Shown in pieces: positions 1 through 64,000 of a stretch of 64,000 nt of DNA. Source of the stretch: Escherichia phage vB_Ec-M-J; the sequence record OQ718158.1; one strand, 5' to 3'. The notes beneath the pieces are model-generated. The model was not told the DNA's origin. It did not search any database and worked only from the letters and a program-made list of their open reading frames with translations. Positions within the stretch are counted from its first letter, which is position 1. Each line of letters begins with the position of its first letter. Made by a program: the position numbers and the translations under genes.

Positions 1-35
1 TAATTTGGGCAGTTTTTATATTAGCAGTACTTTAA

Positions 36-58
36 AGCACCCTAGTGGTGCTTTTTCT
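36..58 (+). terminator. intrinsic terminator-like hairpin upstream of nrdD
   Basis: Stem agcacc/ggtgct (36-52) followed by a T-run. Confidence 0.4.
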
Positions 59-167
59 ATTTGTACAAATATAAAGCAATGTGACCTTTCCTTGATATAG
101 GTCAAGAGAAATACCCTGTTCTGACGCTATAATGGTGTCTGGTGATGTTAAATAACTTCACCCCCAG

Positions 168-2000
168 ATGATTTCAAAATACAAGGAAAGTAAAATGCAA
201 TTAGATAAATTATATACTGACGTAACAAATTTCCTAAATCAGAGCAATACTGATCTTACAAATGAAAATGCAAACAAAGATGCGAAATGCGTCAATACAC
301 ACAGGGATTTACTTGCTGGTATCCTATCTAAGCATTATTCACAAGATGTTATTCCAAAGGAGCTAATGCAGTGGCATAATGATGGTTATGGTCACATTCA
401 TGATTTAGACTACTATATCAGCCCATTAACTAACTGCTGCTTGGTTAACTACCCAGATATGCTAAAAAATGGATTTACCATTGGTTGTGCAAAAATTGAA
501 GAACCAAAGAGTTTTAGTGTAGCATGTACAGTACTGACACAAATTGTACAAGCTGTTGCTAGTTCCCAGTACGGTGGTCAATCGTTGGCTCATATCGACG
601 TGGGTCTTGAACCTTACGTCCAAAAGTCGTGGGATAAGCTATTAGCGAAGCAAAAGGCATATAATCTCAGTACTGAATACATTGAGGAAGAATTACGAAA
701 AGAAGTCTATGATGGGTGTCAAACCTTACTTTACCAGACAAATTCAATGATTAGTACAAATGGTCAAGCAGCATTCATTTCTCTTAGTTTGGGACTGAAT
801 ACTTCAAAATTTGGTAAATTAATCACTGAACAGTACTTAAAAGTACATGAGAATGGTTTAGGTAAAGATAAGATTACTCCTGTGTTTCCTAAAGTAATTT
901 TCTTTTTACAGGACGGAATCAACATGAATAGCGATGATTGCAACTATGACATGAAACAGTTGGCAATGCGTTGTGCATCGAAGAGAATCTACCCAGACTT
1001 CGTTTCTGTGCCGTTAAATCACAAAGTTACAGGAAGTGGCAGTACAGCAGTAACTCCGATGGGTTGTCGTTCATTTTTAGGAAAATGGGAAGATTCCAAT
1101 GGAAATGAGCAATATAACGGTCGTTTCAACTTAGGCGTAGTTTCTATCAATTTACCTCTAATTGCTCTTGAAAGTGCCTCAGATGGAGAGTTTTTTGATA
1201 AAATAGACGAGCATATGAATATTGCATATCGTGCTCAGATGAACCGTGTAGAGCGTTTAAAAGGCACAAAAGCGAAGCAGAATCCGATTTTGTTCATGGA
1301 AGGTGCACTTTCACGTTTAGGGGCAGAAGAAACGATTGACAAGCTATTTTATAACGGATATGCTAGTATTAGTATTGGTTACGTTGGTTTAGTTGAATGT
1401 TCAGAAATTCTGACTGGTTCTATCAGTAAGGAGTTCTGCATGTCAGTACTGAATTATATGAAAGTAAAATGCGATGAGTTCAAAAAAGAGAGTAATATAG
1501 CTTTTAGTCTATATGGAACCCCAGCAGAGTCACTTTGCTACAAATTTGCACGTTGCATCGAATCTAAATACCCTTCAGTACTAAAACGTGATTACATCAC
1601 AAATTCCTTCCACCAACCAGTATGGGTAGCAAGTTCACCATTTGATAAGTGGAGTTACGAAGAGGGTTTTGCTTACCTCAGTAATGGTGGAAACATCAGT
1701 TATGTTGAATCACCCAACCTAAGTAACAATATTCAAGCACTTGAGACTTTAGTCAATTACGCTTACACAAAGATCCCATATTTTGGTATCAACCAGCCAA
1801 TTGACCAGTGTTACGAGTGTGGGTATAAAGGTGAGTTCAGTGTAGATAAACACGGTTTTCATTGTCCAGTATGTGATAATCGCAATGAGAAGACAATCTC
1901 AGTGATTCGTCGTGTTTCTGGATATTTGGGGAACCCATCGTCTCGTGGATTCAACAAAGGCAAACAACAAGAATGTTGTGAGCGTATACAACACAAATAA
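168..2000 (+). CDS. nrdD: anaerobic ribonucleoside-triphosphate reductase (class III RNR)
   Basis: 610 aa; C-terminal Cys cluster (CYECG...CPVC) and glycyl-radical motif RVSGYLG; NrdG gene immediately downstream. Confidence 0.9.
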   Translation: MISKYKESKMQLDKLYTDVTNFLNQSNTDLTNENANKDAKCVNTHRDLLAGILSKHYSQDVIPKELMQWHNDGYGHIHDLDYYISPLTNCCLVNYPDMLKNGFTIGCAKIEEPKSFSVACTVLTQIVQAVASSQYGGQSLAHIDVGLEPYVQKSWDKLLAKQKAYNLSTEYIEEELRKEVYDGCQTLLYQTNSMISTNGQAAFISLSLGLNTSKFGKLITEQYLKVHENGLGKDKITPVFPKVIFFLQDGINMNSDDCNYDMKQLAMRCASKRIYPDFVSVPLNHKVTGSGSTAVTPMGCRSFLGKWEDSNGNEQYNGRFNLGVVSINLPLIALESASDGEFFDKIDEHMNIAYRAQMNRVERLKGTKAKQNPILFMEGALSRLGAEETIDKLFYNGYASISIGYVGLVECSEILTGSISKEFCMSVLNYMKVKCDEFKKESNIAFSLYGTPAESLCYKFARCIESKYPSVLKRDYITNSFHQPVWVASSPFDKWSYEEGFAYLSNGGNISYVESPNLSNNIQALETLVNYAYTKIPYFGINQPIDQCYECGYKGEFSVDKHGFHCPVCDNRNEKTISVIRRVSGYLGNPSSRGFNKGKQQECCERIQHK

Positions 2001-2008
2001 GGTACATT

Positions 2009-2335
2009 ATGGATTTAAAGCCAATTGTGGTTAACAAATATAAAGAACCGTATGATGTGTATATCGGGCGTGGGTCTAAATGGGGAAACCCATTTACCCA
2101 TATCAGTGATAAACAGACCAAAGCCGAGTTCATTGTTGCTACAAGGGAAGAATCAATCGAAAAGTTCAGAGAATACATTATTGAGCGTATTTCTAATGGA
2201 GAAGTTAAGATTGATGATTTACTTGAGTTAGCAGGGAAACGTCTTGGCTGTTTCTGTAAACCGAAATCATGTCATGGTGATGTTCTCGTTGAGATAGTGA
2301 GTGCAATATTAGATGAATTACCAGACGATAATTAA
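2009..2335 (+). CDS. conserved phage protein, DUF4326-like (CxC...CHGD motif)
   Basis: 108 aa; motifs YIGRGSKWGNPF and GCFCKPKSCHGD; sits between nrdD and nrdG. Confidence 0.5.
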   Translation: MDLKPIVVNKYKEPYDVYIGRGSKWGNPFTHISDKQTKAEFIVATREESIEKFREYIIERISNGEVKIDDLLELAGKRLGCFCKPKSCHGDVLVEIVSAILDELPDDN

Positions 2336-2783
2336 AGACGACCTTATTAATGGGGAGGGAGTAAGATGCTCCCTTTTTGTTAGTGGGTGCAGTCATGGAT
2401 GTGACGGATGCTTCAACGAAGAGGCATGGGATTATAGAAGTGGGCAAGAGTTCAGTACTGATACAATTGATACAATTTTAGCTGAACTCAGCAAACCGTA
2501 CATTAGTGGGTTATCACTCCTTGGTGGAGATCCTCTAATGAAAAAGAACATCGAAACAATTTTAGAGCTATGTAAAATTGTAAAAGAGACTTATCCCAAT
2601 AAAACTATTTGGTGCTGGAGTGGATATACTTTAGAAGAGATTATGGATAATCATGCTAAAGACATTCTTCAGTACTTAGATGTATTAGTTGATGGTAAAT
2701 TTGTTTCAGAAGAAAAGAATTTAACATTACCATTTCGTGGTTCAAATAACCAACGTATACTTTATAAAAATAAAAATTTTTAA
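2313..2783 (+). CDS. nrdG: anaerobic RNR activating enzyme (radical SAM)
   Basis: 156 aa; starts MNY like E. coli NrdG; CxxxCxxC radical-SAM motif CSHGCDGC; GGDPL motif. Confidence 0.9.
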   Translation: MNYQTIIKDDLINGEGVRCSLFVSGCSHGCDGCFNEEAWDYRSGQEFSTDTIDTILAELSKPYISGLSLLGGDPLMKKNIETILELCKIVKETYPNKTIWCWSGYTLEEIMDNHAKDILQYLDVLVDGKFVSEEKNLTLPFRGSNNQRILYKNKNF

Positions 2784-2785
2784 CA

Positions 2786-2816
2786 AAAAAGCACCCAAAT
2801 GGGTGCTTTGTCTATT
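2786..2816. terminator. bidirectional intrinsic terminator between convergent genes
   Basis: Hairpin gcaccc-aaat-gggtgc flanked by an A-run 5' and T-rich 3'. Confidence 0.6.
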
Positions 2817-4002
2817 TTGGTGTTTGTAACGTTACAAACGAACCAGTTAATGTATCAGAAGTTGGGTTTATACCAGTATACATAACACCATTACTTATTA
2901 CTATTGCAGTAAGGTTGTAAGACATTGAAATGAAATCATCAGAATCAGTTAGTGAATTTGGAATTAAACTAAATGTAAGTGTTGGATTTGGATTGGAACC
3001 CAAACGAGTTGTATAGTTTCCACCAGTTCCATATAAACCATCTGATTTTTTTATACCTATACCAAAATATCCTTCTGAATATACTGGATACAATTTATAA
3101 TCAGTTCCCATATCAAATGCAATCAAAGTTGGGTTTACAACGTTTCCTGATGCAGAAACACCATTACCCAAGTTACCAGCTATTCGGTTACCACATACCC
3201 ACATTTCATCAACCGATGTTGTAGTATTACGTAATACCATATATGTACCATAGTAAGAAACCATAATATCCGAAACGGTGTATGATGCTTTTGTATATTC
3301 TGTGAACGTTGTTAAGGCAGTTGTGTTACCCGTTCCAAGCTGCCCATTATTATTGATACCACATCGAAAAAGTGTATTATTATTTTTTAATATCCAAGTT
3401 CCATTATCAGCAGCTATACATATTTTTTTAACATCAGTACTAATTAATGTGAATTTAGTTACTGCTGATGTGTTTCCAGTTCCTAATGTACCATTAGCAT
3501 TTCTACCCATTCCGTAAGCTGAACCATCATTGAAATGTATAATTATATTATCCACCCAAACATGTATATCTTTTATATTATTGAGTTGTTCTTCTGTAAA
3601 TACACTAGAAAAGTAACTAGTTCTATCTACATAAACATTCGAGAATGATGACACACCCCCAAATGCATAAGTCGTGGTTGAGCATGATAAAAATTCATCA
3701 GTTTTCGTTTGTAATAATATAAATCGTCCAAAGGAACACCAAGCGTTTTTAACATTACTTCGGATAAGGGTCCAGGTAGTACGGTTAGTGCTTACATCAC
3801 CATCACCAAAAATATAATTTGAACCAGCACCACTACCACCACCACCACCAATTCCCCATAACTCACCATTATCATATAATATTATGATAGCAGAATAGTT
3901 GCTCGTTGTTGGTGTTAGTATTTTAGATATATTTGGTGTTGGAGCACGATTTCCGTACTTCACCATTCTTGCAAATGGAAGCATTTTAAGTCTCCTTATC
4001 AT
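2812..4002 (-). CDS. RCC1-like beta-propeller repeat protein
   Basis: 396 aa; repeated G-x-N-x-x-GQLGTGNT-type motifs (four or more); Gly-rich GGGGGSGAGS segment; only minus-strand gene in this plus-strand block. Confidence 0.5.
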   Translation of the reverse strand: MIRRLKMLPFARMVKYGNRAPTPNISKILTPTTSNYSAIIILYDNGELWGIGGGGGSGAGSNYIFGDGDVSTNRTTWTLIRSNVKNAWCSFGRFILLQTKTDEFLSCSTTTYAFGGVSSFSNVYVDRTSYFSSVFTEEQLNNIKDIHVWVDNIIIHFNDGSAYGMGRNANGTLGTGNTSAVTKFTLISTDVKKICIAADNGTWILKNNNTLFRCGINNNGQLGTGNTTALTTFTEYTKASYTVSDIMVSYYGTYMVLRNTTTSVDEMWVCGNRIAGNLGNGVSASGNVVNPTLIAFDMGTDYKLYPVYSEGYFGIGIKKSDGLYGTGGNYTTRLGSNPNPTLTFSLIPNSLTDSDDFISMSYNLTAIVISNGVMYTGINPTSDTLTGSFVTLQTPK

Positions 4003-4051
4003 TATTATATAGTATATTTATGCAACTTTCCTTTAGTTCGCTTTTAGTAAC

Positions 4052-4063
4052 CTCTAATAAATA
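4052..4063 (+). promoter_or_regulatory. late-promoter-like motif CTCTAATAAATA
   Basis: About 33 nt upstream of the 4097 start; same motif class recurs at 13894-13904 and 29867-29877. Confidence 0.35.
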
Positions 4064-4096
4064 CAGTAACTAATATCTAAATTACAAGGGATATGT

Positions 4097-6793
4097 ATGT
4101 CAAAGAAAATATATGGTGGCTTAGACGTCACTCATAATGTGACAGTTAAAGGGAAAAGAACAGTACAGGGCATCAATGAACAAGTATTTGATGCTAATGG
4201 TAATATGGAAATTGATACATATTCCAAAGAAGAATTACTTGATGTAATTAGTTTACTTCCAATCTCGCATTATGGTACACATAACTATCTACCTGCTGGG
4301 GTATCTGGTGATTTTAATGGTGCATCAGAAAACCAATCCCAACGTAGAAACAAAATACTTTTAGAAAACGATGGCACATTAGTACTATTACGTAGTGGTA
4401 CAAACGGTAGTGTTGAAGGTTTATTTTATTCTTACCTAGCGAACGCATTATCCGTTACCGATATGAGCCGTACTGTTAATACAAGCCGTCAGTATAAGCC
4501 TGGCTATTTTGGGGCAAACCGTGTTGCTATTGGTTTATACAATACCGATTCAAAAATACTGTTAGGTCGTTACAATGACACATCTACCAATACTAATGGG
4601 TTGTTTATATCAGTAACGAATGGTACATTGGATGATACTCAACATAGTGGTCTTTTTGTGAACCAAGCTGATATTTCACCTGAAGGTGGGATTGAGTATG
4701 CTATGATGGCAGAAGACGGTTCAGTTTATGTATTCAACGTCCTTAATGAAAATAACAAACTACAGATTGTTGTTGTTCGTGTTGTATTGAATATTGCAAA
4801 CGGTACTTATACTGCTACCCGAATCACGGGGTGGACAACAAAAACTTTTTACAATACTACATATACTGCTCAGAATAATATGATCATTACTGACCATGTT
4901 AACTCAACTAATATTGCTGATAAGCCCTATGTCTATGTACCACAAAATTTGGCTGGTATGGGGATTTATATGACATCTATCGATTTATATGTTGCTCAGG
5001 AGCCAGGAACGCAGAACTTCCGATTCAGAATGAATGGTGACGCATGGTTCACTATGGCAAACTACAATACCCGACCACAGCATAGTTATAGTTTCAATTT
5101 TAACATGAGTACTAAACAATGTAACTTGGATAATGGGAACGATATTGGTACATTTGCTGCACCATTTGTTGTTACAAACACAGGTTCGGCATTGGTTGCT
5201 ACTGGTAATGTTCTCAACAACGATCCGTTATATGACCATAGCGGTGCAAGAAACATTTACAGTTCATATTATTATTTGAATACAGGTGAAGTATTCTGTA
5301 CTGCATGTCCAAACTTAGCAGAACCATTACTTATGCAGAAAGCTAAATTTACTGCACAATCAATATATAGCATGATTAATGTACGTGCGAACATTTCAAC
5401 TGATTTCAGAAATGGCATAGTTCGTCCTTCATTTGGTTCAGCAGTTGGTTCTTTTATTAACGGCGTAGAATTGCTTCCAGGGAACAGTACTAAACAGTAT
5501 TCTCGTTCAACTGGTTCTGGTGCATTCCGTCCATCTTATGCAGTTCATAAAAGTACTCCTAACTTTACGTTTAATTCTTTATCACGTGGAACCATACAAG
5601 GTTATGAGCCAACAACAGAACGTGCTAATGTGACAGATAACACGAACAACAGAGTTTTTATTAGTTCCATTAGTGGTAATAATGTTACTACAAATGGTGG
5701 GATATTCATGGTAGGTCAGAGATATTCCCAATCACTATCATATGATAAAAATATGAACGGAACTGGTATCATTAGTGTTACTCAATCTGTACTTGATAAT
5801 TTCAGAAATGCTGAATACGCCAAAGTACTAAGCGACTGGAACTTATCTTCTGCTGCTTATAAAGATATGACATTGTTTGTTCCACAACAAACTGATATAC
5901 CTGCATTCGTAATGCTAAGTACAGTTACAAATACATATCAGAACTATATTAGAATTGCTGAAGTGAATGTGAATACACGTTCAGGTAATATCACTACAAT
6001 TACCTTCAAGCGTTTAGTACTAGAAAACGTTTACGGAAGTAACTTTACACCAAATGGTAATGGTAGTTTTGCATTGTCTTCTGTTGGTTTAACAATATAT
6101 GATGGTGGTTCTTTCTACTTCATAGGTGGTTCTGACCCATTATCTCACCCAACTATTGGTAATACAAACACACACCAATTCAGAGCATATGTAACAAAAG
6201 CAACTGCACAATTTGATAGTTTTATTATCAGTGGTTCACATGCAAGTTATGAGCAAGGTATTCAACCAGCAGCTTTACCTGGTATTGGTTTTGGTTATTT
6301 CCAAGCAATAGACTATGTAAACAAAATGACTTTCCAAAAATGTGGTACTACAATTGCTGATTATAATAACTGGACTGCTCAAGGTGCACCGATTAACGTA
6401 GTTTCACAAGACGTTGCTCAAGGTTTTATTGTGTACTTCACAGAAGAAACTCCAGTAATTCTTTCTGGTAAAGCATTTACATTACCGATTACTAGTATAA
6501 ACTTAACTACAGTTAAGGCTAATCCAGCAAACACATTATTTCATGTATATGTTAAAATGGAACAAGGTAATGCAAAATATGTAATAACAACTGATGTTAT
6601 TTCAGAGACTGGTACTACAGCATATAATATTTTCTGGATAGGTACTATACAAACAAACTCACTACAAATATCAAATGTTAACATACAAAAACGTTCAAGA
6701 TTGGATATTTTCGGTGCGTCACTTGAAGCTGCTGGTTCTTCATTCCCAGTTAGTTATGGTCTACCGTCACAAACAGGAACAATCAATTGGTAA
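4097..6793 (+). CDS. putative tail fibre / receptor-binding protein, paralog A
   Basis: 898 aa; paralogous to 7410..10139 (shared LLRSGTNGS and FIVYFTEE blocks); C-terminal module SFPVS.G.P.QTGT..W also in 6806..7393. Confidence 0.5.
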   Translation: MSKKIYGGLDVTHNVTVKGKRTVQGINEQVFDANGNMEIDTYSKEELLDVISLLPISHYGTHNYLPAGVSGDFNGASENQSQRRNKILLENDGTLVLLRSGTNGSVEGLFYSYLANALSVTDMSRTVNTSRQYKPGYFGANRVAIGLYNTDSKILLGRYNDTSTNTNGLFISVTNGTLDDTQHSGLFVNQADISPEGGIEYAMMAEDGSVYVFNVLNENNKLQIVVVRVVLNIANGTYTATRITGWTTKTFYNTTYTAQNNMIITDHVNSTNIADKPYVYVPQNLAGMGIYMTSIDLYVAQEPGTQNFRFRMNGDAWFTMANYNTRPQHSYSFNFNMSTKQCNLDNGNDIGTFAAPFVVTNTGSALVATGNVLNNDPLYDHSGARNIYSSYYYLNTGEVFCTACPNLAEPLLMQKAKFTAQSIYSMINVRANISTDFRNGIVRPSFGSAVGSFINGVELLPGNSTKQYSRSTGSGAFRPSYAVHKSTPNFTFNSLSRGTIQGYEPTTERANVTDNTNNRVFISSISGNNVTTNGGIFMVGQRYSQSLSYDKNMNGTGIISVTQSVLDNFRNAEYAKVLSDWNLSSAAYKDMTLFVPQQTDIPAFVMLSTVTNTYQNYIRIAEVNVNTRSGNITTITFKRLVLENVYGSNFTPNGNGSFALSSVGLTIYDGGSFYFIGGSDPLSHPTIGNTNTHQFRAYVTKATAQFDSFIISGSHASYEQGIQPAALPGIGFGYFQAIDYVNKMTFQKCGTTIADYNNWTAQGAPINVVSQDVAQGFIVYFTEETPVILSGKAFTLPITSINLTTVKANPANTLFHVYVKMEQGNAKYVITTDVISETGTTAYNIFWIGTIQTNSLQISNVNIQKRSRLDIFGASLEAAGSSFPVSYGLPSQTGTINW

Positions 6794-6805
6794 AGGATTA
6801 ATCTT

Positions 6806-7393
6806 ATGGCATATATTATAAGATCCGATATCGAAGCTATGTCACAAATCGTAGTCCAGAATAAAAACACTGGACTATCTATTAGTGATATTAATGACGT
6901 ATCGTATCGAACAGACGCAAATGGGGAATGTACATTCCCCCTCTTAACAAAAGATGAAGTTGATTCTATTGTTAACGGTTTACCATTATCACAATATGGT
7001 GAACTTTATGATGTATCTAGTTTGTCAATTACATCAAGCGGTTATTCATTACGTTTTAACCGAGAGATACCTGCATTCATCGGTGGCTATCTTTATAATT
7101 ACCCTGTTGTTGCAGTGACAGCACCAACAGTGGCATCAGGAACACAAACACAATATGTATACGCTACTTTAGTACTGGGTGAGCCAATTTATAGAATCTC
7201 AACTTCACAATTACAAGAATCACAGATTATAATGTTCATCGGGACTATTACCGTTGGAACTTCTGGTATTACTGCTATCAACATTGAACGCGTATCACGA
7301 TTCAATACATACAGACCAAGTACAACACAAAAAGGTTCATCTTTCCCAGTCAGTACTGGAAATCCAACACAAACTGGTACATTAGGCTGGTAA
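6806..7393 (+). CDS. small fibre-related protein sharing the C-terminal module of the flanking fibre genes
   Basis: 195 aa; C-terminus RFNTYRPSTTQKGSSFPVSTGNPTQTGTLGW parallels the C-termini of both neighbours. Confidence 0.45.
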   Translation: MAYIIRSDIEAMSQIVVQNKNTGLSISDINDVSYRTDANGECTFPLLTKDEVDSIVNGLPLSQYGELYDVSSLSITSSGYSLRFNREIPAFIGGYLYNYPVVAVTAPTVASGTQTQYVYATLVLGEPIYRISTSQLQESQIIMFIGTITVGTSGITAINIERVSRFNTYRPSTTQKGSSFPVSTGNPTQTGTLGW

Positions 7394-7409
7394 TTAAAGG
7401 AAAAAGAAT

Positions 7410-10139
7410 ATGTCATCCAAACGCATCATTGGTAGTGCTGCTATACTTGGAAATTTAGCAATTGGTGGAAAGTACGCTATGCGTACTTTTAATGGTACAG
7501 CACCAGACGCAAATACAGGTATTGTTGACTATCCAATTTATAAAAGATCAGAAGTTCAAAAAATACTTGATATGTTACCAATCTCCCGTATAGGGGAAAT
7601 GGATTATCTACCATTAAACGTTAATGGTTCATACGAAGGGGCAACGTCGCTTTCAGATGTATACCGTATGCAACCAACAATAGTCGAAGATGATGGTACT
7701 GGTGTGGTATTACGTGCTGGTACAAATGGTAGTACTGAAGGATATTACTATGCATTCATTCGTGATTTGCGTAATATTGATGCACTAACACAAAGTAGTG
7801 TTATCAGTACTACATCAAAATATCATCCTAGAATTCTTCCAAGTACTGAAAATGTTAAACAGTTTATCGGAACGAATGGTTATGAATTACTAGTTAGCCT
7901 ATCTAGTGCAAGTAATTATATTTTCACTTTAACAAATGGTACATTTAACGAAGTTGCACATATTCACGCTTCTATCGCTGCTACATCATTTGGTACAGAT
8001 AAACCATTGTATGCACATATCGTTAATGATAAAGTATTTGTGTGGTGCAAAGACACTACTATAGCAAACTATGGTTTGGCTTTAACATTATATACTGTTA
8101 ATACAAGTAGTATTAAAGATGGTACTATGAGTACTTTTGCTAAGGTTACTGGTTTTTCTGGTCAAACCTTAAGAAGTGTTAACTACACAAGTGCTAATAA
8201 TTTGAAAATTTATGAAAGATTATATTCAGTTGGAACTAGTAGTGATTCATTATTTGAATGCACTTCACCAGTTACACGAGTTGAATATTCAGATTATACA
8301 GATTATAATATACAAGCAAACGTAAGTCCAGATTTATCAAAGATTAGAATTACATTATTTCCAACTAACCGTTTAGTATCAAATCTATATATTAGTACTG
8401 TTTATGCTAGTGGTTTTAGTTTTGTTTATACTATCAACTCTAAATCATTATCAATTGATGGAAGTAGTAGAGCACCAATAGCAGCGGAATATAATGATGT
8501 TGATGGATTCACATTAACAAACCCATTTGCCATTGAGATGAACAACTTCATGGGTACACAGTTAGGTGTTCCGCAATTAGGTAACGTTGGTTCTATATGC
8601 CAAACCTATGACGGTTTAGTATTCAGTACTCGTGCTCGTTGGAGTTCTTCTGAAACCTATGGTATTCAGGTTTATAACGTAACAGGAACACCATATGATA
8701 GTTGGGTTGCCAGTACTCGCAAAGCGAACAATTCTAAATTTGTAAACGTTGCCCCAACATATGGTAGTGCAGTAGGTGAAAACCTTTTAGGAACACGTTT
8801 TATTGATAAACGTAAAGTACTGTTAGCATGTTCTGGAACATATGAAGATGAGTCATATGGTTATAACAATACAGTATTTTCTGAAATTGGCACTGATCCA
8901 ACCTTCCAGTTCAATTCAGTACAAAACAATACAACACTTAATGGTTTTGCACCACAAGCCAACCGAACTCGCCTCGGCGACAACTACAAATATACAGGTA
9001 TGATTTCATTAATTGATACTGACGGTTCAGTTAAATGTTATGGGACATCATTCATTGAAGGTGTATACAAAACAAGTGGTGGTTTGTTTAACCCAGATAC
9101 TTTAGAATTTGATGGTTCTTATACAATTGGTGATAATGTTCTGGAAACATTAAAACAAGAAATACTTGCTAATATTGGAATAGTAGGAGCATTTACTGGT
9201 AAAATTGCTTTATATTATGTACCAGATAGTTCTTTCTCAAAATCTATTGCGGTGGTTTCTGCATATAACTTAGGAAATAACCAAGGTTATGCAATATATT
9301 CTGAAGTTGATGTCACTGTTTCAGGAACCAATATTAGTTCTGCGTCTATGGTGAGTTCTAGATACGAAACACTTAATTCTGTAACAGGTATTGTAACCGA
9401 AGCCTATATGAAACGCTGTACTGGTCTAACTGTTGCTAAGTATTCTGGTTTTGGTTATATTGGTGTTGATGCAGTTCATCAGTTTTCACAACCTGGTAAT
9501 GCTCAATTCAAATTGATGATTGCTAAAACAGTGAATGGTTTGATTACATCTAACCGATTTATGTCATCCAGCTACATAGATAATGGCAATGCATTCCAGC
9601 ACGGAGTTATACCAGGTGTTGGATTTGGATACTATCATCTTCAAGATTCAGATTATCAAACTAAAGCAGTGTTTAGTCTCTTTGGGACAACATCAGCACA
9701 GATGGATGGGTTGATTGATGGTTCAGGAACTGTACAAGATAAAATCGTAGTAGTTTCACAAGATGTTGCTGAAGGTTTCACTGTGTACTTCACCCGTGAA
9801 GTTCCGGTATTCCTTGGTGGTATGTTTGATAGATTAGCGATTCAAACCATAGAATTAAGTACTATTAAAACTAACCCAGCTAACAGTACTTTTTATCTTT
9901 ACATTCAAATGAACCGTAACACAAGAAAAGCGGCATACGTTATCAGTACAACTCTTCTTGATGAGACATTGACAAACGTATATGTTGGTGATATTGTTAC
10001 TGGAAGTACGAGTATTACGTCAATTGATACTGAAAAGGTAACCCGATTCTTGACATACAGACCTAGTACGACCAAGCGTGGTTCTGCTATCCCAGCAAGT
10101 ACTGGTGTTCCTTCAAGCTCTGGTACACGTTGGCATTAA
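7410..10139 (+). CDS. putative tail fibre / receptor-binding protein, paralog B
   Basis: 909 aa; paralog of 4097..6793 with divergent central region. Confidence 0.5.
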   Translation: MSSKRIIGSAAILGNLAIGGKYAMRTFNGTAPDANTGIVDYPIYKRSEVQKILDMLPISRIGEMDYLPLNVNGSYEGATSLSDVYRMQPTIVEDDGTGVVLRAGTNGSTEGYYYAFIRDLRNIDALTQSSVISTTSKYHPRILPSTENVKQFIGTNGYELLVSLSSASNYIFTLTNGTFNEVAHIHASIAATSFGTDKPLYAHIVNDKVFVWCKDTTIANYGLALTLYTVNTSSIKDGTMSTFAKVTGFSGQTLRSVNYTSANNLKIYERLYSVGTSSDSLFECTSPVTRVEYSDYTDYNIQANVSPDLSKIRITLFPTNRLVSNLYISTVYASGFSFVYTINSKSLSIDGSSRAPIAAEYNDVDGFTLTNPFAIEMNNFMGTQLGVPQLGNVGSICQTYDGLVFSTRARWSSSETYGIQVYNVTGTPYDSWVASTRKANNSKFVNVAPTYGSAVGENLLGTRFIDKRKVLLACSGTYEDESYGYNNTVFSEIGTDPTFQFNSVQNNTTLNGFAPQANRTRLGDNYKYTGMISLIDTDGSVKCYGTSFIEGVYKTSGGLFNPDTLEFDGSYTIGDNVLETLKQEILANIGIVGAFTGKIALYYVPDSSFSKSIAVVSAYNLGNNQGYAIYSEVDVTVSGTNISSASMVSSRYETLNSVTGIVTEAYMKRCTGLTVAKYSGFGYIGVDAVHQFSQPGNAQFKLMIAKTVNGLITSNRFMSSSYIDNGNAFQHGVIPGVGFGYYHLQDSDYQTKAVFSLFGTTSAQMDGLIDGSGTVQDKIVVVSQDVAEGFTVYFTREVPVFLGGMFDRLAIQTIELSTIKTNPANSTFYLYIQMNRNTRKAAYVISTTLLDETLTNVYVGDIVTGSTSITSIDTEKVTRFLTYRPSTTKRGSAIPASTGVPSSSGTRWH

Positions 10140-10146
10140 AAATTTT

Positions 10147-10176
10147 AAGCTCGTCTATTGACGGGCTTTTCTTTTA
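10147..10176 (+). terminator. intrinsic terminator after fibre gene
   Basis: Hairpin gctcgtc-tatt-gacgggc followed by ttttctttt. Confidence 0.6.
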
Positions 10177-10186
10177 TGTGTATAAT
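10158..10186 (+). promoter_or_regulatory. sigma70-like promoter (TTGACG-17-TATAAT) overlapping the terminator
   Basis: -35 ttgacg 10158-10163, -10 tataat 10181-10186, TG two bases upstream of the -10. Confidence 0.5.
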
Positions 10187-10209
10187 GCTAGAAAATACAG
10201 GAGGAAATT

Positions 10210-10776
10210 ATGGTCAAATCTTTACTACCACCACCAAAGCGTCACAAAATCCAAGAAATGAAAGACCAACGTACATTAAAGATGTACAACAATTTAGTTA
10301 AGTTACTGTGTAAAAGTCCATCGCTCAAAGCAGAGTTTAAAACTGATGATGACCGCAAAGCACTAATTGAGATGAAGTATATGCTCAGTAAAATGTCCTT
10401 TTACAAATTTGTAAAAGAATACGCATCTGACCCATTTAGTCCTCGTTGGAGAACCAAACCAAGAGAGTTTTTTTTCGGTGGTTCATATACTGATATCATT
10501 CAAGATACTGTGATAGGCGTAGAGTTCGAGATTGATTATGAGCCGAATGGTGTGGAAAACTTGCTGATTGAGAAACGTTTACCAAGTGAAGAAGAAATTT
10601 ATGTTTATGCAAGAAAACTTTCAACTTACAGTTCAAGAATTACTCTAGGCAAGTTAGATTCATTTATTATTTTCTATATACGTGTTGGCGTAGACAAAAT
10701 GGTAACTAAACTCAATGAACTTTCATTACAACAAAAACAGATTAATGCATACAAAGACATTACTGATTTATACTAA
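10210..10776 (+). CDS. hypothetical protein, tandem paralog family member 1
   Basis: 188 aa; shares an N-terminal module (KSPSLKAEFKTDDDRKALIEMKYMLSK) with the next two genes. Confidence 0.55.
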   Translation: MVKSLLPPPKRHKIQEMKDQRTLKMYNNLVKLLCKSPSLKAEFKTDDDRKALIEMKYMLSKMSFYKFVKEYASDPFSPRWRTKPREFFFGGSYTDIIQDTVIGVEFEIDYEPNGVENLLIEKRLPSEEEIYVYARKLSTYSSRITLGKLDSFIIFYIRVGVDKMVTKLNELSLQQKQINAYKDITDLY

Positions 10777-10782
10777 TGAGGA

Positions 10783-11304
10783 ATGAATATGTTTTTTGGC
10801 CCAGTTGGAAAACAAAACAGTACTTTAATTTGGCATGAAATTATCTTTAAAATTATATCAAAAAGTTTCACACTTAAAGATATCATCAATACAGATCAAG
10901 ATCGTCGTGTTCTGTTAGAAGCAAAATATAAATTGAGCAAACACCCTTTGCTACCATTAATCATTGATTACGTTAATGATTATGAATCCAGTCGTTGGAA
11001 GTTTGAAGAAGGCGGTTTATTTCGTGGAAAAACATTCTACGGTGCGGAACGATATGTATTCAGTGATGCAACAAATGGCGTTAAGTTTGCTATTAGAAAC
11101 TTTAACTCCAAAGAAAATGATTATCTTGAAAGTGGAGTGAAAGTATATATCGATAACAATAGCAATGTTCTAACATATGACGAATCACTAATTATGTTAC
11201 AAATAATGCGTGGCGTTGAAGGTGTAAGACACAATCTTACTAATTTGAAAATTCAGCAAAATGATATACATAATAGACAGAAAATTAAGGGTTTATATAA
11301 ATGA
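10783..11304 (+). CDS. hypothetical protein, tandem paralog family member 2
   Basis: 173 aa; module KSFTLKDIINTDQDRRVLLEAKYKLSK. Confidence 0.55.
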   Translation: MNMFFGPVGKQNSTLIWHEIIFKIISKSFTLKDIINTDQDRRVLLEAKYKLSKHPLLPLIIDYVNDYESSRWKFEEGGLFRGKTFYGAERYVFSDATNGVKFAIRNFNSKENDYLESGVKVYIDNNSNVLTYDESLIMLQIMRGVEGVRHNLTNLKIQQNDIHNRQKIKGLYK

Positions 11305-11810
11305 TTTCATTTTTCAAAAAGAAAGAAAAAGTTGATGAAACTGGATTAGAATCGTTTCTATGGACTCTTATCATCAAAAAAAGTCCATTGATAAAAGAAT
11401 ATGCCATCAATGATACTAATAGAAAAACTATCATTGAATACAAATACGAATTAGCAAAATGTGATCCGATTGTTTACCACTTCGTAAAGTACTGTTCTGA
11501 AAATTTATCGGATATCACTATTGAACACGAGTCAGTACCAATGAGTTTTCCTTATGGAGATTGGGTATATACTTATGATATTTTTGATGGGTCTAACGGA
11601 TTCAGTTTTTATTTCACATCAAATAAAGCATATGTTCGAATCAAAACAGATATAGGTTGGGTATTGCATAGCACAAATAAAGAAGATTATAATTTATTAG
11701 CTGATGTATACAGAAGTGTTAAGAACTCAAAGGATATTGATGAAAGAATTAAAAAGCAAAATCGTATTTCTTTATCAATAGAAACATACAAGTCAAAGTA
11801 TGGTGGTTAA
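11301..11810 (+). CDS. hypothetical protein, tandem paralog family member 3
   Basis: 169 aa; module KSPLIKEYAINDTNRKTIIEYKYELAK; 4-nt overlap with upstream gene. Confidence 0.55.
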   Translation: MISFFKKKEKVDETGLESFLWTLIIKKSPLIKEYAINDTNRKTIIEYKYELAKCDPIVYHFVKYCSENLSDITIEHESVPMSFPYGDWVYTYDIFDGSNGFSFYFTSNKAYVRIKTDIGWVLHSTNKEDYNLLADVYRSVKNSKDIDERIKKQNRISLSIETYKSKYGG

Positions 11811-11812
11811 CT

Positions 11813-12214
11813 ATGACTACAGTTGATGATATCTACAGTACTATACGAAATATGAGTACAGATAGAAAAGTGTTTGGTGACAAAGAAAAGTCAAAATGTT
11901 ATGGCATCGATTCTTTTGATATTATTTCATACGAATATAATAACAACGGGACCAGTTCACTAAACATTGTGTGTCCACGAGATCCAGAAAATAATTTCAT
12001 GTACGTTGAAATTAACAATGATGGTATGTTCTTTACTAAAGTATATAAAGGTGGGAAAGAATACGAACCCATCGAAGTAATGAATGAAGAGAAATTCTTC
12101 CAAGAAGATACCATCATCAATCTTGGATTTAGTTACAATGACTATCAAGTACTGGATCATGATTTTAAACGATACTATAATGGTTTTCTAAAGGAGTTAA
12201 CGATTTACTTATGA
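11813..12214 (+). CDS. hypothetical protein
   Basis: 133 aa ORF tightly packed in the operon. Confidence 0.5.
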   Translation: MTTVDDIYSTIRNMSTDRKVFGDKEKSKCYGIDSFDIISYEYNNNGTSSLNIVCPRDPENNFMYVEINNDGMFFTKVYKGGKEYEPIEVMNEEKFFQEDTIINLGFSYNDYQVLDHDFKRYYNGFLKELTIYL

Positions 12215-13449
12215 AAAACAATTTTCTAGAACAAACTATTGTGAAACACTTAGCTGGTTCACAGGCGTATGGCACAAGCACACCAGAAAGTGATACCGAT
12301 TATCGTGGTATCTTCCTTGCAAACAAAGAATTTATCCTAACTCCTTTTTTTAATGTTAAGGAAGTTTCAGATCCTTCTGAAGAAGATACTAAATTTTATG
12401 AAGTCAATCAGTACTTAAGTCTGTATACTGAAGCTAACCCAAACATTCTTGAATCACTATGGGTTAAACCTGAACACATCGTAGAAAGTACTGAAATCTA
12501 TGACTATCTACGCTCATTCAATCAGCAATTATTGAGTTCAAAGATTGCACACTCATACAGTGGATATGCATACAATCAGGTTAAGCGTATGTCTAATCAC
12601 CACGGCTGGCTCGATAAGGAACGAATTGCTGAACGTAAACTAAATGAAATTTTAGAAGAACATCCAGTTGACGAAGTACTTTCATGGATGTATGATACAT
12701 TCCCGCAGTATTTGGTAGACCGTTTGAATAAATCCAATCTTCACCCATTCAATGCTACAAAAATTGATTTTGAAAAATACATGCGTGATACTTCATTACA
12801 ATTAGTTTCAACACAAGCATTGAAACAATATCATTTTGTACGTTTAGTACATAATTATAGTACTGATAAAGTATTAGATCGTGATTTCAATTTATTGAAT
12901 TACAATTCAGGGTATGAACTAATCCATTACGGTGAAAACATCTTTGGGGTAATTATCAACCCGAATGAAAGTACAGTGAATGCTGATGGTTCACTACGTT
13001 ACTTCAACAAAGAACGTACTACAGAAGAATTGAAAGTTCGTCCTGAACTCATTGTAAAATTCAATGAAAAGGAATACAAAGAAAATAGTGAGAACCGTAA
13101 GAGTTATCACAAATGGAAGCAGAATCGTAATGCCAAACGTGCTATTCTTGAATCACACCACGGTTATGACTGCAAACATGCTATGCATACAATCAGGCTG
13201 CTGAATACAGCACAGGAAGCACTTGAAACTGGTATCATCCAAGTTCACCGACCGGATGCTGCTATGTTGATGGACATTCGTAACGGGAAGTGGTTGTATC
13301 AAGAAGTTATGGATTATTTCAACGAAAAGGTTGACTACATCCGAAATGTGGCGTATCATAAGACCCATCTACCGAAGCGACCAAACATAAAGTTGGCTAC
13401 GAAGGTACTATTAGATATCCGTGAAATGCAATGGTACAGTAAAAAATAA
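12211..13449 (+). CDS. Pol-beta superfamily nucleotidyltransferase (PF10127-like, tentative)
   Basis: 412 aa; N-terminal GSQAYGTSTPESDTDYRG matches a GS...SDxD nucleotidyltransferase signature. Confidence 0.5.
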   Translation: MKNNFLEQTIVKHLAGSQAYGTSTPESDTDYRGIFLANKEFILTPFFNVKEVSDPSEEDTKFYEVNQYLSLYTEANPNILESLWVKPEHIVESTEIYDYLRSFNQQLLSSKIAHSYSGYAYNQVKRMSNHHGWLDKERIAERKLNEILEEHPVDEVLSWMYDTFPQYLVDRLNKSNLHPFNATKIDFEKYMRDTSLQLVSTQALKQYHFVRLVHNYSTDKVLDRDFNLLNYNSGYELIHYGENIFGVIINPNESTVNADGSLRYFNKERTTEELKVRPELIVKFNEKEYKENSENRKSYHKWKQNRNAKRAILESHHGYDCKHAMHTIRLLNTAQEALETGIIQVHRPDAAMLMDIRNGKWLYQEVMDYFNEKVDYIRNVAYHKTHLPKRPNIKLATKVLLDIREMQWYSKK

Positions 13450-13459
13450 GAGGATTGTT

Positions 13460-13876
13460 ATGCTAAACGAACAAATCAAAGACGCACTACGTGTACTGAA
13501 TCGCGAAGTTAACCGCATCCAGAAAAGTACTGATCGTTATAAACTAATGCATGAACTTAGACTTTCGTTGGAAGCTATCAATAATGGCGAATGGTATCTT
13601 GAACCAGAATATCGCACACGTGAACTAACTGACGTTGAAAAAGCAATTGTCAAATTCATTACAAGTCGCGACAAAAATGCATCCGAAAAAGATGTATCAA
13701 TGAACTTCCATCTTACTAAATGTGAAGTCGTGGAAAAATTTAAATTCGATTGGCTTGACTGGATTGAAATGATCATGGAACTTGAAGAAGAATTCAAAGT
13801 TGAAGTTGATTTGGAATACGAGAATGAAAACACTAAACTGTATAAACTCGTAGATCATATTCAAAAAATGTTGTAA
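13460..13876 (+). CDS. hypothetical protein with ACP-like C-terminal helix motif
   Basis: Start moved to the Met with RBS agagga (track start 13421 overlaps upstream gene); DWLDWIEMIMELEEEFKVEV resembles ACP DSLDTVELVMALEEEF but lacks the Ser. Confidence 0.45.
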   Translation: MLNEQIKDALRVLNREVNRIQKSTDRYKLMHELRLSLEAINNGEWYLEPEYRTRELTDVEKAIVKFITSRDKNASEKDVSMNFHLTKCEVVEKFKFDWLDWIEMIMELEEEFKVEVDLEYENENTKLYKLVDHIQKML

Positions 13877-13893
13877 ACATATAATATAGTACA

Positions 13894-13904
13894 CTCTAAA
13901 TAAT
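13894..13904 (+). promoter_or_regulatory. late-promoter-like motif CTCTAAATAAT
   Basis: About 26 nt upstream of the 13930 start. Confidence 0.35.
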
Positions 13905-13929
13905 ATTACCAACTATAGGAGATGTTATT

Positions 13930-14304
13930 ATGAGTGTACTAGAAATTATTGTTTCAAAAGTTTTAATACCATATTGGAAACCAATTTTGGTAGTAGGAGT
14001 AATGGCAGGTTGTGTTTACGGTGGATGGTCAGCAAATACTTATTATACTGGTTATAAAGAAAGTATTGACCAAAAAATAGAAAAGAAAGTTGATTCTGCA
14101 CTCGCTAAGATGCAGCAAGAAAATGCAAAAAACTATATAGAAACCAAAAAGATAATGCAAGATAATGCTAAAGTTATCGAGACACAAGTGCCTATTATAG
14201 TAGAAAGAGAAGTTTACAAAAATGTATGTCTAGATGAAGATGGCGTTAAACTTCTGAATGAACTTAAACAGAATTCCCTTGCAGCGAGGAATAAATTCAA
14301 ATGA
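13930..14304 (+). CDS. i-spanin-like protein (N-terminal TM plus periplasmic coiled-coil)
   Basis: 124 aa; hydrophobic segment near residues 12-32, then charged helical region; lipoprotein gene follows with 4-nt overlap. Confidence 0.5.
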   Translation: MSVLEIIVSKVLIPYWKPILVVGVMAGCVYGGWSANTYYTGYKESIDQKIEKKVDSALAKMQQENAKNYIETKKIMQDNAKVIETQVPIIVEREVYKNVCLDEDGVKLLNELKQNSLAARNKFK

Positions 14305-14615
14305 AATACGCTTTAGTATTTGCAATTTCTTTTCTATTAATTAGTGGTTGTGCTGAAGAAATTAAGTATCAACCTAAACCAATTGTAGAACAAGAAATCT
14401 TACTTGAACGTTGTGACGAAAATACACCACTACCAAGTAAAATCATGGTCGATAAAAACGGGTTCAGAGGATATGATGGTGCTGAAATTCTTGCAGTACT
14501 CGTAAAATGGGATGCAATGTACAATGACTGTGCACTAAAACATGATGCATTAATTAAAACTATTCGTGATTTACAAAATCAAGATGTTAAGGTTAAAATT
14601 AAATCCGAGGATTAA
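14301..14615 (+). CDS. o-spanin-like outer-membrane lipoprotein
   Basis: 104 aa; signal peptide with lipobox LISGC; position after the i-spanin-like gene. Confidence 0.5.
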   Translation: MKYALVFAISFLLISGCAEEIKYQPKPIVEQEILLERCDENTPLPSKIMVDKNGFRGYDGAEILAVLVKWDAMYNDCALKHDALIKTIRDLQNQDVKVKIKSED

Positions 14616-14617
14616 AA

Positions 14618-15229
14618 ATGTCAAAATATCAGGTCTACTATGTTGCCAAACTATCACTTCTTGATGAGTTAAATCAAAGAAGTACACAGATGAAACGCTA
14701 TACATATAACGGTGTTACTTTCCGATACTTCCCACAAAAAGTACTTACATTCGTTAAGAATTGTAAATGCGTTGCGTGTGGTATTGAAGCTACTGAAGTT
14801 CGCATTGAGCGTTCACATAGCACTGATCCGGTATATGGTAAACCTCACTTAAATGTCTATGCAGTTTGTGGTCTATATGAAGTACTGATGACAGTAGATC
14901 ATAACCAACTAGCATCTAAGGGTGGACCTGATTTAGAGTCAAATTACAACACAATGTGTTCACGTTGTAACAGTCTTCGTTCTAATAAAACTGAATCAGT
15001 AGGTGAATTCCTGGAAAAAGTTAAGGGTAGAAATCTACTGGAAGAGCATATGAATGATTTTTTCAATAAAGATAAGAAGAAATCTAAAACTCCTACTCCA
15101 GAAGAATTGGAAGAACGCCGTTTACGTACAGAACTATGGGAAACCGACCATATATGGCATGTTCGTGATTTTGGACGACATATGAAAGCTCTAAAAAAAG
15201 AACAAAAGAAATTGAATAATCACAATTAA
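14618..15229 (+). CDS. HNH endonuclease (free-standing homing-endonuclease-like)
   Basis: 203 aa; CxxC...DHNQLASKGG...N...CSRCN HNH motif; basic C-terminal tail. Confidence 0.7.
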   Translation: MSKYQVYYVAKLSLLDELNQRSTQMKRYTYNGVTFRYFPQKVLTFVKNCKCVACGIEATEVRIERSHSTDPVYGKPHLNVYAVCGLYEVLMTVDHNQLASKGGPDLESNYNTMCSRCNSLRSNKTESVGEFLEKVKGRNLLEEHMNDFFNKDKKKSKTPTPEELEERRLRTELWETDHIWHVRDFGRHMKALKKEQKKLNNHN

Positions 15230-15240
15230 TATGTTATGAT

Positions 15241-15272
15241 AGGGACTTGAGAAATCGAGTCCCTATTTTTTT
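15241..15272 (+). terminator. intrinsic terminator
   Basis: Hairpin agggact...agtccct followed by tttttttt. Confidence 0.6.
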
Positions 15273-15283
15273 GGAGAAAATAA

Positions 15284-15640
15284 ATGAAATCTAAAATCTT
15301 TTTACCGCAGTTAATGTGGCATCTGGCAGAGTTAGATGAAGATGATGAATATACTGACTATGGTACATGGGATGACAGTACTGAATCATTCAATCCAGAT
15401 GTTAAGTACAAAATCATTAGTAATGAAAGTAAAGGGTATAGACGATGGACAGAAGAATTTGATCTAGTTTTTCTTGACATGAACACGAACAAATATTATC
15501 ATTGTACGTATGAACGAGGTTTAACAGAAGATAGACCAGCAGAACCATTCAGAAATGAAACTGATGGTGTTAAGTGCTATGAAGTTTCTGTTACCAGAGA
15601 AGAAATTATCACTTATCGAACTTTGTGGAAATATTTGTAA
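15284..15640 (+). CDS. hypothetical protein
   Basis: 118 aa ORF. Confidence 0.5.
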   Translation: MKSKIFLPQLMWHLAELDEDDEYTDYGTWDDSTESFNPDVKYKIISNESKGYRRWTEEFDLVFLDMNTNKYYHCTYERGLTEDRPAEPFRNETDGVKCYEVSVTREEIITYRTLWKYL

Positions 15641-16038
15641 TGCTAAAAGAATTAGATTTTTCAAACTTAGAAATCATCAGTGCTGTTAAAAATATCTCTG
15701 ACTTTGGAGATGAGAAGTCAGTACTGGTAACTGTTACATTCGTCAAAGAACAGGATAGCTATAGCCATTTAGATGGTATTGAAGAACTAATTCACAAGAC
15801 TAATCTACAAAACGATGGTAAACTCATTAAGCTTCAGGCTTCCTATACGCAAAAATCGTCATTTTTTGTAGACCTAAATAATGTAGTCAAGGTGGTATAC
15901 AATCACCCTGAACACAAATACAGGAACACGACAAGAAACGAGAATGATGCTATAGACTCCAATATCAAAGAGGATGTCGAATTCATCAACACAATTTTTG
16001 ACCGTTGTTCCAAGGATTTGAAAAAGGTATACATGTAA
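15640..16038 (+). CDS. hypothetical protein
   Basis: Start set at the ATG overlapping the upstream stop (TAATG); track start 15625 overlaps the upstream gene. Confidence 0.5.
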   Translation: MLKELDFSNLEIISAVKNISDFGDEKSVLVTVTFVKEQDSYSHLDGIEELIHKTNLQNDGKLIKLQASYTQKSSFFVDLNNVVKVVYNHPEHKYRNTTRNENDAIDSNIKEDVEFINTIFDRCSKDLKKVYM

Positions 16039-16058
16039 CGGGACATAATACATCCTAG

Positions 16059-16067
16059 TGATATAAT
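16059..16067 (+). promoter_or_regulatory. extended -10 promoter element (TGaTATAAT)
   Basis: tgatataat at 16059-16067 heading the gene-free locus; no good -35. Confidence 0.4.
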
Positions 16068-16356
16068 GTATATTGTAAAATGACAACGGACATTGAAAAA
16101 TGGATAATGAGAACCTACTTCTCTTGAAAATGTAAAGGATAGATGAGCTTTACCGTTGTAGCGAACAGCAAAAGAAACCTGTTAGAGTACTGGCAATCAA
16201 ACAAACACGAGATAAGACCACGAATCACGGCGACACGGCTGTATAAAGAACTCCAATAAGCACACAGAGAGTTCCTAGATAGATGTATAAGGTTCGCACC
16301 TTACGAATTTGCTAAGGGAGTTCAAGGATTGTGGACGCGATTTTACAAGAAAGTTG

Positions 16357-16373
16357 CGTCCAAAATTTGAGAA
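16357..16373 (+). repeat. direct repeat copy 1 (cgtccaaaatttgagaa)
   Basis: Perfect 17-nt repeat with copy 2 at 16510-16526, within longer imperfect repeat of about 40 nt. Confidence 0.8.
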
Positions 16374-16509
16374 CAGGTACTACTTTGATCGAATAGAGTT
16401 TAGTACTGAGTGCTGTTGATGAAAAGACCAGCGACCGTTGCATATGACTGCGATAGAGAGAAACCGAGCAACCCGCTTTCGCTCTCTAAATTTTGGTACA
16501 GGAAAGATC

Positions 16510-16526
16510 CGTCCAAAATTTGAGAA
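16510..16526 (+). repeat. direct repeat copy 2 (cgtccaaaatttgagaa)
   Basis: Identical to 16357-16373; preceded by inverted repeat aaattttgg/ccaaaattt (9-bp stem). Confidence 0.8.
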
Positions 16527-16565
16527 ATTCGCAATTCGATAATATCCGATGCCATCATCGTCAAG

Positions 16566-16588
16566 AGAGACTTAATTGTCTCTTTTTT
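16566..16588 (+). terminator. intrinsic terminator
   Basis: agagac-ttaatt-gtctct followed by a T-run. Confidence 0.5.
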
Positions 16589-16594
16589 ATTACC

Positions 16595-16618
16595 TTCATT
16601 CCCCTGCGGGGGGATGAA
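16595..16618 (+). other. stable 10-bp hairpin with UGCG (UNCG-type) tetraloop
   Basis: ttcattcccc-tgcg-gggggatgaa; nine Watson-Crick pairs plus one G-U; no U-tract, so not a terminator. Confidence 0.5.
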
Positions 16619-16728
16619 ATAGTCCTCAACAAATCCCGTCAAGCTTTTAAAGTACATTATCATTTTCAGAAGGAACTAGTTTACGAAGTAAACGTAGTGA
16701 CTTCTTGAGTTACGAGAGAACGAAGTGA

Positions 16729-17157
16729 ATGAGTAACACAACGAAAATATCCAATACATCTGAATTAACACAAATGTTATTCAAAGAATATTTTGAGTAT
16801 CAAATCAAAAGCGATCATGATTTGGTTCAGACATATTTGAAGAGAATCAAAGATCCATTAAGTTTAAACAAAGGAACTGAATTTTATAACAGTATTTTAG
16901 ACTTTATTAATTTAGTTCATACAAACAGACCTATTGTAGTTTTCTTCTTTGATAAATCAATTCCTGTAGAAGTTCCTGATAATGTATTTTTTGTTACAGA
17001 AACTGATTTAAGTAATCAAAGTACTGTAAGTAGATTAAGGAATTGCTTACTTATAATTTGTGATTCTTCATTATATAACAATAGAGTACTATGGAATAGA
17101 AGTAAGAGAAATGCAGTTTCAGAAATGAATCCTGAAGTTACCTTTATTATTAACTAA
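16729..17157 (+). CDS. hypothetical protein
   Basis: 142 aa ORF. Confidence 0.5.
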   Translation: MSNTTKISNTSELTQMLFKEYFEYQIKSDHDLVQTYLKRIKDPLSLNKGTEFYNSILDFINLVHTNRPIVVFFFDKSIPVEVPDNVFFVTETDLSNQSTVSRLRNCLLIICDSSLYNNRVLWNRSKRNAVSEMNPEVTFIIN

Positions 17158-17187
17158 ATACCATAGAATAACTCTAAGGAGAGATTT

Positions 17188-17628
17188 ATGGAAAATATTA
17201 ATGATTTACGACATGTAATGGACTTTATCGGAGATACTGAAGAAGATAGTTCTTATGATGAAGTACTACTTACATTTATTGAGAATAGTTTATTTTTAAG
17301 TGCTGCTGCTCACAACTGGCATTTACAGAGCCATTTCTACACTAAGCACCTACAATTGGATGAACTATACAAAGAGTTACCTGAGTACGTTGATGCATTT
17401 GTAGAGGGTATTATGAACACTCGCGGGGCATTGCAGGTAGGTACTGGTAACAGTTATCGTTTTACCCCTATCGAGGATTGTGTACCAATTCTTGAAGAAT
17501 ATGTTAGTCAATGTAAAGCCATTCATGCTATGCTAGAAGAGGCTGAAGACTATGGTAGTACTAACACGCTAGAAGACATTATGAGTTTTTGTGAAGGAAT
17601 GCTTTACAAACTTAAAGTTTTACAATAA
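17188..17628 (+). CDS. hypothetical protein (possible ferritin/Dps-like four-helix bundle, tentative)
   Basis: 146 aa; HNWHLQSHFYTKHLQLDELYKEL loosely resembles Dps/ferritin helix motifs; RBS aaggagag upstream. Confidence 0.5.
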   Translation: MENINDLRHVMDFIGDTEEDSSYDEVLLTFIENSLFLSAAAHNWHLQSHFYTKHLQLDELYKELPEYVDAFVEGIMNTRGALQVGTGNSYRFTPIEDCVPILEEYVSQCKAIHAMLEEAEDYGSTNTLEDIMSFCEGMLYKLKVLQ

Positions 17629-17635
17629 AATATAT

Positions 17636-17666
17636 GGAGAGTCATTGTGACTCTCCTTTTCTTTTG
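17636..17666 (+). terminator. intrinsic terminator
   Basis: ggagagtca-ttg-tgactctcc followed by ttttctttt. Confidence 0.65.
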
Positions 17667-17674
17667 GAGAATAT

Positions 17675-18028
17675 ATGAGTGATTACCGCGTAACATCTGG
17701 ACTAATGGCACGTCTTATTGAAGCAGTTCCTGAAGATGATTATGAAGCTATTTCAGATCGTCTTTTTGACGCAGATTCTAAACTCCATATTACATATGAT
17801 GGTGCATTGATTTACAGTACTGATATTGATATGTCTAGTTATGAATTTGATATTTCTTTTGGTAACAAACTAACTACTGAAGAATTCGCTCGAAAATGTG
17901 AGCGTGAAGGGTTGTGTATTGATATTAGTTCAGTTCAGCCATATACATCACTGTGGTATGATGGTGCTGATAGTCCAATGTCTACTACATCTTTACAGGA
18001 TTTTCTAAATGCAAATCAAAAAGATTAA
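17675..18028 (+). CDS. hypothetical protein
   Basis: 117 aa ORF. Confidence 0.5.
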   Translation: MSDYRVTSGLMARLIEAVPEDDYEAISDRLFDADSKLHITYDGALIYSTDIDMSSYEFDISFGNKLTTEEFARKCEREGLCIDISSVQPYTSLWYDGADSPMSTTSLQDFLNANQKD

Positions 18029-18401
18029 ATTCCACCAGCATTGTTCTATACATGAATGTGATGATTGTGGTATGAACATGAGTGACATTTATACAGTTTC
18101 CTGTAAAGGATTCAAATTCACTCACGGTGAACCTGCATATTGTTATGGCACAGAAGAAGGTGATATCGAAGTAGTTCTGAAAGAATTGTTCCAGTACTTG
18201 CAAAGTGCTGGTCATGATGTTACAATGCCCACATATTACGAAGATGATTATGACTCACATGTAGAAGAAAATACATATTATAATCAATTCGTTCATGGTA
18301 ATGGCTTTATCACATACCTTCATGAGAATGGTATTGAGGTAAAAACTAAGTACACTAGTGATGATTACGAAAGTGATGACTCTATGGAGATTGAAGATTG
18401 A
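18009..18401 (+). CDS. hypothetical Cys-containing acidic protein
   Basis: 130 aa; several Cys/His near the N-terminus, acidic C-terminus. Confidence 0.45.
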   Translation: MQIKKIKFHQHCSIHECDDCGMNMSDIYTVSCKGFKFTHGEPAYCYGTEEGDIEVVLKELFQYLQSAGHDVTMPTYYEDDYDSHVEENTYYNQFVHGNGFITYLHENGIEVKTKYTSDDYESDDSMEIED

Positions 18402-18985
18402 AAGCAAAAGACCTAGCAGCACTGTTGATGCAGAACCCTGAAATGGAAGTGTATCATGAGCACATGCATATTGATGATATGTGTGAATCGTACTATTCAC
18501 CAGAAAATGTGTCTGGGATTGAAATCACACCAAGTGGTGTATTCATCAGTACTGAACGTATTGATTACAATTCCCAGCAAGAAATCAAAACTCCACATAA
18601 TAAACCTCGCATTGGTGCTATTGAACTTGTATTTCAACAGGATCGTCTGGTTGAGTACAACGAAGACGATGGTACTACCAGAACTGATGTTGAGAATGTT
18701 GTTTTTCCTTTTTATAACGCCTATGATGACCCAACAACAGGTGAAGACTTCTTCCGTGAGTTATCAGAGGATGGTTATGTTTATGGTGAAAATGGAACTA
18801 TTTTTGTACTGGACCCTAATTATGAGCCAGATCACAACACTTGGCAATTCTATACACCTCAAGATGTAATGGAAGTTAAAGTACTTACAGATCTTGACGA
18901 TAATTGGAACCCAGTATATACTTCAATGACATTTGAAGAAGCAAAAAACCATTTCGTTTCTAAACTAAACATTACAAAAGAATAA
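18398..18985 (+). CDS. hypothetical protein
   Basis: 195 aa; 4-nt overlap with upstream ORF. Confidence 0.5.
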   Translation: MKAKDLAALLMQNPEMEVYHEHMHIDDMCESYYSPENVSGIEITPSGVFISTERIDYNSQQEIKTPHNKPRIGAIELVFQQDRLVEYNEDDGTTRTDVENVVFPFYNAYDDPTTGEDFFRELSEDGYVYGENGTIFVLDPNYEPDHNTWQFYTPQDVMEVKVLTDLDDNWNPVYTSMTFEEAKNHFVSKLNITKE

Positions 18986-18989
18986 GGAT

Positions 18990-38549: not shown

Positions 38550-39083
38550 ATGAATAGATTACAACAAATCCTAACGGATAAAAAACCAGTTTTTGAATAC
38601 CGAGTCAAGTTTGCAGTTGAACCTACCAATGAGCAACTAAGTAAAGTATCACAACGCCTAATGGATCGTTATGATGCATTTGATATTGGTGCACTAAAGA
38701 AAACTATTTTCATGGAAAGACCACTAGATTTTTATGAATTAGATTGTGGTGAAATTTGGATGTTTGATTTCAAATGCCACCGTGGTGTTCAATCAAACGT
38801 ACTAATGTATGAAATTGGCAACCTACTAAGTATGACTGAAGCTCTAATCCGTGTACGTAGTAAAGATGAACCACGTCAACAAGAAATGACCGAACTCGAA
38901 GATGATATTGACTTTGACGATTACGAACCAGTAATTGGTGTTGATTTTGGTAAACCAGAAGACAGCCACGATTTAGCTGGTGAAGAACGTGCTGTAACCG
39001 CAGTTAAAGATGCGATTGAAGCAGTAAAAAGTGACAATAAATACTCTCAATATATGAGTGCTGGTTTTGGTAAAAAGGATTGA
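38550..39083 (+). CDS. hypothetical protein
   Basis: 177 aa ORF. Confidence 0.5.
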   Translation: MNRLQQILTDKKPVFEYRVKFAVEPTNEQLSKVSQRLMDRYDAFDIGALKKTIFMERPLDFYELDCGEIWMFDFKCHRGVQSNVLMYEIGNLLSMTEALIRVRSKDEPRQQEMTELEDDIDFDDYEPVIGVDFGKPEDSHDLAGEERAVTAVKDAIEAVKSDNKYSQYMSAGFGKKD

Positions 39084-39086
39084 GAC

Positions 39087-39632
39087 ATGAGTATACTTAA
39101 TGAAATGTTAGATTATAATGATGAAGAGCTAAATGAAGCTCGTCCATATAGTCGTTCACAAAGTGCAGTAGATAGTGCAAAAGGAAAAGTAAAAGGCTTT
39201 TTCGGTAGTGGTCAAGTAGAACAAGGTGCACAAGAAGTTGGTGCAGAAGCAAACCGTCTTTGGGCTGAATTTAAACGCTATGTTGGACGCAAATACGGTA
39301 AAGCACAGCCATCAGTACCATATGCTGATGTTGCACAATTCTTCAAAGGAAATAACCTTGATATAAAACATTTGGGCAATAACAGTCGTCGTACTTTTAC
39401 TCCTAAAGATGTTGGTTCTGCTCTATTGGCAGCAGCACGTGACTTGATGAATGATTATCGTGATGATGATAAAGGTGAAGAACAACAACGTCCTGCACCA
39501 CAAGCTCAACCTGACAATGCTCCACAATCAGCACCACAGGAACAGCCAAAAGCACAAGGTTCTAGTATCCCTGATGCTCTACAAAAATTAAGTCCAGAGC
39601 AGCGTGAACAACTTTTGCGTATGCTTTCTTAA
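39087..39632 (+). CDS. hypothetical protein
   Basis: 181 aa ORF. Confidence 0.5.
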   Translation: MSILNEMLDYNDEELNEARPYSRSQSAVDSAKGKVKGFFGSGQVEQGAQEVGAEANRLWAEFKRYVGRKYGKAQPSVPYADVAQFFKGNNLDIKHLGNNSRRTFTPKDVGSALLAAARDLMNDYRDDDKGEEQQRPAPQAQPDNAPQSAPQEQPKAQGSSIPDALQKLSPEQREQLLRMLS

Positions 39633-39645
39633 GGAGAATCAACAC

Positions 39646-41157
39646 ATGGATAATTTTTTCAGTACTGAAACTACCACAGTACCTAATGGATATGTATATA
39701 CTTCTCACACTGGTGGCAAATATGTATTTCTAGAAGGTTTCTGGTTTAACGACAATAATATGTTAATGGTAGACCCTAAAAAATACCCATCCATGTACGC
39801 AAGTGCTCGACAACAGATTGTTGAGCACAATCTATCTTCTAGTGAATATAAAATTGGTAACAAATATATTCTTGAAGGTAAAGAGTGTACATTTCTTGGT
39901 GAAAATCGTTTCAATTCTAAAGATGGAATTCTACTAACTGAAAGTGAAATTATCACTGAACTAATGGCAGATGACCACCGTGTATATAATGTTTCAAAAG
40001 AAACTCTACAAAAAGAATGGAACTCCCTAAAATTCTATATCCTTCCACCATATGCTGATGATATTTCTATTCCAGCAGGTATGGAAGTTAGTGGATTTAA
40101 ATTCATCCCTAAAAATCACCGTTTTGTTGATGCAAAATCTGGACGTCCAGTTGACCCAGCAATGACACGTAAACTTTCCGATGAAGGTATGCGTATTGCT
40201 CGCCAATTAGCACCAAAAAACAAACTAATTCCAATTAAATCTACTTTAGTACAAGGTAATACTCGTTCCGAATGGAATGGTAAAGAATTTTGTGATAATG
40301 ATGGTAATGTTGTAATTCCAGAACAAAATGCACATGTAATCTTTAATGCATATCAGCAATTTGTTAAGGCTAACCCTGGTGATTTTCCTTCACTAACTGG
40401 TGATCATGAATCAGGTGAACAACGTTTTGGTTCAGGTGAAAAGCCAGAACAACCCAAACAACCAGTAAAACAGCCAGTATTCGCAACAAAAGAATCCATT
40501 AATGAAGCAGATGAAGAGATTGAAGAAACTGAATCTGTTGTGGTTCCACATGGTTACCGCATTACTTCAAATAAAGGTAAAACATACATTAAACAAAAAA
40601 ATGCATGGTTTGATGTAGAAACTAAAAAACAACTAAATTCTAGTGCTGCAAAAAGTGTTGAACGTGCTGCTCAACGTGATATAATTCGCCATAATAGTTC
40701 TGGTGCAATGAAAATCGGAACTAAAGTAAAATCTAAGAAAGGCACAGAGTATTCTTATATCGGTGGTAACCGCTTTATTAGTGCTGATGGTAAATTGATT
40801 CCAAAATCAACTGCTGATGACATTCTTGCTCGTTATGATGCAGAACGTGCTGATAAGAAAGAAGAAGAACCTGAAGATAAAGTAGATGCTGAAGTATCAA
40901 GTACTGATGTAGTTGAACCAAAAGCTGAACCTACTAAAGAACCAGAACCTGTATCAGAGCCAGAACCTGAAGTTCCTGCTCCTGGTGATGAAGTTCAATC
41001 ATTGGCTTCACGAATTAAAGAATCACCTTACGCTAAGAAAATTACAGTACTCTTAACGCGTGGTGATGAGGTTTCTCTAATTGCTGCTGACATTTTACTA
41101 TCTGGTAAAAAGGATGAAACAGTGCAAATTTTAAAATCATTAAATAAGAATGATTGA
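39646..41157 (+). CDS. hypothetical protein
   Basis: Start set at MDNFF with RBS aaggagaa (track start 39604 overlaps the upstream gene). Confidence 0.5.
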   Translation: MDNFFSTETTTVPNGYVYTSHTGGKYVFLEGFWFNDNNMLMVDPKKYPSMYASARQQIVEHNLSSSEYKIGNKYILEGKECTFLGENRFNSKDGILLTESEIITELMADDHRVYNVSKETLQKEWNSLKFYILPPYADDISIPAGMEVSGFKFIPKNHRFVDAKSGRPVDPAMTRKLSDEGMRIARQLAPKNKLIPIKSTLVQGNTRSEWNGKEFCDNDGNVVIPEQNAHVIFNAYQQFVKANPGDFPSLTGDHESGEQRFGSGEKPEQPKQPVKQPVFATKESINEADEEIEETESVVVPHGYRITSNKGKTYIKQKNAWFDVETKKQLNSSAAKSVERAAQRDIIRHNSSGAMKIGTKVKSKKGTEYSYIGGNRFISADGKLIPKSTADDILARYDAERADKKEEEPEDKVDAEVSSTDVVEPKAEPTKEPEPVSEPEPEVPAPGDEVQSLASRIKESPYAKKITVLLTRGDEVSLIAADILLSGKKDETVQILKSLNKND

Positions 41158-41179
41158 TAACTAAAAGGATTTATTTAAA

Positions 41180-42169
41180 ATGGCTAAAAAAATTAATGAA
41201 GCACAAGTTAAAATCGATATCGCAGGACTAGAATCTGAAGATCTAGAAACACTATCTCGTATGCTTGCACTAGCTGGTCAAGCCGAGCGTCAAGCTTCTC
41301 CTGTTGCTGCTCCAGTTCCTTCTATGGGGTCAATGACCCCTTCTCTACCACCAATCGCTCCACTCGATATGGATTCAATTGGTGCTGGTGCAGAAGAAGA
41401 AGTTGGTGGTTCAATGGATGGTGCAATTGATGCACCTGTTGAAGACCCATTAGAAGTTGCTGCTGACTCACTATCTGCTGAAGCTGGTGATTTTGGTGGT
41501 GATTCTGAAGAAGTAAGTATGGATGCAGAGTTCGAAGAGCCTGGTGTTGCAGATGAAGAAGAGTTTTCTTTAGATCTTTCCGGTCAACCTCAACTAGAAT
41601 CAGTTGAAGAAGAGGAAGAAGAAGAAATCATCGAAGAAGAATTCGATTTCAGTCGTATGCTATCTCTAGCTGGTCTTCAAGACGAACCAGAAGATGAATA
41701 TTCAGTAGAAGGTAACCCAGATACTGAAGTTAAAGTTGAAGAAAACACTTTCCTACCAGACCTAACCATCTCTGAAGATGAAGAACAAGGTGACAGTACT
41801 GATTTTGGACCTTACAACACTGAAGCTGATGCCGTTCGTGACGGTCAAGCTAAAACTAATGGTGTAGAAGGTGACCACTTTGTTGTTATTACCAAGGGTA
41901 ACAAGTTTTACTGGAGACGTGTCGTTGATGAAGATGTTGACAACCGTCCTGAACCAGAGTACTATGACAATGACGGTAACGAGAACCGTGTTCACAAATT
42001 TGAACCTAAGTTCCCAGGTACTGCTCTAGGTGACAACCCACTCAATGTTAATGAGAGTGATGAGTCCGTGGAAGGTAACGAAGAACTAGAAGATGAAAGC
42101 GATGAAGAAGTCGAAGACATTTTCGAAAGTCTCCAGAAGAAATATCAACAATTTCTAGGGGACAAATAA
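41180..42169 (+). CDS. highly acidic protein (possible scaffold or internal protein)
   Basis: 329 aa; long Glu/Asp-rich low-complexity tracts. Confidence 0.5.
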   Translation: MAKKINEAQVKIDIAGLESEDLETLSRMLALAGQAERQASPVAAPVPSMGSMTPSLPPIAPLDMDSIGAGAEEEVGGSMDGAIDAPVEDPLEVAADSLSAEAGDFGGDSEEVSMDAEFEEPGVADEEEFSLDLSGQPQLESVEEEEEEEIIEEEFDFSRMLSLAGLQDEPEDEYSVEGNPDTEVKVEENTFLPDLTISEDEEQGDSTDFGPYNTEADAVRDGQAKTNGVEGDHFVVITKGNKFYWRRVVDEDVDNRPEPEYYDNDGNENRVHKFEPKFPGTALGDNPLNVNESDESVEGNEELEDESDEEVEDIFESLQKKYQQFLGDK

Positions 42170-42170
42170 G

Positions 42171-42563
42171 ATGGGATATAATTATCGTGAATTGGTTGAA
42201 GCATTAGATGAAATCACTTCTAGTGAAGAATCTACTGAAGAAGAAAGTTTTGCAGTTGAGACTCCTTCTGATGCTGTTGCCACCGATTTACTTAAAGATA
42301 TCACCGAATGCCTTATCCACATTGTGGATAAGGTTAAATCAGGTGAAGATCAAAAAGAAATCGTAGAAAAGCTTCAAAAAGCGTGTGACATTTTATCGGA
42401 TGTTCGATATAATGATGAAAGTACTGAAGAAGTTGATGAATCCACTGATTGCTGCTTCGGAACCAAAGATATGGGTCCGAAAATTGGTAAAGATGGTGTC
42501 CAAGACTATAAAGTTAAAGATGCTCCTTCATATGCAGCAAGACAGGGTTTCGTGGGGATGTAA
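42171..42563 (+). CDS. hypothetical acidic protein
   Basis: 130 aa ORF. Confidence 0.45.
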   Translation: MGYNYRELVEALDEITSSEESTEEESFAVETPSDAVATDLLKDITECLIHIVDKVKSGEDQKEIVEKLQKACDILSDVRYNDESTEEVDESTDCCFGTKDMGPKIGKDGVQDYKVKDAPSYAARQGFVGM

Positions 42564-42566
42564 TTT

Positions 42567-42944
42567 ATGATTCCTGAACCACACAACAGTACTGAATTTC
42601 AAAACGATGTACTTTTAAAAGTTAGAGAAGTACATGGATCAGACGCTGAATTAACAGACCGTATGCTTCTGATGTCAATTTTTGAAAATTTCAGAACTGG
42701 CGGTGGTTTAAGACTTAGCAAGTTTGGATATACAATTTGTAAAGAAAACATTCTTTATGAATTTACAAAAATCCCCTTGCAAAGAGAGTTCAAAAGTTCT
42801 ATAATCTTTACATCGCTTGATAGGATATGTACTTCACCCTACTATGTAGAAGGGCAGTACATATACCTCTCGGACGCAATGATAGTTACAGAGTTAACAT
42901 TGTGTGGTGATGATTTTAGAATGTTATTTTCGATGCACATGTAG
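42567..42944 (+). CDS. hypothetical protein
   Basis: 125 aa ORF. Confidence 0.45.
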   Translation: MIPEPHNSTEFQNDVLLKVREVHGSDAELTDRMLLMSIFENFRTGGGLRLSKFGYTICKENILYEFTKIPLQREFKSSIIFTSLDRICTSPYYVEGQYIYLSDAMIVTELTLCGDDFRMLFSMHM

Positions 42945-42968
42945 CTTCGAAAATAAAGAAAAAAAGAT

Positions 42969-42996
42969 GTTGACAACGCCGAATGATGTGTTATAA
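42969..42996 (+). promoter_or_regulatory. strong sigma70-type promoter P1 (TTGACA-16-TATAAT, TG-extended)
   Basis: ttgaca 42969-42974, tgt-tataat ending 42996. Confidence 0.65.
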
Positions 42997-43061
42997 TGAC
43001 CATCACGAAGCAAGTTTTCAAAATCACAAGATGTGAGATTGAAAAAGAAATAAAAAAGTTG

Positions 43062-43089
43062 TTGACAAGCCTGAACGATGTGATATAAT
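43062..43089 (+). promoter_or_regulatory. strong sigma70-type promoter P2 (TTGACA-16-TGaTATAAT)
   Basis: ttgaca 43062-43067, tataat 43084-43089 with TG at 43081-43082. Confidence 0.65.
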
Positions 43090-43152
43090 GACCACATCAA
43101 GACGGCAAAGAGAAATGCCTTTTTAAATACACGGATGATTCATGAAGTAACA

Positions 43153-43193
43153 AAGGAACTGATAAGTTAAAAATTCTTTTAACACAGTTCCTT
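43153..43193 (+). other. leader hairpin (9-bp stem, 23-nt loop) between promoters
   Basis: aaggaactg ... cagttcctt; overlaps the -35 of P3. Confidence 0.4.
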
Positions 43194-43220
43194 TACTTTT
43201 GCCCACGGATTGGCTATAAT
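43192..43220 (+). promoter_or_regulatory. sigma70-like promoter P3 (TTTACT-17-TATAAT)
   Basis: tttact 43192-43197, tataat 43215-43220. Confidence 0.45.
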
Positions 43221-43260
43221 AGAAACCTAAACGATTTTATCCAACAAAAGGAAAATATAC

Positions 43261-44589
43261 ATGTCTACTCAAAACAACGATATCCTGAACGTAAAACTGA
43301 CTCCTAAGAAAGCTAAAGAAGCAATGGCACTGGCTGACATGATTCAAGATAGCCTGATGATTTGGGGTAGCCCTGGTATCGGTAAATCTGCTATCGCACG
43401 TCAATACGCTGATGAGAACTACCCACTGCGTAAAGATAACGTGGCAAAAATTGAGTTCATGAAACAACAAATCGAAGCTGATACTGAAAATGCTGATCAA
43501 CTTCGCCGTGAACTGGCAGCGTTTGAAGCCAAACTAATCGACCAAGACACTAACTTTATCGATTTCCGTTTGTCTCAGATTGAACCAAGTGACCTTCGCG
43601 GTATCCCAGTTCCAGAGAAAGTGTTCCTTGATATGGATGGTAAGCAACTGATTGAATCTGAACTGGCTAGTGCACAAGATTACATCGCTGAAACAGCAGT
43701 TGTGTGGGCAGCACCTAAAGTACTGAAGCTGTCTCCAGATTGGAAAGGTGTTATTCTGTTTGACGAAATCAACTCTGCAATGCCGATTGTACAGGCAGCG
43801 TCTTATCAGCTAATCCTCGACCGTTGTGTTGGTGAGATGAAGCTACCTAAGACTGCACTGATTCTCGCAGCAGGTAACCGTGAAACTGATGGCGGTGTAA
43901 CGTTCTCTCTAGCTACACCACTGCGTGACCGTATGACCCACATCGAAATGATTCCTTATCATCAAGATTGGATTAACGATTATGCGATTGGTAAGCGTTT
44001 GAACCCAGCAACTGTAGCGTTCATCAACAACACTGGTGCTAAACACTTCAACACCCTTAGCCCACAAGATCCTTCTCACTGTGGTGGTACTTCTCCACGT
44101 TCATGGGAAGCAGTAGCACGCTACGAAGATCTGAAGAAAGTTAAGAACATTGATAAAGAAGTGTTCCGTGCGATGATTGCAGGTCGTGTTGGTGAAGGCG
44201 TAGCAACTGAATACATCGAGTATGTTGATAACGTAGCTAAACTACCAGATACCATGTCCATCCTACAGGGTGAGATTAAAGAGATTGATGCTTCGCTTGA
44301 TATTTCCGCGAACTACTTCATCACTCTGAATCTGGTTTACAAAATTATCGACCTCTACAATGAGAAGCAAGAACAACGTCTACCAGTGGAAGATTGGGGT
44401 AAGCTGTGCAACAACTTCATCACCTTCCTAGACCATAACTTCTCTGCAACTCAAGCAGAACTGGCAGTACTGGCGATTCGTACCATCACGCTTCATAAAG
44501 TAGCGATTACGATTAAAGATGTACCAGCGTTTAAAGACTTCGTTATGAAGTACTCTGACCTAGTACGTAAAGCACGCTCTCTTGGTTAA
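43261..44589 (+). CDS. AAA+ ATPase, MoxR/CobS-like (AAA_5)
   Basis: 442 aa; Walker A GSPGIGKS, Walker B ILFDEINSA; CTG-rich codon usage unlike neighbours. Confidence 0.7.
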   Translation: MSTQNNDILNVKLTPKKAKEAMALADMIQDSLMIWGSPGIGKSAIARQYADENYPLRKDNVAKIEFMKQQIEADTENADQLRRELAAFEAKLIDQDTNFIDFRLSQIEPSDLRGIPVPEKVFLDMDGKQLIESELASAQDYIAETAVVWAAPKVLKLSPDWKGVILFDEINSAMPIVQAASYQLILDRCVGEMKLPKTALILAAGNRETDGGVTFSLATPLRDRMTHIEMIPYHQDWINDYAIGKRLNPATVAFINNTGAKHFNTLSPQDPSHCGGTSPRSWEAVARYEDLKKVKNIDKEVFRAMIAGRVGEGVATEYIEYVDNVAKLPDTMSILQGEIKEIDASLDISANYFITLNLVYKIIDLYNEKQEQRLPVEDWGKLCNNFITFLDHNFSATQAELAVLAIRTITLHKVAITIKDVPAFKDFVMKYSDLVRKARSLG

Positions 44590-44614
44590 TAATTAAAAAG
44601 AGTGTTGACAAGGA

Positions 44615-44641
44615 GGATACCACATGGTATCCTTCTTTTAT
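44615..44641 (+). terminator. intrinsic terminator (perfect palindrome)
   Basis: ggatacc-acat-ggtatcc followed by ttcttttat. Confidence 0.6.
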
Positions 44642-44664
44642 CTTAACTAAACGAGGAAATACAA

Positions 44665-46074
44665 ATGTCAGATAAACGTTTCAGTGATGTTACTCCGGCT
44701 CTCCAGAAAGAATGTCAAGATCGTCTGATCTTAGCTCGCACATCTTTAATGCTAACATTCCCATTCTTTGGTGTACTGGCTTCTCGTCTGCGTCCAGTTG
44801 CAAACAACACATGGTGTCGTACTTTGGCTGTAGATGGTAAGCATTTATTCTACAACGTAGAATTCATCATGGGTATTCAGGACCAATCCAAAAAGTCAGC
44901 ATACGAAGAAGCAATTCGTGAGAAACATCCTGAAGTAACTGAAGAACAACTTAAAGAAATGACAGAAGGTTTGACCGATGAAAACCTGATTGCAGTTATC
45001 TGTCATGAGATTCTTCACTGTGCATATGACCACTTCTTGCGTCGTGGTATGCGTGACCCGCAGCGTTATAACCGTGCTGCTGACTATGCAATTAACCAGA
45101 TTCTTGTTCGTGATAAAATTGGTAAAATCCAAAGCCAATGGCTGTACGATAAAAAGTACGATGGTATGACTGCTGAAGAGATTTATAACATTCTCGAAGA
45201 AGAAGATAAGCAGGATCAAGACGGAGAAGGTGAAGGAAATCCACAGGCTGGTAGTGGTGAGGGTGAAGGTAAATCACGCGGTACTTTTGGTGATATCAAA
45301 GATGGTAAAGGCAAAGGTACAACAATTGACCAGCATGACGTTCCACAAGAAGGTCAAGAGGGTGGTTCAAGTGAGAAACAAAAACGTGATTATATGGATG
45401 ATTTCAAAACAGCAATGATGAATGCTGCTCGTGCAGGTGGTACTCCTGCTGAAATCGCACGTATGATTAACAACTTCAAAGAACCTAAGATTGACTGGCG
45501 TTCCAAACTTCACCGCACACTGCGTAGCTGGTTGAAGTCTGATGCAACTTATCAAAATCCTAATCGTCGTTCATGGGGTGCTGGTTTTGGTAGTTCTGGT
45601 TCATTCTACGGGAATCCAATCTTCCCTGGTATGAAACCAGATGATGATATTGATATTGCAATTGCACTAGATGCATCCGGTTCTATCTCTGAAGATATGC
45701 TCCGTGATTTCATCAGTGAAGTACTGGGTATCACTAAGCAGTTTAAACAATTTAAAATCCGTATCATGACGTTCGATACTGAAGTTTATACTGTTAAAGA
45801 TTACAAAACTGGTGAAGAGAGTAAGATTCTCGAATATCCAGTGAAAGGTGGTGGTGGTACTGACTTTGAAGCAGTATGGGTTCATATGAAGCATGACAAC
45901 TATAAGCCTAAACAGCTTATTATGTTTACCGATGGTGAGCCGTGGCAGTCATGGGGTGATCCTGATTACTGTAAGACACTGTTTGTTATCCACAGTAATC
46001 CTAACAAACAAGCACCATTTGGCGAAACTGTACACTACGAATATGAAGCTGACAAAAAGCGTCAACGTAGCTAA
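44665..46074 (+). CDS. VWA-domain protein with N-terminal HExxH metallopeptidase-like domain (DUF2201 / CobT-like)
   Basis: 469 aa; HEILH motif; MIDAS-type DASGS; partner of the upstream ATPase. Confidence 0.65.
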   Translation: MSDKRFSDVTPALQKECQDRLILARTSLMLTFPFFGVLASRLRPVANNTWCRTLAVDGKHLFYNVEFIMGIQDQSKKSAYEEAIREKHPEVTEEQLKEMTEGLTDENLIAVICHEILHCAYDHFLRRGMRDPQRYNRAADYAINQILVRDKIGKIQSQWLYDKKYDGMTAEEIYNILEEEDKQDQDGEGEGNPQAGSGEGEGKSRGTFGDIKDGKGKGTTIDQHDVPQEGQEGGSSEKQKRDYMDDFKTAMMNAARAGGTPAEIARMINNFKEPKIDWRSKLHRTLRSWLKSDATYQNPNRRSWGAGFGSSGSFYGNPIFPGMKPDDDIDIAIALDASGSISEDMLRDFISEVLGITKQFKQFKIRIMTFDTEVYTVKDYKTGEESKILEYPVKGGGGTDFEAVWVHMKHDNYKPKQLIMFTDGEPWQSWGDPDYCKTLFVIHSNPNKQAPFGETVHYEYEADKKRQRS

Positions 46075-46086
46075 GTACTAAATAAT

Positions 46087-46117
46087 GAGAACGGAAAATT
46101 CCGTTCTCTACTTTTTT
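46087..46117 (+). terminator. intrinsic terminator
   Basis: gagaacgg-aaaatt-ccgttctc followed by tactttttt. Confidence 0.65.
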
Positions 46118-46140
46118 CAGCGGGACAGCTTGGAAAAAGG

Positions 46141-46149
46141 TGATATAAT
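46141..46149 (+). promoter_or_regulatory. extended -10 element (TGaTATAAT)
   Basis: tgatataat at 46141-46149. Confidence 0.35.
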
Positions 46150-46183
46150 TATATTTGTAACAACATACATGGAGAGTATTAAA

Positions 46184-46414
46184 ATGGAACAAGAACCAGA
46201 AAAAATTCAACTAACACTAATCGACCTAATCAACGCTGCTAAAATCATGGAAGCTGCTGTGGCTCGTAATTCATTTAAAGTCGAAGAACTTGTTGATGTT
46301 GCTCCAGTCGTATCTAAGTTTGTTGAGTTTGCTAACTCTGCACTCGAAGATATCAAAGCACAAGAAGAAGCTGATGCTGCACAAGCTGCTGCTGAACAAA
46401 ATAAAGGAGAATAA
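46184..46414 (+). CDS. hypothetical small protein
   Basis: Start set at MEQEPEK with RBS ggagag; track start 46085 runs through the terminator and promoter. Confidence 0.5.
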   Translation: MEQEPEKIQLTLIDLINAAKIMEAAVARNSFKVEELVDVAPVVSKFVEFANSALEDIKAQEEADAAQAAAEQNKGE

Positions 46415-46416
46415 TA

Positions 46417-47070
46417 ATGGCTATTCGTCACGTTGGTGTAGTACGTAATACGGGTTCACGAGTATTTGTGGTATGGCGTTCACTCCCTGATGATCCAGAA
46501 CATTGTCTCATTGTTTATCGCGACTCACTTCCTGAAGCATATGCTCAATCTGTTGCAGATTTAGTAATGAATCAAGGTCAATCGAATGTGGATTTGTGGG
46601 AAGTTATGCATAAGATTGGTCATCTAGACGGTCGCAAAATGCTAGATGTTCTTCATAATCTACAACATTTGCGTCGTGCACGTACTTGTGATATTGATAT
46701 GCATGTTGGTGGAAACAGTAAGATTTCTCTTGATGTTCTAAACAACGCAATCAATGATAATGATGCTAAAAAACATGAAGATGGTAAAGTTAAAGAATAC
46801 AACCCATTCAAGCCACAAGAAGTTGATACTTCTGTTGAAGAAGCTACCATTGTTGAGCAACTACTTAAAGATGCACAACGTTATGAGCAGTTGGCTAAAG
46901 AGCACTTTGAACGTGCTTACAACTTAGAACCATCTCTACGTCCACAAGTTCAAGCAACACCTGGAGCACCTGATAGCAAAACTTTCTATATTGAAATCCC
47001 AGAAGGAATTTCACAAACCAAAGCAATTGAGAAAGTTAAACAGGCATTTGCAGAACGTAAAGCAAAATAA
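46417..47070 (+). CDS. hypothetical protein
   Basis: 217 aa ORF. Confidence 0.5.
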   Translation: MAIRHVGVVRNTGSRVFVVWRSLPDDPEHCLIVYRDSLPEAYAQSVADLVMNQGQSNVDLWEVMHKIGHLDGRKMLDVLHNLQHLRRARTCDIDMHVGGNSKISLDVLNNAINDNDAKKHEDGKVKEYNPFKPQEVDTSVEEATIVEQLLKDAQRYEQLAKEHFERAYNLEPSLRPQVQATPGAPDSKTFYIEIPEGISQTKAIEKVKQAFAERKAK

Positions 47071-47075
47071 TATAA

Positions 47076-47672
47076 ATGAATAAAATAGAATTAGATGAAG
47101 CAATCAATGGTTTATCTAATGTATGTTTCAGTGGCGGGGCAGCAGGTGCTGACCGCCTTTTTTCTATCTATGCAAAAGACAATGGATTTGAAGTAATAAA
47201 TTTTTCATTCAAGGGTCACCAAAGCAGCGTAGATGAAAATACTATATTAGAAATTCCACCCAATATCCTTTGTGATAGTTCAATATTAAAACAATTAAAC
47301 ATTGCATGTTACTCTTTACGCCGTAAAGTTCCTAAGCCTGGTTCGTATGTATATAACTTACTTGCAAGGAATAGTTACCAGATACTTAATACAAAAAGAG
47401 TATATTGTATTGCAAATATTACATCACCTACGCAAGTTTCAGGTGGAACTGCATGGGCCGTACAGATGTATATGGATTCAGTTGACAATCCAGAAATATA
47501 TTGTTATGATATGAACACTCGCTCTGTATTTTATTATGATACAGTACTGAAAGAGTTTACTGAAACATTCTCAATACCAGCACCACACGGTAACTGGACT
47601 GGGATTGGTTCACGTAATGCTACACAAAAACACATGGAACACTTTATTACATTTTTCAAGGACGTAAAATGA
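47076..47672 (+). CDS. hypothetical protein (possible SLOG/DprA-like Rossmann fold, tentative)
   Basis: 198 aa; Gly-rich CFSGGAAGADRLF motif near the N-terminus. Confidence 0.45.
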   Translation: MNKIELDEAINGLSNVCFSGGAAGADRLFSIYAKDNGFEVINFSFKGHQSSVDENTILEIPPNILCDSSILKQLNIACYSLRRKVPKPGSYVYNLLARNSYQILNTKRVYCIANITSPTQVSGGTAWAVQMYMDSVDNPEIYCYDMNTRSVFYYDTVLKEFTETFSIPAPHGNWTGIGSRNATQKHMEHFITFFKDVK

Positions 47673-48598
47673 AACAACTACAAGAACTATATCAAAGAAT
47701 TCTGGATCAAGGTGTCGAAAGCGTTGATCGTACTGGTGTTGGCACTATCAAGCTAATCGGACAACAAATGCGTTTTGACCTAAAAGAAGGTTTCCCAGCA
47801 GTAACTACTAAACGTTTGGCTTGGAAAGCAATGACTTCAGAATTGTTATGGTTTATTGAAGGTTCTCACGATGAGCGTCGTCTGTGTGAAATTTTACACG
47901 GGACACGTGATGTAGAAAAGAAAACAATTTGGACAGACAACTACCTTAATCAAGGTGTAAGCCTTGGTTATTCTGATGGTGAGCTTGGCCCAGTTTATGG
48001 TAAACAATGGCGTGAATGGGAAGATTATAAATTCAGTTCCAGTACTGAAGAAATTCAAGAACTAAAAGATAAAGGGTATAAAGTTATTGATTATACTGGT
48101 TCACATGGTGTTATTATGCGTCGTGTAACTGACCAGCTAAAACAAGTTATTGAAGGTATCAATACTGATCCATACGGTCGTCGTCACATTCTAAGTGCAT
48201 GGAACGTTGGTGAGCTTGATGCTATGACTTTGCCACCCTGTCATAGCTTTGTGCAGTTTTGTGTTGTACAGGGTAAACTAAGTTGTATTCTTCATCAACG
48301 TAGTGCTGATCTATTCCTTGGTGTGCCATTTAATATTAGTAGTTACTCACTACTAACTCATATGATTGCACAAATTACAGGGTTAGATGTTGGTGAATTT
48401 ATTTGGAATGGTGGCGACTGCCATATCTACCAAAACCATATTGAACAAGTAAAAGAGCAACTCCAACGTGAACCACGTACATTACCAGAATTATGGCTAG
48501 ATCCTACTATTACTGATATTGAAGATTTCACTATGGATTCTTTCAAATTAGTTAATTACGATCCAATGCCAACAATCAAAGCACCAATGGCTGTATAA
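47669..48598 (+). CDS. td: thymidylate synthase
   Basis: 309 aa; PPCHSFVQF, LHQRSADLFLGVPFNISSYSLLTHM and C-terminal KAPMAV; Asn retained in PFNIS (not dCMP hydroxymethylase). Confidence 0.85.
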   Translation: MKQLQELYQRILDQGVESVDRTGVGTIKLIGQQMRFDLKEGFPAVTTKRLAWKAMTSELLWFIEGSHDERRLCEILHGTRDVEKKTIWTDNYLNQGVSLGYSDGELGPVYGKQWREWEDYKFSSSTEEIQELKDKGYKVIDYTGSHGVIMRRVTDQLKQVIEGINTDPYGRRHILSAWNVGELDAMTLPPCHSFVQFCVVQGKLSCILHQRSADLFLGVPFNISSYSLLTHMIAQITGLDVGEFIWNGGDCHIYQNHIEQVKEQLQREPRTLPELWLDPTITDIEDFTMDSFKLVNYDPMPTIKAPMAV

Positions 48599-48602
48599 AA
48601 GA

Positions 48603-48630
48603 AAAGGGAGACTTATGTCTCCCTTTTTTA
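48603..48630. terminator. bidirectional intrinsic terminator between convergent genes
   Basis: gggagac-ttat-gtctccc flanked by A-rich 5' and T-rich 3'. Confidence 0.65.
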
Positions 48631-50595
48631 TTATCTTAATGTAACCAGTGTACGTCCGGCAAATCTCACATCAGGAGTTGCAGGAATACTGAACACTACG
48701 CTTGTTCCATTGAATGTGACACTATCAACTTCAACACGAGTGTAAACACCAGTACTTACGAGTTCTTGAATTTCAGCAGTTACTATGTTACTAGCAGTTA
48801 CTGTTAATGTGTAATATGAGCCGTTTAAAACCCACGCTGACGCAGTAAACGGGTCAGTACGTACAGAACCAGAACCAATTGGAACCCATTGTCCTTGGAC
48901 CTTCTGCATCGATGTACGTTCGGTATTTGAGTATGCAATCATACCATCAACACCAACTGAGTTATCAATTGTAGCCAGTACTGGTAATTGAATACCATAT
49001 CGGTTGAAACGAGTACGAATAACACCGTTATCATATATACTTACATCAGCATAACTTCCCATAGTGAAACGTAAGTCTGCACCAAGTAGTTTTATATCAC
49101 TTTGGTTTGTAGTACTTTCTAATGTGAATACACCATTCTCTAGTAAGTTTATGTTTTTGAATTTGTTATTAGTTCCATTGAAATTAGTATTTGCATTATA
49201 AGTACTAACACCATTAACTGTAATAGTGTCACCAGTAGTGTCACCTAGTGTTGTATTACCTTTAACAACTAAATTCCCGCTGGCATTGATGTTACCTGCG
49301 TTTAAATCACCAGTTAGTGATGTTGAACCATCTACAATAATATTTCCATGAAAATGTGATTCACCATTTTTAAATTCAACTTGAACTTTATTCATTGAAC
49401 TTAAAGAAATAATATTACTACTTGCACTTATCCCTACGTTTGTGTTTGATGCATTATCAAAACGTATTACTGGCGTAGCTGCTGGTGTAGCGGTAGTTTG
49501 GAATAATGTTAATGTTCCATTATTAATTCTAACACGCTCAGTTCCGGCTGTTGTAAAACCAATTGCATCATCTGCTGGATGGAATATACCAGTATTAGCA
49601 TCGGACCACTTAGTTGGGTCATTACCTGGGTTGTTCGTTGGGTCAAACGGATTATTATTAAATGTCAATGCTGGTGCTGCTGCACTGCCATACACCACCC
49701 CAAAACGCCCAGAGCCGTCTGTTCCATCATTATACATGGAATCGCCAGTTCTACGTAAACACTCAATCACAACGTTATCTATGGATGTTTGAACGGTCCC
49801 TGCGTTTGTTCTAAATTGGCGATGATTTGCAATCATTACAGTATTGTCATATAATACTGAAGCAGCGGAAATGCTTGTTCTTGACTGACGAAGACGTATA
49901 TTCTTATCTTCAGTTATAATAATCCAATCACCATCTGAAAGTGCAGTTTGGTTCATTGGAACACCAGATGCAAATGGTTTGGTCAAGTCAGTATCTGTTG
50001 CTAAATTTTCAAGGCCATCATGTCCAGTACTGGGAATAGATGCAGTAATAATTCTAGCAAAAGCGTATGTTACTAGTTTAGCACCAGATATATTTGGATT
50101 AGAGTCAACATAATATAAAATTTCAATCCAATTACCTTGTCCAGTTGGATTTGTAGGTGTAAATGTAACAGGACTTGTTTGTGGATTATTTGCTTCATAA
50201 TGTGCTTGTGCTGCATCCATTATACCACGAACGACATAATAATCACCATTAAGCGATGGTGATGGTGCTGGTAGTGGAGTTTGTGCTAAAGGTGGATCGA
50301 TATCATCTGGGATGGGATTATATGTACCAACAAATTGTAAACCACTAGTTACTGAATCTGGTAATTGGGAAGTAAGAAGTTTACCGTTTGCATCTAGGTT
50401 TGCAAAACGTCGATATGCCATTGAACCATCTTCAAAGTCTAGTACACCTTCAAATGCTTTCCATCCTTTATTGTATCTAATCATCCCTGATCTAACCACA
50501 TCAGCGGTTTCTTTAGTCGGTGCTTTAGGTAATTCTAGAAATGCCTGACTATCTATAATTACACCACCATCACCTCTAATTCGATTTATACTCAT
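48631..50595 (-). CDS. putative tail fibre protein
   Basis: 654 aa; Gly/Asn/Thr-rich central repeats. Confidence 0.5.
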   Translation of the reverse strand: MSINRIRGDGGVIIDSQAFLELPKAPTKETADVVRSGMIRYNKGWKAFEGVLDFEDGSMAYRRFANLDANGKLLTSQLPDSVTSGLQFVGTYNPIPDDIDPPLAQTPLPAPSPSLNGDYYVVRGIMDAAQAHYEANNPQTSPVTFTPTNPTGQGNWIEILYYVDSNPNISGAKLVTYAFARIITASIPSTGHDGLENLATDTDLTKPFASGVPMNQTALSDGDWIIITEDKNIRLRQSRTSISAASVLYDNTVMIANHRQFRTNAGTVQTSIDNVVIECLRRTGDSMYNDGTDGSGRFGVVYGSAAAPALTFNNNPFDPTNNPGNDPTKWSDANTGIFHPADDAIGFTTAGTERVRINNGTLTLFQTTATPAATPVIRFDNASNTNVGISASSNIISLSSMNKVQVEFKNGESHFHGNIIVDGSTSLTGDLNAGNINASGNLVVKGNTTLGDTTGDTITVNGVSTYNANTNFNGTNNKFKNINLLENGVFTLESTTNQSDIKLLGADLRFTMGSYADVSIYDNGVIRTRFNRYGIQLPVLATIDNSVGVDGMIAYSNTERTSMQKVQGQWVPIGSGSVRTDPFTASAWVLNGSYYTLTVTASNIVTAEIQELVSTGVYTRVEVDSVTFNGTSVVFSIPATPDVRFAGRTLVTLR

Positions 50596-50639
50596 TTAAA
50601 TATTTCCTCAGAATAGATTATATATTAAGTATTTATTTT

Positions 50640-50671
50640 AGATAAAAGAAAAGGCCAACCATAGTTGACCT
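50640..50671 (-). terminator. intrinsic terminator (minus strand)
   Basis: Minus-strand hairpin ggtcaac-tat-ggttggcc with one G-U, then cttttctttt. Confidence 0.5.
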
Positions 50672-50685
50672 TTAAAAAATATAAA

Positions 50686-51465
50686 TTAACGAGTACGCTC
50701 AGGAATATCAATACCTTCATATACCCAAATTGCAGCTTGTTGTGCTTTATAAATTGCATCAGGATCTAAATCATCAACTGCATCAATGTCAGCACATTGC
50801 TTATTACACTCTGCAAATAGAGATTCAACCATAGCAAATGCTTCAGTGTATAGTTGAGTCATTTCAGCAGCAGATAGTTTTACAATTGCGTCATCAAGGA
50901 AAATCGAAACGCTATCAGAACCGGAAGTTACTTGTGTATAATAATTAAGAAGCATTTGACGACCAGCTAGATCAGTACTATAACGATGACCGTTAAACAT
51001 ATAACCAGCATTAATACGATCACTACGAGATGATACTGTGCGTGCTTTCAGATCAGATTTAACTGCTGCAATGTCCATATCAACATAATTATAAGTTTTC
51101 AGTACTGTTAACTCTTTATATTCACCTTCTGCTTCTTCTAAGAATGTGATGACTGGTTGATTACTATCTTGTAGTTTAATATATTCCAAATTCTCATTAA
51201 TTGCGTTCACATTACCAACATTCTTATATTCCAACCACCAGAAACCCTCTTCTTTACGAACAGCGTTATTAGGTTCAATTTCAGAACCATCTTTACTTGA
51301 AATACCATAAAGTGCACGAATATCGCTGTACAAATAACGATATGTTTGTTCATCATCAGGAGTTGCCCCAGGGCGTTCTTTTAAACCCTTAACACCAACT
51401 GGGTTGGAGATGATGTTACCCAATTCATAATTTTCTTTAGAACTACCTTTTACATATGTAAACAT
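50686..51465 (-). CDS. hypothetical structural protein
   Basis: 259 aa; between fibre genes. Confidence 0.5.
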   Translation of the reverse strand: MFTYVKGSSKENYELGNIISNPVGVKGLKERPGATPDDEQTYRYLYSDIRALYGISSKDGSEIEPNNAVRKEEGFWWLEYKNVGNVNAINENLEYIKLQDSNQPVITFLEEAEGEYKELTVLKTYNYVDMDIAAVKSDLKARTVSSRSDRINAGYMFNGHRYSTDLAGRQMLLNYYTQVTSGSDSVSIFLDDAIVKLSAAEMTQLYTEAFAMVESLFAECNKQCADIDAVDDLDPDAIYKAQQAAIWVYEGIDIPERTR

Positions 51466-51487
51466 ATAACTACCTCACTTGTTAAGA

Positions 51488-51520
51488 TGGTGTCACCATA
51501 ATTGATGACACCGTTTTTTT
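51488..51520 (+). other. hairpin with plus-strand T8 tract in a minus-strand gene block
   Basis: ggtgtca...tgacacc followed by gttttttt on plus strand; no U-tract for minus-strand transcripts. Confidence 0.4.
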
Positions 51521-51530
51521 ATTATAATTA

Positions 51531-54500
51531 TTAAGCAGTACGTTGTGCAATGAACAAATCAGTAACTGGACTTACACCATCATAAATTACTTGGTAAATG
51601 GTCACGCTACCAGCAGTTTTGTTTAGTTCACCATCAACAACAGCATAAGTACCATCAGTTGTAAAGTTTCTGTTACCAGTTGCATCTTGTTTAACATAGA
51701 TGTATACTGATGCAGCTTTACCGCCACCAATTAGGCCAGTAATTGGAGCCAACGTGGTATCTTGGTCTAGAGTGATGAAGTATACGTTACTTGTACCATC
51801 TGGAGTCCATGTTCCGGTTGGAGCAATTACTGATGATGTAACTTGAGTTGGGATTACATCATACTTTTTGGTAGTTACTGTTGTAGTAGTTAAGTTAGCA
51901 TTAGTAGTGGTTAGTTCACCAGTCACTGTTACTGCCTTATCAAACACAGCATTTTCTTTAAATGATGAAGTTGCATTAACGGTTAGAACGTCAGCCGCTG
52001 CGTCACCTAATGTTACGTTACCATTCACAGTTAGTGCTCCACCTACTGTTGCGTTACCAGTAATGGATGCACTTGCAAGTGTAGCCAAACCTGATGTTGT
52101 AATTGTAGAAACGGTTGTTGCAGCGAATCCAGCAGTACCAGTTGCAGTGATATTGCCACCCACTGTTATGTTACCCGCAGTGGTCACTGCACCAGTGATA
52201 TTTGCACCACTTGACATAGTTACTAAACCACCAAATGAACCAGTAGTAGTAACTTCTAAAGTATTACCTTTAAGTAATCCAGTTGCAGTGATGGAAGTAC
52301 CAGCAGTAATTGCAGTACCTGCACTTAATGTGGTTCCAGCAGCTACGTTGTTAGCTGCAGTCAAAGACTTAACAGCTACATCGGAATCTGCTTGGTTCAA
52401 TTGTGCATTTAGTACGCCAGTAACAGTGAAGTTACCGTTGTTTACAACGTTACCATTAACGATTAGGTTGTTGTTTTGTGAACCGACTTCACCAATGGTT
52501 GCAGCCTTGGATATAAGTGATGCACCAGATGTAATATCACTTGCTGCCTGTATTGTTTGTTCGGCAACAATTGCATATGGTTCAATTGTTTGACCACTAA
52601 CATCAATATCAGCATTTATACCACCGTCAACACGCAAGGAACCTGCGATGAACGTATTTGGAAAAATCTGTACTGTTTCTGGGTTTTCACCAGTTTGTGT
52701 ACCAATTACAACATTTGCTCCAGTTTTCACTGCACCAGCAGTTGTGATAGAACCGAGTGTAGTAGCACCAGTTACTGATAGTGTTCCACCTATGGTTGCA
52801 TTGTTTGTTACTATTAAGCCAGTACCTGTACCATTAAAGGTAGACGATGGTGCTGAAATTGCACCAGTAACACCAAGAGAACCACCAACAGTTGCATTAC
52901 CATCTGAATGAATGGTTGTTGCGACAGAAATACTATTTGCAACAACATCAGTACTGGAAAGATCCAAACTACCAGGAGTTAATGTACCAGCAACAGTTAC
53001 ATCATCACTGAATGTAGCTGCACCAGTTACACCTAGTGTAGTACTAAAGTTACCGGATGTTGATGTAATACCAGATGTTACAATAGATCCCGCAGTTGCA
53101 GTTCCAGTTACATCAAGTGTTCCACCTATGGTTGCATTATTAGTAACAGATAGAGCAGTTCCTGAACCATTTAGTGTTACAGATGGAGCAGATACTACAC
53201 CAGTTACACCCAAATCGCCACCAACAGTTGTGTTACCGTCGGAATGCATGGTTGTTGCTACAGAAATACTATTTGCAGTAATATCAGATGATGCTAAATT
53301 CAAACCACCAGCAGGTGTAAATGTACCATTTACGGTTACATCCCCAGTAAAGGTTGAATCTCCTGACACATCAACTGTTGTTGTCGAAACACCACCATTT
53401 AAGTTTGTTAAACCAGTGACACTTAGTGTTCCACCAACCGTTGCGTTGTTGTTAACAGTTAAGCCAACACCTGGTCCAGTTAAGGACGCAGAAGGACTTG
53501 TTATTGCCCCACCAAAAGATGCAGTTCCAACAGAACTTATAGTTGTGGAAGATGATAATGATTTAACTTCAACATCAGATGCTGATAAATCAACACCACC
53601 ACTTGCAGTAAGTAATCCATCAACTTGTAAGGTTCCACCAAGTGTTGCTGCACCAGTACTAGATAGTGTATTTGTACTTACTGATGTTGCAGACAAACTA
53701 CCAGTATTAACAGTACCTAGTGTTGTTATGCCAGTTACGTTTAATGTACCATTTAAAACAGACGCCTTTGTAACAGACAAACTATCAATTGTAGCTGGAC
53801 CAGAAACATCGATAGTTTCTGCATCTAAACTACTTAATGTTGATGCACCAATTACATTAAGTGTTGTTGCAGCTTCTACACTGTTTACCACAAGATCAGC
53901 ACCAGCAAGATTCAAACCACCTTCTGGTATAAATTCACCTTTAACAGTTAATTTCTGAACAGTACTGTCACCTGAAATATCCAACGCAGATGCTGCTACG
54001 CCACCATTAAATGTACTTTGACCAGTAACTGCTAAAGTTGTTCCAACTGTTGCACTGTTTAGTGCTGCATTACCACTTATTGATGCGGCAGGTGCGGTTA
54101 TTGTACCTTCATCCAACTGCAACCCACCAGAAACAACTTGAACACCACCAGTTGCTACTGTAACTTTACCAGCGGTATTAACAGTACCAGATGTGGATAC
54201 TGCACCGACAAGAGTTGAAGTACCATTAACTGTCAAATTACCAGAAATTTCAGGACTACCAGTAACAATACCAGTTGTTAGAACCAAATCTCCACCAACA
54301 GTTGTTGAACCAGTACTTGCTAGTGTTGAAGCTGTGATATCAGCGGAACTTAGATCAATAGATCCATCAACACTAATATCCCCACCAACATGCACGTTTC
54401 CTAATGAATCTAACGATTTAACGGTCACATCAGTTGTGCTTAAGTCAATTATACCAGCAGTTAGTGTGCCAGATACAGCCAAATCACCAGTGATTGCAGT

Positions 54501-57497
54501 GCTTTTTGCAATTTCGATAGTATCATCAGCAGTTGTAATACTACCCACAGTTAGTGTACCGTTTATCGTTGCATTATTATCAACAACCAAACCTTCACCA
54601 ATAGCATTTAACGCAATACTAGTAGCAGTTACTTGAGTAGCTGATACACTCTGTAGTGTGCTATTTCCAGTTGCTTCAATGGTTGCTGCTCTAACCGAAC
54701 CAATTGTTGCATCTGTACTAATTAGTTTTGGTAAAGTACTTGAATTTACTGAATCACTTACTGTGATTACACCAGTACTATTAATGGTTTCAGCACTTGT
54801 TAGTGATTTAACAGTTACGTCAGCAGAACTAAGGTCAACTGTTCCTGATACAACTAAATCACCACCAATATTTGCACCTTCAGTTGTGGTAATTGATTTA
54901 GCATTAATATCAGTTGTTGCTAAGTCAATTGAACCAGGAGTTAAAACACCACTAACAGTTAGGTTACCTGTAATTGTTGTATCATTACTAATTTCAACAC
55001 CACCAGCATTAAAAATAACTGGCGTTTCAACAGAAATAGATTTCACATTACCACTTGCGACGACAGATGCTAATGAAGATGCTCCTGTAATATTTAAAGC
55101 AACACTGTTTGTTGTTGTAGCAGTTATAGTTCCAATACTTGCTTCAGTACTTGATAATTTAGGTAGAACACTAGTACCATTTAGATCATTACTAACGACT
55201 GGACCAGTACTTGTTAGTGATTTAACAGTTACATCTGCCGCACTAAGGTCAACTGTTCCTGATACAACTAAATCACCACCAATATTTGCACCCTCGGATG
55301 TGGCAATTGATTTAGCAGAAACGTCAGTTGTGCTTAGGTCAATTGAACCAGGAGTTACCGAACCACTTACTGTCAAGTTTCCATCAATTAAAGTATTATT
55401 TGTAATAGATACACCTGCTGGGTTAGAAATACTATCAGCTTGAACTACAACAGCAGTAACTTTACCAGAAGAATTTAAGTTAACAACACTAGAATTACCA
55501 CTAACTGTCAAATCTGTAATGGTTGCATCACTAACAGTTGCGTTTGTTGCAGTTAAATCAGTACTTGATAATTTAGGTAGAACACTAGTACCAGTTAGAT
55601 CATTACTAACGACTGGACCAGTACTGGTTAATGATTTAACAGTTACGTCTGCTGCACTCAAATCAACCACACCATCAACAGTTAAGTTACCATTAACAGT
55701 TACACCCTCTGTTACAGTTACAGACTTAGCAGCAACGTCAGTTGTGCTTAGGTCAATTGAACTAGGAGTTAGCGTTCCTTGAATAACAACATCATTTTCA
55801 AATGTGGTATTACCGGAAATTGTTGGCGAAGTTAATGTAGTTGTTGAAATTGAATCTGCACTTACGGAATCTGCACTTATTTCACCCGTTGATGTGATTT
55901 TTGGTGAAGTAATTTCAGTTGATGCTGAAATTGTTGGTGCTGAAACTAAAGTTGTTGCAGATACTGAATTTGAGTTAATAGTATTGGTATTTAGTACATT
56001 ACTAAGAACCATCGAACTACCATTAATTTCACCAGTTACACCAAGAGTTCCACCGATTGACGCATTACCAGTGCTTTCTAAGGTCACTGCTTTCACCAAT
56101 GTTGATGCATTAATCGAATTAGGAGTTAGGTCTTGACCACTTACATCAACAGTTAGGCCAGTTACTACACCAGTAAAGTCAACATCGTTTAAAATAGTCT
56201 TACCACCAACTCTTAGTTGTGGTGTGTTTGGGTCTTGTACCGCATTACCAGTAATTGTTAGGTAATCTAGTTTGTTTAGACCATTACCTGTGATACCGTA
56301 AGTAGCCAAAGATGCGTTACCAAAAGTTGCTGTTTTTAGAACATTTAATGTCGCTGGAGAAACAACTTCAGATTGTATTTCGTTTTGTAGTATTACTGTT
56401 GGACGTAAACCAGTACCAGTATATGCAAACGAAATTCTAGCAGCCGGATCTGCTACGTTTTGTCCTAAACTTACTGCTTTAAGTGTCGCAGTACTATTAA
56501 AACCAGTAATGTTACCACCTAAAGATACAGCACCACCTAATGAAGATGTACCAGAAACATTTAATGTTAGTGCGTTCAAATCATCCAATTGGAATGTACC
56601 ACCTAATGTTCCAGCGATATTAATATCATTAAAGTTTGCAGTACCTGAACTTTCGATATTAGGAATGGTTGCAGTTCCAGTTACTTCAAAATCATGAACT
56701 TTAGTTTTTCCAGATTTTACCTCCAACAATGGTGTTGTTGGGTCTTGAACAGCATTACCTGAAACTGTCAAGTAATCTAGTTTGTTTAGACCATTACCAG
56801 TGATACCATATGTTGAAAGTGATGCGTTACCAAATGATGCAGTAGAAAGAACTGTCAATTTTGCTGGTGACATCAACTCTGATTGAATTTCGTTTTGTAA
56901 TAGTACAGTTGGTCTTTGACCAGGAACAGTATAGCCAAAGTTAAGTCTATACGCTTGACCTGCCGCATCCGGTCCAATACGAACATCACGGAAGTTTGCA
57001 GTACTGTTTATACCAGTAATGTTTGCACCCAACGTAACTGCACCTTGTAGACCAGTAGTCCCAGACACATTAAGTGTTGTAGCATTAATATCAGAAAGAT
57101 TAAAAGTACCACCAAGTGTACCAGAAATGTTTACATCTTTAAAAGTTGCTGTGCCAGTTGAAGTAATATCAGTTGATTCAACAGAATCAAATGATCCTGA
57201 ATTAGCTTCTAAGTTATCAAATTTTGCAGTTGTTCCGACAGCAGCAGTAATGTTTCCTGCAAATGTCGCAGCACCTGAAACATCAGCACCAGCGGATAAG
57301 GTTGCCTTACCAGCAACATCCAATGTACCTGTGACATTCACAGTACCAGCGGTAATTGCAGTGAATACTGCGTTAGCAAAAGACACTTCCCCATTAACCG
57401 TTAGGTCATTACTGAATACTGCATTACCTTTGACCAAAAGATCCTTACCTACCGTGGAATTACCAGATACGTCAAGATCCGTTTTAATCGAGTACAT
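51531..57497 (-). CDS. giant repetitive fibre protein (intact paralog)
   Basis: 1988 aa; Thr/Gly/Ser/Val-rich beta-helix-like repeats with internal duplications of about 170 aa. Confidence 0.6.
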   Translation of the reverse strand: MYSIKTDLDVSGNSTVGKDLLVKGNAVFSNDLTVNGEVSFANAVFTAITAGTVNVTGTLDVAGKATLSAGADVSGAATFAGNITAAVGTTAKFDNLEANSGSFDSVESTDITSTGTATFKDVNISGTLGGTFNLSDINATTLNVSGTTGLQGAVTLGANITGINSTANFRDVRIGPDAAGQAYRLNFGYTVPGQRPTVLLQNEIQSELMSPAKLTVLSTASFGNASLSTYGITGNGLNKLDYLTVSGNAVQDPTTPLLEVKSGKTKVHDFEVTGTATIPNIESSGTANFNDINIAGTLGGTFQLDDLNALTLNVSGTSSLGGAVSLGGNITGFNSTATLKAVSLGQNVADPAARISFAYTGTGLRPTVILQNEIQSEVVSPATLNVLKTATFGNASLATYGITGNGLNKLDYLTITGNAVQDPNTPQLRVGGKTILNDVDFTGVVTGLTVDVSGQDLTPNSINASTLVKAVTLESTGNASIGGTLGVTGEINGSSMVLSNVLNTNTINSNSVSATTLVSAPTISASTEITSPKITSTGEISADSVSADSISTTTLTSPTISGNTTFENDVVIQGTLTPSSIDLSTTDVAAKSVTVTEGVTVNGNLTVDGVVDLSAADVTVKSLTSTGPVVSNDLTGTSVLPKLSSTDLTATNATVSDATITDLTVSGNSSVVNLNSSGKVTAVVVQADSISNPAGVSITNNTLIDGNLTVSGSVTPGSIDLSTTDVSAKSIATSEGANIGGDLVVSGTVDLSAADVTVKSLTSTGPVVSNDLNGTSVLPKLSSTEASIGTITATTTNSVALNITGASSLASVVASGNVKSISVETPVIFNAGGVEISNDTTITGNLTVSGVLTPGSIDLATTDINAKSITTTEGANIGGDLVVSGTVDLSSADVTVKSLTSAETINSTGVITVSDSVNSSTLPKLISTDATIGSVRAATIEATGNSTLQSVSATQVTATSIALNAIGEGLVVDNNATINGTLTVGSITTADDTIEIAKSTAITGDLAVSGTLTAGIIDLSTTDVTVKSLDSLGNVHVGGDISVDGSIDLSSADITASTLASTGSTTVGGDLVLTTGIVTGSPEISGNLTVNGTSTLVGAVSTSGTVNTAGKVTVATGGVQVVSGGLQLDEGTITAPAASISGNAALNSATVGTTLAVTGQSTFNGGVAASALDISGDSTVQKLTVKGEFIPEGGLNLAGADLVVNSVEAATTLNVIGASTLSSLDAETIDVSGPATIDSLSVTKASVLNGTLNVTGITTLGTVNTGSLSATSVSTNTLSSTGAATLGGTLQVDGLLTASGGVDLSASDVEVKSLSSSTTISSVGTASFGGAITSPSASLTGPGVGLTVNNNATVGGTLSVTGLTNLNGGVSTTTVDVSGDSTFTGDVTVNGTFTPAGGLNLASSDITANSISVATTMHSDGNTTVGGDLGVTGVVSAPSVTLNGSGTALSVTNNATIGGTLDVTGTATAGSIVTSGITSTSGNFSTTLGVTGAATFSDDVTVAGTLTPGSLDLSSTDVVANSISVATTIHSDGNATVGGSLGVTGAISAPSSTFNGTGTGLIVTNNATIGGTLSVTGATTLGSITTAGAVKTGANVVIGTQTGENPETVQIFPNTFIAGSLRVDGGINADIDVSGQTIEPYAIVAEQTIQAASDITSGASLISKAATIGEVGSQNNNLIVNGNVVNNGNFTVTGVLNAQLNQADSDVAVKSLTAANNVAAGTTLSAGTAITAGTSITATGLLKGNTLEVTTTGSFGGLVTMSSGANITGAVTTAGNITVGGNITATGTAGFAATTVSTITTSGLATLASASITGNATVGGALTVNGNVTLGDAAADVLTVNATSSFKENAVFDKAVTVTGELTTTNANLTTTTVTTKKYDVIPTQVTSSVIAPTGTWTPDGTSNVYFITLDQDTTLAPITGLIGGGKAASVYIYVKQDATGNRNFTTDGTYAVVDGELNKTAGSVTIYQVIYDGVSPVTDLFIAQRTA
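56117..57137 (-). repeat. intragenic tandem repeat (two units of about 510 bp) in the 1988-aa fibre gene
   Basis: Conserved core ggtaatctagtttgtttagaccattacc at 56262-56287 and 56772-56797; similar units in the 1049-aa gene. Confidence 0.7.
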
Positions 57498-57592
57498 AGA
57501 GTCCCCTCCTATAACGATGAACTATATATTCATAACCCATCTTTTGTTAATATACTTATATTTAGTTTAATTCACAAAAACACTATTATCTA

Positions 57593-57628
57593 ATACAAAA
57601 GAAAAAGCCAACTAAAAAAGTTGGCTTT
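57593..57628 (-). terminator. intrinsic terminator (minus strand)
   Basis: Minus-strand agccaact-ttttt-agttggct followed by ttttcttttgt. Confidence 0.6.
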
Positions 57629-57646
57629 AATTATTAATTTAAAATG

Positions 57647-59395
57647 TTATACACGTTGTGCAACGAAGGTATCAAACACAGTACTGAAACCATCATAGAT
57701 TACTTGGATAATACTTGTTTGACCAACTACAGCACTTACTGTACCAGAAACTACAGAGTATGCACCACCGAAGGTGAAAGTAGTATCAGCAACAGTTGGA
57801 GTTACATAGATATACACTGAACATGCTTGACCACTACCAATTAGACCCGCGATGGAATCCATTGTAACACTTTGGTCAAGAGTTAAGCGATATACGTTAG
57901 TAGTACCATCTGGTGTCCAAGTACCACCTACAGCAGCAGTAGAAGCAGTAACACTAGCAGGGATAACAGAATATTTCTTAGTTACCATGTTGTTTGTAGT
58001 GAAGTTTGCAGTGGTGGTGTTAATAGAACCAGTCACTGTTAGGTTCTTATCAAATGTTGCGTTCTCTTTAAATGTAGATGTTGCATTTACAGTTAAAGTA
58101 TCAGCAGCAGCATCACCAATCACAGTGTTACCATTTGCAGTTAATGTACCACCTACAGTTAGAGCACCAGTTACAGATGCACTTGCAAGGGTAGCTAAAC
58201 CTGATGTTGTAATGGTAGAAACGGTTGTTGCACCGAATCCAGCAGTACCAGTTGCAGAGATATTACCACCTACTGTTAGGTCACCAGCAGTGATACCAAC
58301 AGTACCAGTGATGTTTGCACCACTTGACATAGTTACTGCACCACCAAATGAACCAGTAGTGGTGACTTCTAACGAATTACCTTTTAGTAAGCCTGATGCA
58401 GTGATGGATGTTCCAGCAGTGATTGAAGTACCAGCCGCAACGTTATTAGTTGCAGTTAAAGATTTAACAGCTACATCGGAATCTGCTTGGTTCAATTGTG
58501 CATTTAGTACACCAGTAACGGTGAAGTCACCATTAGTTACTACGTTACCATTAACAGTTAGGTTGTTGTTTTGTGAACCAACATCACCAATTGTTGCAGC
58601 TTTAGAAACGATGGTTGCACCAGAAGTAATGTTACCAACAGCAGATAGTGTTGCAGCAGCTTCAATTGCATATGGTTCTAGTGTTTGACCACTTACGTCG
58701 ATTTCAGCGTTAATACCACCGATTACACGCAATTTACCAGCAATATAAGTATCTGGAATGATCTGTACAGTTTCAGGTTGTTCACCAACTGGAGTACCAA
58801 CAGTTAGGGTTGTACCAGTTTTCACTGCACCAGTAGCTGTTAGTGAAGATACAGTAGTTGCACCAGTAACACCTAGAGTTCCAGTTACACCCAAATTACC
58901 ACCAACTGATGCGTTTGCAGTAGAAGTTAAACTTCCAACAGTTGCTAGACCAGATGCAGTCACAGTAGAAGTACTAACACCACCACTTAGAGTACTTAGG
59001 CCAGTTGCATTGATAGTTGTCGCAGTAGTTAGACTATTAGCAGTAATGTCTGCACCGCTTAGGTCAAGACCACCTTGTGGGATCAATTCACCTTGGACAG
59101 TTAGTTTCTGAACAGTACTGTCACCAGAAACTGTTAGTGATGTCGCAGATACACCTGCTAGAGTAGAAGCACCAGTTACACCTAAAGTTCCAGTAATGGA
59201 AGTTCCTGCTAGAGTAGAAGCACCAGAAACGTTAATTGTGTTAGTATTGATACCACCATCAACTACCTGAATACCACCAGTACTCACTGTTACTTTCTTA
59301 CCGATATTAACAATATCAGTTAGGTTAACAGCACCAGTTACACCAAGAGTTCCACCGATTGTTGTATTACCAGAGATAGCTGGGCTACCAGTCAC
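57647..59395 (-). CDS. fibre protein C-terminal part (paralog, frame-disrupted)
   Basis: 582 aa from a GTG; frame open upstream to 59434; collinear with the C-terminal third of the 1988-aa protein. Confidence 0.5.
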   Translation of the reverse strand: MTGSPAISGNTTIGGTLGVTGAVNLTDIVNIGKKVTVSTGGIQVVDGGINTNTINVSGASTLAGTSITGTLGVTGASTLAGVSATSLTVSGDSTVQKLTVQGELIPQGGLDLSGADITANSLTTATTINATGLSTLSGGVSTSTVTASGLATVGSLTSTANASVGGNLGVTGTLGVTGATTVSSLTATGAVKTGTTLTVGTPVGEQPETVQIIPDTYIAGKLRVIGGINAEIDVSGQTLEPYAIEAAATLSAVGNITSGATIVSKAATIGDVGSQNNNLTVNGNVVTNGDFTVTGVLNAQLNQADSDVAVKSLTATNNVAAGTSITAGTSITASGLLKGNSLEVTTTGSFGGAVTMSSGANITGTVGITAGDLTVGGNISATGTAGFGATTVSTITTSGLATLASASVTGALTVGGTLTANGNTVIGDAAADTLTVNATSTFKENATFDKNLTVTGSINTTTANFTTNNMVTKKYSVIPASVTASTAAVGGTWTPDGTTNVYRLTLDQSVTMDSIAGLIGSGQACSVYIYVTPTVADTTFTFGGAYSVVSGTVSAVVGQTSIIQVIYDGFSTVFDTFVAQRV

Positions 59396-59417
59396 AACAC
59401 CAGTTGTTAGTACTAGA

Positions 59418-64000: not shown

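Follow-up and report, generated by a model that had tools for sequence, protein, structure and literature searches.

A conserved intercistronic hairpin downstream of a tail fiber gene in Escherichia phage vB_Ec-M-J: a candidate non-terminating descendant of an intrinsic terminator

The window analyzed here, a 64,000-nt stretch of the Escherichia phage vB_Ec-M-J record OQ718158.1, contains a long plus-strand gene block (168-48598) that ends in genes encoding an ATPase, an HNH endonuclease, a DprA-like protein and thymidylate synthase and is of early/middle type. This block converges at 48.6 kb on a minus-strand late block, which extends from 48631 to beyond 64000 and encodes three tail fiber paralogs (phrog_4549) and virion structural proteins. 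Within the late block, 2.9 kb from the convergence, a 65-nt gap separates the stop codon of a tail fiber gene from the ATG of a gene for a 259-aa virion structural protein, both on the minus strand (hereafter the sense strand), and this gap is the site of the hairpin described below (Table 1). The 2-kb stretch around the hairpin matches 35 phage records, all of them jumbo coliphages and Salmonella phages of the Asteriusvirus type. The nearest records are Ecwhy_1 (97.6%), EC.P1, WPEC5, fEgEco12, CMSTMSU and TH47; the 121Q/PBECO4/G17 group matches at about 79%. The searchable literature yielded no study of promoters, terminators or transcriptomes in an Asteriusvirus.

Table 1. Features at and around the hairpin (positions in the 64,000-nt window).
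Feature	Position	Strand	Evidence or remark
Upstream gene, 1988-aa tail fiber protein	51531..57497	-	PHROGs; labeled 'long tail fiber proximal subunit' in relatives
Fiber-gene stop (51533-51531), second in-frame TAA and A/T-rich spacer TAATAATTATAAT	51521..51533	-	Sequence
-10-like TATAAT inside the A/T-rich spacer	51526-51521	-	Sequence, promoter scan
T7 run (sense strand: A7), immediately following the hairpin in the plus-strand direction	51514..51520	+	Canonical terminator feature for plus-strand RNA only
Core stem-loop	51489..51512	-	Sequence, folding; outer 7-8 bp invariant in all relatives having this hairpin
23-nt sense 3' flank AUCUUAACAAGUGAGGUAGUUAU, without U-tract	51466..51488	-	Shine-Dalgarno GAGG of the 259-aa gene at 51476-51473
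Downstream gene, 259-aa virion structural protein	50686..51465	-	PHROGs; no ATAAATA late-promoter motif precedes it
Canonical sense terminator after the 259-aa gene (GGTCAACTATGGTTGGCC + TTTTCTTTT)	50653..50670	-	Followed by ATAAATA at 50636-50630
Strong bidirectional terminator at the convergence of the plus-strand block and the minus-strand late block	48606..48623	both	d = +40 (+), +26 (-)
ATAAATA with downstream start codon	4057, 31739, 34805, 38515, 39037 (+); 50636, 4021 (-)		Putative late-promoter motif

On the plus strand, the core stem-loop reads GGTGTCAcCAtaatTGaTGACACC and is followed by a G and a run of seven T residues as counted by regular expression, one fewer than the T8 tract given in the preliminary description of the locus. 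The hairpin starts 18 nt past the fiber-gene stop codon and has a G+C-rich stem and a 4-nt loop. In minus-strand RNA, the stem-loop GGUGUCAUCA-AUUA-UGGUGACACC comprises an uninterrupted 10 bp including one U·G pair, whereas the same bases on the plus strand give 7 bp, a C·A mismatch and 2 bp. The predicted free energy of the core is -14.0 kcal/mol on the minus strand versus -10.8 kcal/mol on the plus strand, the latter reaching -13.1 kcal/mol with a U·G/A-U extension. A 37-nt segment folds with -16.0 (plus) and -15.5 (minus) kcal/mol (z = -5.3 and -6.1, respectively), and none of 200 shuffled sequences folded as well. Moreover, the hairpin is retained in longer folds of both strands, including a 221-nt sense fold, and its inverted repeat GGTGTCA-N-TGACACC is present as a single copy in the window and in none of 100 shuffles. 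The hairpin is not a chance structure. The fold statistics and the PHROGs assignments of the neighbors to tail fiber and virion structural proteins bear out the earlier statement that a strong hairpin lies between two minus-strand structural genes, and the claim that its U-tract exists solely in plus-strand RNA also held, the minus-strand RNA continuing 3' of the hairpin with AUCUUAACAA. Two candidate identities were discarded: a repeated element or operator, the motif being unique in the window, and an RNase III site, for which a 10-bp stem is too short.

In order to describe the variation of the element, the intergenic region was aligned from 15 relatives. The outer stem GGTGTCA(C)/(G)TGACACC is invariant, and the loop and the inner stem differ between variants, of which only four or five are distinct and between which the inner-stem pairs shift register. 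Besides the window variant, which has the loop AUAA in Turkey3, these are the 121Q type (GGUGUCACUCA-UUU-UGGGUGACACC), the UE-S1 variant (GGUGUCACCU-UACUU-GGGUGACACC) and the ph0011 variant (GGUGUCACC-UAUACUU-GGUGACACC); scans of IMG/VR and of metagenomes returned copies of the 121Q type only. The sense 3' flank AUC[U/A/G]UAACAA[G/A]UGAGGUAGUUAUAUG is almost invariant, with two variable positions across the four variants. The least conserved part is the T-run, i.e., the A-run of the sense strand, which ranges from T3 to T9 overall. On the sense strand, it reads A6-A9 in the clade of the window, A4 in UE-S1 and ph0011, and AUAAA in the 121Q type. Within the core stem, none of 16 positions varies among six genomes versus 63% of the four-fold degenerate sites in the adjacent 259-aa gene (P ~1e-7), a degree of conservation that is compatible with a role on either strand and indicates that the stem is under purifying selection.

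Near the hairpin, the start codon of the 259-aa gene lies within an A/U-rich palindrome, UAUAUGUUUACAUAUGUA (51451-51468, minus strand), which is predicted to pair in the 221-nt sense fold and may influence translation initiation or merely reflect the codons for MFTYV. A second sense helix predicted in the folds, AUCUUA/UGAGGU, would sequester the Shine-Dalgarno sequence; this candidate was rejected because its base pairs are disrupted in 121Q, UE-S1 and ph0011.

The composition of the inner stem bears on the strand that is selected. A U·G pair is found in the minus-strand inner stem of three of the four variants, each time at a different stem position, and it becomes a C·A mismatch on the plus strand. 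These mismatches give the minus-strand stem an advantage of 2-4 kcal/mol in three of the four variants, with core energies (sense/antisense, kcal/mol) of -14.0/-10.8 for the window, -16.3/-12.4 for the 121Q type and -17.1/-14.8 for UE-S1; ph0011 shows almost no asymmetry (-15.9/-15.3). As a calibration set, 17 same-direction terminators were used for which the functional strand is fixed by the U-tract and the gene direction. Their functional strand is more stable by at least 2 kcal/mol in 9 cases, about equal in 8 and less stable by at least 2 kcal/mol in none. If the plus strand were the functional one, the hairpin would represent the sole opposite asymmetry, and this in three variants. Comparison of the four or five variants available thus strongly favors the view that folding of the minus-strand RNA is what selection maintains. 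G·U asymmetry can be used in this way to assign the functional strand of a hairpin; the criterion is not absolute, as the distant relative Turkey5 has an unrelated terminator hairpin whose orientation is the less stable of the two.

Both strands of the window were scanned for hairpins with a T-tail by means of a d'Aubenton-Carafa-type score (d) and ViennaRNA energies. The window has 13 sense-strand terminators in gaps flanked by genes of the same direction, and three convergent junctions carry terminators on one or both strands; the terminator following the 259-aa gene exemplifies a real minus-strand terminator of the same late block. On the plus strand, the hairpin site (51487-51514) obtained d = +18.9 with nT 4.99, inside the range of the genome's real terminators, and its hairpin energy of -10.8 to -13.1 kcal/mol compares with -7.4 to -16.9 kcal/mol for the real terminators of the window. 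It is the sole same-direction intergenic site of the window that scores on the antisense strand alone. A consensus terminator scan of the window did not list the site because the plus-strand stem has the C·A mismatch, which the rules of that scan disallow. In a further 50 kb of fEgEco12, four sense sites, three bidirectional convergent sites and no antisense-only site were recorded. Hence, among 18 same-direction terminator-like hairpins in the 64-kb window and the 50 kb of fEgEco12, this is the one with an antisense-facing T-run.

On the plus strand, a single G separates the stem from the U-tract, within the 0-2 nt expected of an intrinsic terminator; in the 121Q type, the tract is weaker and has an interruption (TTTATTATT, d = -1.8). 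The plus-strand tail is T-rich in all four variants (nT 3.2-5.0), and d is positive in the other three; selection on plus-strand termination is therefore conceivable. On the sense strand, a U-tract after the stem is absent: the window has the tail AUCUUAAC and 121Q the tail AUCAUAAC. All four variants score there with nT 0.7-1.1 and d about -40, values that fit read-through. Of the two tracts of a bidirectional terminator, the 5' A-tract is present and the 3' U-tract is missing; true bidirectional sites for comparison are located at 2791 and 48606 in the window and at 5633, 11376 and 36103 in fEgEco12. Furthermore, the plus-strand hairpin is not placed at the 3' end of a plus-strand transcription unit, and neither a credible plus-strand ORF nor a conserved plus-strand promoter was found between 48.6 and 51.5 kb. 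The only plus-strand transcription able to reach it is read-through from the block ending at 48.6 kb, to which the bidirectional terminator at the convergence, the strongest of the window on the plus strand, is the first barrier 2.9 kb before the hairpin.

A-rich 5' flanks also accompany bona fide sense terminators of this genome (A8 at 62680-62687, A6 at 48.6 kb and TATAATAAA at 24356). The T8 at 62680-62687, the only other plus-strand run of at least seven T residues in the minus-strand block, is the A-rich 5' flank of a sense terminator at 62650-62676 (minus strand). Long A-runs ahead of hairpins are therefore a habit of this genome.

Distant homologs of the locus were identified by protein search with the 259-aa product, and the regions between the fiber gene and the 259-aa gene were compared. 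Phages JNE01 and Turkey5 carry CCAGTACTGG...CCAGTACTGG followed by TTTTTC, phage A4 carries GGTACAGGA-TTTT-TCCTGTACC followed by TCTTTGT, and in Erwinia phage Kaldavass, GCCAGG...CCTGGC precedes TTTTTTATTTG and a subsequent ATAAATA. All of these hairpins are sense-strand terminators of unrelated sequence (d = +16, +10, -8 and +36 for JNE01, Turkey5, A4 and Kaldavass, respectively); the antisense score is -34 to -66 in JNE01, Turkey5 and A4 and weakly positive (+5.6) in Kaldavass. Moreover, hairpin and ATG are 37-54 nt apart in these four phages versus 23 nt in the window. Since sense terminators occupy the same position in these relatives, the comparison indicates that a hairpin following the fiber gene is a conserved feature of the sense transcript. 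The weak UCUUUGU tail of A4 looks intermediate to the AUCUUAAC of the window.

As a separate observation, the 29-nt terminator hairpin of Turkey5 (~1128-1156, CCAGTACTGATCATTGTGACCAGTACTGG) is the exact reverse complement of the JNE01 copy (~1127-1155, CCAGTACTGGTCACAATGATCAGTACTGG), with identical flanks and the same T5 tail, i.e., an in-place hairpin inversion. Terminator hairpins in these jumbo phages thus turn over by replacement, inversion and loss of the U-tract.

Regarding initiation of transcription, the motif ATAAATA is located upstream of structural genes in phages CBB and GAP32, resembles the T4 late promoter TATAAATA and is accompanied by a gp55-like sigma factor (PMC5259590). In the window, seven of its nine copies lie 13-51 nt upstream of a start codon on the same strand, and the motif scan of the window returned none upstream of the 259-aa gene. 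The 259-aa gene, with its 65-nt gap, a hairpin-to-ATG distance of 23 nt and no ATAAATA, should therefore depend on transcription through the hairpin, which fits the missing sense U-tract; co-transcription of this virion gene with the fiber gene is probable from the layout.

On the opposite strand, the only promoter-like site nearby is located at 51157-51185 (9/12), and its -10 hexamer is not conserved. Promoter-like sites are fewer in the region than in shuffled sequences (32 versus 57.7), and synonymous variation in the 5' part of the 259-aa gene is not reduced. A conserved cis-antisense RNA of the oop type starting at 51157-51185 was rejected on account of the unconserved -10 and the lack of constraint at synonymous sites. 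In the Rfam search, no family reached the gathering threshold anywhere in the window, and the local matches were at chance level only (e.g., MicF, 18 bits versus a gathering score of 79).

Upstream of two of the tail fiber paralogs, a 22-nt motif, CTAAATATA[A/T]GTATATTAACAA, was noticed at 57544-57565 and 62612-62633 (both minus strand), matching twice in the window and in none of 100 shuffles. The copies lie ~45-50 nt upstream of genes that both begin ATGTACTCGA, and could represent a promoter or regulatory motif or a plain duplicated 5' region. A diverged copy, CTAAATAATGTATATAAACA, at 29868-29887 (plus strand) is situated in the loop of a terminator-like hairpin (29862-29899).

Based on these results, the element is interpreted, with moderate confidence, as a terminator-derived, non-terminating intercistronic hairpin of the sense late mRNA, for which a stabilizing role is suggested by analogy with T4 hairpins, REP elements and the puf hairpins. 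An ordinary intrinsic terminator, as in the sister lineages, would have stood at this position originally; in the outgroup Kaldavass, ATAAATA also follows the terminator. The lineage comprising the window, 121Q, UE-S1 and ph0011 variants would then have lost the sense U-tract together with the downstream spacer, so that 23 nt are left between hairpin and ATG versus 37-54 nt in the relatives. As a consequence, RNA polymerase would read through, and the 259-aa virion gene would be expressed from the fiber-gene transcript. The hairpin itself appears to have been retained under strong purifying selection: a stable sense stem-loop of 10 bp (-14.0 kcal/mol, z = -6.1) with an invariant outer stem is present. 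Mechanistically, it would most likely block 3'-to-5' exonucleases and in this way set the stability of the fiber segment relative to that of the downstream cistron. The A-run on its 5' side would be an instance of the A-rich flank that terminator-type hairpins of this genome usually have, and may have grown to A6-A9 in the window's clade via one substitution and slippage. Since the T-run is the A-run read on the other strand, the predicted ability to stop plus-strand transcription is probably incidental. Of the two roles offered in the preliminary description, a non-terminating stability or processing element of the minus-strand message is thus favored, in view of the minus-strand-only G·U pairs, the sense-terminator homologs, the lineage-specific variable T-run and the downstream gene without a promoter motif; termination of antisense transcription is retained as a plausible side property, given the plus-strand score and the converging block, but neither a conserved plus-strand promoter nor an antisense RNA was found in support of it.

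Intercistronic stem-loops that stabilize mRNA are known as the C(UUCG)G hairpins of T4, the E. coli REP element in malE-malF and the Rhodobacter puf hairpins. In common with these, the element is a stable hairpin directly after an upstream cistron, without a U-tract and with a conserved stem and a free loop, from which the mechanism proposed above is inferred. It differs from REP in that its sequence is unique and not part of a repeated family. In contrast to the T4 hairpins, its loop is not UUCG, although the relative fEgEco12 uses UUCG loops in real terminators. Rho-independent terminators, including the bidirectional type, share with the element the G+C-rich stem of 7-10 bp, the 4-nt loop and the position 18 nt past the stop codon. 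Further likenesses to intrinsic terminators are the A-run on one side, as at 48.6 kb and 62.6 kb, and the plus strand, which has all the sequence features of such a terminator; however, the hairpin has no U-tract on the gene strand, and there is no plus-strand gene or conserved promoter to serve. The element therefore falls outside both the normal sense terminators and the true bidirectional ones.

Alternatively, the hairpin could be a functional intrinsic terminator for plus-strand, i.e., antisense or 'anti-late', transcription, which might coexist with the sense role and would stop RNA polymerase leaking past 48.6 kb, or starting from cryptic plus-strand promoters in the 654-aa and 259-aa genes, before it enters the fiber genes. 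This explanation is possible but doubtful. It draws on an architecture that is canonical on the plus strand only (-10.8 to -13.1 kcal/mol, T7, d = +18.9), on scores above 0 in three variants, the 121Q type being the exception with -1.8, on the lengthening of the T-run to T6-T9 in the window's clade and on the UE-S1 GenBank record, which annotates a plus-strand terminator at the homologous site. Moreover, the block with the thymidylate synthase, DprA-like, HNH and ATPase genes converges on the late fiber block and is of early/middle type; read-through past 48.6 kb would therefore make RNA antisense to late genes. Anti-late RNA is known in T4, and cis-antisense units of the oop type in lambda; the likeness of the locus to both lies in a terminator facing a late block that converges with early/middle-type genes. 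The difference is that neither an antisense promoter nor a conserved antisense RNA was found here and that the case is isolated, with no pattern. Against an antisense terminator, the stem has C·A mismatches on the plus strand, and none of the 17 real terminators is weaker by 2 kcal/mol or more on its functional strand. The length of the T-run is not conserved (T3 in the largest clade), and the ARNold-based annotation of G17 did not call the site. The plus-strand promoter-like site at 51157-51185 is unconserved and overlaps a coding region without suppressed synonymous variation, promoter-like sites are depleted relative to shuffles, a strong plus-strand terminator (d = +40) is already present at 48.6 kb, and JNE01, Turkey5 and A4 lack an antisense terminator at this position. 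Finally, no second antisense-only case occurs among the 18 co-directional sites in 114 kb, which gives no hint of a general system of barriers. In a combined scenario, which is considered unlikely, the polarity of the terminator was switched: loss of the U-tract would have fused two late cistrons while the A-tract lengthened, and the conserved hairpin would serve both as a stabilizer of the late message and as a dedicated stop for anti-late transcription from the converging block, guarding the fiber mRNAs from duplex formation.

A further, improbable explanation is that the minus-strand sequence TGCACA-17-TATAAT(A), ending at 51521, is a promoter with a transcription start at ~51514-51512, so that the hairpin would be the first structure of the 259-aa mRNA and protect it from 5'-end-dependent decay. 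The promoter scan scored this sequence 10/12, the hairpin begins within a few nucleotides of the predicted start, and TATAATA, present in all variants except BF17 and Turkey3, matches the -10 motif that the distant relative PA5oct has near its mapped transcription starts (PMC7318152). However, the -35-like hexamer falls within conserved codons of the C-terminus and the -10 coincides in part with the tandem stops and the A/T-rich spacer, so the conservation of the hexamers has other explanations, and BF17 and Turkey3 have TAAAAT instead of TATAAT (51526-51521). The same TATAATAAA plus hairpin occurs at 24356-24386 followed by a sense U-tract, where a promoter would be pointless; in addition, structural genes of this phage group are preceded by ATAAATA and not by sigma-70-type sites, and promoter-like matches are not enriched in the region. 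Very improbable is an RNA operator at which a translational repressor or some other protein with RNA-binding activity, comparable to T4 gp43 or RegA, would bind 12 nt ahead of the Shine-Dalgarno sequence of the 259-aa gene; the same holds for a palindromic DNA operator. The invariant stem does adjoin an invariant ribosome-binding region, and T4 gp43, which binds a hairpin upstream of its own ribosome-binding site, provides a precedent (PMC3014915). On the other hand, loop sequence and length vary freely (AUUA, AUAA, UUU, UACUU, UAUACUU), as is uncommon among sequence-specific RNA operators, the motif is single-copy in the window, and no candidate binding protein was identified; the inner stem keeps its pairing through G·U, pointing to RNA instead of a DNA operator. 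It is equally hard to credit that the hairpin is a palindrome arisen by chance or the relic of a terminator left without function. A relic would be compatible with the turnover of terminator hairpins at this position, which are unrelated in sequence from lineage to lineage and in one case inverted in place, but the 16 stem positions are invariant next to four-fold sites of which 63% vary, the fold has z-scores of -5 to -6, and the inner-stem pairing is kept despite indels.

With respect to annotation, pipelines label the site as a plus-strand terminator, as in the UE-S1 record, whereas the comparative evidence argues for a hairpin maintained for the sense message. The locus represents an ordinary regulatory hairpin with a mildly instructive evolutionary history. 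The dual-strand reading, if true, would provide a compact case of one hairpin serving opposite transcripts and a modest extension of terminator biology.

Two further observations concern terminator-like hairpins elsewhere. The hairpin AGAGACTTAATTGTCTCT followed by T5 occurs in the window at 16566-16583 and in fEgEco12 at 37160-37177 (both plus strand), ~100 kb apart, each time inside a small minus-strand ORF that is putative in the window and annotated in fEgEco12; no convincing ORF was recognized in the window at 16039-16728. C(UUCG)G tetraloops are known from T4, and the late-block sense terminators of fEgEco12 at 21426-21443, 24991-25006 and 46962-46979 bear such tetraloops.
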